From a virus (lineage: Duplodnaviria; Caudoviricetes), in IMG/VR virus record IMGVR_UViG_3300028833_000053: a stretch of DNA of 64,000 nucleotides; one strand, given 5' to 3'. The position numbers and the translations under genes are program-made. Position 1 is the stretch's first letter; each line of letters opens with the position of its first letter. Below the pieces are notes generated by a model that was not told the origin of the DNA, did no database searches, and saw nothing but the letters and a program-made list of their open reading frames with translations. This document shows, one piece after another, positions 1 to 64,000 of this stretch.

Positions 1-533
1 ATATGGGAGATGTTCACCCAATCCTGGGGCGAAACGCGGAACTGAACATTCGTGGAATATCCACCCCGCTGAGTTTCATCATAGATCTTCTTGTTGATTG
101 CCCTGATGTAATTCACAATGGACTTGTCCTCGTTCTTTGAAGACTGGTAGAAACACTTTCTTGCGTCAATGTTCAAGTTGTAGCAAGCCTCAACAAACTT
201 CTGTTGGTTCATTGCAATTGAGCAGGAATCGTTGATTCCCGTTTCCTGTGGATCATAATCATCCGCCTTGCAGCACTCGTCGGGCGTCTCACCATCCAAC
301 TCATCTGCCTTGCAATCACCCTCTGCGTCTTCCTTGACAAGAGCTTTCTCCAAGTTCTCCTTGCCATACCAAGGTTTGCCATCATCGCGCTGTTCCGGTG
401 GCGGAGGTGGTGGCATTGGAGGCTTTGCCCCATTCGCCATTGTCACGGCACCCGCAAGAGCCGCATCAATCTTGTCCTGGTCAAGTTCCACGGCCTTGCC
501 GTCCTTGTCCTACACTATTCTTCTTTTAGCCAT
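1..533 (-). CDS. hypothetical protein, partial (runs off window start; 1 in-frame TAG)
   Basis: ATG at 533 (MAKRRIV*DKDGKAVELD...), overlaps the stop of the upstream gene; open to position 1 if TAG is read through. Confidence 0.6.
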
Positions 534-819
534 TTTTGGTTTCCTTTTCCTTTATCAAATCCACGTCATATGTAAAATCCTCTTCCATAGGATCGTCATC
601 GTGCGCCGGCTTCCGATACATGGTATTCCAAGATTCAATGGCGAACCTTGGCTCGTATTCCGTCGGGCCCATCGCACCGCAACAACCACATTCCATCTGC
701 CAGATGTCGCGCACCTCGGTCTCGCCATCTTCGTACCGTATTTTCACTGTATGATATTTCAGCTTGTGGCCGTGGTGGCCGCAGAAGGGACATATCTTGA
801 CTTTAGATTCTGTTTTCAT
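526..819 (-). CDS. Lar-family restriction alleviation protein (Zn finger)
   Basis: CPFCG...CGCCGAMGP...AIESWN pattern typical of Lar_restr_allev. Confidence 0.7.
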   Translation of the reverse strand: MKTESKVKICPFCGHHGHKLKYHTVKIRYEDGETEVRDIWQMECGCCGAMGPTEYEPRFAIESWNTMYRKPAHDDDPMEEDFTYDVDLIKEKETKNG

Positions 820-827
820 ACATAGAA

Positions 828-2303
828 TTATACTTGAATGATGTCAGTGTTCTTAATCCCCCAAGGATAGCCAGACATTCCCTGTACGGCTTCACTGGTC
901 TTTCCGCTGAACACAACACTATTCAATTCACCACACCCCGCAAATGCGTTTTCCCCAATAGTTGCAACACTGGATGGAATAACCAACGTTGTAAGTCCCG
1001 TACAACCATAGAACGCCCTGTACCCAATGTTCGTCACGCTGGGTGGTATCGTTATGCTTGTAAGGGAACTGCAATTTTGGAACATCTGCGGACCAATTCC
1101 GGTAACGGTGTCTCCAAGCACAATGTCAATTGCCCTCAATATGTTTGGAATGGACGTATGCGTAAGTTCACCGGAAATGTCCCCCGTCCAATCGGGCAGT
1201 TTTGTTTGAAGAACATATTGGACAACGGTTGTTGCACTGGTAATTTCGGGCGTTGGATCATCACCACCACCTTCCTCGCCACCATCGTCATTGCCGTCTT
1301 CCGCCACCCATCTGTCATCCGGCTTCCACCACAACATTGAATTACCGTCGTTGAATGGAATCGTCAGCTTGAAATCGTATCTTTCATTTCCGGTGTTCAA
1401 CGCCCTCAAATACTCTTTCGTTCCATATTCCCACAAAATATGTTCGCAATCGGACAATGAAACCACGCCTGTTATGTCAAGTTCCCCATTCGTGTAGAGC
1501 TTCACCTTTATGTACTTCTCGGATGAACCGCCAATTGGCTTGAACAACTCGTAGAACACGTAATCCAAACGCCCAAAGGAATGCAGTTTGTTCATGGCAT
1601 CTATGTAGCGGTCATTCTTTCCAGAGTCCATGTAGTCGTCTGAATCAAACTCGTCAAGGTTCTTGTGAAAGTCAAGTTCGTGGTCTTTCACCATTCCCTG
1701 CAACATGTTTGCCAAATACTTTATGCGGGAATCTGCCAATGGGTTGTCTTGGTAATCGTCATCCCATTCATCAACTGATGCCATTCCAAGGTTGTCGGTC
1801 CAAGTCTTCGTCAAAATGTAGTCAACCCAATCCTAATCTGAATCCAAACTGCCAACGTTGTTGTCATGCTTCGAGATATACATCTGCATATTGTAGGATT
1901 CCTCGCCAACATCGTATTTTCCATCCAACCTTGCAATGTATTCCGTCATCCTTCCAAAATCACGGCGTCCCTCCCATATTTCATCGGCGGTAACTCCCAG
2001 GGCGTCCGCAACACGGTTTCTGTTGTCAAGAAGAAACTGCAACTTGTCTATGTTGTTCTTGAACATGACTTGTCCCTTGTCATATTCCCTGTACAATCCC
2101 CCACGATATTGTATCTGGCGTATTTGCTCGTTTCCAAGAATCTCACCACCCGTTATCTTGTTCAATGCCGTGGAGTATCTTTGGAACAAACGGGAAAGGA
2201 CGTAGTTGATTGACCGCATGTTCATGGACAACCCCGTAAGGGATTTGTTGAATTCCTCACGCGACTCTTCCTTCTTTTGCAATTCCTTTTCGCTCAGTGC
2301 CAT
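828..2303 (-). CDS. 491-aa protein with C-terminal BspA-type leucine-rich repeats (TAG readthrough at 1833)
   Basis: ORFs 1833-2303 and 828-1814 are in frame across a single TAG; C-terminal 'VTGIGPQMFQNCSSLTSITIPPSVTNIGYRAFYGCTGLT' is LRR_5-like; late motif at 2328. Confidence 0.75.
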
Positions 2304-2359
2304 AGTCTATATCCAATTTACATTTGGTATTTACCATTCTTCGTTTCCAATATAAAGCA

Positions 2360-2392
2360 AAGATGCGTGGAGTTGAATCCACGCATCTTCTG
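2360..2392. terminator. intrinsic terminator hairpin
   Basis: agatgcgtgga-gttgaa-tccacgcatct downstream of the lipoprotein gene. Confidence 0.6.
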
Positions 2393-2415
2393 TTTCATTG
2401 CTGTGTTCCAATTTG

Positions 2416-2946
2416 TTATGGGGTTGCAATGAACTTGCCGCCACGGCACTTCACGTTGCGCGTTGCGTATACAGCCTTTGCCCTCTGGCACTCTGGGCAG
2501 TCCTCTGGGAGGTTGAGCACCGACTGGCATCCCTTGCCAAACGCAGCCACAACCTTGCTGACCAGCTCGGCGTTTGCCTTGACCTTCTCGTTCGTTGCAA
2601 GGTAGGTGTCAATTCCATTGAGAATGACAACGGAACCCGCGTTGATGAGCGTCTTCTGGTAGTCGTTCAGCTTATCCTGCTTGAGGATGATTTCCTGAAC
2701 GGCGGGAAGAACGCTGTCAAGATAGGTCTTGCCCTCGCCAACCGCAACGGTCGCGGTTGTGACGTAGCCAACCACGTCCTTCAGCACGGCCTTCACCTGA
2801 GGATCTGGATTGTCGATGCTGAACCAAGTCAGCATGGCAATGGAACCCGCGGTGTTGGCTGCGCCAACCAGTGTGCTTTCAGAAGGGTCGCATCCCGTAA
2901 ACAACATGGAAAGGGCTGCGACCATGGTGATAATCATTTTCTTCAT
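2416..2946 (-). CDS. putative lipoprotein
   Basis: MKKMIITMVAALSMLFTG-C signal peptide with lipobox. Confidence 0.7.
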   Translation of the reverse strand: MKKMIITMVAALSMLFTGCDPSESTLVGAANTAGSIAMLTWFSIDNPDPQVKAVLKDVVGYVTTATVAVGEGKTYLDSVLPAVQEIILKQDKLNDYQKTLINAGSVVILNGIDTYLATNEKVKANAELVSKVVAAFGKGCQSVLNLPEDCPECQRAKAVYATRNVKCRGGKFIATP

Positions 2947-2985
2947 AGTTAGTTTTCCTTCTTTCCTTTGATAGTTCAATTATAC

Positions 2986-3014
2986 AAAAAAGCCAGACCC
3001 CTTGGGTCTGGCTG
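2986..3014 (-). terminator. intrinsic terminator
   Basis: aaaaagccagaccc-ctt-gggtctggct; U-tract on minus strand. Confidence 0.7.
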
Positions 3015-3036
3015 GTGTGATATGTGGCGCAATCAA

Positions 3037-3558
3037 TTACTCGTCGTCCTCATCTTCGTCATGGTCTTCGCCACACGAAAAATCATCGTCATCTTCCCTC
3101 TTGAAACCCTCGCGCTCTTCAAGGATGAACTCAAGCCCAATGTAGGGGTCGGGATCAGCAGCCCCCTCGGACTCATACACGGCGCGGAATCCACCAGTGG
3201 AGCATGTGGTTTCCTCCTGTACCGCGTCAATGAGCAGACGTTCCGCCTCGCGCTTCATTTCCTCAACGGTCGGAACCCCGAACTTCGTTCCAGCCCATTT
3301 CCAGTCCAAGTCCTCCATCACAGACTGAACCTTCTCGAAGTCGAACTGATCCATAATACTCTCGACCTTCTCGCGTTCAACCCTTGAAAGGGCATCGAGT
3401 CTGGAATATGGGGGAATGACCTGGACGGTCTCCCGCTTCCTTTGCTGCACAAGCGCGTTCTTGATTTCAAGCAGAGTGGATTCAAATGAATTCATCTTGT
3501 TCTCAAGCTCTTCAATCCTCTTTGAATTGTCTATCATGGTGGTTATCCTTTGTTCCAT
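3037..3558 (-). CDS. conserved phage hypothetical protein
   Basis: 173-aa ORF, IMDQFDFEKVQSVMEDLDWKW...TGGF motif, acidic tail, upstream TATAAT-like box. Confidence 0.65.
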   Translation of the reverse strand: MEQRITTMIDNSKRIEELENKMNSFESTLLEIKNALVQQRKRETVQVIPPYSRLDALSRVEREKVESIMDQFDFEKVQSVMEDLDWKWAGTKFGVPTVEEMKREAERLLIDAVQEETTCSTGGFRAVYESEGAADPDPYIGLEFILEEREGFKREDDDDFSCGEDHDEDEDDE

Positions 3559-3644
3559 TTGTTTAGTTTACCTACTTCATTATACAACAATTCACTGAAA
3601 TAGTAAATAGGTAAAAGAGAATTTTCTGAAACTTTGACACGACC

Positions 3645-4934
3645 ATGAATATTATGTTAAACGAAAAAGACGAAATGTCTGCAAGGGATGGAGGCACTTC
3701 CATATCCGACTGGGATTGGCAAGACGATTATGCTTTCCACAGGCATTGTCAAAAGACTGTATGTTCTGCAATTGGATATAGTGGAAACGGAAGAACGTGG
3801 AGCGTAATCTATCCAGGTACGGGCCCTTTGCCAAACTTGCAACGTTGCGTCAACGGCACAACCAGCCCAGAAACTTGGCAAAAATATTTCAATGTAAACG
3901 TGGAGAAGTCTGGCAAGAACAACATAACCTATGACTTGAGAGCCATTTTGGAATTGATAAACATGGTTGCGGGGAAATTGTTTGCCAGTCTCGGTCCATT
4001 CACGTTGACGTTCAAGGACGCCGAAGGAAACACCATCGCCTCCAAAGACCTGGACTTGATTAATGATCCATCCAGAGACTATGAATTTGGAGGGTTTGGG
4101 CGAAACGTCAAACTTAAAGTTGGTGGTGCGCTTGCCGCGTCATTCAACACAATGAAACCGGGGACGCTAATAGATGGACTTCCAGAGCAACTTGACTTGC
4201 CATTGCAGCCACTATCCATATCATTAGGTGAAATGTCGCCTTTTAACATAGTAAAAGTGGTAATGGAAAGCGGTGTTGCGGTTAAAATACCATACAATAC
4301 ATTGAGCTTTTCATTTGGGAACGCGGCGGCGTTCGCGTCAACAAACGTTGCGATGGCGGCGCCCGTGAAGTTACAAGTACCCTACAACAACGTGAATTTC
4401 CAGATGCTTGGTAAAACTTTCAATACCATAAAAGCGGCTACCGGACAAAATTGGAATATTACAGTTCCAAAAGATTACAACAGAATTACAACTTCCTATG
4501 GTACATCAGATCCTCAAGGTGGTGCTGGAACTATTACCCAATCTGGTGCAACATATATAGTCAGACCCCATGCCGGCGTTCATATATACAGAATATCGGC
4601 ATCCTCCAATTTCAATCTCAAGTTCAATCTAGCCAATTATCAATCCCGTTGGGATGTGTTTGGCCGAGATTTTGGTCAGCAAATTCTTGAATTTGAAGTG
4701 CATATACGCAATGCTTCTGCAAGTGTAATAACATTCGCAAACATTCATGGAACAACGCTTGCCAATTGGTTTACCAGATGGATAGATGCATCTGCTGCGG
4801 CAACAAACTTCACGTATTTGAACGATAAAGACACAATAGAAGCATATAACACTGCGGCCTATGTGTTTAGGATTGACACCTACCAAAGAAGCATGACATG
4901 GAGTTTGGCATATATTTGTCCTACATCAGGCTAA
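3645..4934 (+). CDS. putative virion structural/tail fibre protein
   Basis: 429-aa beta-rich ORF after late motif GTAAATA at 3603. Confidence 0.55.
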   Translation: MNIMLNEKDEMSARDGGTSISDWDWQDDYAFHRHCQKTVCSAIGYSGNGRTWSVIYPGTGPLPNLQRCVNGTTSPETWQKYFNVNVEKSGKNNITYDLRAILELINMVAGKLFASLGPFTLTFKDAEGNTIASKDLDLINDPSRDYEFGGFGRNVKLKVGGALAASFNTMKPGTLIDGLPEQLDLPLQPLSISLGEMSPFNIVKVVMESGVAVKIPYNTLSFSFGNAAAFASTNVAMAAPVKLQVPYNNVNFQMLGKTFNTIKAATGQNWNITVPKDYNRITTSYGTSDPQGGAGTITQSGATYIVRPHAGVHIYRISASSNFNLKFNLANYQSRWDVFGRDFGQQILEFEVHIRNASASVITFANIHGTTLANWFTRWIDASAAATNFTYLNDKDTIEAYNTAAYVFRIDTYQRSMTWSLAYICPTSG

Positions 4935-4946
4935 TGGAGATTCACA

Positions 4947-6929
4947 ATGATACCATACGGATAGAACCCACACGGACTTGAAGACAGGTTGTTGAGCTTT
5001 CATGTGTATACAGTTGAAAACGGCGTAGCAACTGAAGTGGCATCGGCATAGACCAAAAACCGCCTATATTGCCACGCGGTGTTTCCCGCTGAAATGCTGG
5101 CATATGGACCCGAATGGGCAATAGCGTATGCACCAACGGCAGAATCATACAACGTCCTTCAAAAATACGTGACAAGGGATGAAGAGTGGCGTGACAACCC
5201 CCAACAATATATGGTAATGGGAAACCAAGATTTTTACCTTGAAATGTTCTATAACTACGCCTATCCAGAATATGCCACTGTTGTCATATTGGACACGTCA
5301 GGAAGTATGAACAATCCCAGTTAGTATACATTCACCAGTCCAAACGTCAAAATTAAATTTGACTATGAACATGCAAAGAACATTGTGTCTGCTGCAATAA
5401 GTGAATATGCTTGCTTCAAAGTAGACTCCATAGACTCCAAAATAATGATTTATTCAGGAACGTACATATCAAACTTGACATCCAATCTTATCGGTTCTTT
5501 GGACTTGAATTCAGCAAATTGGGCAGATATAATGGGGAAAGTAAGTCCACTTATAAACAGTGTCCCCAAAATAGGGGGTACGGAATCCATGGTCACCTGT
5601 TTCTACCGGGCATTAATTGAACTACAGAATAGATGGCTTAAAGATTTGGAAATTGGTTCTGATGATCAAAAACTCAAAGGAATTACATTCATTGTCTTTT
5701 CGGATGAATCGTTGTTCGGAGACAGTGTTGTTAATAACTATTCCGATTTGGTTCATAAAGAATCTGGAAAAGACCCAACATTTCCATGGTTTTATGATTG
5801 GCAAAAAAGAGAGGGAGGCACAAACAATAGATTTCCACATAGTAATTACGACAGCAGAGAAGGAAAAAAAGATTTCATTAATGGCATAACAAATGCCTTA
5901 AAGCAAATGTCATATTACTATGGCGTAAACATCAACTGGGCGTTGGTTCGTGGACCGACAGTGTATACATATAGACATAAGGCAACAGGTATATACCCAG
6001 ACGGATATGATACGGACACATCAAATACTCTTGGGAATTTTGATCAAACCGATTGGACTATGTTTGGAAACAATGGCATTGGTGGGGCGCGACCAACTTT
6101 TAACTGTCTACCATTTATTCATGTAAATTCAAATTACGTTCCTGCGGGTGCCCCAGTGTCATATTAGTGGATTATGCCTGGGTCATATCATGTAAATTCG
6201 CTTTATATACCAATGTACAGAGTCATCGTTCAAACCCCAATTGGAGCAACAACGTCAATGAGCGTAATGACCTATGATGACCAATTTACCTCATATGCTA
6301 CAATGAAATCCAAATGGCATGCAATAAATCAAATTTCCGCGTCGGGAAGTTTTCCAGGATTTTCCCAATATTGTGCATTTAGATTTATGGACACCGTTTA
6401 TTCTGGAAACTACAACTTGAACACTGAAACCATTACACTTCCAACTGTCACCGGGGACGCTGGAGCAGTTTGGAAAATAATGTCCAGAACATCACCAAGG
6501 GCACTGGCACAGGGAACTACATATTAGTTGAATGTAAACGACACCGTTGACGGTGATACTTTCTGTTATAGATTCAGGTTGGCATATAAAATAAAACTTC
6601 ACTTGAACCGTGCAAATACGGTATGGACATCAGAGGTTGGAACACTTGATTGGGAAAATAACAGAACGGTGCTTGCAGAATGGGGTCAACCATTCCCGAC
6701 AATCCCGGGTGTAGCAGCATCGGATGGTGCAACCTTCAAAAACTGGATGATTTCGGGACTAGCACCATCCACAACTGAGGCCGGTTATACAAGTGACGCT
6801 TCGGGATACTGTCATTTGGCAGATGGAAAAGCCCAACTCACTACATATTGGTACAATATGCGCAGAAACATTGACCTATGGGCGCAATGGATTGAGCCTG
6901 CGCCACCACCTCCGCCACCTGCGGCTTAA
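4947..6929 (+). CDS. 660-aa vWA-domain virion protein (5 in-frame TAG)
   Basis: ATG 4947 with GGAGA RBS; ORFs 5079-5324, 5385-6167, 6174-6527 and 6528-6929 are in one frame separated only by TAG; MIDAS VILDTSGSM; C-terminal InlB-B/Flg_new-like 'TFKNW...DLWAQW'; ends TAA. Confidence 0.75.
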
Positions 6930-6943
6930 TAACATAAATAAAC

Positions 6944-6972
6944 AAAACGGGTTGATTGAATCAACCCGTTAA
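6944..6972. terminator. bidirectional terminator between convergent genes
   Basis: aacgggttgatt-g-aatcaacccgtt inverted repeat. Confidence 0.65.
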
Positions 6973-6999
6973 TGTTTTTGAAAGCAATTTCCAATTTAC

Positions 7000-7617
7000 T
7001 TACTTCTTTGCAGAAGTTTTCTTCTTGCCCTTGTAAACCTTCTCAACGGCTTCCTTCGCGGCCTTCTCTCCGGCCTCGTCAGCTTCCTTTGCCTTGGCAG
7101 CAGCGGCTTCCTTCTTCGCCTTTCTCTCGGCGCGGCGCTTGCGCTCCTGCTCCTTCTGGTCAAGCGAACCCGCAATGAGCTTGTTGATTTTCTCACCAAG
7201 ACCCTTGGACTTCAAGTAGCCGTTGTCGTCGATGTCATTCGCGTAAAGCCGCTTGACGATGGCGTAGATGAGTCCAGTTTCCTTGTTGAACGGGTCCTTC
7301 TCGCAAGCCTTGACGCAAACCTTGCTTCCATCCTTGAACGTGACAATCGTTGCAGGATCGTTGAAGATAATCTGATCGATGTCGTCAAGGATGTTGAGAC
7401 GTCCGATTCTGTCGGACTTGCACCCACTTCCGCCGCAAGTGCAGGTATTTACCGGCTTCACTGTTGAAATTGAGCAACGTCCACTTGCGGGGCTTCTGCT
7501 GACCGCCACACCGTTGCCATTCCTGGAAGCATGAATGAGATCGTCGAGCACTGCGTCAAATACGCCTAATGCCGCCAAAAATTCCGGGCTTCCACATTCG
7601 TTGTTATTGTATATCAT
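7000..7617 (-). CDS. conserved phage hypothetical protein
   Basis: IIFNDPATIVTFKDGSKVCVK...ETGLIYAIVKRL motif seen in many phage proteins; K/A-rich tail. Confidence 0.6.
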   Translation of the reverse strand: MIYNNNECGSPEFLAALGVFDAVLDDLIHASRNGNGVAVSRSPASGRCSISTVKPVNTCTCGGSGCKSDRIGRLNILDDIDQIIFNDPATIVTFKDGSKVCVKACEKDPFNKETGLIYAIVKRLYANDIDDNGYLKSKGLGEKINKLIAGSLDQKEQERKRRAERKAKKEAAAAKAKEADEAGEKAAKEAVEKVYKGKKKTSAKK

Positions 7618-7718
7618 GGTTATGTTTCCTTTTCTCTGTTAATTATATGGATGTCTACGCGCAATCCACAAACTGTCTTTGCTTTATTATACCACCATAG
7701 AGAATTTTGGTAAAGTCT

Positions 7719-8441
7719 TTAACCGTTTTCAGTGTCCTCTATGATTTCCTCGTCCTCTTCGTCAATTTCCTGCATCAGTTTCAGCATGTCTATTGCACCG
7801 CTTTCCACCATACCGGGCGGCACGTCCTTTGCGTTCGTGACATCCTCGGCTTCCGCGGGGGTTGAATGCTGGCTGTTCCACTTCTCCATGTCAAGTTGGT
7901 ATTTCCTCTCAAGGACTTCAAGCCTATGCTCTTGCTTCAACTGCTCCATCTTCACGTTGTCGAAGAACTTTATCCTTTGCTTGTAGAGCGAGGTGTATTC
8001 CGAAATCAACTGACGAGTCTCGCCAATCAAGGAAGCTGCGGCCGCAACGGTCTCCGCATCCAAGACATCGCAACTTGAAATGATGCCATAGACGTTCGCT
8101 ATCATCTGCTTCGTGGTGTCCACCAAGTCCTCTATGGACTTGAAAGCGTTTTCCACGTTTACAAGATTGTCTATGCGGACGCTGGCGGACCCGTTTCCAT
8201 CTTGGGAGTTCTGCTGGAGTTGGGTCTTGGCGTTGTCAATGACCTGGATGTTCTGTTGGAACTTCTCGTCGATTTCGTCAACCTTCGCCTTTGTCTCCTC
8301 AATGAGTTGCGTGGTCTGGTCAATGACGGACTGTGCGTCATCCACTGGGGAAGTCACTTCGTTCATGTAGTCGTCGAAGGACTGTCCTTCCTGGATTCCG
8401 AGAAGTTCGTTCAACCGGTCTTTGTTGATTTGCTCGGCCAT
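7719..8441 (-). CDS. coiled-coil protein, possible small terminase (gp16-like)
   Basis: 240-aa helical ORF coupled to the sigma stop; weak resemblance only. Confidence 0.35.
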   Translation of the reverse strand: MAEQINKDRLNELLGIQEGQSFDDYMNEVTSPVDDAQSVIDQTTQLIEETKAKVDEIDEKFQQNIQVIDNAKTQLQQNSQDGNGSASVRIDNLVNVENAFKSIEDLVDTTKQMIANVYGIISSCDVLDAETVAAAASLIGETRQLISEYTSLYKQRIKFFDNVKMEQLKQEHRLEVLERKYQLDMEKWNSQHSTPAEAEDVTNAKDVPPGMVESGAIDMLKLMQEIDEEDEEIIEDTENG

Positions 8442-8989
8442 CAGTCCTCGTCGTAGTTGTCTTTCTTTCCGCTGTTGATTTCGGCGATGATGGAGTCCTT
8501 TTGCCTGCGCAGGAACTTCGCATCCTGCTCCGTAATCTGCTCGGAGCCAATCATCGTCTTGAGGAAGTTCATATATGATTTGTCAATGTTTATTGAGGGC
8601 ATTTCCTCAACTGCGCGTTCAAGGTTTTCCTTCACCAGCTATCGCTTGAAGTTCAAGTCATTGTAGTAGTCCTTAAGATATGTCATTGCACATGACCAGC
8701 AAATCTATGTGAAGTACGCAAAGGGATTCGTGAACGCAAAGTTGTATTTTGGAAGCGCGTTTATGCATCGTATGCAGGATTGCCCTATGATGTCCTCTTT
8801 GATTTCCTTTGAATATCTAACGTAGTCTGGATGTCCCATGTAGTGAGTTGCAATGTCCAGAATCATCTTCCCAAGATATTCGGAGGGTTGGCGTTTGCTT
8901 TCGTCAGGATCGGAATCCCGCCACTTCTTCAGTTCTTCAAGCAAGTCCTTGTTGCTCACAAACGGCTTGCGTTTGGGGCGTGGATTCAA
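8441..8989 (-). CDS. T4 gp55-like sigma factor for late transcription, 182 aa (2 in-frame TAG at 8705 and 8639)
   Basis: VSNKDLLEELKKW...YLGKMILDIA...YVRYS..KEDII...NPFAYFT*ICW; ORFs 8705-8989 and 8441-8635 are in frame. Confidence 0.88.
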
Positions 8990-9195
8990 TTTCTCCTGCT
9001 CCGCCCTCTGTTTCTATCGCAAAAGAGATTTTGCTAGGTTCTTTTTCTGGAATTCCTCCAGTGATTCGCTTTTCCTTCTTGGCATTGTTTATGTTTCCTG
9101 TATTATGTGGGACATTGACATTATTTGAATGGTCAAATATTGTAAATAATTCCCTTAATACGCGCTTCTTGCTGACAATTATACAGGAAATTGAA

Positions 9196-9606
9196 TTAGA
9201 AAATGCTGCGCACCTTGTGCTGGGGCTTGGATTCGATGTACGTTTCGTCAATGGTTTGGGTTTGGTTCTTCGGCTCGTCTATGTTGTAGTCCGTCCTGTG
9301 CTTGACTTTCTTCGTCTGGGTCTTCACAACATTGAACCTTCTTGGCAACGTCAGCTTTGACAAATCGTGCTTCACACGGTATCTTGCAAGTTCATGTGCA
9401 GGGTTCACCTCCACTTTGCATACGCGCCTTTTTATCCTGTGGTTGAAGCGAATGGCGTTTACCAAGGTTTCCATGTTGGGAATGTCAACAGGCGTGTCGC
9501 CCTCGTTTTGCACAAGGCCGCCTTTATCGCCGCAAATGATTATGGTGACTCTATCAGAACTTGTTCTCGAAGTCTTGTTTCGCTTCTGCTTTCGCCTTTG
9601 CTTCAT
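9196..9606 (-). CDS. basic hypothetical protein
   Basis: K/R-rich ORF from ATG 9606, ends TAA. Confidence 0.5.
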   Translation of the reverse strand: MKQRRKQKRNKTSRTSSDRVTIIICGDKGGLVQNEGDTPVDIPNMETLVNAIRFNHRIKRRVCKVEVNPAHELARYRVKHDLSKLTLPRRFNVVKTQTKKVKHRTDYNIDEPKNQTQTIDETYIESKPQHKVRSIF

Positions 9607-10774
9607 TGTATTTCTTTCCCTCTTGAATTGCAAATTCCGCCCTTGTTTCCAAAAGTTCGGGATCCTCATCTGGATATTTCTACTTTAATGCCACTTCAAG
9701 TCTTTTCTACGCCAATTTGTCGTTTTTCCCCCACAAAGGACTGTTCAAGATTTCCGCTGCCATTTTGTCGTCATCGTCATAGTCGTTTTCGTCAAATTCC
9801 TCGTCCTCATCTTCTTCCTCATCGTCCTCGTCCTCTTCATCCTCATCTTCTTCGTCATAGTCCTCGTCATCGTAGTCATCATACCAATCATCATCCTCGT
9901 CCCACGGATATTCCTCATCCTCGTCATACTCATCATCTTCATCCCACGGATATTCATCATCGTCATACTCGTCATACTCATCGTCATAGTCATCATCATA
10001 GGGATCGTCGTAATCTTCTTCGTCCTCATCATCTTCGTAATCGTCATCTTCCCAATCATCTGGATCATACGGCTCTTCATCTTCCGTTGGCTGCTTTGCG
10101 CCCTCTTCCTTTGCAAAGTCCTGTGCAGCCTGGTCATCCGCCTTGCCGCAGTCATATGAGATATGCGTAAACGAACCCGTCAAGTCGAATTCCACGAAAC
10201 CCGTTCCGTCTTGAGTCAATTCAACGTCGCCAATTGAAGTTGGATGAAAGTTGTGTATTATCCAATGGTGATGCGTTGCGTCATCCGGTTTGTTCCTCAA
10301 CCTTATTTCCAAAATGTCCTCGTCAGGACTCAAGTTGTATTGGTTGCCGATTGTAGCCCTGGGGTCGCCGGCGACCAATGGATGACCCGTCTGCAAAACC
10401 ATGTTGCGCAAGTCGTAGTAGTGGAAACCCTCTTTGTCCGCAATGATGGTCATGGTAATATCCGTGTTCTCATACATAATGTGCGTGGGAATGGATATTG
10501 TGAACCCGGCATGTGAGAGTTCAAGGGTGTTTACTGAAACCCCGGGAATGGTCACGTTCTTGGCGAAGAATATGGTTCTCGGCCAACGGCTCCAAACAAG
10601 TTCGTACTTGCACTGGACTATGGGTTGGGACAAGTTGAAAGCGTCAAGGTACGTCTGGAGGTTGGGCTTTCCATCCTACCATCCAGGATATTTGGACTCC
10701 GACCCGCGTTCAACTTCGTTGTACTCAAGGTAGTCCTTTCTGCTGTATCCTTCGTCGTTTTCCTCTATTGCCAT
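9554..10774 (-). CDS. tail tube-like/baseplate-tube junction protein with long acidic tract, 406 aa (3 TAG)
   Basis: ATG 10774 in frame through TAG; 'NVTIPGVSVNT...FHPTSIGDVELT...VEFDLTGSF' resembles gp19/gp54/gp3 tube-fold proteins; ends TGA 9554. Confidence 0.65.
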
Positions 10775-10800
10775 GGTTTTCAACTCCCTTGTTTAATCGC

Positions 10801-10832
10801 AAAGGGATGGAGATTTTCTTCTCCATCCCTTC
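10801..10832. terminator. hairpin after tail tube gene
   Basis: aagggatggaga-ttttct-tctccatccctt. Confidence 0.55.
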
Positions 10833-10875
10833 ACCATTGCAAACCAAAAGAATGGCTATCTCAATGAACGCCAGA

Positions 10876-11619
10876 TTAGTAGTTTGCAGCAACACCACCG
10901 CCGGCGCCAAACTGTGACGCGAACGCGGTAGTGCCTCTATTGCCCTGTCCAGGAGACATTGGGTCTTCGGTTGCGATGTCCATTTCGCCATCGCCATTCG
11001 CCTTTCCGAGCTTGTTGTTTCTGCTCGTGTCGTCGTTCTTCTGGCCGATAGGCGTACCGGCGGACTGCTCCCAATAGACGGACTTGAAGTCAACGGAGAA
11101 GGTGGAAATACCACCAGCGGTGTTGGAAAGTTCAAGACCACCAACCTTGGTCACTCTCGTGCCGTGGATTAGCGTGGATTCAACAACGTCTTGGTAGTTT
11201 GGAGCAAGCAAGTCAACCTGAATCCAAGGCTCGTTGTCTCCGCCGGAGCCAAGCCTTGTAGGACGCCTGTTCGCCTCAAAGTAAGAACCATCCGTGATGT
11301 CGGGGTTGATGCAAGCAGCCTGCCAGTCAAGCATTGCGCGGCGAAGGTCGCCACGGACGTCTGCATACACCGTGATGGAATGATCCTGTCCCATGTCAAT
11401 CGTCGTTGGAACCGGAATCTTGTAGGCGCGATACTGCAAGTCCTCGAAGTTCACGGTTCTGTCGGGAAGCGTGAAAGCGTTTCCATAAACCTGCATTCTC
11501 TCCAGAGTCGTGTCAATCACAGCAAAGCCGCTGTGGAACTTGATTTCGTACATTGTCTATGTACGGACTTGGTCTTCGTTGAACAGCGTTATCGCTTGTG
11601 TCAGATTGTAATTTGCCAT
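10876..11619 (-). CDS. tail tube protein (T4 gp19-like), 247 aa (1 TAG)
   Basis: FTLPDRT...YRAYKIPVP...ITVYAD...LRRAMLDW...VGGLELS...ISTFSVDF; ATG 11619 with GAGG RBS; late motif at 11664. Confidence 0.75.
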
Positions 11620-11769
11620 GTTTCTGTTACCTCAAATAAAACTGTAGTTTGTTCGTTTGGTATTATTTACAATTTTCCGTTTGGTTTTCGTGGATCGGAC
11701 ATTTCCTATCCCATCACAGTTTTTATTTACAAACATTTGACGAAAATTGAAGGATTGGTAAATACCAGT

Positions 11770-12627
11770 ATGGCAACATCAGACGACACAGATTCTGGGC
11801 TTACAACAAAGTTGGATGGAAAATACCTCTTGGTGTCCGATTCAAACGAAATCGGAAACCAATATGACTCCAAAAAACTGTCCAAAGCGGATTTGGTTAA
11901 CATTGCGGAAGACAACTTGTTCAAGAGACATCTTGACATAATGTCGCAATACCTGACCAAAACCCAATACCAGACATACAAGGGAATCATAGACGAAAAG
12001 CTGCAATTGCAACTGGACTTGTGGGACGCTCTCAAAGCCCAAGAGTGGAGTGGAAAGTTCACGGCGGTTGACGGTCAGATTATATTGATTAACGTTGATG
12101 AATTCAACAAACTGAACAAAGCGCGTATGGAATCAGATCCACCCAAAACGGCCTTCACGCCAATGCAATACATCAGAGAATGTTGGCACATAACTTCGGA
12201 ATACAGCATAACCCAGTTGAAGGATTGCATGTTGAGGGGAATAACGCAAGTTGACTCACAGACAAAAGAACAAGTCATAAAGACGGGAAACGACAAGATT
12301 GGTCTTAAGGAAGTCAACATACCTCCACACATGCACCATAGCAGCATAACCACAAACGCAAACATCAGAAGCATGGAAGGAAGTGAAGAGCCAACCGACA
12401 AGACAAGGTTGGTGAACGAGGCGTTCGCCTATGACTTGTTCTACAACGATTCATTCGCAACGGGAGTTGACTTCAATGAATTGAATGGTGAGATTGACAC
12501 GTTCAACGTAAAGAACACTGGAATAACGTCAGGTGGACAAGACGAAACACCAAGACTTGACCACAACAACTTGCCAAGGTACACCAAATACTACGCCTTT
12601 GTCATTCACAAAGGCTCTAATACTTGA
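11770..12627 (+). CDS. baseplate/tail-collar-like structural protein
   Basis: ATG 11770 after GTAAATA (11758); 'LKEVNIPPHMHH...HNNLPRYTKYYAF' motif of phage baseplate/short-fibre proteins. Confidence 0.6.
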   Translation: MATSDDTDSGLTTKLDGKYLLVSDSNEIGNQYDSKKLSKADLVNIAEDNLFKRHLDIMSQYLTKTQYQTYKGIIDEKLQLQLDLWDALKAQEWSGKFTAVDGQIILINVDEFNKLNKARMESDPPKTAFTPMQYIRECWHITSEYSITQLKDCMLRGITQVDSQTKEQVIKTGNDKIGLKEVNIPPHMHHSSITTNANIRSMEGSEEPTDKTRLVNEAFAYDLFYNDSFATGVDFNELNGEIDTFNVKNTGITSGGQDETPRLDHNNLPRYTKYYAFVIHKGSNT

Positions 12628-12628
12628 T

Positions 12629-13558
12629 TCATTCCCAGGTGCGCAACTTGTAGAACTCGTCAACAACCGCTTGGCTCAATTCAACAGGAATGTTCTTGAA
12701 GTCAATCAACTTTGAATTCAACAAGAACCTTTGTGCCACCTCTGGCTCTTCGTGAAGCATCTTCTTGAACTCGTCTGTTTTCTCCGTAATGTACTTCAAC
12801 GCCCGAATCTCACCAATCTTCGGCTTGATGGGCTTGATGTTGTCCGAGTTGTCCCCGGAGATTATCTTCACCATCAACGCCTGTTGCGGCGTGATGCTTA
12901 TGACTTCATTTCCTTTTTTGATTTTGGGAACAACCATTTCCCCATGCGCCCCATACTGGGTAACCGGGCGGTCAATCTGGAGTTGGATGAAGTCGCGGTC
13001 GGATGAAATGAGGATGATTCTCTCGTATTCCTCTCCGATTCTCTCGCTCCTTGCAATTGACGCAATAACGTCGTCGCCTTCCGCACCGATTACTGCAAGT
13101 TGCATCGTATGTTCGCCAAAGATGGAAGGGAACACGTTGGCGTAGAGTTCATCAAACACGGGACCAATCTTGTACTGGCTTCTCTTGGCACGTTGGATTT
13201 TCCTTGCCAACTTGTACTCTGGATAAAGCCCATATCTGAACGATTTTGTCAGCCTTGAATCCTTTGCTATGATGGTGTCAACGAGAAAGCTGTTGGGATA
13301 TAGAAGTCCCGTGTTGTTCTCTATGATGTTGGCTATGCCATTCAACTTGTCAACCGCCGCGTTGTACAAGCACTTCTTGAACCATTGGCTTTCGTTCACG
13401 ATGTCCGGGAGATTGTCCTGGTCCGTCTCGTCCGGTGGACGTATGATGCATGTGTCAAGACTTTGGTACTGTTCGCTCCAAGTCTTGAACGCCCTGTAGT
13501 TCACGACAAACGACAGAAAACTGCCGTCTATCAACAATAAAACCTTTTTCACTGTCAT
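12629..13558 (-). CDS. rnh: 5'-3' exonuclease / T4 RNase H-like
   Basis: LLIDGS, FRYGLYPEYK, EGDDVIA, SSDRDFIQL, GDNSDNI motifs. Confidence 0.88.
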   Translation of the reverse strand: MTVKKVLLLIDGSFLSFVVNYRAFKTWSEQYQSLDTCIIRPPDETDQDNLPDIVNESQWFKKCLYNAAVDKLNGIANIIENNTGLLYPNSFLVDTIIAKDSRLTKSFRYGLYPEYKLARKIQRAKRSQYKIGPVFDELYANVFPSIFGEHTMQLAVIGAEGDDVIASIARSERIGEEYERIILISSDRDFIQLQIDRPVTQYGAHGEMVVPKIKKGNEVISITPQQALMVKIISGDNSDNIKPIKPKIGEIRALKYITEKTDEFKKMLHEEPEVAQRFLLNSKLIDFKNIPVELSQAVVDEFYKLRTWE

Positions 13559-13673
13559 TGGTAGTAAAACCTCATATAATCTTTACATAAATTATACCAC
13601 ATTCTAGGGCATTTGTACATCTTTGGGGATTTTGGTAAATAAACTGTGAAAACTCAACAGAGGGAAACAAAAC

Positions 13674-14525
13674 ATGAAACTGATAAATGCCATAATAGGG
13701 TTCTTCAAGGGTTTGTTCGGAAAGAAAACTGACGAAAACGATGGGGAATGCCTGAATTGCGAGGAAAAAGACGTGTGCCAGACAACAGATAAAAGCAAGA
13801 AATATGCCTTGATTGTTGGAATGGAAACATCCAAATGGGGTGCTTGCCCGGGTTCCGACAAGGACTCCAGCGTTATGTACGGACTGGTTTCACAGTACGT
13901 CAACAACGACCACATAATCAAAATCAACAACAAGTTGGCAACAACCGAGAACGTCAGGCAGTCATTGGAGGATCAAATAGCCAAGGTTCCGGAAGATGGT
14001 TTGTTCATCTTCACGTATTCGGGACACGGTGGACAGTACAACCAGTCAAACGATGCCAAGAACGAAACCGATGGACGTGACGAGTTCCTTTGTCTCTACG
14101 ATGGTGCGCTGATTGACAACGACCTTTGGGACATCTTCAACAAGTGCAAGGGACGCATTTTCGTGGTGTTTGACTGCTGCCATTCCGGCACGATGTACAG
14201 ACTTCCATCCGAAAACGGGGCAACCGGCGACGAGGCGGAAGACCGCATTCCTCTTGAAAAGCCATTCTTCTCAAAGTACGAAAACGTCCGCGCCGGAATC
14301 AAGATGCTTGTGGTTTCCGGATGCGGAGAGGAAACGGTCTCTTGGGGAGATTCAGTGAACGGCGGCGTCTTGACGGCTGCCATGAAGAAGAACTTCAACA
14401 AGTGCCTGACCTACCGCGAGTGGTGGAACAAGTTCAAGAAGGAAAGCACCTTCAAGAAGGTGAAGCAGGTTCCAATCTGCACGAACGTTGGCGGATTCGA
14501 CTTGAACGCCAGGATATTCAACTGA
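13674..14525 (+). CDS. caspase/metacaspase-family peptidase (C14)
   Basis: KYALIVG, YSGHGGQ (His), DEFLC, DCCHSGT (Cys), SGC.E...S...GG.LT. Confidence 0.9.
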   Translation: MKLINAIIGFFKGLFGKKTDENDGECLNCEEKDVCQTTDKSKKYALIVGMETSKWGACPGSDKDSSVMYGLVSQYVNNDHIIKINNKLATTENVRQSLEDQIAKVPEDGLFIFTYSGHGGQYNQSNDAKNETDGRDEFLCLYDGALIDNDLWDIFNKCKGRIFVVFDCCHSGTMYRLPSENGATGDEAEDRIPLEKPFFSKYENVRAGIKMLVVSGCGEETVSWGDSVNGGVLTAAMKKNFNKCLTYREWWNKFKKESTFKKVKQVPICTNVGGFDLNARIFN

Positions 14526-14541
14526 GAAAGGTGGTAGTCAA

Positions 14542-16089
14542 GTGGCAGAGACGGTCATATAGTCAACAAGGGATCAATACGATGAAGAAGACGAAGTTGT
14601 GCCAGAGAAAGTCAAATGGCGCGACTACAAGGAGTATGAAAAGGAGCGTTTTCTTCGTTGGTTTGGAACCGATTACGTCCCTGCCCTTGACTTGGACAAC
14701 ATAACAAAAAAGACGTTATGCTCCATTCCCAAGATGTCCAACGACATCCAAAGCGACACGTTCAGCGAAGATGCAAGGAACTTGATAAGTGAAACTTCGG
14801 ACCTCACCCGGGCGAACATAGACAACTCAACTTCACAGTCACTGCTTTCCCTTGCCACAAAGTCAACTCTCAACGTCATAAACAAGGACGATGGGCAATA
14901 CCTGAGAATGGTGGTGAGCGGTCACCAACAAACCGCCGGCGTTGCATTTCACCTTACGGGCAAAATGCAAAATGTCATCCAGGACATGAACCACTACGCA
15001 AACACATGGATGTTGATTCAAAAAGCCTATCAGTGCATCTGCCTTGAAATGCTTTTCTTGAACGTCACAACCACGTTGGCGCCGAACGTAGTTCAAATAT
15101 GGGACAAAATTGGACAATACATGGGGGATGACGATGACTACATTCCGAAGGATTGGTATACAATCAAATCATATTTGGAACCGCTTCAAACCCCAACGTT
15201 CCTGGACTTGTTGAGATTCAGGCAGCTTGACATTGAAACCATCATTGAGAAGGTCAACTACCAGATGCTGAAGAGAAGGGCGTTCCTTCTTGGCATATCG
15301 GATAAACGTAACAGGTTGGAGGAAGATTCAGATGGTGAATGGACGGAAATAGAAGATAGTTATTATTCCAGAGAAGAATTCCTCAGATTGTTCATCAACG
15401 ATGAGGACTTGATAACGCAATTGAAGAATATGTTGGGAGACATAATCTACTACAACACCTACCTTGACCACTACATATACAAGTACATGGAGGACGACAA
15501 CCAGGACAAGCCAATGTGGTATGCCAACATTCCCTTGGCGGAAGAGCAGATAAAGGTGTTGATTATAGAGCCGTTGGACAGAATATATGGAAGAAGCTAC
15601 ACGGCGGACGAGATTGAAGAACGTAAGAAATACAACGTGTCGTTTGATGATGTCACTGTGGATGAATTGAGAACCACCATCATGACGTTGAACACCTTGA
15701 TTGTCAGACTTCCAACGGACACCTACCAAAACAAGATCGCCAGCCGCCACATATTCCAAGACTGGAAAAAGTTTGTCGATGGGAGCGTCAAGAAGATGGT
15801 GGCGAACGGAGAAAAATACCTCAATCCCGAAACAACCCCCGAAGAAAAAGAAGAACTTGAACCAAAGTGCCTTTTTGTGGAATGGGAAACAAAAGACGGT
15901 AAACGTGTATGGAAAACAGAAACTGGAAATGGAACAGATGGACTGCCTCACCCATACACTGAACTATATGTTGATTCGTTAAAAACCGAAAAACTCATCG
16001 ACTATTCATATTGCATCGAGGAAGGAAAAGTAGTCCACGATAGATGGGACTATTGGGAGGCGAACAAGGACTTCAAACGTCCAGAATGA
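14542..16089 (+). CDS. hypothetical protein (~515 aa, 1 TAG near N-terminus)
   Basis: GTG 14542 with AAGGTGG RBS in frame with ORF 14599-16089. Confidence 0.6.
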
Positions 16090-16094
16090 TGCAA

Positions 16095-16781
16095 TCAAAG
16101 CATCTGGCAAATGTCTTCCAACAGTCCAGTCTTGCACTTTTCCACATAATCCAAAATGGCTGAATCAACCGGTTTTCCCTTCATAATCTTGTCGGAAAGA
16201 ATGGAGAGAACTTCATTTGATGAACGAACCTTTATGTGGTTGCCCTCAAGAATCGCTTGTATTTTCAATTGGTTTTTGGGGAAGAAACCCTGAGCCACTT
16301 CAACGAAATCCAAAATCCCCAAGGATTGAATGGAATAGAACTTCGTCCGCATCAGGGGGTTCTTTGCAAGGTCAAAAAATATGGTGTGCAAGAACTCGTC
16401 CATTTCCTTGTTCTGCGAAACGAACACCGTGTCGGATTCCAGCACATACCTTCTGTTCGCAAGGTGAAGGATGCGGTCGCGGTTCGCCTCCCCAATGCTT
16501 TCAATGGATTCAACCAACTTCAACGCAGGACGCAAGCGAATGTTGTTCACCGGCTTCGGCTCTTGAACGAATATGTGGGTTGAAGCGTCAAGGGCAAGCA
16601 TCTCGGAAATCTTCCCCTTCATGAACTTCAACGTCTTTTTCCTCGTTGATTCAAGGTTGACGTTGTTGATGTAGATGATTCCCGCGCTCTCAACGAAAGC
16701 GGCCTTGTTCTCCATCTGGGGAAGGAACTCGTTGAACCACAGGGTTGCCAAGTCCCTGAAATCTACAACCCTGTAGTTCAT
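16095..16781 (-). CDS. hypothetical protein
   Basis: 228-aa ORF translationally coupled to upstream gene. Confidence 0.6.
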   Translation of the reverse strand: MNYRVVDFRDLATLWFNEFLPQMENKAAFVESAGIIYINNVNLESTRKKTLKFMKGKISEMLALDASTHIFVQEPKPVNNIRLRPALKLVESIESIGEANRDRILHLANRRYVLESDTVFVSQNKEMDEFLHTIFFDLAKNPLMRTKFYSIQSLGILDFVEVAQGFFPKNQLKIQAILEGNHIKVRSSNEVLSILSDKIMKGKPVDSAILDYVEKCKTGLLEDICQML

Positions 16782-17320
16782 CAGTAATACTCGACGCGGC
16801 CTTCAAGAACCTCAAGAATGTCGCTTCGACTTTTTGGAGTGCCATAGTCCTGGGAGAATCCAAACGCCCTGAGCCCGGTCAAGTCAACACCATCGGACTT
16901 GAGGTGTTTCTTCAAGTCCTCGTTCATTTCGTCCTCGTCGGCAAACTCCCAATTACCATCATCGCGTCTGTAGCTGGAGGCGTTGTACATATAGCCACCC
17001 TCGGACATGTAGTATTTCGCCTTCACAACGATGAACTTGTCAAGGTCAATCTGGTGCATGTCGCAGTCCATGAGCAGTTCGGGAGTCAACTTGAAGATGT
17101 AGTCTCCCTCAGAACCGGCGTTCTTCAAGACAAGGAAAAACGCCTCGTCCTTCTCCAGATTGGCAAAATCCTCAATGGTGAGGAGCGGAGCAATCTTGTT
17201 CTTGAAACTCTCCACGGAGGAATCATCGTCAATGGAAACTGGCGGACGCCTCTTCCTCTCGCCAAACATGACGAAAGAGGAAGAGCTGGAATTGCTGACA
17301 TAATCAACTCTGATTTTCAT
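16781..17320 (-). CDS. MKIRxDFVxNSSSSSF-family protein
   Basis: N-terminus MKIRVDYVSNSSSSSFVM. Confidence 0.7.
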   Translation of the reverse strand: MKIRVDYVSNSSSSSFVMFGERKRRPPVSIDDDSSVESFKNKIAPLLTIEDFANLEKDEAFFLVLKNAGSEGDYIFKLTPELLMDCDMHQIDLDKFIVVKAKYYMSEGGYMYNASSYRRDDGNWEFADEDEMNEDLKKHLKSDGVDLTGLRAFGFSQDYGTPKSRSDILEVLEGRVEYY

Positions 17321-17388
17321 GGCGCGTATGTTCCTTTATGGTTTATCCATATTAAGTATACCCCAAAAAGGAATTTCTGTAAAGTGCC

Positions 17389-18654
17389 TTACGCCACTAT
17401 CAAAAGCCTGTTGTTTGAGCGCGTGACCGCCGTGTAAAGCCATTTCCTGCGGTAGTCCTCGTCCCAATATCCGCTTGTTTCCTCAAAGAGCATCACGTTC
17501 CCCCATTCGGAACCCTGTGCCTTGTGGACTGTGAGACAGTACCCAAAGTCAAATGCGTCAAAGTAGAGTTTCTTGCTCCCCAACTTGCCGCGCATCATCT
17601 TCTTCTCCTTTATGGTAAGGCTTGACTTCATCTGCATGAGTTCCCTAACGGTTATGAACTCCTTGCCATCGTCGGAGTATTTCATTTCGCCAAAATGATC
17701 CTTGCACACAAGCCCCTTGTAGCGGAACCCATCATCGGTGTCAACCGTCATGTTGTAGACGCCGTTCACTTCCTTTGTCACAATGTCCTCGGCGGTTTCA
17801 AGCCCAGCTATCCTCCCCAACATGCCATTATAGATGGGGTCAACATAGGCGCGGTTGTTGCGCAAGCACACAACGCGGTCACCAACCCTGGGAATCTTGT
17901 CGTTTATGTCGGCGATGATTCCCTGGTCTAGCCGAATCAACTGGTTGACGTCCGCCCTTGTGTTGTTGGTGCCGCAAAGACACACCCCATTGGAGAAGTC
18001 CCCAAGATGTTTCTGGACAAAATAGTTCACAAGTGCATCCGTCTCATTGACCTTCGCCACCTTGTCGTCAAACGTCTTGAAGGGGATTCTGTCTCCGTTC
18101 CTTGCCATGATGGATAAATCCAGCAAAGCGGAATCCGCACCAAACCTGTGAACCTGTTCCAGCTTTATCACGGGGTCTGTCATCAAGTTGAAATCGTCGG
18201 ATGAAATCGGAGGAAGCTGCCCATGGTCTCCAACAAACAATATGGGTATGCCATACATACGCAAGTCATGGAAAAGATCCTCGTTCACCATGCTTGCCTC
18301 GTCAACTATGATGAGGTTGAAGTCAATCCAGGTTTTGCGCTCAAATACCTTGAGGTTTGTCTCGGGATCAACACGCACATGATAGCAAAGCCCATGGATT
18401 GTACCAACATAGTCAAGTGAAGTTATGGCACCCGCTGCAATCAACTTGTCCTTCATCACACCGGCTGCCTTTCCGGTGTAGGCGCAAAACGCAACCTTCC
18501 AGTTATTGGGAAGGGACTTCCTCACTGCGGAAATCAAGGATGTCTTTCCCGTTCCCGCATATCCCCCAAGGGTCAGATAAGACGAACGCCTGGTTGAATT
18601 AATCCAATCAAGTATCGTCTGCTTCGCTTTCAACTGGTCTGGACTCAAGTTCAT
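17389..18654 (-). CDS. dda: Dda/RecD-like SF1B DNA helicase
   Basis: GYAGTGKT, IVDEASMV, VGDHGQLPPI, TVHKAQGSEW, LYTAVTR. Confidence 0.88.
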   Translation of the reverse strand: MNLSPDQLKAKQTILDWINSTRRSSYLTLGGYAGTGKTSLISAVRKSLPNNWKVAFCAYTGKAAGVMKDKLIAAGAITSLDYVGTIHGLCYHVRVDPETNLKVFERKTWIDFNLIIVDEASMVNEDLFHDLRMYGIPILFVGDHGQLPPISSDDFNLMTDPVIKLEQVHRFGADSALLDLSIMARNGDRIPFKTFDDKVAKVNETDALVNYFVQKHLGDFSNGVCLCGTNNTRADVNQLIRLDQGIIADINDKIPRVGDRVVCLRNNRAYVDPIYNGMLGRIAGLETAEDIVTKEVNGVYNMTVDTDDGFRYKGLVCKDHFGEMKYSDDGKEFITVRELMQMKSSLTIKEKKMMRGKLGSKKLYFDAFDFGYCLTVHKAQGSEWGNVMLFEETSGYWDEDYRRKWLYTAVTRSNNRLLIVA

Positions 18655-19688
18655 TGTGGTTTCCTGAACACGTAAATGTTTTCATCGCCATTGTGCTGGT
18701 GGTTTGTGCCGTCGCCGTTGATTGTGCCAAAACTCCTGTTGTGAACGTCCATAACGTCCATTCCAACCTGCTCCAACCCAACGCGCCTTGCAATTTCGCA
18801 CCAATTCTCTGCCATCTTGTACTTTGGAGTGTCCTTGATGTTCACAAGGAAATATCCACCTGGAACAAGGTACTTCGAGATATTGAGGATTGTCGGAACA
18901 ACATAGTTCCTAATCCAATCAACATAAAGCATTCCCTCCTTGTAGGACTGTCCCTCCCCAATCTTATAGTCCTCTATGTCAAAATAGGGTGGGGAGCTGA
19001 AACACAATCCCATTTGCCCTTCCCATTCAGGATGGAAAACCTCCGAACCCCCACACACAATGGTGGCCGTGGACTTGGGCGTTGCAACCTTGCAATAGTC
19101 GTTTTTCAATTCATTTAACTTGACGCAGAGTTCCGTGTTTGGGTCGGTCCCAAAATAGTTCACGCCATTGCGCAACGCACCAAGCAACCTCACGCCCCAA
19201 CCACAGGAATAGTCATACCAATTTTCATTCACGTTGTACTTTGACAATACTTCATCAACCGTTTTCAAGGAGAACTGCGTTGGAGGGGAAGCCACGCCCT
19301 TTCCAGCAAGCCCGAACATCTTGTACATCTTCTTTGACAACGGCCACTCTGGGGGATATACCTTGGCGTTCTGCCTCGCCTTTGCAGACATATACTCCAC
19401 CAACTCCTTGCAATTGAATACGTCCTCAATCGTCCACTTGTTGTAGTGCAGCTTCACCTTGGACATAAGTTCACGGAAATACCTGTGGGTGATAACGTCA
19501 ATCTTCGTGCCTCCGTCATTGGCAACCTTCTCCAATTGGGAAAGAACCTTGTCCATAGGCGGCAAGTCATAATAGTCGCTTTTAGCCTTGAGGAACTCTT
19601 CGTCCGACAGGCTTTCCCAATACAAGGTGTCAAAGGACTGACCACCATATTCTATTCTGTACTTTCCATTGTTCAATTGTGTTGCCAT
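18651..19688 (-). CDS. amino-DNA methyltransferase (N6A/N4C)
   Basis: YDYSCGWGVRLLG (SAM binding), FSSPPYFDIEDY (catalytic motif IV). Confidence 0.85.
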   Translation of the reverse strand: MATQLNNGKYRIEYGGQSFDTLYWESLSDEEFLKAKSDYYDLPPMDKVLSQLEKVANDGGTKIDVITHRYFRELMSKVKLHYNKWTIEDVFNCKELVEYMSAKARQNAKVYPPEWPLSKKMYKMFGLAGKGVASPPTQFSLKTVDEVLSKYNVNENWYDYSCGWGVRLLGALRNGVNYFGTDPNTELCVKLNELKNDYCKVATPKSTATIVCGGSEVFHPEWEGQMGLCFSSPPYFDIEDYKIGEGQSYKEGMLYVDWIRNYVVPTILNISKYLVPGGYFLVNIKDTPKYKMAENWCEIARRVGLEQVGMDVMDVHNRSFGTINGDGTNHQHNGDENIYVFRKPQ

Positions 19689-19831
19689 AGCAAATACAGT
19701 ATACCATTTTTGGTGAAAATAGTAAATAACAAATAACCACAACCCCGCTATACGGTGTGGCATACCTAATTTCAATTGAAATTATGTAAATATATTTAGC
19801 AAACAAAAATCCATTTAGACAAAGAAGGTTT

Positions 19832-21808
19832 ATGAAACTGGAAGAACTATACGCCAAGTACGACGAAATCGTTGGAATGGGGGGAATGAAGGTCTCGCCT
19901 ACCGACCATTTCGTTTTTGACTTGTCAGACGAGAATTCCCAGAAATCCCTGAAGATGGCGTTTCCGGGAATCGAGTCCATGCTCATGCCTGAATGTGGAA
20001 AGTATCTTGTTGCCGCCCCAATCGTGGAGAACACGGACATTCTTGTTTTGATGTTCCCCCAACAGACGGATGGAAGTTTGGGGCTTTGGGCGTTCAACAC
20101 GAAAACCCAGAAGAGCTGCGACTTGACGCATTCCGCCGAAGATGACGAAGAGCAGAAGACCACGCTAGAGAATTTCAAGGACTTCGCAAACATGGAGGAA
20201 ATTACCAAACGGTTCAATGAATTCGCTTTCATGCCCAATGGTGAGGACTCTACCACTGAAGTCAAAGACATTGGTTCATTTGACGTTTCAAACGATGAAC
20301 CTGTGGAAATACCAAACAATACAGATAACGAGGAAACTAAAATGACATTCAAGCCAATCCAAGAAGAGAGCCTTGACAGTGAACTCAAGGACACAAAGTG
20401 GGTTGAGATTCCAAACACCACGGCTCACGGTGTCACCGTGACTGAAGACGATACCGCTGGCGGAGACGATCCTTTCGCCGATGGTTCACTTGACGCAAAC
20501 GCCCCAGCACCTGAGGGTGACGCTGCTGCTCCCGCCGAAGGAGATGCCGCCGCCGCTGATGGTGGAGAGGCCGCCCCTTCTGAAGGTGACGCAGCTGCGG
20601 GTGGTGAAGCCGCTCCAGCTGAAGGTGACGGCACAGTTGCTCCTGCAGAAGGTGGTGACACAGCAACGATTGACGATCCAAAGGCAAAGATGCGCGAACT
20701 TCTCGCCTACTACACCAACTACATGAACGAGTTGGTTCAGGACCCGAACACCTCCACGGACCTAATTTCCGCAACACAGGAAATGATTGACTCTCTCATC
20801 AAGAACATGGAGAGCGCGGATGGAATCGAGGAAGTGAAGGCCGATGCAGAAGAGGCCGCAAAGGAAGAAGTCACCGCTGAAGAGGCTCCTGCTGAGGAAG
20901 CCCCTGCGGAGGGTGATGCTGCCGCAGCCCCTGCGGAAGGTGACGCAGCTGCTCCCGCTGAAGGTGGTGATGCCACTGCCGCTGAAGAGCCAGTTGCTGA
21001 AGGAACCGAAGAGACCAACGATGAACAGAAGGAACTTGACGCGCAGATTGACGCAGAAGTTGATGACCTTCACAAGGACGACCTTGAGAACATCGAGCCA
21101 GCAACTTCCGATGACATTCTCACCCCTGGTGACATCCGCAACTCCGCGGTGAATGACGTTGGACTTGAGGACGTTCCACCAACACCAGACGAGGAATTGG
21201 CTGGAACCGCTCCCGACTTGGCCGCTCCTGCTCCAACAAGCGACGTTCTTGACGACACCGAGCTTCCTTCCCCAGACGAGGAAGTGGACTTGCTCGGACC
21301 AACTGATGATTTCGACCTTGGAGCCGATGGACTTCCCGTTGACGCATACACTGGCGACCTTGACGCATTGACAACATCCCCTGTTGCAAAGAAGATTAAC
21401 TGGTCTACCGACTATGCAACGAATGGTATGGCAACTTCCGACGACAACAACGTTGTGGTTCCTGAAGTTCTCAATGAACTCTCAGACTACTACAAGAAGG
21501 TTGCTGACGAAGTGAGCAAGGTTCCCGGCAAGGAGGACGTTGCGATGAAGCTGCAGAAGATTCAGATTCTCTCTCAGACAATCGCAAACGAGTGGAACGG
21601 CATTGTTTCCCAGATTGGTGACAACGTTGCAAGTTCCTACGACCTCAGCAATATGGGCGACCTTGAGAAGGACGAACTTTCTTCCGTTGACGCAATGAAC
21701 CAGGTTGGCGCGGACGTCATGGCTGACGATGAGCAGGAAGAAGAGGACGACCTCAAGATCAACAACGACATTGCCGCGTTTGTTGAATCCTTCAAGCACC
21801 TCTATTGA
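19832..21808 (+). CDS. highly acidic late protein with APAEGDAAA repeats (scaffold/internal head protein candidate)
   Basis: 658 aa, late motif at 19786, terminator at 21833. Confidence 0.65.
   Translation: MKLEELYAKYDEIVGMGGMKVSPTDHFVFDLSDENSQKSLKMAFPGIESMLMPECGKYLVAAPIVENTDILVLMFPQQTDGSLGLWAFNTKTQKSCDLTHSAEDDEEQKTTLENFKDFANMEEITKRFNEFAFMPNGEDSTTEVKDIGSFDVSNDEPVEIPNNTDNEETKMTFKPIQEESLDSELKDTKWVEIPNTTAHGVTVTEDDTAGGDDPFADGSLDANAPAPEGDAAAPAEGDAAAADGGEAAPSEGDAAAGGEAAPAEGDGTVAPAEGGDTATIDDPKAKMRELLAYYTNYMNELVQDPNTSTDLISATQEMIDSLIKNMESADGIEEVKADAEEAAKEEVTAEEAPAEEAPAEGDAAAAPAEGDAAAPAEGGDATAAEEPVAEGTEETNDEQKELDAQIDAEVDDLHKDDLENIEPATSDDILTPGDIRNSAVNDVGLEDVPPTPDEELAGTAPDLAAPAPTSDVLDDTELPSPDEEVDLLGPTDDFDLGADGLPVDAYTGDLDALTTSPVAKKINWSTDYATNGMATSDDNNVVVPEVLNELSDYYKKVADEVSKVPGKEDVAMKLQKIQILSQTIANEWNGIVSQIGDNVASSYDLSNMGDLEKDELSSVDAMNQVGADVMADDEQEEEDDLKINNDIAAFVESFKHLY
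20500..21005 (+). repeat. two clusters of imperfect 24-30 nt coding repeats (APAEG[D/G]AAA)
   Basis: repeated gc-cc-gc-gaag-g-tga units. Confidence 0.75.
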
Positions 21809-21832
21809 TATTGAGGACTGCTTGATAAAGCA

Positions 21833-21864
21833 CGAAAGGTTCGGACAAACGTCCGAACCTTTTG
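21833..21864. terminator. bidirectional terminator
   Basis: aaaggttcggac-aaac-gtccgaacctttt. Confidence 0.75.
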
Positions 21865-21887
21865 GTTTAATGTGAAACCGTGTTGTT

Positions 21888-22118
21888 TTACAGTGGCTTC
21901 ACAACTTTCCACACCCCAAACACGTTGTTGGTCTTTGTCGGGAACTCCACCCCAACCTTCTGCGCCACTTCCGACAGCTTGTTCGTGGTCTTTGTAGTAG
22001 TAATGAGGTCTTTGATGCCAATTGCGGCGATAAGAGCAAGCGCAACAAGCAGGATGAGATTGGTTTTCACCAAACGCTTTGCAATGCGCTTGAACGTGGT
22101 ATCTGTTTCATTGTCCAT
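21888..22118 (-). CDS. small membrane protein
   Basis: single hydrophobic segment LILLVALALIAAIGI. Confidence 0.55.
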   Translation of the reverse strand: MDNETDTTFKRIAKRLVKTNLILLVALALIAAIGIKDLITTTKTTNKLSEVAQKVGVEFPTKTNNVFGVWKVVKPL

Positions 22119-22138
22119 TTTCTTTTGTCCTTTCTTTC

Positions 22139-24034
22139 TCACTATCTCATAATATGAGAAATGTTGTTTTGTTTCTGGATGACCAACGTCTGAGTGTCGG
22201 CCATCGTGTTGAACATCTGCTCAACTTCTCCACGGTGGGAAATGATGTAGATGTTCGTGTTCTCCTTCTGCGAAAGTTGGAGAAGCAGTCCAAGAAGTTT
22301 CTGAATTGACACCGAATCCAACGCCCGGTCCACAACCTCGTCAATAATCATCACGTTCATGCAGACGTTGAACCTGGTCATAAGGAACTTTCGGAACGCC
22401 AATTGGCTTGAAATCAACAGCTTCATGCGCTCGCCTGCGGAACGCAAGTCAAGGTCAACCTCGTTGTCCCCTGCAAGAATGGCATAGTCGTTCATGTCGG
22501 ATGAAAGGGAGCATGTGAAGTTCACGCAAAGTTCGGAGAGGTTGGAGTTTATCATGGAGTTGATAGATGCCACCACCTTTGAAATGATGTTCCTGCGTAT
22601 GGAATCGGGTGAAACAATGTCGGAGCCAACCTTCAACAGGCAAAGACGCATAGCCTCTTCCTTCAACTCGCGTTCCACGTCACTGATGTCCGACAAGGTT
22701 TGCTGATAGACGGACCACGATGGAATTTTCTTCTCGTTCTCGATGGACTCCACCAAATCTGCTATCTTGCGCTCCAAGTCCTGTATGGACTTCACCAACT
22801 GAGCCTTTTGGAACTGAAGGTTGCGTTCCTGAACCTGCATGTCGCTCAACTCGCCCATTTTCGCCAGCTCGTCCGACTTCATCTTGTCGTCATAGGACTT
22901 CACCTTCTCTATCTGCTTTGTGCTGTTCCCAATCTTGACGTTCTCTTCCTCAATCTTCTTCTGCAAATTCTCTATCTCCTCGCGGTACACGTCAAGGGAA
23001 TAGAACTTGTTTACGGTTTTCTTGCAATCTTCGCAAATCATGCTCAGCACTTCCTTGTGCTTGTTCAATTCCCTCTGGTGATGCGAGATTGTGGTGTTGT
23101 GGTTGTTTATCTCAATACGTGAATTGGTTATGGTATCGTTGCAGGTGGATATGATTCCGTCCAACTTCTCCTTGTTTTCGCGTATCTTCTTCAATGTTTC
23201 CTCGATGACCTTCTTCTGTTCCTCTATCTCGACGAACTTGGGATCAAACTCATGCACCCTCTCTGCAAGTCCGTCCTTCTCCTTTTTGGTTTCATCTATC
23301 TGGTCGTTCACGCTTGCCTTGTACTTCGCTATCTCGTCCTCGCAGAGTTCCTTGTTCTTCGCTAACTTCACCTGATTCACCTTGAGGTTCTGCAGGACGA
23401 TGTTCCTTGCCTTTATGTCATCGCCCATCATCTTGTACATCTTGGAATAGATGGAAGTGTCAAACAGGGTTTCCACGAACTCCCGCTTCTGGGAGGCGTT
23501 TAATTTGAAAAAATTATATTTGTCCTCAACGGAAAGCATCACAAGCCTTTGGTACATCTCGAAGTTCATGAACAGAACGTTGTCCTCCATGAACTTCTGG
23601 GTGTTGGCGGTTGAGGACTTTGATATGTCCTTCCACTCGCCATCTTCAAGCACGAACAACTGAAGGACAACGGAAGCCTTGCTCTTCTGCAAGCCACGGA
23701 CAATCTTCCAATGTCGGACGTTGTTCTTTGAGAGAATGACATCCACTTCAACGGTGACGGACATCTTGAATCCGTCAAGCACCGTGTCGGTGTAATCGTT
23801 CTTTATGTTCTCGTTGTGGAACTTGCCGTTCAACTGCCCAAAGAGAGCGTACATCAAGGCGTGTGACCAGGCGGACTTGCCAGAACCATTTGAGGTGTTT
23901 CCCAAAGGGGATTCCGTGTCCTTGTTCTCGCCCTTTATGAGAACCAAGGGGGAGGTGTTTTCAAAATCCCATTCCTCGTCCTGAAACGAAAGGAAGTTGT
24001 GTATGATTATGTTCTTAATCTTTACTCGTGTCAT
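22139..24034 (-). CDS. recombination endonuclease ATPase subunit (T4 gp46/SbcC/Rad50)
   Basis: IHNFLSF, NGSGKS Walker A, CEDC zinc hook, SAGE signature, IIDE, IISH; last TAG followed directly by TGA. Confidence 0.9.
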
Positions 24035-24287
24035 TTAGCACCGCGTCAATCTTGTCTTCGTCAAATTCAATGTCATCCTCATCGTCATCATCGCAAATGT
24101 GCATGAAACTGATGAAACACTGAACCGTGATTATGTACAGCGTCAAAATGGCATAGCCAAAGAAAACGAAAAGAAGGGGCAATAACGCCAAGAACAATGG
24201 TATTATCCCCATGAACGCCAACACGAACAACCCAAGTTGTCCAACAATCCCTATGCACTTCAATATCGTTTTCATTTTATGCGCCAT
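24015..24287 (-). CDS. small membrane protein
   Basis: two hydrophobic segments and an acidic tail. Confidence 0.55.
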   Translation of the reverse strand: MAHKMKTILKCIGIVGQLGLFVLAFMGIIPLFLALLPLLFVFFGYAILTLYIITVQCFISFMHICDDDDEDDIEFDEDKIDAVLNDTSKD

Positions 24288-24349
24288 TTATCTGTATGTG
24301 AACTACGCTTAATTATACCACAACAAACCACCAGTTGTAAATACGTATA

Positions 24350-24580
24350 ATTGAAACAGATTTGTGGGAACTCGGAACCTCTTTCGGAGTGGCTCATCCC
24401 TGTTCTCCAAATTCGGGATCACGCCCCGAAGGTCGCATTAATCGGACGTGGCAAGGTAGGAAACACGCCCGTTAGGTACAGGCATATATGTCCGGTATCT
24501 ACTTTCTCCAGGCGGCTCGAAGATTCGCTCCGTGGGGTCGTACCCCTGGGATGGGAACGATAATGCCCATCCATTTTTTA
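24350..24580 (+). ncRNA. candidate structured non-coding RNA
   Basis: GC-rich non-coding stretch between late motif (24337) and hairpin plus T-tract (24549-24579); several stem-loops. Confidence 0.4.
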
Positions 24581-24607
24581 TGCTTCCATTTGGTAAATAC
24601 CTATGCA

Positions 24608-25150
24608 ATGAAGTGGCTGAAACTACATAACGAAGCAACGGACCAAGAGGGCGGAGAAAGCAAGTCAATCCCGGTGGAAGTTTCCACAAGGGAGATAAAG
24701 CTCATCCAGAACTACTTGAACAAGGGAAAGCCCTTGAACGATCCCTCAAACAAGGACGCTCTTGAAACGGTCATCCGGATATTGAACGACATCGTGAACA
24801 ACTCCGACATCGAGAACCTTGAAACCTACGTCTCAAACTTCTTCTTCGACAACCTTGGAATAGAGGTGGAACTTGACCCCTATGGCGAAAACTCTGCAAT
24901 TGAACTTTCGGAGAATGGCATGATTCACCTGAGCCACTGCGAATGGGTGGACTTGTGCGATGAAGGAAAGTATGCGGACTTGGTTCAAGGCGGATTCTGG
25001 GATGACTTCTCGGGAGAGCTTGAAGAGGGTTTCATTTCCGTTGAGGACTTGAACAAGGTTCTTTCCGGAATGAAAGTTGGAAATGGAGTGAAATCCATCC
25101 AACTGAAGGAAGAGGGCGACGTTGCGAAGCTGCTGTTGAATTTTAACTAA
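24608..25150 (+). CDS. putative internal head protein (MKWLKLHNE tag)
   Basis: late motif at 24593; acidic. Confidence 0.6.
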   Translation: MKWLKLHNEATDQEGGESKSIPVEVSTREIKLIQNYLNKGKPLNDPSNKDALETVIRILNDIVNNSDIENLETYVSNFFFDNLGIEVELDPYGENSAIELSENGMIHLSHCEWVDLCDEGKYADLVQGGFWDDFSGELEEGFISVEDLNKVLSGMKVGNGVKSIQLKEEGDVAKLLLNFN

Positions 25151-25164
25151 CGAGGAAACTTGAA

Positions 25165-25626
25165 ATGAAATGGAAGAAACTGAACGAAAGCGTGAATGAC
25201 GCTGCGGAGGAACTGGCGGAAGTTGAAGAGCCCGTCAAGATAAAGGACGTGGATGAAATCGCTCCCGAAGAGGATGGCTTTGGCAACTACGCATCGGACG
25301 TAAGGCATCTCATCGACGAATACATCGGAGACCAGGCAAGGAAATACTACACCAACCGCCGCATCCCTGAAGATGAGGAAGAGGAAATGCGCGAGAACCT
25401 TGTCGGTGTGTACGTCAAGTTCGAGTATTGGGCTCCGGAAGACGAGGATTATGAAGCGGGTTATGACGATGGTGAGGTGCTGTTCATCATTGACAAGACC
25501 GACGGTAGCCTCTGCAACGTGGACTGGTTCGAGTGCAACTATCCAGACAACGTTTACGATGAGGTGGAAGACGCGGCGTACAAGTATCTCGGAGTGAAGA
25601 AGGGCATTAATTGCTGCCCGGACTAA
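25165..25626 (+). CDS. putative internal head protein (MKWKKLNES tag)
   Basis: GAGG RBS; acidic. Confidence 0.65.
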   Translation: MKWKKLNESVNDAAEELAEVEEPVKIKDVDEIAPEEDGFGNYASDVRHLIDEYIGDQARKYYTNRRIPEDEEEEMRENLVGVYVKFEYWAPEDEDYEAGYDDGEVLFIIDKTDGSLCNVDWFECNYPDNVYDEVEDAAYKYLGVKKGINCCPD

Positions 25627-25658
25627 TCAATTTGACAAACAAGAAGGTGAAACAAACA

Positions 25659-26039
25659 ATGACAACAGAACTATATGCAAATTTCGTTGACAATGGACAG
25701 GAGAAAGCCACCAAGTTCCTCATTTCAGATGAATGGGCGAGCGTTGAGGAAATCCTGAAGAAGGACGCGGTTTTCTCCAATCCAAAGTACATCAAGATTG
25801 AGGACGTGCCAAAAGATCTTCCCAACCTCACAAGGTTCCTGCGCGACAGGAGCTGTCTTACGGTGCGCGTGTTCGACTATGACAAGGCTACCAAGACCAC
25901 GGGCAATGGACTTGCCTCCATGGTCATCCTGATTCAGGGAACTTCCAACCAGATAATCACCATGAAGAAGCTCTCCGGTGGCTACAAGGACGAGGACTTC
26001 ATGACGCAGCTCAATCCAGTGTTGGCAAAGGTCAGCTGA
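25659..26039 (+). CDS. hypothetical protein
   Basis: AAGGTG RBS, ATG 25659. Confidence 0.6.
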   Translation: MTTELYANFVDNGQEKATKFLISDEWASVEEILKKDAVFSNPKYIKIEDVPKDLPNLTRFLRDRSCLTVRVFDYDKATKTTGNGLASMVILIQGTSNQIITMKKLSGGYKDEDFMTQLNPVLAKVS

Positions 26040-26053
26040 TGGAGGGCAATCCC

Positions 26054-26245
26054 ATGTGGAAGAAATTGAATGAAAGCGGTGGTGAAGCCACGGAAGAGGA
26101 AATCAACAAGGACATTGAAAACGTATATTTCCAACTTGAAGCCATCAGGCAGAAACTTTTTCGCAGCATGGACGTTAAACTCAGAACGAAGTTCATGAAG
26201 CCAATTTGCAATTTGATGAGCATTTTAGACTACGAATTTGACTAA
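26054..26245 (+). CDS. small putative internal head protein (MWKKLNES tag)
   Basis: GGAGGG RBS, shared N-terminal motif. Confidence 0.55.
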   Translation: MWKKLNESGGEATEEEINKDIENVYFQLEAIRQKLFRSMDVKLRTKFMKPICNLMSILDYEFD

Positions 26246-26248
26246 AAG

Positions 26249-26929
26249 TCAAGTCAATATGGATTCGATGGGAGAATAACCATGATTGAATATAAATTCA
26301 TGACTGGCATTCTCCCTTCCTGTTTCAGTGGGGATATGCCAAATATACCCTTTTGCATATGAGTGTATTCCTGAAATAGGAGTATACTGAATGAAAATAT
26401 TTTTACTTGAAGCGAAAATCAAATCACTGTGAAAGACCTTGTTTCTCCTGACCCTATAACAATCAGCCGTACCCACATTGTCCAGGTATGCTATAAAAGC
26501 GTCATACATATCTTTGAATACCATATAGGCATGTGAACCATAGCAATTTGCGTTAGACAAAAGGTTATCATCAAATGGCTTGCCACACTTCAAAAATGAA
26601 TATCCGAAAATCAACAGCTTGCATCTATCGGGCATGGAGTTAAGACATTTCTCTAATTCTTGACATATGCCATTGCAAGGATAGGCATCATCTTCAAATA
26701 TGCAAACAAAAGGCAAATCCAATTGTTTGGCTCTCAAAACCAATTCCTTATGAGATGCTAAACAATTTTGGGGGCCCGTATTTTCCTACTTGCAAATTCC
26801 CTGAAACTTCTATGGAATTGGGAGTAACCTGTGCGCCTAAAACAATTTATTAAACCTGGCAAGCCTTACGTCGTCTATAGAAATTACAAATGAATTAGCC
26901 AAAAGCTGCTCAACAGTTATTTTATTCAT
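26249..26929 (-). CDS. glycosyltransferase family 25-like, 226 aa (3 TAG)
   Basis: ATG 26929; FVISID..RLARF...CLASHKELV...CIFEDDA...YGSHAYMV; AT-rich. Confidence 0.75.
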
Positions 26930-26960
26930 CAATATGCCTTTCAAATCAATTATACTTTCT

Positions 26961-27992
26961 TTATAACGATTGCATATTTCTCAATGCCTCGTCAATATCA
27001 ATATCACTGGATTCAACCAACTTATACAGTTGAGATATATACCAGCAACTGTCAATGACATCAAGACGCTGAAGGAACTTGAAAGTGGAGTTTGCAGTGA
27101 GCCATTCCCTGTTCGTGCGCATTTCCTCGGCTTCCTTTTCGTTTGACGGATTGATTCCAGACCTTCTGCGCACCTATACCATTTCATCCTTCAACTCCGC
27201 CACCACGCGCATATTCTCTTGTATCTCGTCCTTGATCTCTTCCAATCTTCTTTGAACCAAAGACATCATCTACTCGTTTGAATACACGTCCTTGTTCGAG
27301 GACTGCTCCAGAATGGCATTGTATTTATAGAGGTTTTTGTGCAATTCAAACAAGGCGGTTTGGACCCGCAAACCAAACTCAAACGCCTCGTTCCATGACT
27401 GCTCATATTCGGAATATGGATCAAACTCCATATCAACCAACATCGGACCTGAAAGCCACTTGTCGTTCATCAAGTCATAGCAGCCGCAAGAACCCATGTC
27501 CGCGTAGATGTTTGGCTGGAAGTAGAACTCAAGCGGATGGGCGCCGCCAACAAGCAAATCCTCCCCTGCCAATATCTTGTCCTGTTCCAACTTGCGAAGG
27601 TTGTTCAATTTCTCAGCAGTTTCTGGTGGCAATTCAACTTGAATGTGAATGTCAACATCGGCATCATCGGTATATTGGTTTGAGCAAATTGAACCGACAA
27701 CGTTTACGCCAGTTGCCTCCACCTTGTACCTGGCAAGGAACTTGTCAACCAATTCAAGGGCTTTCTGCTTTATATCCTCCTTGATGACATAGCCCGATTC
27801 AGTCTTGTCCCAAACTTCGGAGCAAAGGGTCTCTGAAACTGGATAGTCTATGGTAGATTCCTTTTTGATGGATTCTGCAGCAACCCCAACAACACCAGAA
27901 CCATGTACTGCTTCAAGCCCACAGGACGTTCCACCGGACATCCCAATGGGGTTGGGGCAGACCAACAATCCAGATTTCTTCTTTTCCGCCAT
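26961..27992 (-). CDS. nucleotidyltransferase-fold protein, 343 aa (2 TAG)
   Basis: VVGSICSNQYTDDADVDIHI (GS...DxD); ORFs 27270-28019 and 26961-27173 are in frame. Confidence 0.7.
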
Positions 27993-27994
27993 TG

Positions 27995-29575
27995 TTAAAA
28001 CTCCATCCTTGTAATGCAATTCACGAAATCGCCAAACGCCTCGGAATCCTCCAAAGCGACTGCAATGGGCTTCTTGAAAAAGTCATACCACTTCTTCGCC
28101 CTTGCATATCCAGGATATGTTGAAGATGCCACAAGCCTGTCAAACTTCTTCACCTTGCCAACTATCTTCACTGGCACGGTTCCCGTCAATGCAATTCCAA
28201 CCATAATCTTGTCAGGTTGGTTCTCACCATTAAGGACAAGTCCTGGTTTTGACGTGACAATGGCATTGCACACGCCCTTTCTTGACAAAGTTATCTCCTT
28301 CTCACCACCGAACATCACCAACGTCCCAGGTTCATAATCTTTGTCAGACTCCTTGAACTCGGCAAGGTCTGCCCAACGTGAACGCATGGCAGTACCGTTG
28401 ATTTCCTTGTCAAACGTGGTTTGCCCCAAGAACCTGGCATTGTGGAAGAAACGGCATTCGCCAATGAAGGAGTTATGGGTGTAGAAATCCGCACGTTCGC
28501 CATAGTGGTATTCGTTTCCGCGGACCTTCAACACGCCATTTACATCTGGATGCTTTGCACGTACCTTCTCCTGCAATCCGCATCTTCCATCGCTCTAATC
28601 AAGGTCTTTCCAATCCTCATATGTAACGTCTTGCGTGGATTTCGTAACTTCACCGCCCAAAAACCCTTCGTGAATCAAATGACCAAATTCGTTTCTTTCA
28701 TCCGCGGTATGCAAGGTAAGAGGCTTGATGTCAACCTCTGCCCATTTGTCCTGGTTTGCAAGTTTCCAGTTTATCAGGGCGCGGATGGCATTGAACAACC
28801 AAGTCATGCTCATCTTCCTCGAAACATATCCATTGTGAGAACCATACTTCGTCGCACCATCGCCCAACCATTCGGAAACCTCTATGTAGGAACGCATGAT
28901 GTTGTGTCTCAAGGTATCCCTGTCCAAAGTTGTTATTGAACCTTCTGTTGAATCATCCCCACGTTTGGCATGAACATCATCCTCGGCATTATATGGATCG
29001 ACCATTTCATCAAGTTTTCTGGGAAGAAGCTTGTTCGTATATCCACTGAATTTCCTGTAGTCGAAAACACGGTCAATGTCACGCAAGAGATTGTATGGAT
29101 GCTCGTTCCATTCCACTATTTGCCATTTTGGGTCTGACGTGTCTGTTCCAGTACCAACGGGACACCAATCCCAGTAGAAATAGGCATCGTCAACATGCTG
29201 TCCATAAGACCATATCAATTGCTTCTGAAAAATGTCGTCGATGTTCTCAATACGTGCCTATGTCACGGTAAGTTGATATGGAAAATACCTCCCCAGCTCG
29301 TTCTTGAAATACTCTTCCTTCTGGACGGCGCTATAAGCTGTTGGAGCCTTTCTCTTGATGAGGTCTTCTATTTTAGCCCTTTTCCATGCGTCTGTTTGTC
29401 CATCGTACCCGGATGAACCCGTTTTTGGATATTCCAATTTATCCAACGTGGCATCCAACTAGGCCGTTGTGGCGGAATCAAATACCTAATAGGCATTTAC
29501 GTCATGCTGGTTTATGAACCTGCGTATCTATTCTTCCGGTCCCCAAAATGGTACTTCTGAAACTCGTTTAATCAT
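27995..29575 (-). CDS. tail fibre/spike-like protein with C-terminal peptidase G2-type autocleaving chaperone, 526 aa (5 TAG)
   Basis: three ORFs joined across TAG; 'ADLAE...YEPGTLVMFGG...KPGLVLNG...IALTGTVPVKIVGKV...LVASS.PGYA'; late motif at 29608. Confidence 0.7.
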
Positions 29576-29698
29576 GGCTGATTGTTCTCATTATGCTTTG
29601 TCCATTGTATTTACCATTATCGGGGAATATGACATTCCCTGCTGATACTGATAGACACATTCGGAACAAGAGCCGAACAACCCTAAAATGAATTGATT

Positions 29699-29818
29699 TT
29701 ACCTTGCCGCTTCAAACGTGAGCATGGAAAGACCCGCAAGATATACGGCTTCCATCCCAGAGCAAAGGCATGACCACACCGCAAATCCAATCGCGGCAAA
29801 TGGCATCCACTTCTTCAT
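29699..29818 (-). CDS. 39-aa hydrophobic peptide
   Basis: MKKWMPFAAIGFAVWSCLCSG...; TATAAT-like box upstream at ~29845. Confidence 0.35.
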   Translation of the reverse strand: MKKWMPFAAIGFAVWSCLCSGMEAVYLAGLSMLTFEAAR

Positions 29819-29855
29819 TTTCCAAACAAAGTTCATACTTCAATTATACCAAAAA

Positions 29856-31847
29856 TCAGAATTCCGTCAACACGTCATATTCCTCTTCACCATCATCCCA
29901 ATCCGTGCCATTCATGAAGTCAAAGGTCTCGTTCACGGAGAAAAACTCCCGCTTCATGCCATGCCCCCACTGGCGGTTTCCATAGAACAACTCGTCCTGG
30001 GGAATGTCCCTTTCCGAACCATCCAATTTGATTATCCTATGCTCTTCAAGATTGCCCAGCTGGGAAATGATGCTCTTGTTTGCCGGTAGGTTCAAAGTCT
30101 CTTCAATGAGGCTCTTGTCAAATGGACTTGTGTATGCTACGGATTCTGGTAGAATCCGATCCATTTTCGTCTTGAAAGCCTTTGTCACAGCATAGTGTTG
30201 CTGTATGGTGTCGGCGAAAAGCAAGTACATTCCCCACACCCACGTCAGCATATAGTCGTCATGGCACTTGTCCTTTGCGGAGAACGTTATGGAATTGCTT
30301 GTGTTCTTGCGGACAAACGTTCCCATTTCATTCACCAACAACTCGTCTGGAATCGCAATGTCAATTTCCTCGGTTGTTATAAGCTCGTTCAAGAACATGC
30401 AGGCTTCAAGTTTCGTCTTGTTCTTTGACTTCACGCCATATGTTATCTCCCCATATTTTCCCGTTGGGGAAATAGCCTGCTCATAGAACATTCTGTCCCT
30501 TGGGTACATGTAGGTGTCCATCATAATGTCCACGAAGCCTGCACCAACGCCATTGTTCTCAAATATCAAAGGCGGGAATCCATACAGTTTCAAGAACTCA
30601 TATGTGGCATAGCCAAAATCCACGAGGGTCGCCTTGGAACACGACATACGAGCGCAAAGGGATATGTGGCGGACGTCCGTAACGTCCCACACGTTCATCA
30701 CGGAAGAGTCGTTTCCAGTTCCCTCCGAAATATCCCCAGAAGCAGCATACGTCCTTGATGGATCAAATGGTTTCCAGAAATACGCCGTTATTTCCTTGTC
30801 GGGGTTCTTGGACAGATTCAACTGCGCGGGTTCTGGGAAGTTCTTTAGATTCATTCTGAAATGCTCTATGGAATCGGACGGCACAAGGGAGGCATCACCA
30901 CTTGACTTGAACTCGCACTCGAATTCCTGCATCCAACGGTTTATGCCAATCGTTGCAATTTGCTGGCGTTTCCATTCCTCGTCACGTCCAGGCACATCAT
31001 ACCACAAGAAGCGGAACGGACGCCAGTTCTCCTCAGATTCCACGTTGGGGTCGGTAGCCTGCTGCCATGTGTCATAGAACAGATTGTTGGCGGTTCCATT
31101 TGGAGTTGAAACCATGATTGCCTTTGAATCCTTGGAAGATGAAAGCACAGGGAACACGGACGCCATAAACTCGTCGGCGATTCCCTTTGGCAAGAATGCA
31201 GCCTCGTCCATCACAAGAACGTTTGCGGAGAAACCACGGCAACCTGATGAACCCGTGGCGAAGCAACGAATGATGGAGTTGTTCTCAAACTCAATGCACT
31301 TCTTGTTGTACGTTGTCACGCCAATTTTTATGGAAGAAGGACAGTACTCATAGGCAAGGCGGATACGATCCATGATTTCAATGGCAATATCCAACTTGTT
31401 TCCGCACACCATGATTCTCTTGTCTGGATGATACATCGCATACCACAAGAGGAACACGGTGTAGATTGTGGTTTTTCCCACCTGACGCGAAGCCGTAACT
31501 ATGACACGGTTGTTGTCCTAAATGAACTTGAGCAGTTCCTGCTGTTTTGGATATGGGTTCAGCGTGACAAGACCATCGCGCAGTGAAACTATCTTGAAGT
31601 ATTTTTTGCAGAAGTAAAGTATGTCCTTCTTGCAACGTTTCAATTCCTTTGCAGTTGCCTTGAACTGCTCAGGGGTCATTATCTCCTTCTCGCCAGCCTT
31701 CTTGATTGAAGCCAGCTCCTTGTCACCGTTCTTCTTGTTTGGAAGCAAAGCCGCGGAAGCCAACTATGGCTAATTGCTTTTTGGCTTGTTCCCCAAATCA
31801 AGATCGGCGAACTTGTCTATTTCAGTTTTTCCTATTTCCTTTGGCAT
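29856..31847 (-). CDS. terL: large terminase subunit (T4 gp17-like), 663 aa (3 TAG)
   Basis: PYPKQQELLKFI*DNNRVIVTASRQVGKTT, LVMDEAAF, VSTPNG, WYDVPGRDEEWK, QEFECEF, DISEG.G.DSS, HDD; ATG 31847 with GAGGT RBS. Confidence 0.93.
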
Positions 31848-31988
31848 ATAATACCTCGTTCAATTATACTTTATCTAAAACCAAATTAAGTTATTTACAA
31901 AGTTATGAACAAAATATCAACAGGCTGGGTAAACAAAATTGCGCCTGGACTTTCGCCCAGACGCAACCCCTTGTTCTGAGGGCGAGGA

Positions 31989-33113
31989 TTAGACCTCGTG
32001 GGATTCGTTGAGGTTCTTGCCGAACTTCTCACGCCACTCCTTGTAGAGCGGATGGCGCATGAGGTTCATCACGGCCACGGAGGGCTTGATGCGCTCGGTG
32101 CCAACTCGGGCGGCGGTCATAGCCATCGTTGCGAACGCCGGGGGCAGACCCATCGAGATGCGGAGGAAGCCATTGACTCGGTTCGCGGTGTCCTTGTCGT
32201 CCGTACCACGCCAGAGGTGGTACACCATCGCGGAGGTGAGCGCGTACTTGAGGTCGTCGCGGGTCGGGATGACAACCTTCTTCTTGGGATCGGTCATCAT
32301 GTCAAGCACGTTGTCCATCTGAGCGGACAGCTTGTAGAACTCCATGAACTGCTGCCCAGCGGGGACACCAACCAGACCATACACGGCCTTGCGGAGCAGG
32401 GTCTCGTTCTTGAGAATCTTGCACATTTCGGAAACGCGCTCCCAAGAACGGGGGGTCGGGAAGCCACGCTCAAGGTTCTGGTCATCCACGGAGAGCAGAA
32501 GCTGCGGCTTGAAGTTGATGAAGCCAACCACGGTCGGGTGGATGTCATGCGAAACGGCCCACGTCACCCAGTCCTCGGCATTCGCCTCAATCTCAAGGTG
32601 CATCATGCGGTTCGCAAGAGCGGAGGACATCGTGGTGGAAACTGCGCGGTCGCAAGAGCGGTTGCCAGCGGCCACAATGAACCACTTGGACGGAACCTTA
32701 TAGACGCTGCCACCACCAAGCTGGCGGTCAAGGATAAGCTCGTAGGAGGCAACCTGCACGTCCTTGGGCGCGGCGCTCAGCTCGTCAAGGAAGATGATGC
32801 CACCCTTCTCGTTGTCGATGGGGAAGATGTCAGAGGGAAGCCACTGAACGTTGTGCTTCTCGGTATTGGGAACAGGGAGACCACGGATGTCAATGGACTC
32901 CATCTGGGCGAGGCGGACGTCCACGAAGCCAACGCCCATCTCCTTTGCCAGAGACTTGACGATGGTGGACTTGCCAACGCCAGGTGCGCCCCACACCATG
33001 ACGGGCGGAAGTTTGGAAGAGGTATTCTCGTCAGCGAGAATAGTCTCGATTGAGGAACGCAGGATGTCCTGCAGTTCGCTTGCGTGTACCACGTTGTGCG
33101 TGTCGATTGCCAT
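31989..33113 (-). CDS. MoxR-family AAA+ ATPase
   Basis: VMVWGAPGVGKS, DIRGLP, IIFLDEL, AAGNR, ALANRM.H, TPRSWE. Confidence 0.88.
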   Translation of the reverse strand: MAIDTHNVVHASELQDILRSSIETILADENTSSKLPPVMVWGAPGVGKSTIVKSLAKEMGVGFVDVRLAQMESIDIRGLPVPNTEKHNVQWLPSDIFPIDNEKGGIIFLDELSAAPKDVQVASYELILDRQLGGGSVYKVPSKWFIVAAGNRSCDRAVSTTMSSALANRMMHLEIEANAEDWVTWAVSHDIHPTVVGFINFKPQLLLSVDDQNLERGFPTPRSWERVSEMCKILKNETLLRKAVYGLVGVPAGQQFMEFYKLSAQMDNVLDMMTDPKKKVVIPTRDDLKYALTSAMVYHLWRGTDDKDTANRVNGFLRISMGLPPAFATMAMTAARVGTERIKPSVAVMNLMRHPLYKEWREKFGKNLNESHEV

Positions 33114-33169
33114 AACTAACTTACTCCTTTAGGGAATCTCGTGGGCGTTCCCTTTTGCCCTCAGAACAC

Positions 33170-33205
33170 TTACAGTATAACATATCCCCATCGGAAAAGC
33201 AATAG
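33170..33205 (-). promoter_or_regulatory. sigma70-type early promoter of moxR
   Basis: TTGCTT-17 bp-TATACT; near-identical leader at 62200-62290. Confidence 0.75.
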
Positions 33206-33279
33206 GGTTCTGAAAAATAATTAAATATTTTTATTGAATAGTTTTGGCTATAAAATACGCAAAAATGGCAATTATGCAA

Positions 33280-33346
33280 AGAAGCCGCACACCCGATTCC
33301 CTTGCTTTTGGTAGATAGAAGGAAAGAACCCTCGGATGTGCGGCTA
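33280..33346 (-). terminator. long hairpin after giant gene
   Basis: agccgcaca...tgtgcggct inverted repeat. Confidence 0.45.
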
Positions 33347-33355
33347 TTGAATCAA

Positions 33356-36300
33356 TCAATATGTGGTTTCATACACGTTGTTTATCTGTTCCTTGTCCTT
33401 GGAAATGCCAAAAAGCATCTTTGATATTCTCCATGCGCAGAACCTCTCGGGCTCGGGCAAAGAACCAATCACCTTGTACTTGTACCAAGCAATCAAATCA
33501 AGGTTGTCGTCACGTTCCTCGAAATTCTCAGCCAGATTATACCACGGGGGAATTGCATAAGCCGAACCAACACGGCAACAATATTCCCACTGAGCTTCTG
33601 TCGGCAAGTCAAAGTTTATTCCGCCAGTCACGCCAGAGCTCCACCTCTTTTTCCTCCATGTGGTTTTTGTCAATCCTTGCTTATTGTCCCTTGCATCCAT
33701 CAAGTACTGCATCAACGGACTGCCACCATACTTATCGTACTTTCCATTTGCAAATCCATTCGCCTTTGCTTCATATCCAGAAACGGAGAGTCCATCACCC
33801 AATTTATTTTCCCACCAAAGTGTATTGTAGTAATTTCCCTTTGCCCAGGTTTGATCACTCCTGTCGGGACCGCCACGACCATCACCTTCATAACCCGTGT
33901 TCACCCCGTATATTCGTGTCTGAGTTTGGACAACTACCTTGGAATTCAATATGTCCATAAAGGACATTGGCGTTGAAGGATGTTCAATCAACTGGAATTC
34001 ATCTCCATTGGCTGACATAATATAGCCCTTTGTAGTAGCCTCTGCGGGCGGTGAGGAATAAAGATCCCGGGCCGAACGCACTGCGTTATAGCTCGCATAG
34101 TAAAACGGACGTGTGTCCTCCAATGGGTTGTATATTCCCCAGTTGACCAATTTTGTTACGCGCTTTTCCTCCACTTCTGTCAATGGAACCGACCTGTATC
34201 CATTTGCGGGTGAAGAACCACCGGACGATGAATAGCCACCCTCTGAACCGGTGTCTCTCGGTGAAAGAGCAGCCAAGTCGCTGATTTGATCCTATGTCAA
34301 AATCACCTTGCCGTTCTTGTCCTTTCCAGTCTCAAGAAGGTATTTCCATTCTTCATTCTCCCACACGCAAACATACTTCCAATAGGATTTTTCCATCTTC
34401 TTGAAATTGGTGTCACCGATTGAACCCGGATTGCCTACTGCTTTCGCCAGATTCGCGCGGGCGTAACCCTTCATTAATGCCATGTCAGGAACCATGTTAT
34501 ATGTTGGGGTGTAGCCAGATTCTCCTGGCCGCTTTCCTGTTGCATCAACAATCAACTGATACGTTGTCACATAGCCAGCCTCGCCGGGCACTTTTCCATT
34601 TACATCCTCTATGAGTTCTTTAGTCATCGGAACGGCACCACCAGAATTTTTGTGGAAACCATACACGTAGCACCATTGGGCAATCGTCAGTTCAAACGGG
34701 TCAATGAAGAAGTGCTTGTTTCGGAAATACTTTGCGCGTTTCTTGTATGTGGTGACATATCCGGCGGCACCGGGTGACCTGCCACTGCTGTCTTTTCCCT
34801 TGGCAAGATCTCCAAACTTGTTTCTCTCGTATACCCAAGGTTGAGCAGCATCAGAAACATCTGGATTGTAGAAATCCTTCGCCCTTTCAATTGATGTGTA
34901 CCAAGACGGCCATTCCTTTTTGTTCACTGGAATGTTTGGATAGTTCCTTTGATATGAACCGCCGTTTCCAAGGGTGACATACTTGTAGTCGTCCCTTGCA
35001 CTGTCAACTATGGATTCAGCGTCCCTATACTTTCTCTTGTTCGGGTCGGTTATCAAGTCATAGTCGCTTGCGTGGCTTCCCATCACGAAGTTGTCGTACA
35101 TTTCACCTGAAATTTCCTCTATGCGTGAAAGGATTATCTTGGAGGTCTTGAATTCGTCATCCGTGTTGATCCTTGCGCTGTCCTTGAATTTCATCGGAAA
35201 CTTTCCAGGCTGCAACGTCAAGAGCGCCGCCGCGTCATCACTCAATCTACTGTCAATTCTCTTGTTGTATTCAGTCAAGTCAGGAAGAAGGTCTATGACG
35301 GCGTACTTGTATGAGAATTTCTTTCCGTCGGACAAATTTCCAACACCTGAACCCGACATAAAGGATTCATAGAACACCTCCTTCAATCCAGTCACGTCCA
35401 TCACGGGGATTGACTTGACAATCACGGTGTTTTCCTCGTCCTCGTAATCGGTGAGGGAACGTCCAGAAGAATTGGTCATTTCGTCAAAGACCTGATGTTG
35501 CCAACGGTATCCCATCAATATCGGCAAGGCTTTCTTGAAGTCGGTGTAGAACGTTTTCACGAAATTGACCAACTTCGTGTGCGACCATATGTCCTTCGCC
35601 TCACTGTACGTTCCAACGTTTTTATCGGATTTCGTGGAATTCGCAATGGCGATTTTCGTCAAAGCGAATTTCCAATACGGTGGATAGGCGGGGCCGGCCC
35701 ATGCGTCCGTTATTGTGGCATATGCCCCAACGTCGCCGTACCTGGTCTTGAATTCCGATGCAGGTGCGGGATTGCAAGTCAACACCTTGTTCTTCGTGGC
35801 GCAAACAGCGGCACTGGTTATCAAGCCAGAAGAGGTCTTGGCAATGTTTTCCTGATGGACTATTATCTTCATATGTCCTGTGACAACTTCCCTTTGATCC
35901 TCACCTTCTCCCTCCATATGTCTGTATGTAATGGTAATATAGTCCAACGGTTCCTTTGTCCAGGCGTATTTGCAATCTATCTCGGTTGGCGGGGAATAAT
36001 CCCTAACCTTAAGCGACCGAATCCAACTTGTGCCAGAAGTTGAGGTCGCTCCAGAACCATACACCGAAGGACTCAACGCGGAACACATCTTATTGATGAA
36101 CATTGGATAGCAAGTTCCTGCAAAATTGGATCCCGCAAGAGTCCAATCTTCGGGCCACTCGCCAGTTTCTTCGTTCTTTTTCTTCTTGTACACCACGCAC
36201 AGGCAAACGGCCATAAGCTCTATGGATTCCTCCGTCAACGTGTACTTGCCCATGCGCCTAAACGGATAATCTTCAGTTTTCTTCCTTCTGTTTTTGTCGT

Positions 36301-39300
36301 CCCACACGGTCAATGGACACAGATGCTTGTCTATGAATTCACGAGCCTTTGCCGAAAGAATGTATTTCGGTTTTTCGTTTGTGTGATCTCCTCTTCTGTT
36401 TGCCACGCCATCCTTTCCTTCAGGCAAGGTGCCGGATTTTGCATAGTCATATATGATTTTAGCCCAAGTATTCGGTATGTTGTAACTGGCGGCTGCTCGG
36501 GTCAAATCAGATTCACCACCGCTCGTCACCCAACCTTCTTCGTCAGCCTCGCCATGAGGAAACACGCTTTGCACTATGTAGTCCCCCATAAAGCCGGCGA
36601 ACTCGCCATCGTGGGCATGGTATTTCTAACGCCAACTGCCCTCGGCAAACGTCTCGTCTCCTTTCTTTAGCGTGCGGCAAGCGGGAAGACCCATAATGAA
36701 GAAATACTTGTCATAATAAGCAATCTACGTGTCGTCTTTTCCGGGGGTTGGACGGTCCTCCGCCCTTGGAATAATGACATCCTTGCTCATTGTTACTCCA
36801 TTCCAAGTACCGTCTTTTTTTCCAACAAACGATTTCCATCCGTGGCGTGTGGCAAACACCATGTTGGTGCTGGTATATGGGTTTTCAAGTCCGAATATCG
36901 TTTCGAGAATACTTGCGTCTTCTTCATTGCATACGACATTCTCTATTGCGCGGGCGTCGTCCATCTGAAGGGCGTTGTTGGACATCCTCAAGATTTTCCA
37001 TGTCAAAGGTTCACCGTCCTTGAGGTATTTGGAGAACCATCCCCTCATTTCAGAATCGTCGATTACAACCTAATCCATATCCTTGAACAAACGTGGTTCG
37101 TTGTTCATGTAGAAGGACTTGGCAACTTCAAGGGCGTTTGCCGCAGTAACTTCTCCCGTATCATACAACGGCGTTGGCGCGTTTGCATCGCTTACGAACA
37201 TGTATGAATTCACGGGTTGATCTGTCAACGCCATCGTGTTGCGCAATTGGAAATATCCAATCGTCTTCAACCAATCATAACTGACATAGTGCTTCTTGTC
37301 GATGCTGGAGTTTCCTGGCATCTGTCCACTTTCATACAAAGTTGACTTTTGTGTTTCCGTGAGAAGTTTCGTAGATTCCATTCCGTCAAACGGATATGTT
37401 TCCTTTTGCATATCGGCGGAAGACAAGGATCCAGAAACCTTCAAGTCATCCGTGACAACACTTCCTGCGCTCCATTTGACCGTTACGGACAGCTTATGTA
37501 TTTCCTTCTCTATTTCATTGAACTTTCCAGTATTTCCATCAAGCAAGGACGACACGGCGGTCATGGCATTATACTCTTCAGACCCAGAATCCCTCGGGTT
37601 CAATCCAACATTATAGCAATAAGTCTCAAAGGTGTCCTTCAATGATGCGGCATTTCCACGCATCATTTGCAGGCAATACGGGTCTGGCGGAACCAAATCT
37701 CCCCCGAAAACGGACGTGCCACCATAGAATTGAAGCGAGGTCTTACCCGGTATTCCAGGACTGACAAGAATTTCCTTTGACTGCACACCGCCAGCTTCAG
37801 AATAGGTGGTGTCCATTTCATTGTCATATTCATTTGCAAACACGAACACCAACCTCGGAACTTTCTTTCTGAAAAGATAGCCCAATCCCCGGTGGTTTGG
37901 ATGTCCATAGAAATATCCCTTTCTTATCAACTTGGACATCATGCGGCAAGTAGGTTCGCAACCGGCCCACCAGTTAGAGAGAACACCCTTGTCACTGACG
38001 ATAAACGGAAATTCAAAGTTTTCTACACCTTCATCCGTTGGGTCATAGGTGAAGAACGGAACTTCCTTGCTGAACGCCTCTTGGCCGTCTTGCGCTTCCA
38101 CTGTCCACTTGTCCGTCGTTCCATTCCACGTCATCCCCTGATAGCTGGCGAAGTATCTCTGCCAATCTCCAAATTCGCCAGTTCCCTGCTTGCCCTCCAA
38201 TTCATCCTGCAATGGAACGTCTGACTCTCCGTCAACATGTACACCAGCCATTTGCTTGGTTATTCCGCCAAAAGTCAACGGCATCGGGCGAAGTTCACTG
38301 TCAACTTCAGTACCGCCCTTAATCCAAGCTGGAACACCACAGAACAAGTTGAACTTCTTTGACAAGGTATAGTAGTAAACCGTAACGTCCGCGTCCTATG
38401 GATATTCAGGTGGCGGGTCTTTCTTGTTGTGAACCAAAATACCTTGCTCTCCAACATAATATGTATGGGTTCCTGAAACCTCAAGGTTGTACACATATCC
38501 CAATCTCAACCCAACATCAATGCTGTCTATGGTATGCCAAGTGCCATCAGGACGCAACAACTTATCTGAAACCTTCAAATCCTGGGCCGTAACCCAATCT
38601 GTTTTTTCATCCCTGTTGACGTAGAACGGATGAACTCCGGTTGCCTCGATAGTTTCTTCTCCGACTTTTATGGTGAAAATCTCCCTGACAAGCAAGTGAC
38701 GCATTGTCTTCACCACCTTGCAGTATTGATTTTTGCCGGAAACTTCATCATAGGAAAGAACCGTGTCACCCTCTTCAACCTTGTCAATGTCCTTCCGTCC
38801 ATCAAGCATTATGACCTTCGTTCCAGCAACAAAACAGTCGCCGCCTTTGTTGTGAACCAACGCGCCACGTTCACCGACATAGTACGTATGCGTCCCTGAA
38901 ACTTCAAGGTTGTACACATATCCCAACTTCAACGCAATGTCAATGTTGTCTATGGTGTCCCATGTCCCATTGGGGCGCAGCAGCATATCTGAAACCAACA
39001 AATCCTGTGCTTTTACCCATGACACTTCCCCACCCCTATTGACATAAAATGGATGTACTCCCGTTGCCTCAATTGCCTCATCGCCGATTCTTATGGTGAA
39101 AATCTCCCTGACAAGCAAATGCCTCAACGTTTTCACCACCCGACAGTATTCGTTTTTACCCGTGGTTTCATTATAGGAAAGAACAAGTTCACCTTCCTCA
39201 ATCTTGTCAATGTCCTTTTCCGTGCCATCCGCCATAAGAACTTTCGTGCCCGCGACAAAACAATCCGTCGAGCCCTTATTGTGTGCAAGAATATGTTTTC

Positions 39301-42300
39301 TTCCGACATAATAGTTGTGGTTCTTCGTGACTTCAATGTTGAACACGCCGGTTGACAACTTCTGCGATGCAATCTTGGAAATGCGGTGCAAACTTCTGTC
39401 ATGGAACATCACAAGGTCTCCGACAACAATCTCGTCCGCCCTAATCCAGGATTTCTTGTCCTTGCGCATGATGTAGAACCTGTGGTTTCCAGTGACATCC
39501 AATTCGTCGCCCTCGATGGTGAATGTATAGATGTCCTCGTCAACATCGTGCGTCATCGTCTGGGCAACTTCGCTTATTTCATTCTTTTCCTCTTCTTCGT
39601 TATACGAAACAACTTGGTCTCCGACGGAAACATCCTCTATGTTCTTCAAGGAACCGTCGGACATCTCCACCTTTGTTCCGGCAACGAAACACGAATAACC
39701 GCCTGAACCACCCGTGTCGCTTCCTCTTGATTTCAGGGGTTCCTGACTCTGAATCTCCCCATCGAACCCAAAATCTCCTTCATCGCCATATTCAACCTGT
39801 ATGTCATCTTCCTTGTATTCACCAGACCACTTGTCAAGTACGTTGGACTTGTAAGACCACTCGGATTCAAGGTTCTCAACCAAGCTCCCGTCTATGGACT
39901 TGGCTGAAGAACCACCTCCCTCGCTGCCCATCATCCAGCAATTTTCATAGTAGTTCTGGAAGAACGTCTCAAACCCACTTGGCTTTCCATCCGCCCCCGT
40001 GCCCGAACCGAATGCCCCGGTTGTCCAATGCTTTTTCGATTCCGCACAACCCCATCCGTAAGGTCGGCCTTCACCATTACCTCCTCCCCAGTTTGTATAT
40101 GGCGCATTATCAGCGCCAGAAAGGTAATAGTGGTACGTTGTGCTGCCATATCCCCTTTTCCAGTTGTAGTAGCTGGGCATTCCATCGTAACTGCCATACT
40201 TTATCTGCGTATATTCAGCACACTTATGTGCGCACATGAACCTGAGCGTCGGACCAAGGAACAACGCAGAACCAACATGGCAAATGTCATATGTTCCCGT
40301 TTCACTATATCCCGCAAACATGCGCACTATGTCGGTTGCGGATTCAATCATCCTTGTTATCTGGTTGTTCTGTGAAGCGGAAGCGTCAAAGAGGAAGAAC
40401 AAGTCAACTGGACTTGTGTGGAACTCAAACGACGAACCCTCGTTTTCCGCACTGAATATCATGGAAGGTCTGAAACCAACGTTCGCCTGCGTTGCATATT
40501 TGGACTTGAACCTGTCAGGAGCAAGTTCCTCACGGGAACTGCATATCACCTTTCTGCAAAGTTGATCGAACGCTCCACCCTTGATTACCTTCTTCGTATG
40601 CTCACCGACAGTGACAATCGGGTTGACTTCTGGATTACCCTCTGTGCTGCCCGGACCACTTTCCTTCTTGATGGTGGCGTTCCAATCGTCCCTCACCCAT
40701 TCCCAAACGTTTCCAAGCATGTCGTACATCACCAATTTGGTTGACGGGGACAACAACTTCCCTACACGGTGGATGAAAAGCTCGTTGTAAGACCATTCGT
40801 ATCTCCAATAGAACTGGGGAACAACTTGGAACGTTATGGACTTCATGTCCTTCACGGTAAGGTCGTGATGGGACTTGTTCATACCTTCCATTGAAGTATA
40901 GACTGGGAACAATTGCTTGTTCAACACGGTCTTGCTGATTTTGCGAATCCACTTTTGCCTGCTGTCGTTCAAGTAGTATTCAGACTCGGGAAACTCCTAA
41001 TCCAAATCCAATGTCTTGGGGAATTGAACTGTGGTGTCGGACAACAATTGCTGATAAACAAGACTGTCTCCAATTATGTAGTTGGCGGGAACATCCTCAA
41101 ACTTGAATCCCTGGTATATCCTTGCTCCCTCTGGAACAATGTCGTCCTCTTCATCTTCTATGTACGCCTTGTAGCCCTGATCATAGGGGTCGCCCAGCGG
41201 AACCTTCAACTCTCTCGGCCTCATACCATCGTGGTCGTCGTCAACGCCATCCAGGGTAGTGACTCTGAAATTGTCGTGGCTGTTCAATATCCTCTCATAC
41301 GTCAAACTGGCCCGCGCCATTTCATAGTCGATGGCATGCCATTTCACATGAGCCAAATCTTCGTCAAATTCCTCCTTCGGCCTCATCTTCCATGCGGTAT
41401 ACTTGGCTATAAGCTCGACCCTTCTTGCCTCTATCTCCTCGTCAGTTGGCTGAGGTATGTTTCCTGTGAACATGACGAAAGAAGCCTCGTGTTCCCTTGC
41501 GTTGCGTTCAAGGACGTGGGAAATCTCAATGAAGGAGTTCGTCCAGTGGACGTAGCAAGGCGTTCCATAATTCGTGGAAGAGCCATCAACGTCGCCAAAC
41601 GTGTTCCTTCCATTTGCCATTATGTTGCCTTTCCACTTGTTCTGCTTGAACGTCCTGTATATGCTTCGGACAATCTTCTTGGTGTACTTCTCCAAGGCTT
41701 GCCACGCTGCAAGATCGCTTCCCAACTCGCGGCGCTTGTTCTTGAAATACTTTATGTAGGTATAATGGCGTACCACGTTCCACAAGTTCCAGGTCATCGG
41801 CCTTTCATGTATGGAATCAAGAACGTCCGTGTTCATGTTCTCTGGAATCTGTTTTTTCCTGAAGTCACCGTCTCCGTGGCATTGCTCACCAAAATAGTAT
41901 TTGTCCGCCGTTGGGTCTTCGTGTTGTGGCGTACCAAAGGCGTTGCTCATGTGGTGTATCTTCCACTTCTCGTTCGTGCCGGCGCAATTGGGGTCAAACA
42001 CGCCCTTGTAGCAGTTTCCAGAATTGTCGGTTGTCAACACCGTGCCGCCATAGTCGCGTTTTGCAAAGTCGGTGCCAATGGTGTGCTGCACGGCGTGCCA
42101 CTTGTGCTCCGACAGGAACGTAGGTGTCCTTCTTTCCTCCTTCGTGTCGGAATCAACCTCAACATACTCGTCTTGTTTTTCGTGCGCGTTGGAATAGCAA
42201 TAGCCACCCTCTTCATAGTTGAGCTTCGCACTGCTGATTCTTCCATAGCAGTCAACTGTCGGTCCGTTGTTCTAGTCGCCTCTGTTCTCCCACCAAAACA

Positions 42301-45300
42301 CGTAGGGCATAATGTCCTCAAGTTCAACCACCTGGTTCAAGTCCTCCAACGGAGAAACCATCGTAATGTAGAACCACACGGAATCTTCGTCGAAATCGTC
42401 TATTGCGTGGGCTTGACTGAGGTTGTACTTGTACTTCAACCTGTCGGGACTTGCCTTTCGTGCTTCGTCATATACGTACTTGTTCACGGTCAAGTCAACG
42501 AATGAACCGCCCTTGTCGTAATCGTCAACCCAATCCTGGTATGGGAACCTGAATTCACCAGAACCACCACTTCCAAAATCGTATTGAGTGCCATACATTC
42601 CATTGAACTCACCGTCCTTGACCGTAAGTTGCTTCAACGTCTGATATGGAATGAGCTTGGTGAACCTCTCGGCCAGCGTCTTGAGGTTGTTCTCGTTGTG
42701 GTGTCTCTTCGCCAAGAACTCGCAAGCGCGAACAATGTCGCCGAACGCAGGATCTTCCGTGCGTCCCTCATTTGACTGCTCGAATATGATTCCATTTATG
42801 TGATCGGAACTCTTCGGCACCTTGTCCGTCTGATAGGTGTCAAGCATGAAGCTGTACAACTCGCTGTTCTGCTTTATGTTGAAGAACGGAATCAAGAAGT
42901 ACGTCCAATCCCTTTGGTTGTAGAGATAGTACCAAGTGCTTTTTATGTTGTCAACCAAAAAGCCGCTCTTGTCATCCTCGTCCTCGGGATTCAACTTCAC
43001 CCATTTCTCGTAAACGCTTCTCTATGTATCGTCAAACACGTCAAGATGGAAGTCGCGGTCCATCTAAAGGAAGTTGTAGCCGCCAATTCTGTTGTACTTG
43101 TCATAGGACGACGGAACTATTATGGAGTCCTCGTTGTACTCCATGTTCACCATCGTCTTGGAAGGAATGGTACACCATCCAAAGACGCCATATCGGTTTT
43201 CAACGTCCGCCTGATACTTCGTGTCAGCCGCCATGTCGCAATCGTTGAATATGTCCCTTACCTTCGGCATTATGATTGGACGGTACTTCTTCACAATGGA
43301 AGTGAATGTCTGCAACTAATCCTGACCCCTGACTATCTCGTTGTAGGTTCCGTCGTTCTTGTGTCCCAACCTATGACGCAGGAAATCGTTTGCGTCAACC
43401 GGGGACTGGATGGTGGAGTTTTCGTAGAGACAAAGCGGACGTATGTCATAGTAGTTCTGCTGATCGTCCAAAGTCGGCGTCACGTTCGTGGAAATGTTGT
43501 CGTCTATGGTCTTGTTCCTGTCGGTTGTGTCGTTCTTCCTCTTCTGGACGCTTTGAAGGGTTTTCCTGTAGTCATAGTAGTAGTAAAGATCGTTATAGTG
43601 TACTGCGTTCGTGTTGTATTCACCAATCAACTCGCGGTTCACTGGAGTTATTCTCCAATTCAACGCCCGTGTCTTGTCTATCCTGCAAACAAGCCTGCCA
43701 TCTTCCACTTGGTTTGCCGTGTGGAAGTTGGAGAACTTGAATTCAATTGCGGGTTCAAAGGAAATCCACTTCACGTCCCCATTGAAGCACACCACCTGGT
43801 AATTTGAAGGGGTTCCGCACACAACATCGCCTGAATTAGTGCAGATTATTTCATCCAACGCCTCGTCGGCCTCACCCAATATCTCTCCATACCACCAATC
43901 TGACTTCTCGGGCACGTCTATCTTGAGGAAATACTCCTTGTGCGCTATGTCTATGTTTATCTTGAACAACGCCTTGAGCAAGTTGACAACATCAACTATT
44001 TCAAGCATCGTCAAGGGCATGAAGTCGTTTGCACTTGACTTCAATCTGTTCAACAAGCTGAGGAACGGACAAGCGGAGAATTCATCAAATCGGGATTCAT
44101 CATACTCCCTGGGATTCAACCCAATCAACGTGCAATAGCACTTACCCTCTGAATTCACCTTGTCTATGTCTGGATGACCAGACCAATACTGGCAAGTTCC
44201 CAATGTATGATCTGGTTCATCTTGAACACGGGGGTCAACCAAGTACGAACTAACGCCATCCAATTTGTCCTGTTCGTCACCATTCAAAGGAACAACAACC
44301 TTGTCGTATACTGCAACCAAAACGGATTCCGAAAGTATGGTCATGGAGGACGTTATGTTTCCACTTACCAAACTCCAATACCTGAACACATACTGGGTGC
44401 AAGAATCATCGCCATCCTTTACATTCGTTTCCAAATGCAGGTGGAATGAAGGTATGTGCTGATTCTAAACAACATCCTGCCACTTCTCGGCCTCGTGTCC
44501 ATCCTAATCTATGTACTTGAACGTCACGCGGAAGGCAGTTTCGCCACCTGCATGAATCTTCGCGGTGATATACCTTTGATATTGCTCAGCGTCGGACTTT
44601 CCATCGCAGATGATGTACTTGCTCAAGTTCTTACCTTCGTCAAAACCTTGGTTGTCACCTTCCGCAGACACGCCGGTGTTCGCCAATGGCTCGGTTCTGT
44701 CATCGCAAATTATGGCACCGCCACGTCCCTCGATGCCCGGAAGCACATCACCTTCCAAACTGCTCCAACCAAGAAACTTGAGGTTTGGATTAGAAAGTTT
44801 GGGGTTAAACGGAGGATATACCACCGTGTTCACTTCCTTGTCAATCAAGACATCGCAATAAGGCTCGTCACCAACCTTGAACGTCAATATGTCATAACCC
44901 AACGTCCAATTAGCCTCCAACACCACAATAGGCGCAGAATCCACCCATTGCTGTTGAATTCCAAACTGATACTCGTCATAGCATATGCCATAGGAACCGC
45001 CAATTGAATATTGCCAATTGGCGAACTTGTGCGTCTGCCAACGTTCACCCGTGGCGTTCAACCCAGTTGGAGAATCCAAAGGATAGTCGAATTCCCAGAA
45101 TCCAGTTGGGGAATCATGGTATTCAAAGCGAAGTTTGTCCCCAGATGGTCCCGTGAAAGTGCATTTTGGCAAATTCACAAGTTCGTTGGCGCGGACCGTA
45201 ATCGGCCTCATTTCGCCCGAACCACCATCGCCGGGTCTGAACTTCACGATATATTGCGTGTTCCAAACTGCATAAAGGCTCAATGTGTCGGAATCATGGA

Positions 45301-47836
45301 AGTTCCACTTCGTCAACACGTCATCCAAGTCAATGGACGGCACCTGGGCAAACCTGTCCGTGGAAAAACCAAGCAGTTCATATTGCACCGTCAATCTTGA
45401 AGATGCGTCCAAAGTCTCGTCCGTGTCCGTAAACGTTGGCTTGTTGACCAACTTCACCTCGGAAAGATCCAATTGGAAATCATCACGTTCCGCTTCAAAA
45501 TGAATTGACTGTGGTCTGTTCAACAAGTCGCGCTTGAATGAAGATCCAACCGGCACCTCGACAACCCCACCAGTCCATTGCATGTAGCTGTTCAAGTTGA
45601 AGTTGATGTATATGTCACGGTGACGGTATCCAACATCCGCCGCGGCACGGCTATTCAACATTCCCTTTACGGGAACCGGTTCGCTTTCTTCAAAGGAAGG
45701 TGCTTCTTCAACCACAATCTCCTTGGGTGCGGAATCGCTCTCCCGGCACAATGGGCAAAGATCCCAATTCTTCAACAACCAACCCTGTCCCGTTTTCGCC
45801 AAGATTTGAAGAAATTGCTCCAATATCTTGCGTTCATCCGTGTCTAGTCCAGAAGTGCCAGGATTCCTCCAATATTGCTCCACTTTCGCCAAATACCTCA
45901 GGTAACCATTTGGATCATCCATATCGTTTTCGTCATAGTACACAAAGGCATTGGGGTTTTGGGAATGCTTCAAGGTGTCGGTTGTAAGGTACTTGTAGCC
46001 ACTGTCGATGTTGATATGGCGTTGAAACACCTCTCCGGTTGTTGACTTGAACTGCAAATACTTGTAGAGACGCGAAAACACTCGCTCAATCACGATTGCA
46101 CATTGGGACTGGGAATAGTCATTGACGTTTGCCGGGTTGAATTCCTCAATCGCGTTCATGGAAGAGTTGTATATGTTGAATATCTTTTCGTTCTTTATGA
46201 CTTCAAATGCGTCCGCAAGGGCGTAGTAGCCCTGTTCCAACATCTTGTCCCTGATGTCGGAAACGTCCTTAACTGCCTCACCAAATATGGGTTTCACGTA
46301 TTGACTACCAACCAGGTCATTATCCGTCAATTCGTGATATTCAAAAGCGGACATCACGTCATAGGCGCAACCCAAGTGAAGATTGGTGTACTTGGTGTAT
46401 ACGGACCTATGGGATTCCTGATATACCTTTCCTGGTTGGTAGAACCAGTCATAGTCGTTGTCCGAATCGGCCTTGTGCGTAACCTCTGCAAGGGAAACAA
46501 ATCTCCTTACGATGTCATTCATCTTCGTCAACACGCCACGAGGAAGAACGCAATCCTTTCTGGTGTTGGCTATCGCAAGGCAATTGTCATTGTATTCCTG
46601 CCACATCACGTCGTTCCATATAAAGGCGTACTTTACAAGATTGCCCAGCTCGTCTGGAACTCCATCACCTATGGTCTCATCGTCAATCCACTCCAAAGTG
46701 GCGGATGGCAAGGAATCCTTGTATATGCGTCCATTGGTGGCATTTTCAACATCGTCGCTTTCAACATACTCACGTCCAGATTCATCCGTGAAAACCTGCT
46801 TCCTTGACATCGGGTTCATGTTGAAATACTTGACATCAAAAGGATACTTCGCGTCTATGCTCTTGTAGAGAAGGTTGTACCAAATGTCCAAGGCAAGAAT
46901 GCCCTCCCACCTGCGGTGTGGGTGCTTGAAGCCATATATCTCATGGCACATTCTTATGTTGGAAAGCTTGGCGAACAACTTGGCAATGTGTTCACAAAAG
47001 ACATATATGTAGGACTTGCTGTCAGTCAATGCAACGGCGTTTCTGAAAGAAGTCTTTGCATCGTGAATGTCCTTTTCAAGATTCCTCAACTCAAACATCG
47101 TTGAGGACTGTCCATGTCTGTGAATGTCAACCTGCTGTTTCTTGTCAATTCCAGTGTAGTCCTCGTTGTACTTCCCATAGTTGTAGTCAGTCAAGAACTC
47201 ATCCGCATATATGCCAATCTTGGGGTCGGTTGTGGCATAGTCAACAAAGGGCGTGTATGTGAAGGAATCCAGGAAAAACTCACCATTCTCAAAATCCTCC
47301 TTCACCCTGTCGTAATCCACCTGACGGAAACCATCATCAACCATAGTGAAGCCGGTTATGCCATAGGTGTTCTGATAGGATTCCAGTTTCAGGGATTCCC
47401 CACTTCTGTACTTGAATCTGAACAAATCACGGAAATAGTTCTGTGAATCATCGCCATCAAGTTTCATTTGCTTTGAAAAGTCCTGAAGCAAAATCTTCTC
47501 AATGAACTCAAATGGCGTGATGAGCCTGTCTATCATGTTTGGTGGATAGTACGGGTTGTTGTTTATGGGCAATTCCGGCGTGGATGACGTTTCATCGCAA
47601 TGGACAAGATAGGAGGTTCCCTCATATGCGGTCTCCCTGTACTTCGGACCAAGTTCAAGGAGTTGTGTTACACGGTGGTTCCGATTACGGTCCCCGTTTT
47701 CGCCATTTGACCTGTCACCATTTACGACATCATCCTGTGGACGCATCTCCTTGGAAATGTAGTCATATATCTGTCCTGAGTTTGGTGTTTCGCCAAGTAT
47801 AAGTTTCTTAAGATCTGTTACGTAAGAATTGCTCAT
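33356..47836 (-). CDS. giant ~4,826-aa virion-associated protein: InlB-B-like repeats, permuted FGE/C-lectin halves, vWA motif, 3 tandem Hint domains (12 in-frame TAG)
   Basis: ten ORF-track pieces from 44504-47860 down to 33356-34276 are all in one frame and separated only by TAG; ends TGA; late motif at 47880. Confidence 0.85.
38426..39691 (-). repeat. three tandem Hint/intein-like domains (39278-39691, 38849-39262, 38426-38836)
   Basis: each CFVAGT...TG[N/V]H...V[F/Y]N[I/L]EV..H.YYV....HN, 137-138 aa; copies 2 and 3 are similar at DNA level. Confidence 0.9.
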
Positions 47837-47879
47837 TGTTCTTTCTTCTCTATCTACCAATCTTCAACTTTCGTAGAAC

Positions 47880-47923
47880 TATTTACCATAAGCAAGGGAA
47901 ATTATATGCCACTATTGTAAATA
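47880..47923. promoter_or_regulatory. divergent pair of late promoters (GTAAATA), representative of ~19 copies
   Basis: TATTTAC at 47880 (minus) and GTAAATA at 47917 (plus) serve the two divergent genes. Confidence 0.75.
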
Positions 47924-47956
47924 CTGTCAAATAACAATCATAGAGAGACAACTACA

Positions 47957-48907
47957 ATGTGGATTAGACTTGAAAACAAATCTGAACAACAGATTCTAAA
48001 GGAGAGCGTTGACCGTCTTGAGGCAAAAGTTCAATTCATGGAAGCGGTGAACGAACTGCAAAACTCCATATATGAATCTGGAATGTACGACGAGGACACC
48101 GGCAAGGCTATGGCTTGGTTGAAGGAGAAACTTCAGAAAGTATGCCCATCACCTGATAAACTCAAGGAATTCTTCTCCGGACTTGGAAAGAAAATGGACG
48201 CAAAGGTTCAGGCTTGCAAATACGATTCAATCAAGAACGCCTGGAACTCGTTGAAGGGTATGATGGCTGCAACAGATGCGCCAGATGATCAAGGTGGTGA
48301 AGAAGTCTCCGACGAGGAAATTCCAACAGACGGAGAGGAAGACGAGGGTGAAGAGGAACTTGCAGCAGAATCCCTCTATGAAGAAGGTATTTGGGACAGC
48401 ATCAAGAGCGGTTGGAACAAACTCACTGGAAAAGGCGAAGAGCCTGCCCCTGCAAAGGGACGTGGCAAGAAAAGGGGAGCGAAGAAACCCGTTGGAAAGA
48501 AGGGTGCAGTGAAGAAAGGAGCCGCTCCAAAGAAGGGTGTTGCCAAGAAGGGAACTATCAAGAAGGGCGCGGCAAAGAAAGGCACATCCAAGAAGGGAAA
48601 GAAGGGAGCAAAGAACCAAGGGGACTGGAAGAGCAAAATTTGGGAGTTCATCAAGGGACATTGGAAGCAAATCACCATAGTCCTGCTTGCATGCCTTGCA
48701 TTGTACTTCCTCGGCGCGTGGATTGCAGCATTGTTCATGAAGAGCCCGGTTGCCAACACCGCCGCAAAGGAGGTTTCCAAGTTCAGATTGCCAATTGGAA
48801 TGAAAAAACTTCCTCCTGGGGCAAAACTGGTTGGAAATGGCATTGTCAAGTTTGCCAATGGCGGATGGCTTGCAGCTGTGGAAAACGAAATAGAAGACAA
48901 CTTCTGA
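47957..48907 (+). CDS. late protein with acidic region, histone-like KKG repeats and a TM helix
   Basis: late motif at 47917; ILKES site; KKGAVKKGAAPKKGVAKKG; ITIVLLACLALYFLGAWIAALF. Confidence 0.7.
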   Translation: MWIRLENKSEQQILKESVDRLEAKVQFMEAVNELQNSIYESGMYDEDTGKAMAWLKEKLQKVCPSPDKLKEFFSGLGKKMDAKVQACKYDSIKNAWNSLKGMMAATDAPDDQGGEEVSDEEIPTDGEEDEGEEELAAESLYEEGIWDSIKSGWNKLTGKGEEPAPAKGRGKKRGAKKPVGKKGAVKKGAAPKKGVAKKGTIKKGAAKKGTSKKGKKGAKNQGDWKSKIWEFIKGHWKQITIVLLACLALYFLGAWIAALFMKSPVANTAAKEVSKFRLPIGMKKLPPGAKLVGNGIVKFANGGWLAAVENEIEDNF

Positions 48908-48929
48908 CAATAACCAAAAGAAAATAAAA

Positions 48930-48963
48930 AGATGGCTTGGATTTCTCCAAGCCATTTCTTTTT
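48930..48963. terminator. bidirectional terminator
   Basis: atggcttgga-tttc-tccaagccat flanked by A and T tracts. Confidence 0.7.
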
Positions 48964-48984
48964 GCGTTCAACTGTTGTCAATTG

Positions 48985-49221
48985 TCACTGCTGTGCGCCA
49001 ATGACCTTGTTGAACATGTTTGTCAAGATGTTCCTTGAAGCGGAGCCAACAGGCGCAGTCGCAATGGCATTCAACACGCCCTGCGGATTCTTCAACGCCA
49101 CCAGCCCCGTCAAAAGGCAGTTGATTGTGTCGGCAACGCCACTTGCATCCTTCTGCATCTGCGCAGCCAGCTCCGCAGTCCAGTCAATGTTGGATTCCTT
49201 TACTATCTTCTTCCATTTCAT
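48985..49221 (-). CDS. small putative internal head protein (MKWKKIVKES tag)
   Basis: late motif at 49244, GAGG RBS. Confidence 0.6.
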   Translation of the reverse strand: MKWKKIVKESNIDWTAELAAQMQKDASGVADTINCLLTGLVALKNPQGVLNAIATAPVGSASRNILTNMFNKVIGAQQ

Positions 49222-49256
49222 GTCAAATGCCCTCGTATAGATATATTTACAGATTG

Positions 49257-50009
49257 TTATGAAAGTTCCCGTAAGATATTTGTCATAGTGCAATTGGTTG
49301 TGCAAAACAACTTGTTCACAGACCTTATGGACTTGTACTCTTTTGGTGTCCAAGAGTTGTGCAACATATATATTGGTAGTTTTGGCATTTCATCCAATGT
49401 CAAATTCTTGTTGAAATACAAGTCCACATACTTTTCATGCCTTTGCAGTTTGGTTCCAGAACCTTCCGCATAGCAAATTGTGTTTGGATGACGCTAGAAC
49501 TGTTCAGGATGTTTCTTGATATATGGAACATACATATTGCATCCAAAAGCCAGGGAAGTCGTATCCTCTCTCTTCTCCGTAACAAGAACCTTCTTCACTT
49601 GCAGATCTTTGTAAAACCGGAGAAACTCCGTATTTGGTTTTGATTTCAAATACCCATTACTGCTTCCAAACATTTCAAGCCCAACACCATCGTCCATTTC
49701 TGCATCCAGAAACCTCTCCTCGAATTCGGATGATGGGATTATCGTGTCGCAATCCAACCACACACCGCCATTGTTCAACAAAACGTCACATCTAATCACA
49801 TCCGAGATTTTGGCAAGGGAAAATATCTTGGAACGTGTCAACTTCTCCCACATTTCCTTGTCCTATGGCAACGTTGACCAATCCGACATGTTATCATATG
49901 TGAGAAGAACAATATCGTGATGGTGAATGTTCTTGTGCCAAGTCTGAATGCAAGCCTGTATATATGCGGGAATCTTATCCACGTTATGCCAGAAGTGAAA
50001 TATCTTCAT
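49257..50009 (-). CDS. capsular-polysaccharide-synthesis / GT32 DXD glycosyltransferase, 250 aa (2 TAG)
   Basis: IFHFW...IPAYIQACIQTW...SDVIRCDVLLNNGGVWLDCD...MLHNSWTP. Confidence 0.75.
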
Positions 50010-50021
50010 TGTCAAACTCCT

Positions 50022-51161
50022 TCAATTCATGTTATTTCCCAAAGCACTGTACTCTTCGAGTCCAAGTATGGAATTGACAATGTTTTGACACGGTGTTTTC
50101 CCATTGGGAAACTCACTGCAATATTTGGCAATATACTCCTTACGCAAACCGGAATTTTGATCTTTTCCATCAAGAACGTCTCTAACAAACCTATCAACGG
50201 TGTCTCCATTTTGCGGCCAAACAATCTCATGGCAGTTGATTGCATCCTTGCCCATTTGAGACCAAATCTTCGGGTCCATGTTCACGTCATTTGCAACGTA
50301 GCACACTGGCTTGTCCATGTAGAGATATTCACAACGGAACGAGCCGCAATCATGTATCATCGCGTCGGAGTGCTTGAACCAATCAACATGGTCCGCGTCG
50401 CAAACTATCAAGCATTTCTCGGAAAGTTTGTCCAAAATGTTCGCAGCCTTTTCAAATATTTTAGTGTCCTTCACACGCTTCAAATTGGATTTCCATTGAT
50501 AGTACAAATTTGGGTGTGGTCTTACAACAAACTCCACCTCATTCTTGTACTTATCCACCATCTATATCAAGTCGTCCCCAATTTCAAGAAAATTGGTCTT
50601 GTTGCCATACTTCGTATACGTGTTCTCCTGCAACGTCCAATGCGGGCAAATCAAAATCCTTTTCTTTCCCGTTGTTTGCCAAGGATCATTGAATTGCTCT
50701 TTTGGTTTCCTCAATACCTCTGCCCAAGGATGTCCAGTAAGAACGTGATAGGGCTTTTGTATGAGTTCAGGCAAGTCGCAAAACACCAAGCAGGCCTGGG
50801 CGTTGTATATCTGATTGACATGAATATGCCATCCAAGGGAATAGCGTATGAACATCATCTTGCGCTCAATAACCAGTTCATCATAGAGGTCTGGATCATT
50901 GAGGTGTGAATACTGGGCATACAACAAAGGAGGAAATACCAGATCAACGTCATAGATTGCATTGGAATATTCTTCTCTGTCTTTTGTTTCAATGACCTTA
51001 AACCTTTTGTCCGACATTATATAATTCTCAAACGGGCCCGTCTTGCACTTGCACTTGTACCCATCTATGTTGCTGTTCATGTCGGATGGAAAAAGGACGG
51101 TTATAGGCTCGCCGTCCCTGTACTTTTTCCTCAATTGCTCTAGTTTTTGATACCTTTTCAT
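50022..51161 (-). CDS. CDP-glycerol:glycerophosphotransferase (TagF-like) family protein, 379 aa (1 TAG)
   Basis: ILICPHWT, VRPHPNL, SDAMIHDCGSFRCEYLYMDKPV; two ORFs abut at TAG 50562. Confidence 0.7.
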
Positions 51162-51206
51162 TTCACTTCCGCCCAATGTATTTACCAAAAGCCAGAAAAT
51201 TCCACA

Positions 51207-53621
51207 TCAAGCGTCCACGCATGTGTGCTTGACTCTCTGCTCAGTCTCCTTCTGCTTGCCGTAGTTGAACGCAGTCTTGTAGTCGCCGGTCAAGTAGCCC
51301 GTCACGCGGCGAAGCCTCTGGATGTTGGTGGAGCCGCACTGGGGGCATTTCTCGCCAATTTCATCCGTGTAGCCGCAATCGTTGCAGATGTCGTTCGGGA
51401 CGTTGATTGCGAAATAGGGGATGTCGTGATCCATTGCGTAGTTCACAAGCTCCTCTATTGCCTTGATGTTGTTCTTCGCGGTTCCGTCAAGTTCAACATA
51501 GGTGATGCATCCTGCGCTAGAATATCCCGTAAGCTGACTTTCAAGGTCAATCTTCTCAAACGGCGTCATCTTCTCCCATACGGGAATGTGCATTGAATTG
51601 GTGAAGTAATCGTGGTCTGAGACATGTTCAATCTCGCCATACTTCGCCTTGAACTTCTTCATCGCAGTATAGCACAGATTCTCCGCTGGGGTAAAATACA
51701 CGCCGAAATTCAGCTTGTACTCCTTCTTGAACTCCGCGCACCTGTCCTTGAACAACTGCTCGATTCGTTTCGCAAGTTCCATGCCCTTCTCCGTGGCGTG
51801 GTTGCATCCAATGAGGATGTGAAGGGTCTCCGCAAGTCCCAACTGACCGATTGCCAACGTTCCATGCTTCAGCGCGGACTTGATGCCCTCTTCTGGCTTG
51901 TAGCCGTACATCGTCCCGTTTTCGTACATGAACTTGGCGGACGCAGCGGGTTGTGAGGTAATCCAGTCAAACCTTTCAAGCAGTGAATCCTTGGCTTCAT
52001 GAATCTTCTTGTCCAGAAGTTCCATGAAATACTCAACTGTTTTTGTCTCCGCCGCCCCTTCGCACCAGTCAATTCCCTTGGCGGTGGCTTTCTTCAATTC
52101 AGATTCCATTTTCTTCTTCGCCTGCATCGCCAATGTCGGCATTATGATCGTCGTCGGACAGATGTTTCCCCTACCGTCCTTCAACTGAACCAACTTGGGA
52201 TCTTCCGCGTTGATGTCGGCAAGGTTGGCGGTTCTGCATCCCATCGTGCTGAAATAGGTGCAGGGGTTGTTTGGGTCATAGCCAGCTGCATTTGACCAAT
52301 CCACGTTCGCATAGTTCGGATAAAGCCTCAACGCAGTTGACTTGCAAGCCAACTTGAACAAATCGTAGTTGGGGTCTCCCTTCTTCCTGTTCACGCCCTT
52401 CATGCACTGGAAGATGCCACACGGGAATATGCTTGTCTTGTGAAACTTGCCAATTCCCTTGATTGAACCCTCAATCAACGCCTTTGTCACCATTCTTCCC
52501 TCTGGCAACGTGCAAGTGCCATAGTTTATTGACGTAAACGGCAACTGGTTTCCGCTCCGCGATTGTAGTGTATTGAGGTTGTGGTACATTCCCTCAACCG
52601 CCTGCTCCAGTTCTCTGGTTGTCATTTCCATGGCATACTTGTACGCATCGGGGAACTTCTTGTATGCATCGCTTTCAATAGAAACTTCCTTCGACAAGAT
52701 TGTATATTTGACCTTTCCGTTCTCCTCCTTGGCATAGCCATTGTCCTTCAGCCATTTCAACTTCTCGTCATGTGTCAAACCAGACTTCTCAAACTCCTTG
52801 TATTTCTTCTGAATCTCGTCATCCCCAGTCCATTCATTTGTGAATTCTACGAACTGCAAGAGATTCACGCCCTTTCCTGAATTCTCAACGAATTCCAATG
52901 CGTCCTTGAAGTGCTTGAAGAAAGACTTGCGCACATACGGCACCATCGTCCAGTCAAGATGGGTTGCCGCAACCCCACCGAACTGCTGCAGGGATTGAAG
53001 CTGGAATATCACAGCCACCAACTGAAACGCGGTGTTGATTGAGCCAGCTGGTCTGACATCACCCTGCCTTGTGTTGAAGCCCTCTTTCAACAACTTGTCA
53101 AATGGGATTGAAAGGCAGTTGTGACTGCCCACTGCGTATGCGTCAAGGTCGTGGATGTAGACCTCGTTGTTGTTGTGGTTGTGGCGCGTCTTCTTGGAAA
53201 CCAGATGTTCCAATGCGTAGTTCTTCATCACATAAGACGCGGTCTCGCCCATTCTCCCACCAAATGAATACTCGTCAACGTTCGCATTTTGGTTTTGGAC
53301 ATTGGACGCGGTCAGCTTCTCGGTGAGGTATTTTGTGTTTCTGACCCTCTCCTTCTCGTATCGGTACGTGATGTACTTCTTGGCAACCTCGTAGCCAGCG
53401 GCCTCCATTATCTTCTTCTCAATGACATCCTCAAGAATGTCAATGTCAATCGGCTCCTCCAACGTCTCGCAAAACGCCACCACGGAATCCGTTATGCGCT
53501 TCAGCTGCTTTGCTGTCAGCTTCTCGTCGGCCTTTACGTTCTCGTTTGCCTTGATGATTGAATTCAAAATCTTCTTCGGTTCAAGGTCTTCCACCTTGCC
53601 GTCTCGCTTTATCACTGTCAT
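51207..53621 (-). CDS. nrdD: anaerobic ribonucleoside-triphosphate reductase (class III) with ATP cone
   Basis: VIKRDG ATP cone, YIHDLD, NC, MGCRT, TPAENL, CxxC/CxxC, RRVTGYL glycyl-radical motif. Confidence 0.95.
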   Translation of the reverse strand: MTVIKRDGKVEDLEPKKILNSIIKANENVKADEKLTAKQLKRITDSVVAFCETLEEPIDIDILEDVIEKKIMEAAGYEVAKKYITYRYEKERVRNTKYLTEKLTASNVQNQNANVDEYSFGGRMGETASYVMKNYALEHLVSKKTRHNHNNNEVYIHDLDAYAVGSHNCLSIPFDKLLKEGFNTRQGDVRPAGSINTAFQLVAVIFQLQSLQQFGGVAATHLDWTMVPYVRKSFFKHFKDALEFVENSGKGVNLLQFVEFTNEWTGDDEIQKKYKEFEKSGLTHDEKLKWLKDNGYAKEENGKVKYTILSKEVSIESDAYKKFPDAYKYAMEMTTRELEQAVEGMYHNLNTLQSRSGNQLPFTSINYGTCTLPEGRMVTKALIEGSIKGIGKFHKTSIFPCGIFQCMKGVNRKKGDPNYDLFKLACKSTALRLYPNYANVDWSNAAGYDPNNPCTYFSTMGCRTANLADINAEDPKLVQLKDGRGNICPTTIIMPTLAMQAKKKMESELKKATAKGIDWCEGAAETKTVEYFMELLDKKIHEAKDSLLERFDWITSQPAASAKFMYENGTMYGYKPEEGIKSALKHGTLAIGQLGLAETLHILIGCNHATEKGMELAKRIEQLFKDRCAEFKKEYKLNFGVYFTPAENLCYTAMKKFKAKYGEIEHVSDHDYFTNSMHIPVWEKMTPFEKIDLESQLTGYSSAGCITYVELDGTAKNNIKAIEELVNYAMDHDIPYFAINVPNDICNDCGYTDEIGEKCPQCGSTNIQRLRRVTGYLTGDYKTAFNYGKQKETEQRVKHTCVDA

Positions 53622-53685
53622 GTTTATCCTCTTTGATTCTGGTGTACAAACATACATTTACCATTATCAATTATACCAGCGAAAA

Positions 53686-53716
53686 CAAAAACGCCCCGAA
53701 ATTGGGGCGTTTGTTT
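53686..53716. terminator. intrinsic terminator
   Basis: aaacgcccc-gaaatt-ggggcgttt. Confidence 0.7.
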
Positions 53717-53737
53717 GGATTCAATTTATGTGCGAAT

Positions 53738-53953
53738 TTAATCTTCCGTGATGTTGACGTGGCAAGTTCCGCCATCTTTATATGTGACAACCAAAGTTTG
53801 GTCATCTTCAGAATCCACACCAATTACACCTGGAAGTTCATAAAGCACATCGCCAAGCTGGGTTCTCAAAAACGTGGCATGTCCCTTTTTACTCCGTATA
53901 ACTGCGGGATTCATCGGGTCTATTCCCTCTTTCACTATCTTATTCCATTTCAT
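53738..53953 (-). CDS. small putative internal head protein (MKWNKIVKE tag)
   Basis: GAGGTG RBS, shared N-terminal motif. Confidence 0.6.
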   Translation of the reverse strand: MKWNKIVKEGIDPMNPAVIRSKKGHATFLRTQLGDVLYELPGVIGVDSEDDQTLVVTYKDGGTCHVNITED

Positions 53954-53968
53954 TTCAATTCACCTCTT

Positions 53969-56314
53969 TCAATATCTGCTGAACACGTAACCATCTTCCT
54001 CGAAGTAGTCGTTTATGAAAAGATCGCGTCCAAAAGACTCATAGTCAAAGTAGTTTCTCGCCGTGTCGGGACCCAACTGGTCAACGCCACCAAGACTGTC
54101 AACGTAATCTTCCGCAACTTGCCTGTCGGACTCGTACTCTCCCTGGTCATAGCCATCGTTGTCGTAGTAGTGGTCTGGGTCTTCAGGCTCGCCCTCGGAG
54201 TCCGTGTTGTCGGGGTCTCCGATGTGGAAATCATACATCAAGTCACGTCCAAAGGAATCGTAGTCAAAGTACATGTCAAGGTTCTCCTGACCAAGACTGT
54301 CCCAACCCATGCTGTCAACAATGTGGTAGGCGAAATCCTCTGCGGAGTTAAACTGTCCCTGATACGCATCGTGGAAATCGTCAATGCTGTCATTGTCAGT
54401 GTAGCTGACATAGGCGGCATAGGCATCCTTCTCCGAATCGTCCATCATGTAGTATTCGTTGATTTTGTCAAACTCCTCCTCGGTTGGCAAGCCACCTTCG
54501 TGATACCACTTCTCGGGGAAGTTCTCATAGTCCTGAACCATGAACTCTGGGTCTTTCTCGTCGGAATGAAGTTCACGGCAAGCATCCACGAATTCCTCGT
54601 AGGTGTTGTAGTCGGAAAGGGTTATCCACTTTCCGTCAATGGAACCGTTGTTGTACTTGGCGTATGTTCCAACGTAGATTTTGGGTTCTCCCAAGTCAAC
54701 GTCACCATCGGCTTCCTTCACGACCTTCTTGTTTGACTCGCCATAGCAGTCCAACGCCTGATAAACCTTGTCAAGCTGGCGTTGCATCCAAATCTTGTCG
54801 ATGCGGTCGCCGCTCTTTCCATATTGGACGCAAGCATCACCATAGTCGTTGATGATGTTCTTGACGTCCGCCGTTCCTTCCTTCACAATCTTCTTCATCG
54901 TGTTCTTCCTCGTAGATTCATTCAATTTGTTAAACTCCGCATAGAACTTGCCCAACCTGTTGCGCCACTTGATAGCCACCTTGTCGTCAGTCATTGATGT
55001 TGCTCCGGCGCGAACGAGAGAATACAACGTGTCAAGATCCTTCTTGCCATTGATTTCAAGTTCCCAGTTCTTGTCGGAGGAATCATAGAACTCCTCCAAC
55101 TTGTCAACCCACTTTTGGGCATCGTCAAACTTCAAGCTGGCAAGGTGAATCAAACCATAAAGCTCGTCAAGTTCCTTGCGGCTCCTGATTTCCAGATTCC
55201 ACTTCATTCCCTTCTCAAGCTCTTCCCAGTTCGTGGATTCCTCCATTCTTCCATTGTAGGTTGAAACCCAATTCTCGAAATCATCCAGCAACTTGCCAAT
55301 CAAAAGCTCTTCGTCCCTGCTGCAGGTCTTGTTCTTCCAATCATGCTCGATGTCAAACAAACGGTCGCGCAATTCCCTCAACTCAAGGTCGCCCTGTTTC
55401 TCTGAAACGCCATGATGCTTGACATCGCGGATTACCCTCTTCTTGGCGGCTTCAATAGCCCTCTTGAACTTCTGAAGTTCGGACGTCTCCTTCACAACTT
55501 TCTTCATATTGGTTTTCCTCGTGGATTCCTTTAGTCCGGCAAAAAGGGATTCTATCTTTTCCAGTTCATCCGGTGTTGCATCCAACCTTCCATATTCCAT
55601 GTCAACGATGATTCCGGTCTCGCATTCACCCTTCGTCTTGTACCTGTTTCCTGGTATGTACTTTCCGGTTTCGTTGTCAAAACCCACCCACCAGCTCTTT
55701 CCGTCCAATGCGGTTCTCTGCTTTGCTGAATACCTTTTGGTTATGTCCTTCAAGGGCAACATTGACTCGTTCACAATATCTTCTTCTTCTTCCAAAGACA
55801 AAAGTTCGGGCGCCGTTTGCCTGAGATATTCCCTGTCCTCGTCTGTGAACGACCCCATGCTGGAAAGATAATCCTGAACGGCCCAAACCTTGTCCTCGGA
55901 TTCATCCCATGACGGGTTCACTCCACTTGGCTTGAACTCCTTTTCCTTTTCAGCCAAAAACGTTTCCAAGTTGCCAATGGATTCCTGCACATATCTTGGG
56001 CCGTCATCGTCAATGACGTGGTCTTCCTCTTCATGATAGCCAACGTCCTTGAATTTCCTTGCGTCAATCGCAGCAAGGAACTCAGGAATTTGATCCTTTG
56101 ACATGAAATCCTCATCGTACAGCTCATATTCCTTGAGTTCATAGTTCACCCTTCCGATTGGCGCACCTCTGTAGTAGATTTCATATCCATGGTCATAGCC
56201 ACCAAGAGCCATTTCCCAGTTTCCGCATCGGCCACGCTCGCCGTTGTCGTCAATCTTATCCATTACCTTCGCAAGGGCGGAGAAATTAAGTTTGGATTCA
56301 TTCATCTTTTTCAT
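53969..56314 (-). CDS. multi-module polyprotein with C-terminal ArdA anti-restriction domain
   Basis: C-terminal ~240 aa: PKIYVGTYAKYNNGSIDGKWITL...DPEFMVQDYENFP...YFDYESFGRDL...DGYVF matches ArdA; repeated xxES linkers. Confidence 0.85.
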   Translation of the reverse strand: MKKMNESKLNFSALAKVMDKIDDNGERGRCGNWEMALGGYDHGYEIYYRGAPIGRVNYELKEYELYDEDFMSKDQIPEFLAAIDARKFKDVGYHEEEDHVIDDDGPRYVQESIGNLETFLAEKEKEFKPSGVNPSWDESEDKVWAVQDYLSSMGSFTDEDREYLRQTAPELLSLEEEEDIVNESMLPLKDITKRYSAKQRTALDGKSWWVGFDNETGKYIPGNRYKTKGECETGIIVDMEYGRLDATPDELEKIESLFAGLKESTRKTNMKKVVKETSELQKFKRAIEAAKKRVIRDVKHHGVSEKQGDLELRELRDRLFDIEHDWKNKTCSRDEELLIGKLLDDFENWVSTYNGRMEESTNWEELEKGMKWNLEIRSRKELDELYGLIHLASLKFDDAQKWVDKLEEFYDSSDKNWELEINGKKDLDTLYSLVRAGATSMTDDKVAIKWRNRLGKFYAEFNKLNESTRKNTMKKIVKEGTADVKNIINDYGDACVQYGKSGDRIDKIWMQRQLDKVYQALDCYGESNKKVVKEADGDVDLGEPKIYVGTYAKYNNGSIDGKWITLSDYNTYEEFVDACRELHSDEKDPEFMVQDYENFPEKWYHEGGLPTEEEFDKINEYYMMDDSEKDAYAAYVSYTDNDSIDDFHDAYQGQFNSAEDFAYHIVDSMGWDSLGQENLDMYFDYDSFGRDLMYDFHIGDPDNTDSEGEPEDPDHYYDNDGYDQGEYESDRQVAEDYVDSLGGVDQLGPDTARNYFDYESFGRDLFINDYFEEDGYVFSRY

Positions 56315-56679
56315 TTTTCACTGTCCTCTGGAGACCACAAATGCAAATCGTCACCGTCTCTGCCATTGATGAAACAATAGATGTTGCCATCATCCTGGAA
56401 ACCATACCCGCTATTGGGCAATGGACCGAATCTATTGTAATCCAGCTTGTCCATTTCACGAATGTCCGGAAATTCCACCCACAATTCCTCCATACGGAAC
56501 ATCATATCCTCTTCTTCAAGCTCCTCAGCGTCCTTTCCAATCAAGTCCCTTATCCTTGACGTGAATTCCTCAACGCTTTGCTTGTCCCTTGCGTAGAATA
56601 TGCCGTATGAACCAGTGGCGATGTCGCGGTAAAGCATCGCATACATCGTCTCTTTCTCGGAATCTTTATACTGTTTCAT
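56311..56679 (-). CDS. hypothetical acidic protein
   Basis: late motif at 56715; overlaps polyprotein start (ATGA). Confidence 0.6.
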   Translation of the reverse strand: MKQYKDSEKETMYAMLYRDIATGSYGIFYARDKQSVEEFTSRIRDLIGKDAEELEEEDMMFRMEELWVEFPDIREMDKLDYNRFGPLPNSGYGFQDDGNIYCFINGRDGDDLHLWSPEDSEK

Positions 56680-56730
56680 CTGCAAATATCTTTCTCTTTA
56701 CATTGGTCAAAGAATATTTACAATAAAACA

Positions 56731-57180
56731 TCATTTTTCCTTCAACTGGTCTTGTTCCATGTTCGTGAGCATGGTGTTCACAAACCTGCCATAGTCAAGA
56801 TAGCGTATCCTTGTACCGGCCTTTATCTGGTCAAATATGTTTTGGTCGCGCACCCCATTCAACTTCATTAGAAACCACGCCAACCTTGTAGAGCCATACA
56901 CCTTCCAGGAAATGGACGGCCAGTGCATGTCGGTGGGGCAAATGTACCATTGGCAAACAGAATCAGGAATGTCAATCAAGTAGAAAGTTGAATTCAAGTT
57001 GTACTGCCATCTTCCCTCTTCGTCAATGAAGAACGAAAACATCTTGTCAAGGTCAAAGAAGTCAGGCGCAGCATCCTTGTTGCTGTGAACATATTGGCGT
57101 ATATCATCCGTGTATACGCCATCCATGCTATAGGGCTTCCCAACAACCCTTGTGCCTTTTCTGCCTCTTTTGTCTGCCAT
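56731..57180 (-). CDS. baseplate wedge protein (gp53-like, LysM-like)
   Basis: ISWKVYGSTRLAWFLMKLNGV...IKAGTRIRY; late motif at 57187. Confidence 0.7.
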   Translation of the reverse strand: MADKRGRKGTRVVGKPYSMDGVYTDDIRQYVHSNKDAAPDFFDLDKMFSFFIDEEGRWQYNLNSTFYLIDIPDSVCQWYICPTDMHWPSISWKVYGSTRLAWFLMKLNGVRDQNIFDQIKAGTRIRYLDYGRFVNTMLTNMEQDQLKEK

Positions 57181-57185
57181 ATTAT

Positions 57186-57986
57186 TTATTTACTCCCTTT
57201 ATAGTTTTTATGATTCTTATGGTTTTTATGCCAAGACTCCTTCATCTTTCGTTTGGTTTCTTCTGATAAATGTTTACCGTACATTGGATTGTTTTGTCCT
57301 TTCCTTTCATTAGACAACTTTAATTTTGCTTCATCCGATAAATGTTTTCCCTTACTCCAAGTATTCTTTCCTTTAAGTCTCTAGGATATTTTTATTTTTG
57401 ACTCTTCTGAATGGTGTTTTCCACCAAATCCAGGTTTTCTCCCCTTTAATGATTTTGCACGTTTCTATATTGTTTCTGGTGAAGGATGTGAAAATTGATA
57501 TGGTAATGGTCTCCCTATATTAGCCTATCTTATTTTCTCTATGTGTTCCTATGATAATTTTCTCCCTTTATGAGACATGGACAATTTTTTGCGATGTTCT
57601 TCTGAAAATTTTTTACCTTTATGTGCCAATGATAATTTCAATTTGGTTTCATCAGACAAATGTTTTCCTTTATTTAATTCTGAAACTTTCATTCTGACAA
57701 ATTCATAAAGTCTTGAATTGAATCTGAATCCTCTATATTGATTTTTATTACTGGTTCTCATCATAGTTATTGCCGTCCACATTCCTTGCGTATTATAAAT
57801 CTTGGCTAATAATAAATGACAAATATAATGTTCTCTAGCAGTTAGAAAAACCAAATTAGAAGACTCATTAGAACCTCCTTCTGATTTTGGTATTATATGA
57901 TGACTTTCGCAATAACAATCATCACGATTAATTGGATTCTTCCGACGCTTTTCAATAAGCGCATTGTAAACCTTTAAGTAGTTCAT
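57186..57986 (-). mobile_element. free-standing HNH homing endonuclease with NUMOD3 repeats, 266 aa (4 TAG)
   Basis: ESHHIIPKSEGGSNESSNLVFLTAREHYICHLLL; repeated KGKHLSxExK.K.S; strongly AT-rich. Confidence 0.85.
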
Positions 57987-58050
57987 AATTATTTTTACCT
58001 TTATTATTGTGACATGTGCGTGTCACATAAGTATTTACCAAAATTACAAT

Positions 58051-58088
58051 AAAAAGACTCAGGCGCACACCTGAGTCTTTTGTTTTTA
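58051..58088. terminator. terminator after nrdG
   Basis: aaagactcagg-cgcaca-cctgagtcttt. Confidence 0.7.
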
Positions 58089-58092
58089 TAAA

Positions 58093-58602
58093 TCAAACTT
58101 GATATTCAACAATGCTCTTACGAGTCATTGTTTTTTTGACATCAATTATACGTTGATTGCGAGAACCCTTAAATGTACATGATAAATCTCGTTCTTCAAT
58201 CCTGAATTCACCATCCACAAGAACGTCGATGTATTGCAAGATGTCCCTCATATAAGGGTCTTCCGCAATTTCCTCGAACTTGTAGCCCGACCAAACCCAG
58301 ATATCCTTCTCCGGGATCCTTTCCTTGCACTCCTTGCAGAGCTTTATTATCTCCTTGCGGTTGTCGGAACACCTTGACAACGGTTCTCCGCCCATCAAGC
58401 TCAAACCATCGCATGTTGGTTCCGCCAGTTCCTTGAATATCTTTTCCTTCGCTTCCTTGTCAAATTTCTGCCCAAATGCGGGATCTTGAGCCTCCTCGTT
58501 GAAACAACCTGGGCATTTGCGCTGACATCCGGTCACCCACAAGGTCAACCTGAATCCCGGACCGTTGGCAATGTCAGCCTTCAACAATTTTGTGTAGTTC
58601 AT
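58093..58602 (-). CDS. nrdG: anaerobic RNR activating radical-SAM protein
   Basis: DIANGPGFRLTLWVTGCQRKCPGCFN, GGEP, DVLVDG, GSRNQR. Confidence 0.93.
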   Translation of the reverse strand: MNYTKLLKADIANGPGFRLTLWVTGCQRKCPGCFNEEAQDPAFGQKFDKEAKEKIFKELAEPTCDGLSLMGGEPLSRCSDNRKEIIKLCKECKERIPEKDIWVWSGYKFEEIAEDPYMRDILQYIDVLVDGEFRIEERDLSCTFKGSRNQRIIDVKKTMTRKSIVEYQV

Positions 58603-58697
58603 GAATAAACCTCGAAATCTTTATCTTGCCAAGTTATATTTACATTGTCGTGTTGACGCACTCCAACGCAAATCTTCCACCAGTTCAATTATAGTTG

Positions 58698-59096
58698 TCA
58701 ACAAGCCATCTACCCCAAATTTCGCTTCACTTTTCTCCAATATGCCCTTGTTGAGGTTTTTCGGTGACCCCTGGGGCCGCCATTCCAAATCCTTGCATAT
58801 TTCTCATCTGTCGCGTTCCTTCCCCCATACATAAGAAGGTATTTCCTGCAAATTTCCCTTGACTTATCAATGGATTTCCGGTCGGCGTATGTGTAGGACG
58901 TGCCATATCTCCTGTTCACGTCATCCACAACTTCCTTGTGTATTTGAAGGACTCCAACGGCTCTTCCGTTGTCCCCAACCACATGATTCTCCCCCTTTGA
59001 TTCAACGTGAACCAAGGCATCAATCAACTTGTCGGACGGCGCGGCGAACGCGAAATTCGCCAAAGCCAGCATGAGTATGGTCAAAATGAATTTCAT
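58698..59096 (-). CDS. secreted lysozyme-like / lytic transglycosylase (endolysin candidate; TAG 4 codons before TGA)
   Basis: signal peptide MKFILTILMLALANFAFA; LVHVES.G...GD.G.AVGVLQIH...ARIWNGGP; late motif at 59104. Confidence 0.75.
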
Positions 59097-59114
59097 GGCA
59101 TTGTATTTACTCAT

Positions 59115-59480
59115 TTAGGGTTTTCTCAGACCAACACCTTCCAAAATTTTAGCCGGCCAACATTCTTCCTTGCGGCAAAGCCAAATGACAAGCGTTTCCA
59201 TCGTCCGATACTTGTCGGTGTCAAAGTCAACGTCAAAAATTCTCCAATCGTACAATTCGCATTTCTCGAAAATGTGTCCTATGGCACGTTCCTTGTTCTC
59301 ATTTCCATTGAACGTGTACGATCCCAATCCAGGTGCTTCCACCCAAATGTCGGAACCTTCGGGCATGTCCCAGTCATTTATGAATTCAATCACCTTCATC
59401 ACGTTCCACCAATCCTCATCCCCCTTGGGCTCGTTTTCCTTGATGAAGTTGAGTATGTCAATGTCTTTTTTGCCTGCCAT
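59115..59480 (-). CDS. hypothetical protein, paralog family A
   Basis: IFEKCELYDW...VIWL. Confidence 0.6.
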   Translation of the reverse strand: MAGKKDIDILNFIKENEPKGDEDWWNVMKVIEFINDWDMPEGSDIWVEAPGLGSYTFNGNENKERAIGHIFEKCELYDWRIFDVDFDTDKYRTMETLVIWLCRKEECWPAKILEGVGLRKP

Positions 59481-59829
59481 AAGGATCCTCCCCATCCGAA
59501 AGCCACATCGTGCAGTTGTCTTTTTGAACGACGCCGCCAACGCGCTTTCCATCAACGTATTGTATGGCGTTCACAATCCAACCATACAGCTCCAACTTCT
59601 CAAACAACGCGGCGGCCACCTCGTCGGCGTCCATCCACCGGATAGTCACCCACTTCTTTCTGTCGGTTCGCCAGAAGTTCAACGTGAACCTGATGTCGCC
59701 CTCTGAGCAGTCCTTGCACAACTCCACAAAACGGTCAAAGTCAAAGTCAATGCCCTTGTCCCGGATGAAGAACCCGTCCTTTGGAGCATAGCCCTGTATG
59801 AACTCCCTTAACTTGCTCAAATCGTTCAT
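59458..59829 (-). CDS. hypothetical protein, paralog family A
   Basis: KLREFI...LFEKLELYGW...TMWL. Confidence 0.6.
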   Translation of the reverse strand: MNDLSKLREFIQGYAPKDGFFIRDKGIDFDFDRFVELCKDCSEGDIRFTLNFWRTDRKKWVTIRWMDADEVAAALFEKLELYGWIVNAIQYVDGKRVGGVVQKDNCTMWLSDGEDPYGRQKRH

Positions 59830-60176
59830 GCCCGCTCCTTGCTGTCATCCGGCGGCGCCAACCACATATAGCATACATCCTTGCCACCATGCGTATATCC
59901 AATTTCCTTTACCTCCCATCCAAACAGTTCAACCTTGTCAAAGAGGTATGGCACAACTTCTTCGGCGTTGAGATATGGCGCAACCCATTTGTCCTTGTCA
60001 TCACGATGTACGTTGAACCTGTATATCTTGAAGTAAACCCTGTTCCTTGGACAGTCCTTGACAAGGTTGATGAACTTTACAAGCGGGAACTTTCCACGCA
60101 AAATGGGCTTGGTGTAGCTCCTGGGATTTTCCAGTATGAACTCGCGCAACTTGAATATGGAGACTATCCCTTCCAT
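59826..60176 (-). CDS. hypothetical protein, paralog family A
   Basis: KLREFI...LFDKVELFGW...YMWL. Confidence 0.6.
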   Translation of the reverse strand: MEGIVSIFKLREFILENPRSYTKPILRGKFPLVKFINLVKDCPRNRVYFKIYRFNVHRDDKDKWVAPYLNAEEVVPYLFDKVELFGWEVKEIGYTHGGKDVCYMWLAPPDDSKERA

Positions 60177-60505
60177 CAGTCCTCCTTCACCACCAGATAG
60201 ATTGCATAAGTCCACCAACCATTGCACGGACCGAATTGGGCAACATCTTCAACTTCCCAGCACTTCTCGCCGCACTTCTCAAAGAGAAACGTCAAAATGG
60301 TGTCCCATGTGAAAGTCTTGAAATATGTCTTCGTCAAAGACCTTTTCTTGGTGCAGACGGAAACAAAGAAATGGACATCGCGCTTTCCGTTCCCCGAGAT
60401 TATGTCGGCAAGTTTCTGAAGGAACTCCCCGGTTGTCCTGTCCTTCCAAACCCAGAACAACTCGCCAAGTTCGGGAATGTAGTCTTTTGAATGGGGTCCG
60501 TACAT
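60176..60505 (-). CDS. hypothetical protein, paralog family A (divergent)
   Basis: LFEKCGEKCWEV...AIYL. Confidence 0.55.
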   Translation of the reverse strand: MYGPHSKDYIPELGELFWVWKDRTTGEFLQKLADIISGNGKRDVHFFVSVCTKKRSLTKTYFKTFTWDTILTFLFEKCGEKCWEVEDVAQFGPCNGWWTYAIYLVVKED

Positions 60506-60509
60506 TGTT

Positions 60510-60980
60510 TCACCTCTGGGCGGATGCCAAATAGTCAATCAAGTCAGCGTCAATGTTGGTCTTTCCATCACCATCGCCGCAGAACAGAATCATAATGATG
60601 CCATGCGAGCCGTCCATGCTCTTGACGAGCTTCATTTCCACGATTTCGTGCGCAAGGGACAGTCCCATCATCCGTGAAATGAATCCATCTTTCGTTGCGC
60701 AGTACTCTATGCGCTGGTTGGCGGTTGTCCAGTTGGTGCAGTTCTGGTTGAAATCCCAAATAGCCATTTGGGGCGGAAACTTGTCCCCAATCTCCCACAA
60801 ATCCCAGGAGACTTTGCTGCAACCCCTAACCATGTCAAGAATCCTCCTCATCTTGACCTTCAACTTGGAATCCAGAACAATCTCCACATAGGGTTTGAAG
60901 TTGATGTAGTCTGGTATGATTACGGCGCTTGTCTTTGCGGGTTTGAACCACCTCTTGACGCGGTCAATGAACGATTTCAT
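60510..60980 (-). CDS. hypothetical protein, paralog family B
   Basis: C-terminal DGDGKTNIDADLID. Confidence 0.55.
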   Translation of the reverse strand: MKSFIDRVKRWFKPAKTSAVIIPDYINFKPYVEIVLDSKLKVKMRRILDMVRGCSKVSWDLWEIGDKFPPQMAIWDFNQNCTNWTTANQRIEYCATKDGFISRMMGLSLAHEIVEMKLVKSMDGSHGIIMILFCGDGDGKTNIDADLIDYLASAQR

Positions 60981-60997
60981 TTCACTTTCTCCTTTCC

Positions 60998-61324
60998 TCA
61001 CCATTTCCATTCAAGTTTGTTGAACGCATCCACAACGGACTCGTCAATGTTGGTTTCGCCATCCTCGGAATCCTCAACCCAAACCGCCAAATGGCAATAC
61101 TGTCCCGAAACCCACGAAATGATATCCATTCCACGTATCACCTTTGACATTGACATTTCAAGCAACGCGCCTGGAAGGTTCTCCGCCTCCGCCTTGGAAT
61201 GGAAGCCAAACTTGTTGTCGCCAACGTTCTTGAAGCCATATATCCCAACATAGCTGACGGGAAGGTTTCCCTTGCTCTTAAGACACGCTCCCAATTCCCA
61301 AATTATCTCTTTACTGCACTTCAT
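60998..61324 (-). CDS. hypothetical protein, paralog family B
   Basis: C-terminal SEDGETNIDESVVD. Confidence 0.55.
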   Translation of the reverse strand: MKCSKEIIWELGACLKSKGNLPVSYVGIYGFKNVGDNKFGFHSKAEAENLPGALLEMSMSKVIRGMDIISWVSGQYCHLAVWVEDSEDGETNIDESVVDAFNKLEWKW

Positions 61325-61326
61325 TG

Positions 61327-61605
61327 TCAAACTCCCTTCTTCACAAGAACCCTTGCGTGGAACTTGCCCCAGAAGCCATCGTTGACATCCTGGCAAGCGT
61401 ACATGTTGTCCGGCAGGACATCCACAACAACAAGGTTGCGCGGAACTGCGATATGGGGATAATACACCTTGTCCCCGACTTTGAACTTCCTATAGACGAA
61501 TCTTTTGTTGAAAATCCCGACCCTCTTCACGGAAATGCCATAAGGTTCGTTTCTAAATGGGTCAAGCAGACCCTTGAACCAGTCAACAATGGTTTTCATT
61601 TTCAT
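61327..61605 (-). CDS. hypothetical protein
   Basis: AAGGAG RBS; SH3-like KFKVGDKV. Confidence 0.5.
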   Translation of the reverse strand: MKMKTIVDWFKGLLDPFRNEPYGISVKRVGIFNKRFVYRKFKVGDKVYYPHIAVPRNLVVVDVLPDNMYACQDVNDGFWGKFHARVLVKKGV

Positions 61606-61623
61606 TGTCTCCTTCTGCACATT

Positions 61624-61827
61624 TCACTTGTTTGCGCAAATCGGCTCCCAATGCGTGACAACCATCGTGTCGGGCCACTTCCGCGCCAATCCGTACATTC
61701 GCATCTTCGCCTCGTCTTCGGCGGCATCCCTGTCAGTTCCCTTCACCCAAACCTTGTTAATCTGGAAGTCCTTGCCATCCTTGACAAGTTTGATGACGAA
61801 ACTGAATCCTATGACGTTCTCAACCAT
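61624..61827 (-). CDS. hypothetical protein
   Basis: AAGGAG RBS, 67 aa. Confidence 0.5.
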   Translation of the reverse strand: MVENVIGFSFVIKLVKDGKDFQINKVWVKGTDRDAAEDEAKMRMYGLARKWPDTMVVTHWEPICANK

Positions 61828-61846
61828 TTTGGGACACTCCTTTCAA

Positions 61847-62194
61847 TCACGCAACCTTGTTCGCCTTGACGTAGGCGGCTTCCAGCTTCTCCCATGAGAA
61901 GTATTCCATCTTGGCAAGCTGGCCCGCGTACTTGCCAAGTTTCGCGTACACCCACTTCATCTGCTTCTCGGAGAGCCAACCGTGTGTCTTGTACCACTCG
62001 GCGAACTTCGTGAGCAGGCAGGCATCACCAACCGTGAACCCAATGCCATTGGCGGCATAGGTGTCCTTGGAATTCTGCTCCCCCTTGGTCTGGTTGTCGT
62101 AGATGCGGAGAAGGGCGGCCTTCGCCCAAACGGGATTGTGGACGAGGTTCCAACGCAGGAACTCCATCAGGGCGGCTTTCGTAATCTTCTTCAT
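61847..62194 (-). CDS. conserved jumbo-phage early protein
   Basis: AALLRIYDNQT..EQ....T...NGIGFT..DA..LT.FA...LSEKQ; first gene after early promoter. Confidence 0.6.
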   Translation of the reverse strand: MKKITKAALMEFLRWNLVHNPVWAKAALLRIYDNQTKGEQNSKDTYAANGIGFTVGDACLLTKFAEWYKTHGWLSEKQMKWVYAKLGKYAGQLAKMEYFSWEKLEAAYVKANKVA

Positions 62195-62249
62195 ATCATC
62201 TACTCCTTGCAGGGAACTCGTGGGCATCCCTTTCTCCCTCAGAACACTT

Positions 62250-62282
62250 ACAGTATAACAAATTGGGGTTGGAAAGTCAAGG
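62250..62282 (-). promoter_or_regulatory. sigma70-type early promoter
   Basis: TTGACT-17 bp-TATACT. Confidence 0.8.
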
Positions 62283-62373
62283 GGGTTCTGAAACTATTTT
62301 CAATTCAATTTAGCACAATATCCGCCCATTTTCAAGGAACAATTGTAAATATTATGTAAAAGAGGTTAAAAAC

Positions 62374-62772
62374 ATGATGAAATGGCTATTGAAACTTGGA
62401 CTGAAATTCGTGTCCTACCAAACTCTGGTCAACACCATTGCTTCTGCAATCGCGTACATACTTGAATACGCAAGGAAGGAGGCAACTCCTACTGCATGGG
62501 AAAACGCAAAGGAAGCAGTGAGGCAAATCAAGAACTGGGCATCTTTGCTTGATGAAGTGTATGAGGACGATACCCTCACCTCCGACGAAGAGAAGAAGAT
62601 CCAGAACGCAATTGCGGACTGCACCGCAACAACCACAATATACAACCTGTTGAAGGGCAAGAAATCTCCGAAAAAGGAAACCTGGTCAAAGACCGCTGAT
62701 CCAAAGACGGAAACCCCCAAGAATAAAAAGAACAGGAAAAGAACAACCAAGAAAACGGGAACCAAGAAATGA
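62374..62772 (+). CDS. late hypothetical protein with basic tail
   Basis: late motif at 62345, GAGG RBS. Confidence 0.6.
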   Translation: MMKWLLKLGLKFVSYQTLVNTIASAIAYILEYARKEATPTAWENAKEAVRQIKNWASLLDEVYEDDTLTSDEEKKIQNAIADCTATTTIYNLLKGKKSPKKETWSKTADPKTETPKNKKNRKRTTKKTGTKK

Positions 62773-63305
62773 AAAGGAAAATCAACGAATCATCCGAACA
62801 GGAAACCTTGAAGGAAATTGAACGCACATATGGAAAGAAAGTACGTGACGCTCTTGTGAAATACTGCACTGCGAAGAACTTGGACATCACCGATACGGTG
62901 TACGAGACAAAGACCGATGGAAACGGCCAAACCCCTTGGGACAAGTTTGACAACTGGGCCGAAAAGAAGTTGGGTCTTGACATAATGGGAGACTTTGACG
63001 ATGACTTCGATTACACTGGAGCGGACGCCAGGGCGAAGAGGGAAAGGGGATTGCAGGAAGTTCCCTTGGCATCCTTGGACAGCTTCGATGAGGGAAGCGG
63101 AAGCAACCCAATTGATGAATACTTCATCCGAAACTGGATTGCAGAGGAACTTGAGGAATGCGAATGGGTTGATCCTTCAGAAATCGAGTACTCCGGCGAG
63201 GAACCCTGGGTTGAAGTAACGGCGCAAAATGGTGTCGTGTACAGAATCCAGGTGACAAAGGAATTCGCGCCAAGGGAAGTGAACGCAGTGGACGATCTCA
63301 TATGA
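62769..63305 (+). CDS. putative internal head protein (MKRKINES tag)
   Basis: ATGA-coupled, acidic. Confidence 0.6.
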   Translation: MKRKINESSEQETLKEIERTYGKKVRDALVKYCTAKNLDITDTVYETKTDGNGQTPWDKFDNWAEKKLGLDIMGDFDDDFDYTGADARAKRERGLQEVPLASLDSFDEGSGSNPIDEYFIRNWIAEELEECEWVDPSEIEYSGEEPWVEVTAQNGVVYRIQVTKEFAPREVNAVDDLI

Positions 63306-63721
63306 TAAAGTGGAGAAGAATAGACGAATCCTAGGGTTGTCAAGAGACAACCACCCTTGACCTGCTCTGCAAGAAAGACGCGGAGCAGCTCAAGAGGTTT
63401 GCGGTGGAATACAGGACGCTGTGCGAAAGCGCGGTGAACCTGCAATCCGGGAAGTTCCTGGAAATCTCCAAGACGAAACTCGCCATCATCAAGAAGTTCC
63501 TTGCGGGACTTTGCGAAAAGGACGGCGTTGTGAAGGAGTCCATGAAAGAGGGAATGAGCCGCCTGACTAAATCAACCTGCAGAAAGATAATGGACATGGT
63601 GATGAAGTTCGGATGGTATTGCTGGTTCTACGGCGACCAGATGTTTCCGTGGGAGGACGCGGAACAAGACGATTCAAGGGACAAGTTGGAATCCTATCTG
63701 GATTCGCTTGTGGCGGCATAA
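63302..63721 (+). CDS. putative internal head protein (MIKWRRIDES tag; 1 TAG)
   Basis: ATG 63302 overlaps upstream TGA; in frame with ORF 63404-63721 through TAG. Confidence 0.65.
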
Positions 63722-63742
63722 ACAAAACGAGGTAAAAAGAAA

Positions 63743-64000
63743 ATGGCAGTAAACATAAACACGTTGATAACTGGAACAATGACACTTGGATCTGGTGATT
63801 CTACCCCTTCAGAACCAACAGCTCCACAAGGCAAGGTTCTGTACAAGATAAGCGCAGATGGAGACTGGCTTCAGTCAGATGCTGACATAATGGAAGGTGT
63901 TTTCAATAACTTCGCCCAAAAAGAAATTGCAGTTGCAGTCATAATCCCAAGCAAGGATATAAATGAAAATGACGTTACGGGCATCACAGATGGTGCATTC
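63743..64000 (+). CDS. partial CDS, probable BspA-type LRR protein
   Basis: GAGG RBS; ends ...VIIPS...VTGITDGAF at window edge. Confidence 0.5.
   Translation, partial: MAVNINTLITGTMTLGSGDSTPSEPTAPQGKVLYKISADGDWLQSDADIMEGVFNNFAQKEIAVAVIIPSKDINENDVTGITDGAF

Follow-up and report, generated by a model that had tools for sequence, protein, structure and literature searches.

Joints resembling gene-start cassettes in a modular ArdA polyprotein of a T4-like rumen phage

A 781-residue protein of a T4-like phage consists of modules connected by short joints, and the DNA of these joints carries the same cassette that stands at the start of separate genes. We consider it rather probable that the joints are translated start cassettes, that their locus is a shuffling hot spot, that the chain is loaded into the capsid and cut by the head protease, and that the SD/ATG portion of the joints is a relic.

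The gene, an open reading frame defined with its translation, occupies positions 53969 to 56314 on the minus strand of the window, by which we mean the whole 64,000-nucleotide stretch of DNA that was analyzed. Its source is a T4-like rumen phage with a 434-kb genome, from a TAG-recoded megaphage clade. The protein begins with MKKMNES; its module A (residues 1 to approximately 262), module B (277 to approximately 463, after joint 1) and module C (480 to approximately 524, between joints 2 and 3) precede ArdA with its C-terminal extension (approximately 535 to 781). The ArdA antirestriction domain itself (54224 to 54679, minus strand; residues 546 to 697) matches Pfam family PF07275 with 116 bits against a cut-off of 27, and the region also matches PHROG 2059 (E value of 1.4e-30); judged by eye, this module is strongly acidic. 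Thus, the C-terminal module is clearly ArdA, as in the stand-alone ArdA proteins (PF07275) of conjugative elements and phages. However, the usual ArdA is a single-domain protein of approximately 170 residues made early after DNA entry, whereas here it stands at the end of a 781-residue chain, behind leader joints and in a unit with a late-type motif. Its nearest cellular relatives are found in Bacteroidales genomes (44 to 51% identity); the ArdA matches from a GenBank phage search were all distant, and one metagenome scan and one genome scan yielded only distant ArdA genes (at most 51% identity); among the loci checked, none carried the leader described below. Pfam held no family for modules A and B, for module E (a separate gene, see below) or for six further genes, namely, five leader-bearing or neighboring small genes and a conserved 149-amino-acid gene upstream, and modules B and C, queried across all libraries, gave only six matches. 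In the AF2 model, residues 10 to 93 and 541 to 781 are confident, joints 2 and 3 fall within segments of pLDDT below 50, and joint 1 lies at the edge of such a segment.

One cassette at gene starts and at joints

Joint 1 (55487 to 55534, minus strand) reads L-K-E-S-T-R-K-T-N-M270-K-K-V-V-K-E and includes ACGAGGAAAACCAATATG with an in-frame ATG at 55507 to 55505; it contains the SD-like ACGAGGAA at 55522 to 55515, and the stretch from 55528 to 55487 is GAATCCACGAGGAAAACCAATATGAAGAAAGTTGTGAAGGAG. Joint 2 (54878 to 54925, minus strand) reads L-N-E-S-T-R-K-N-T-M473-K-K-I-V-K-E and includes ACGAGGAAGAACACGATG, again with the ATG (54898 to 54896) in frame, with the SD-like ACGAGGAA at 54913 to 54906 and GAATCTACGAGGAAGAACACGATGAAGAAGATTGTGAAGGAA from 54919 to 54878. 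A degenerate 42-nucleotide pattern derived from the two joints matches these two sites alone, with 0 matches expected. Of the 10 synonymous sites that can be compared, 4 differ between the two joints, which gives no hint that gene conversion has recently acted on them. A shorter joint 3 (54713 to 54745, minus strand; Y-G-E-S-N-K-K-V-V-K-E, with the core GESNKKVVKE at residues 525 to 534) lies immediately before ArdA and is missing the SD/ATG segment; at this junction some relatives (e.g., P0018 and P0008) have the long form with Met, and one (P0002) has an 18-nucleotide tandem duplication.

A sequence-only reading of the window had noticed in the first two linkers the ribosome-binding site, spacer and ATG of the plus-strand site at 25150 to 25167 (ACGAGGAAACTTGAAATG), and our analysis confirms this: besides being in frame, both joints share with that site the string ACGAGGR-N8-ATGAAR, which occurs four times in the window against 0.05 expected, at the gene starts 25150 and 49236 and at the joints at 54913 and 55522. 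The first gene start belongs to a real 153-amino-acid gene (25150 to 25626, plus strand; ACGAGGAAACTTGAA-ATG, protein start MKWKKLNES), whose untranslated leader would read T-R-K-L-E in frame, and the second to a 78-amino-acid gene (48985 to 49251, minus strand) in which TGTAAATAT is followed by ACGAGGGCATTTGAC and then the ATG of MKWKKIVKES. A stand-alone 71-amino-acid gene (53738 to 53953, minus strand), 13 nucleotides past the polyprotein stop, has the SD AGAGGTG and begins with MKWNKIVKEG. Stand-alone leaders are slightly longer than those of the joints and contain an aromatic residue: MKWNKIVKE (53953), MKWKKIVKE (49221), and MKFKKIVKE at genome position 82413 and in relatives, where the joints have MKK(V/I)VKE instead. 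The leader genes at genome positions 82413 and 40622 have in-frame TAG codons, with GTAAATA upstream. When 16 starts and joints were aligned, the same cassette was present at true starts and at joints, and we propose that the joints represent in-frame translated copies of it, consisting of GAGG, approximately 9 nucleotides, ATG and the leader M-K-(F/W)-K-K-(I/V)-V-K-E. This cassette heads separate genes of the clade, and in several cases a late-type promoter motif precedes it.

Could the resemblance to a ribosome-binding site be unconnected with gene starts and arise only because a basic and flexible Thr-Arg-Lys linker and the Met-Lys-Lys after it have to be encoded? Codon usage would favor this, since ACG provides 31% of the Thr codons and AGG 26% of the Arg codons in the genome. 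Furthermore, the bare 8-mer ACGAGGAA is enriched in the window (15 copies versus 2.6 expected), and many of these copies presumably reflect runs of acidic codons of the type xAC-GAG-GAA (the other sites being unchecked), so that the 8-mer alone is weak evidence. However, the identical ACGAGGR-N8-ATGAAR string stands in the untranslated leaders of two separate genes, the likeness extends approximately 40 nucleotides into the leader, and the same modules are found with the leader as their true N terminus. A coding coincidence is already contradicted by these observations, and we regard it as extremely improbable.

Upstream of the polyprotein gene lies the separate module E gene (56311 to 56685, minus strand; 122 to 124 amino acids), whose TGA stop overlaps the polyprotein ATG (ATGA) and whose last codons (CCA GAG GAC) hold the polyprotein's own SD. 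A possible programmed −1 slip at GAAAAATGA, by which the E gene would be translated as one with the polyprotein, was not adopted because the run of A is short.

Module exchange at the ArdA locus

A search of IMG/VR for related loci with P0001 alone found none, and a search with alignment A1 found three relatives, so that the comparison of locus DNA, including that of SD conservation at synonymous sites, covers four loci (the window phage and three relatives), against roughly 200 homologues in the databases. In all four phages the locus is flanked by the 149-amino-acid gene on one side and nrdD on the other. Between these flanks, the ArdA locus products measure 781, 584 (with TAG read as Gln), 350 and 512 amino acids, and the module content in the three relatives is completely different. 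Of 194 breakpoints of BLAST matches to P0001, 131 fall inside three joint zones that together make up only 11.5% of the protein. The module E gene matches internal or first modules of the relatives' ArdA proteins (blastp E values from 1e-13 to 5e-20), and a separate comparison matches it to the internal module of L089 (1e-14). The ArdA gene of G001 is leader-first, being preceded by TGA, GTAAATAC, AAGAGGA and then ATG. Four database proteins of 251 to 256 amino acids (P0103, P0104, P0154 and P0183) carry the leader directly on ArdA, and many others begin with MKFKKIVKEARLP and continue with module E and then ArdA, with the proviso that "stand-alone" proteins known without their DNA could be gene-caller artifacts that arise when the caller, having met an in-frame TAG, begins anew at the ATG of a joint; P0017 in G002 is an example.

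The sequence-only reading had suggested looking in relatives for the modules as stand-alone or shuffled genes. Both were found: relatives have a leader-first ArdA and differing module sets, and module E, which is internal in many of them, is a separate gene in the window. The modules thus do occur separately. Its further proposal, that the polyprotein grew by fusing tagged mini-genes, survives in part. The fusion reading is supported by joints that consist of the same DNA element as the start cassette and by modules that occur separately or reshuffled; the direction of change is less clear-cut. Modules seem to have been fused, split and swapped at this locus. We propose that the locus acts as a hot spot at which leader-bearing modules would be joined, separated and exchanged at the cassettes, most simply by homologous recombination between the approximately 40-nucleotide copies, which would keep the reading frame. 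Upon fusion, the untranslated SD region would become S-T-R-K-x-x, and the old start an internal Met. In T4-type phages, regulatory cassettes including SD and ATG mediate module shuffling, and T4 recombination requires less than 50 bp of homology (PMC2839356).

A close parallel is offered by the PeSL cassettes of phages RB49 and phi1 (PMC2839356, PMC4122927), which are likewise short and conserved, contain an SD and a start codon, flank variable genes and serve as recombination sites. However, PeSLs are intergenic, early sigma-70 promoters with a stem-loop and move whole genes, whereas the cassette described here has a late-type motif and no stem-loop, reaches into the coding leader, can be translated in frame and joins protein modules. 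The cassettes carry GTAAATA without −35/−10 boxes or a hairpin, and there are no terminator-like sites at the joints inside the polyprotein gene. The ArdA locus works like a PeSL locus but is not a member of this class.

Alternatively, the long polyprotein might be older, and the stand-alone leader genes might derive from it by stops, frameshifts or promoters inserted at ATG-bearing joints. Apparent intermediates of such a fission exist: in G002 an in-frame TAG is followed by GAGG and ATG, in the window the E gene and the polyprotein share an ATGA stop/start overlap, and the untranslated leader of a stand-alone leader gene in G002 reads E-S-T-L-R-K-Q-K in frame. However, this "EST" likeness is absent from the counterpart in G000, and leader genes whose bodies are unrelated, each with a promoter motif of its own, lie remote from any polyprotein, at genome positions 40622, 82413, 134152 and 158208. 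Taken together, fission as the origin of the leader genes seems improbable to us.

An extension of the translated-cassette explanation, which we offer tentatively and with more doubt than conviction, is that the element of approximately 40 nucleotides could be dual-purpose: recombination would take place in it, translation would start from it, and the head protease would cut its product at two sites. If so, any leader-bearing gene could enter or leave a capsid-cargo polyprotein with its frame preserved, and its product would still be made, loaded and set free. Injected antidefense proteins would then have a phage version of exon shuffling; an in-frame TAG, read as a stop early and as Gln late, would add a further switch between split and fused forms. 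More generally, if the proposed explanation is true, it would show a giant phage building and rebuilding multimodule antidefense proteins by reusing the start regions of small genes as in-frame joints. No new linkers would be needed, the joint would carry signals for translation, capsid loading and cutting, and the strong divergence of the ArdA locus between close relatives would be explained. Since gene callers split or merge such genes unpredictably, and even more so with TAG recoding, protein counts and lists of "novel small proteins" need care.

Candidate internal starts at M270 and M473

In the window phage the SD/ATG segment is intact at two joints and could yield nested products of 512 (from M270) and 309 (from M473) amino acids. 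In both joints the ATG is in frame, the SD is suitably spaced and the RNA is predicted to be open, and nested initiation giving these products, each with its own leader, is plausible. A stronger version of this idea is that the SD/ATG is kept by selection because translation starts there; the resulting nested B-C-ArdA and C-ArdA products would raise the dose of the downstream modules. The GAGG lies 9 nucleotides before the ATG, as at the true starts of leader genes, and the predicted anti-SD duplex (−5.9 kcal/mol at both joints) is on a par with that of true starts (−5.8 to −7.2 kcal/mol). The opening energies of M270 (4.9 kcal/mol, rank 4 of 65 ATGs in the gene) and M473 (7.8 kcal/mol, rank 15 of 65) may be set beside 5.5 kcal/mol for the real start and a gene mean of 10.9 ± 4.1 kcal/mol. 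Separate genes also encode proteins identical in form to the predicted isoforms.

Further evidence comes from 66 distinct internal joints, 42 of which are long with Met, approximately 4 long without Met and approximately 20 short, lacking the SD/ATG segment; the upstream Glu and small residue are kept in 64 of them. The Met is thus retained in 42 of approximately 46 long joints, which exceeds what a pure relic would predict, while the preceding five to six residues vary freely among types almost all encoded by purine-rich codons (K, T, R, N, S, G and Q). The joints seem to be all-or-none, with either a complete initiation region or the entire segment deleted. On the other hand, Met conservation could simply reflect its being part of the leader peptide, and the protein family persists although the segment is missing in about one-third of the joints. 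In G002 the SD has decayed to ACTGGGAAG, and in joint B of L089 it lies 17 nucleotides away. SD use in the genome is weak (median duplex of −3.3 for first versus −2.4 for internal ATGs). A duplex as strong as that of the joints is reached by 10% of the internal ATGs, and GAGG or GGAG stands 6 to 11 nucleotides upstream of 2.8% of them. Moreover, the nearest cellular ArdA homologues belong to the Bacteroidales, in which SD-led initiation is generally weak.

Internal in-frame starts have precedents in phage head genes, as in the nested lambda genes C/Nu3, which arise by internal initiation. T4 gene 21 likewise has an essential internal start that gives a short form from Met45 (PMC9026906). The likeness to both lies in an internal in-frame ATG with a ribosome site leading to a shorter product with a shared C terminus; however, their internal starts are demonstrated and essential, whereas the one considered here is a prediction and is lost in many relatives. 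Weighing these points, we find it unlikely, though far from negligible, that selection maintains the joints as working starts. Under our preferred explanation, selection would now act mainly on the peptide, and the SD/ATG piece would be a relic kept in some lineages and lost in others. The sequence-only reading had described these sites as fossil ribosome-binding sites, and this holds for the SD/ATG part, which is dispensable (absent from approximately 20 of the 66 joints and, in one relative, decayed), but not for the leader part, which is conserved as a peptide with synonymous variation. On its own, the survival of a ribosome site within a fused gene would be unsurprising.

Leader peptide, head protease and transcription unit

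The leader K-(I/V)-V-K-E varies synonymously, which indicates that the peptide is under selection: pairwise, the leader codons differ by 105 synonymous versus 37 nonsynonymous changes, and the K and E residues are invariant, with both codons used for each. The same genome encodes a Peptidase_S77 (gp21) prohead protease (PF03420, 48 bits, cut-off of 27) and a gp23-type capsid protein (PF07068, 241 bits). The N terminus of the protease itself reads KKLIVES...LIKES, and the capsid protein contains ...GLFTE|AAPS, the equivalent of which in T4 gp23 is FLTE|AEIGG. The motif hydrophobic-x-E-[SAGT] occurs 11 times in the 781-residue protein, compared with 5.4 ± 2.2 in shuffled sequences; 8 of the 11 sites lie in segments of pLDDT below 50 and only 1 inside the Glu-rich ArdA domain. 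The rule for capsid leaders (approximately 10 to 19 residues, with hydrophobic-x-Glu before a small residue) is matched by MKKMNE|S at the polyprotein N terminus, MKKVVKE|T and MKKIVKE|G at the joints, and MKWNKIVKE|G and MKWKKIVKE|S on separate genes, the match being to the rule and not to the T4 leader sequence. The leader and the preceding hydrophobic-x-Glu-Ser therefore appear to fit the head-protease and capsid-targeting rules of T4 gp21. Both the module end (hydrophobic-x-Glu, Ser) and the leader end (V-K-Glu, small residue) agree with the cutting rule of the gp21-type protease encoded by this phage, and the leader resembles a T4 capsid targeting sequence. We infer that the chain, including ArdA, probably enters the prohead, is cleaved into its modules and is delivered along with the DNA.

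In T4, a capsid targeting sequence and gp21 processing are established, and the injected protein IPI* acts against restriction (PMC9026906). The system described here resembles T4 IPI, IPII, IPIII and Alt (PMC9026906) in belonging to a T4-type phage that encodes both a gp23 capsid protein and a protease of the gp21 family, in the short N-terminal leader with an MK start and a hydrophobic-x-Glu end, and in an antirestriction cargo encoded by genes highly variable between relatives. It differs in the leader itself (MKFKKIVKE versus MKTYQEFIAE in T4), in the nature of the cargo (ArdA) and in that the leader recurs within one chain, where it joins unrelated modules. For this uncultured phage, cleavage, packaging and late timing are predictions from matching motifs. 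Nothing relevant emerged when the literature was searched for ArdA in combination with capsid targeting or polyproteins. If the explanation holds, capsid-delivered cargo could be recognized in uncultured T4-like phages by a simple rule on the sequence.

As for timing, a candidate T4-like late promoter, TGTAAATAT (56714 to 56722, minus strand), heads the unit formed by the E gene, the polyprotein gene and the 71-amino-acid gene, and a terminator-like hairpin (53689 to 53712, minus strand) closes it. TTGTAAATA is found 30 to 45 nucleotides upstream of the locus in all four loci and GGTAAATAT 47 nucleotides before the prohead protease gene; at the capsid gene, only GGTAAACTA is present. Position and likeness to T4 TATAAATA suggest that GTAAATA is a late promoter, and T4's own TATAAATA showed no enrichment in the window. 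The observations that bear on late expression are thus the candidate GTAAATA before this unit and before the protease gene, together with TAG codons, which occur in other leader genes and of which the polyprotein gene has none. The polyprotein gene also adjoins nrdD and nrdG, which would be atypical as late genes.

Two metatranscriptome runs, both from a single sheep-gut sample, contain the locus at 100% identity. One RNA-library contig spans 53775 to 56694, and the RNA-library contigs have no internal ends, with the limit that such contigs are no proof of transcription and are silent on translation. The contig end at 56694, near the candidate promoter, is a weak hint in favor of that promoter.

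The ArdA polyprotein and its two joints

The 781-amino-acid polyprotein that contains both joints is encoded at 53969..56314 on the minus strand, and its C-terminal part (residues 546 to 697) carries an ArdA antirestriction domain (Pfam PF07275, 116 bits), also matched by PHROG 2059. The first module (56314-56035, minus strand) has no Pfam match but is modeled with confidence over residues 10 to 93 as an alpha/beta fold (pLDDT of 75 to 90), and among N-terminal modules of the family it is the most widely shared. The virus record, 433,895 bp long and bounded by direct terminal repeats, is by its gene set that of a T4-like megaphage, since it encodes terminase, NrdD, SbcC, a Dda-like helicase, a gp21-type prohead protease (Peptidase_S77, 48 bits), and a gp23-type capsid protein (241 bits).

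Joint 1 (GAATCCACGAGGAAAACCAATATGAAGAAAGTTGTGAAGGAG; 55528-55487, minus strand) has its methionine at residue 270 and joint 2 (GAATCTACGAGGAAGAACACGATGAAGAAGATTGTGAAGGAA; 54919-54878, minus strand) at residue 473, and both read (K/N)-E-S-T-R-K-x-x-M-K-K-(V/I)-V-K-E. The sequence-only reading had reported both linker strings with an RBS-like site and an ATG, and they match exactly at these positions. It had also held that the joints share the ribosome-binding site of the gene at 25150, where, on the plus strand, ACGAGGAAACTTGAA followed by ATG heads a real 153-amino-acid gene. This was borne out: the window holds four matches to ACGAGGR-N8-ATGAAR, with 0.05 expected, two at true gene starts (25150 and 49236) and two at the joints. 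Moreover, GAGG (AGAGGTG at 53953) lies 7 to 10 nt 5' of the ATG in all stand-alone leader genes with available DNA, an arrangement that in this genome precedes only 12% of first ATGs in long ORFs and 2.8% of internal ones. The likeness between joints and start cassette is not due to chance. The two joints differ from each other at 4 of 10 comparable synonymous sites and hence are not recent copies of one another. Elsewhere, a row of small acidic genes (24488-26245, plus strand) without a Pfam family match carries the related leaders MKWLKLHNEA, MKWKKLNES, and MWKKLNES, each with GAGG 9 nt 5' of the ATG or a GTAAATA motif.

Modules fused, split, and swapped among relatives

A first search returned 84 homologues of very different architectures, nearly all with joints of the form E-S-T-(K/R)-(K/R)-x-x-K-M-K-F-K-K-I-V-K-E. 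In the three relatives with DNA, namely L087 (genome G002, 418 kb), L088 (genome G001, 414 kb), and L089 (an 8.6-kb contig), the ArdA gene lies between a conserved 149-amino-acid gene and nrdD. The module order is A-B-C-ArdA in the window (781 amino acids), A1-TAG-E-F-ArdA in G002 (584 amino acids with TAG as Gln), leader-half of B-ArdA in G001 (350 amino acids), and A1'-E-ArdA in L089 (512 amino acids). Of 194 BLAST breakpoints against the window's polyprotein, 131 fell into three joint zones that cover 11.5% of its length, a figure that is descriptive because the cases are not phylogenetically independent.

Judged by homology, the strongest single result for module independence is a separate module E gene of 122 to 124 amino acids (56685..56311, minus strand) directly upstream of the polyprotein, whose ATG its TGA stop overlaps. 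Its product is homologous to relatives' ArdA proteins (E values of 1e-13 to 5e-20) and to an internal module of L089 (1e-14), and dozens of relatives carry module E within their ArdA protein, either internally or in first place. The final codons of this gene also contain the SD of the polyprotein (AGAGGA), in parallel to the joint SDs, which are encoded by Thr-Arg-Lys codons. At the overlap itself (56305-56320, minus strand), the E gene ends in GAA AAA TGA and the polyprotein ATG is in the -1 frame; it is tempting to speculate that slippage in the P site, on the run of A that precedes the stop, would join E to the polyprotein.

When limited to shorter proteins, the search yielded leader-ArdA proteins of 251 to 256 amino acids (P0103, P0104, P0154, and P0183) and many leader-E-ArdA proteins of 379 amino acids, although some database "stand-alone" proteins without DNA may be artifacts of gene callers, which end one gene at a recoded TAG and begin the next at a joint ATG, as happened with P0017 in G002. 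Stand-alone starts were verified on DNA for the G001 ArdA gene, at genome positions 82413, 40622, 134152, 129420, and 158208, and in locus L002. G002 also encodes a second, non-ArdA polyprotein (L194; G002:C1:167090-170107) of 451 amino acids with one TAG, built with joints of the same kind in their short form (NENKFRKIVKE and AESKKIVKE); its YPAANGCT module recurs leader-first on P0097, an ArdA protein. The expectation that modules would recur as stand-alone or shuffled genes in relatives was therefore confirmed by the separate module E gene, the leader-ArdA proteins, and the four differing architectures.

The states seen form a series that may be read in either direction, as fusion or as fission: separate genes (an ArdA protein, a spacer, and then a 71-amino-acid gene), overlap (ATGA between the E gene and the polyprotein), a TAG joint (an in-frame TAG, then GAGG and ATG, in G002), the full in-frame joint of the window, and a short joint with the initiation region deleted. 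Direct repeats of the ~40-nt cassette could sponsor homologous recombination that keeps the reading frame. For T4-type recombination, less than 50 bp of homology is needed, and cassettes with an SD and ATG are demonstrated crossover sites in RB49 and phi1 (PMC2839356). PeSL shuffling cassettes play a similar role as recombination joints, but each is an early promoter with a stem-loop and remains between genes, a defining feature that the cassettes described here lack; nested head genes with internal starts are another of the closest known systems. Two points set the present case apart: the joint can be recognized as the cassette, SD included, with which separate genes begin, and fused, split, and swapped states are all documented for the same modules.

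Two further joints deserve mention. Between A1 and E in G002 (L087:4290-4330), an in-frame TAG is followed by GAGG 8 nt 5' of the next ATG (GATGAGGATTAGGATATGGTGAACGAATCC); reading it as a stop would give two proteins and as Gln one fused chain, which could serve a TAG-recoded phage as a timing switch. In the close relative P0002 (run X5; window 54732), an 18-nt tandem duplication in a short joint, STKKVV-STKKVM, shows that slippage occurs at the Lys-rich joint sequence.

Peptide conservation and possible internal initiation

In the 11 cassette copies with DNA, K-(I/V)-V-K-E is constant, while third codon positions vary (AAA/AAG, ATT/ATA, GTG/GTA/GTT, and GAA/GAG). Pairwise codon differences in the leader were synonymous in 105 cases and nonsynonymous in 37, so what is conserved in the leader is the peptide. 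Of 66 distinct internal joints, which are not phylogenetically independent, 64 have Glu plus a small residue at the upstream module end; about 20 have lost the SD/ATG segment, whereas 42 retain it with Met and about 4 retain it but lack the Met. A given junction can take the long form in one relative and the short form in a second. At the DNA level, where tests rest on four loci, a joint SD in G002 has decayed to ACTGGGAAG, and in one L089 joint GAGG lies 17 nt from the ATG. Given these deleted, decayed, and misplaced segments, the SD/ATG part is, by sequence comparison, dispensable for the protein family. The term "fossil" ribosome-binding site used in the sequence-only reading thus suits the SD/ATG part but not the conserved leader peptide.

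Alternatively, M270 and M473 could be active, selected internal translation starts, which we consider rather improbable. The sequence would allow such initiation: both joints carry GAGG 9 nt 5' of the ATG, and their anti-SD duplex (-5.9 kcal/mol) matches that of the true starts of leader genes (-5.8 to -7.2 kcal/mol), yet it is equally strong at 10% of the genome's internal ATGs. The predicted cost of opening the RNA is 4.9 kcal/mol at M270 (rank 4 of 65 ATGs), where the RNA is thus as open as at the gene's real start (5.5 kcal/mol), and a moderate 7.8 kcal/mol at M473 (gene mean, 10.9 ± 4.1). Met persists in 42 of the roughly 46 long joints, and the spacer preceding it consists almost solely of residues with purine-rich codons; both features hint at some constraint on the initiation region. 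However, one-third of the joints have lost the SD/ATG segment, SD use is weak overall in this genome, and strong SDs are missing from the main head genes. Furthermore, the nearest cellular ArdA relatives belong to Bacteroidales, in which little initiation is SD led. These relatives (loci L113 to L192, 44 to 51% identity), almost all from Bacteroidales genomes (Muribaculaceae, Porphyromonadaceae, Bacteroides, Dysgonomonas, and Prevotella-like), hint at where the module came from and perhaps at the host group.

Candidate late-promoter and capsid-cargo motifs

The motif [GT]GTAAATA[CT], one base apart from the T4 late promoter TATAAATA, is a candidate late promoter: of its 64 sites genome-wide, 40 lie 13 to 60 nt 5' of gene starts, including that of the prohead protease. 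In the window it occurs, among others, at 56714-56722, 49243-49251, 58031-58039, and 24592-24600, and TTGTAAATA is found upstream of the ArdA locus in all four phages. A terminator-like hairpin (53712-53689) closes the ArdA unit. One contig from a sheep-gut metatranscriptome run covers 53775-56694, starting about 20 nt past the GTAAATA motif and stopping about 60 nt short of the hairpin; it hints weakly at a single transcription unit but does not prove transcription.

The upstream modules end in a hydrophobic residue, any residue, and Glu followed by Ser (L-K-E/S, L-N-E/S, and Y-G-E/S), the leader in V-K-Glu followed by Thr, Gly, or Ala, and the joint motifs agree with the rule by which T4 gp21 cuts, Leu/Ile-x-Glu. 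Where T4 gp23 is cut (FLTE/AEIGG), the phage's capsid protein carries ...GLFTE/AAPS; the phage's protease has the N terminus MGKLTAKKLIVES...LIKES. Hydrophobic-x-E-[SAGT] occurs 11 times in the polyprotein, compared with 5.4 ± 2.2 in shuffled sequences; 8 of the 11 sites fall where the model has a pLDDT under 50, and the Glu-rich ArdA domain holds only one. The 9-residue leader also resembles the T4 capsid targeting sequence in length, MK start, and Glu end (PMC9026906). Combined with the late-type motif and the RNA contig, these features suggest that the ArdA chain may be a late, capsid-loaded, protease-cut cargo delivering ArdA with the DNA, like T4 IPI*. Against such a role, the window's ArdA gene contains no TAG codon and adjoins nucleotide metabolism genes. 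The T4 internal proteins share the logic of capsid targeting and gp21 processing but have another leader and single-module cargo and are experimentally established, whereas the ArdA chain is known here from sequence.

In-frame TAGs were found in other leader-bearing genes of this phage. An HNH-type homing endonuclease gene (57190-57986, minus strand) with repeated GKHLS-type motifs contains several, and in the alignment with its homologue in L089 one TAG stands opposite Gln. This gene is present in the window and in L089 (1789-2583) and absent at that place from L087 and L088. Finally, the terminase large-subunit ORF (29856-31481, minus strand) matches the PHROG profiles over their C-terminal half only (positions 434 to 843 of 890), and an intron, an intein, or a recoded stop may interrupt the gene.
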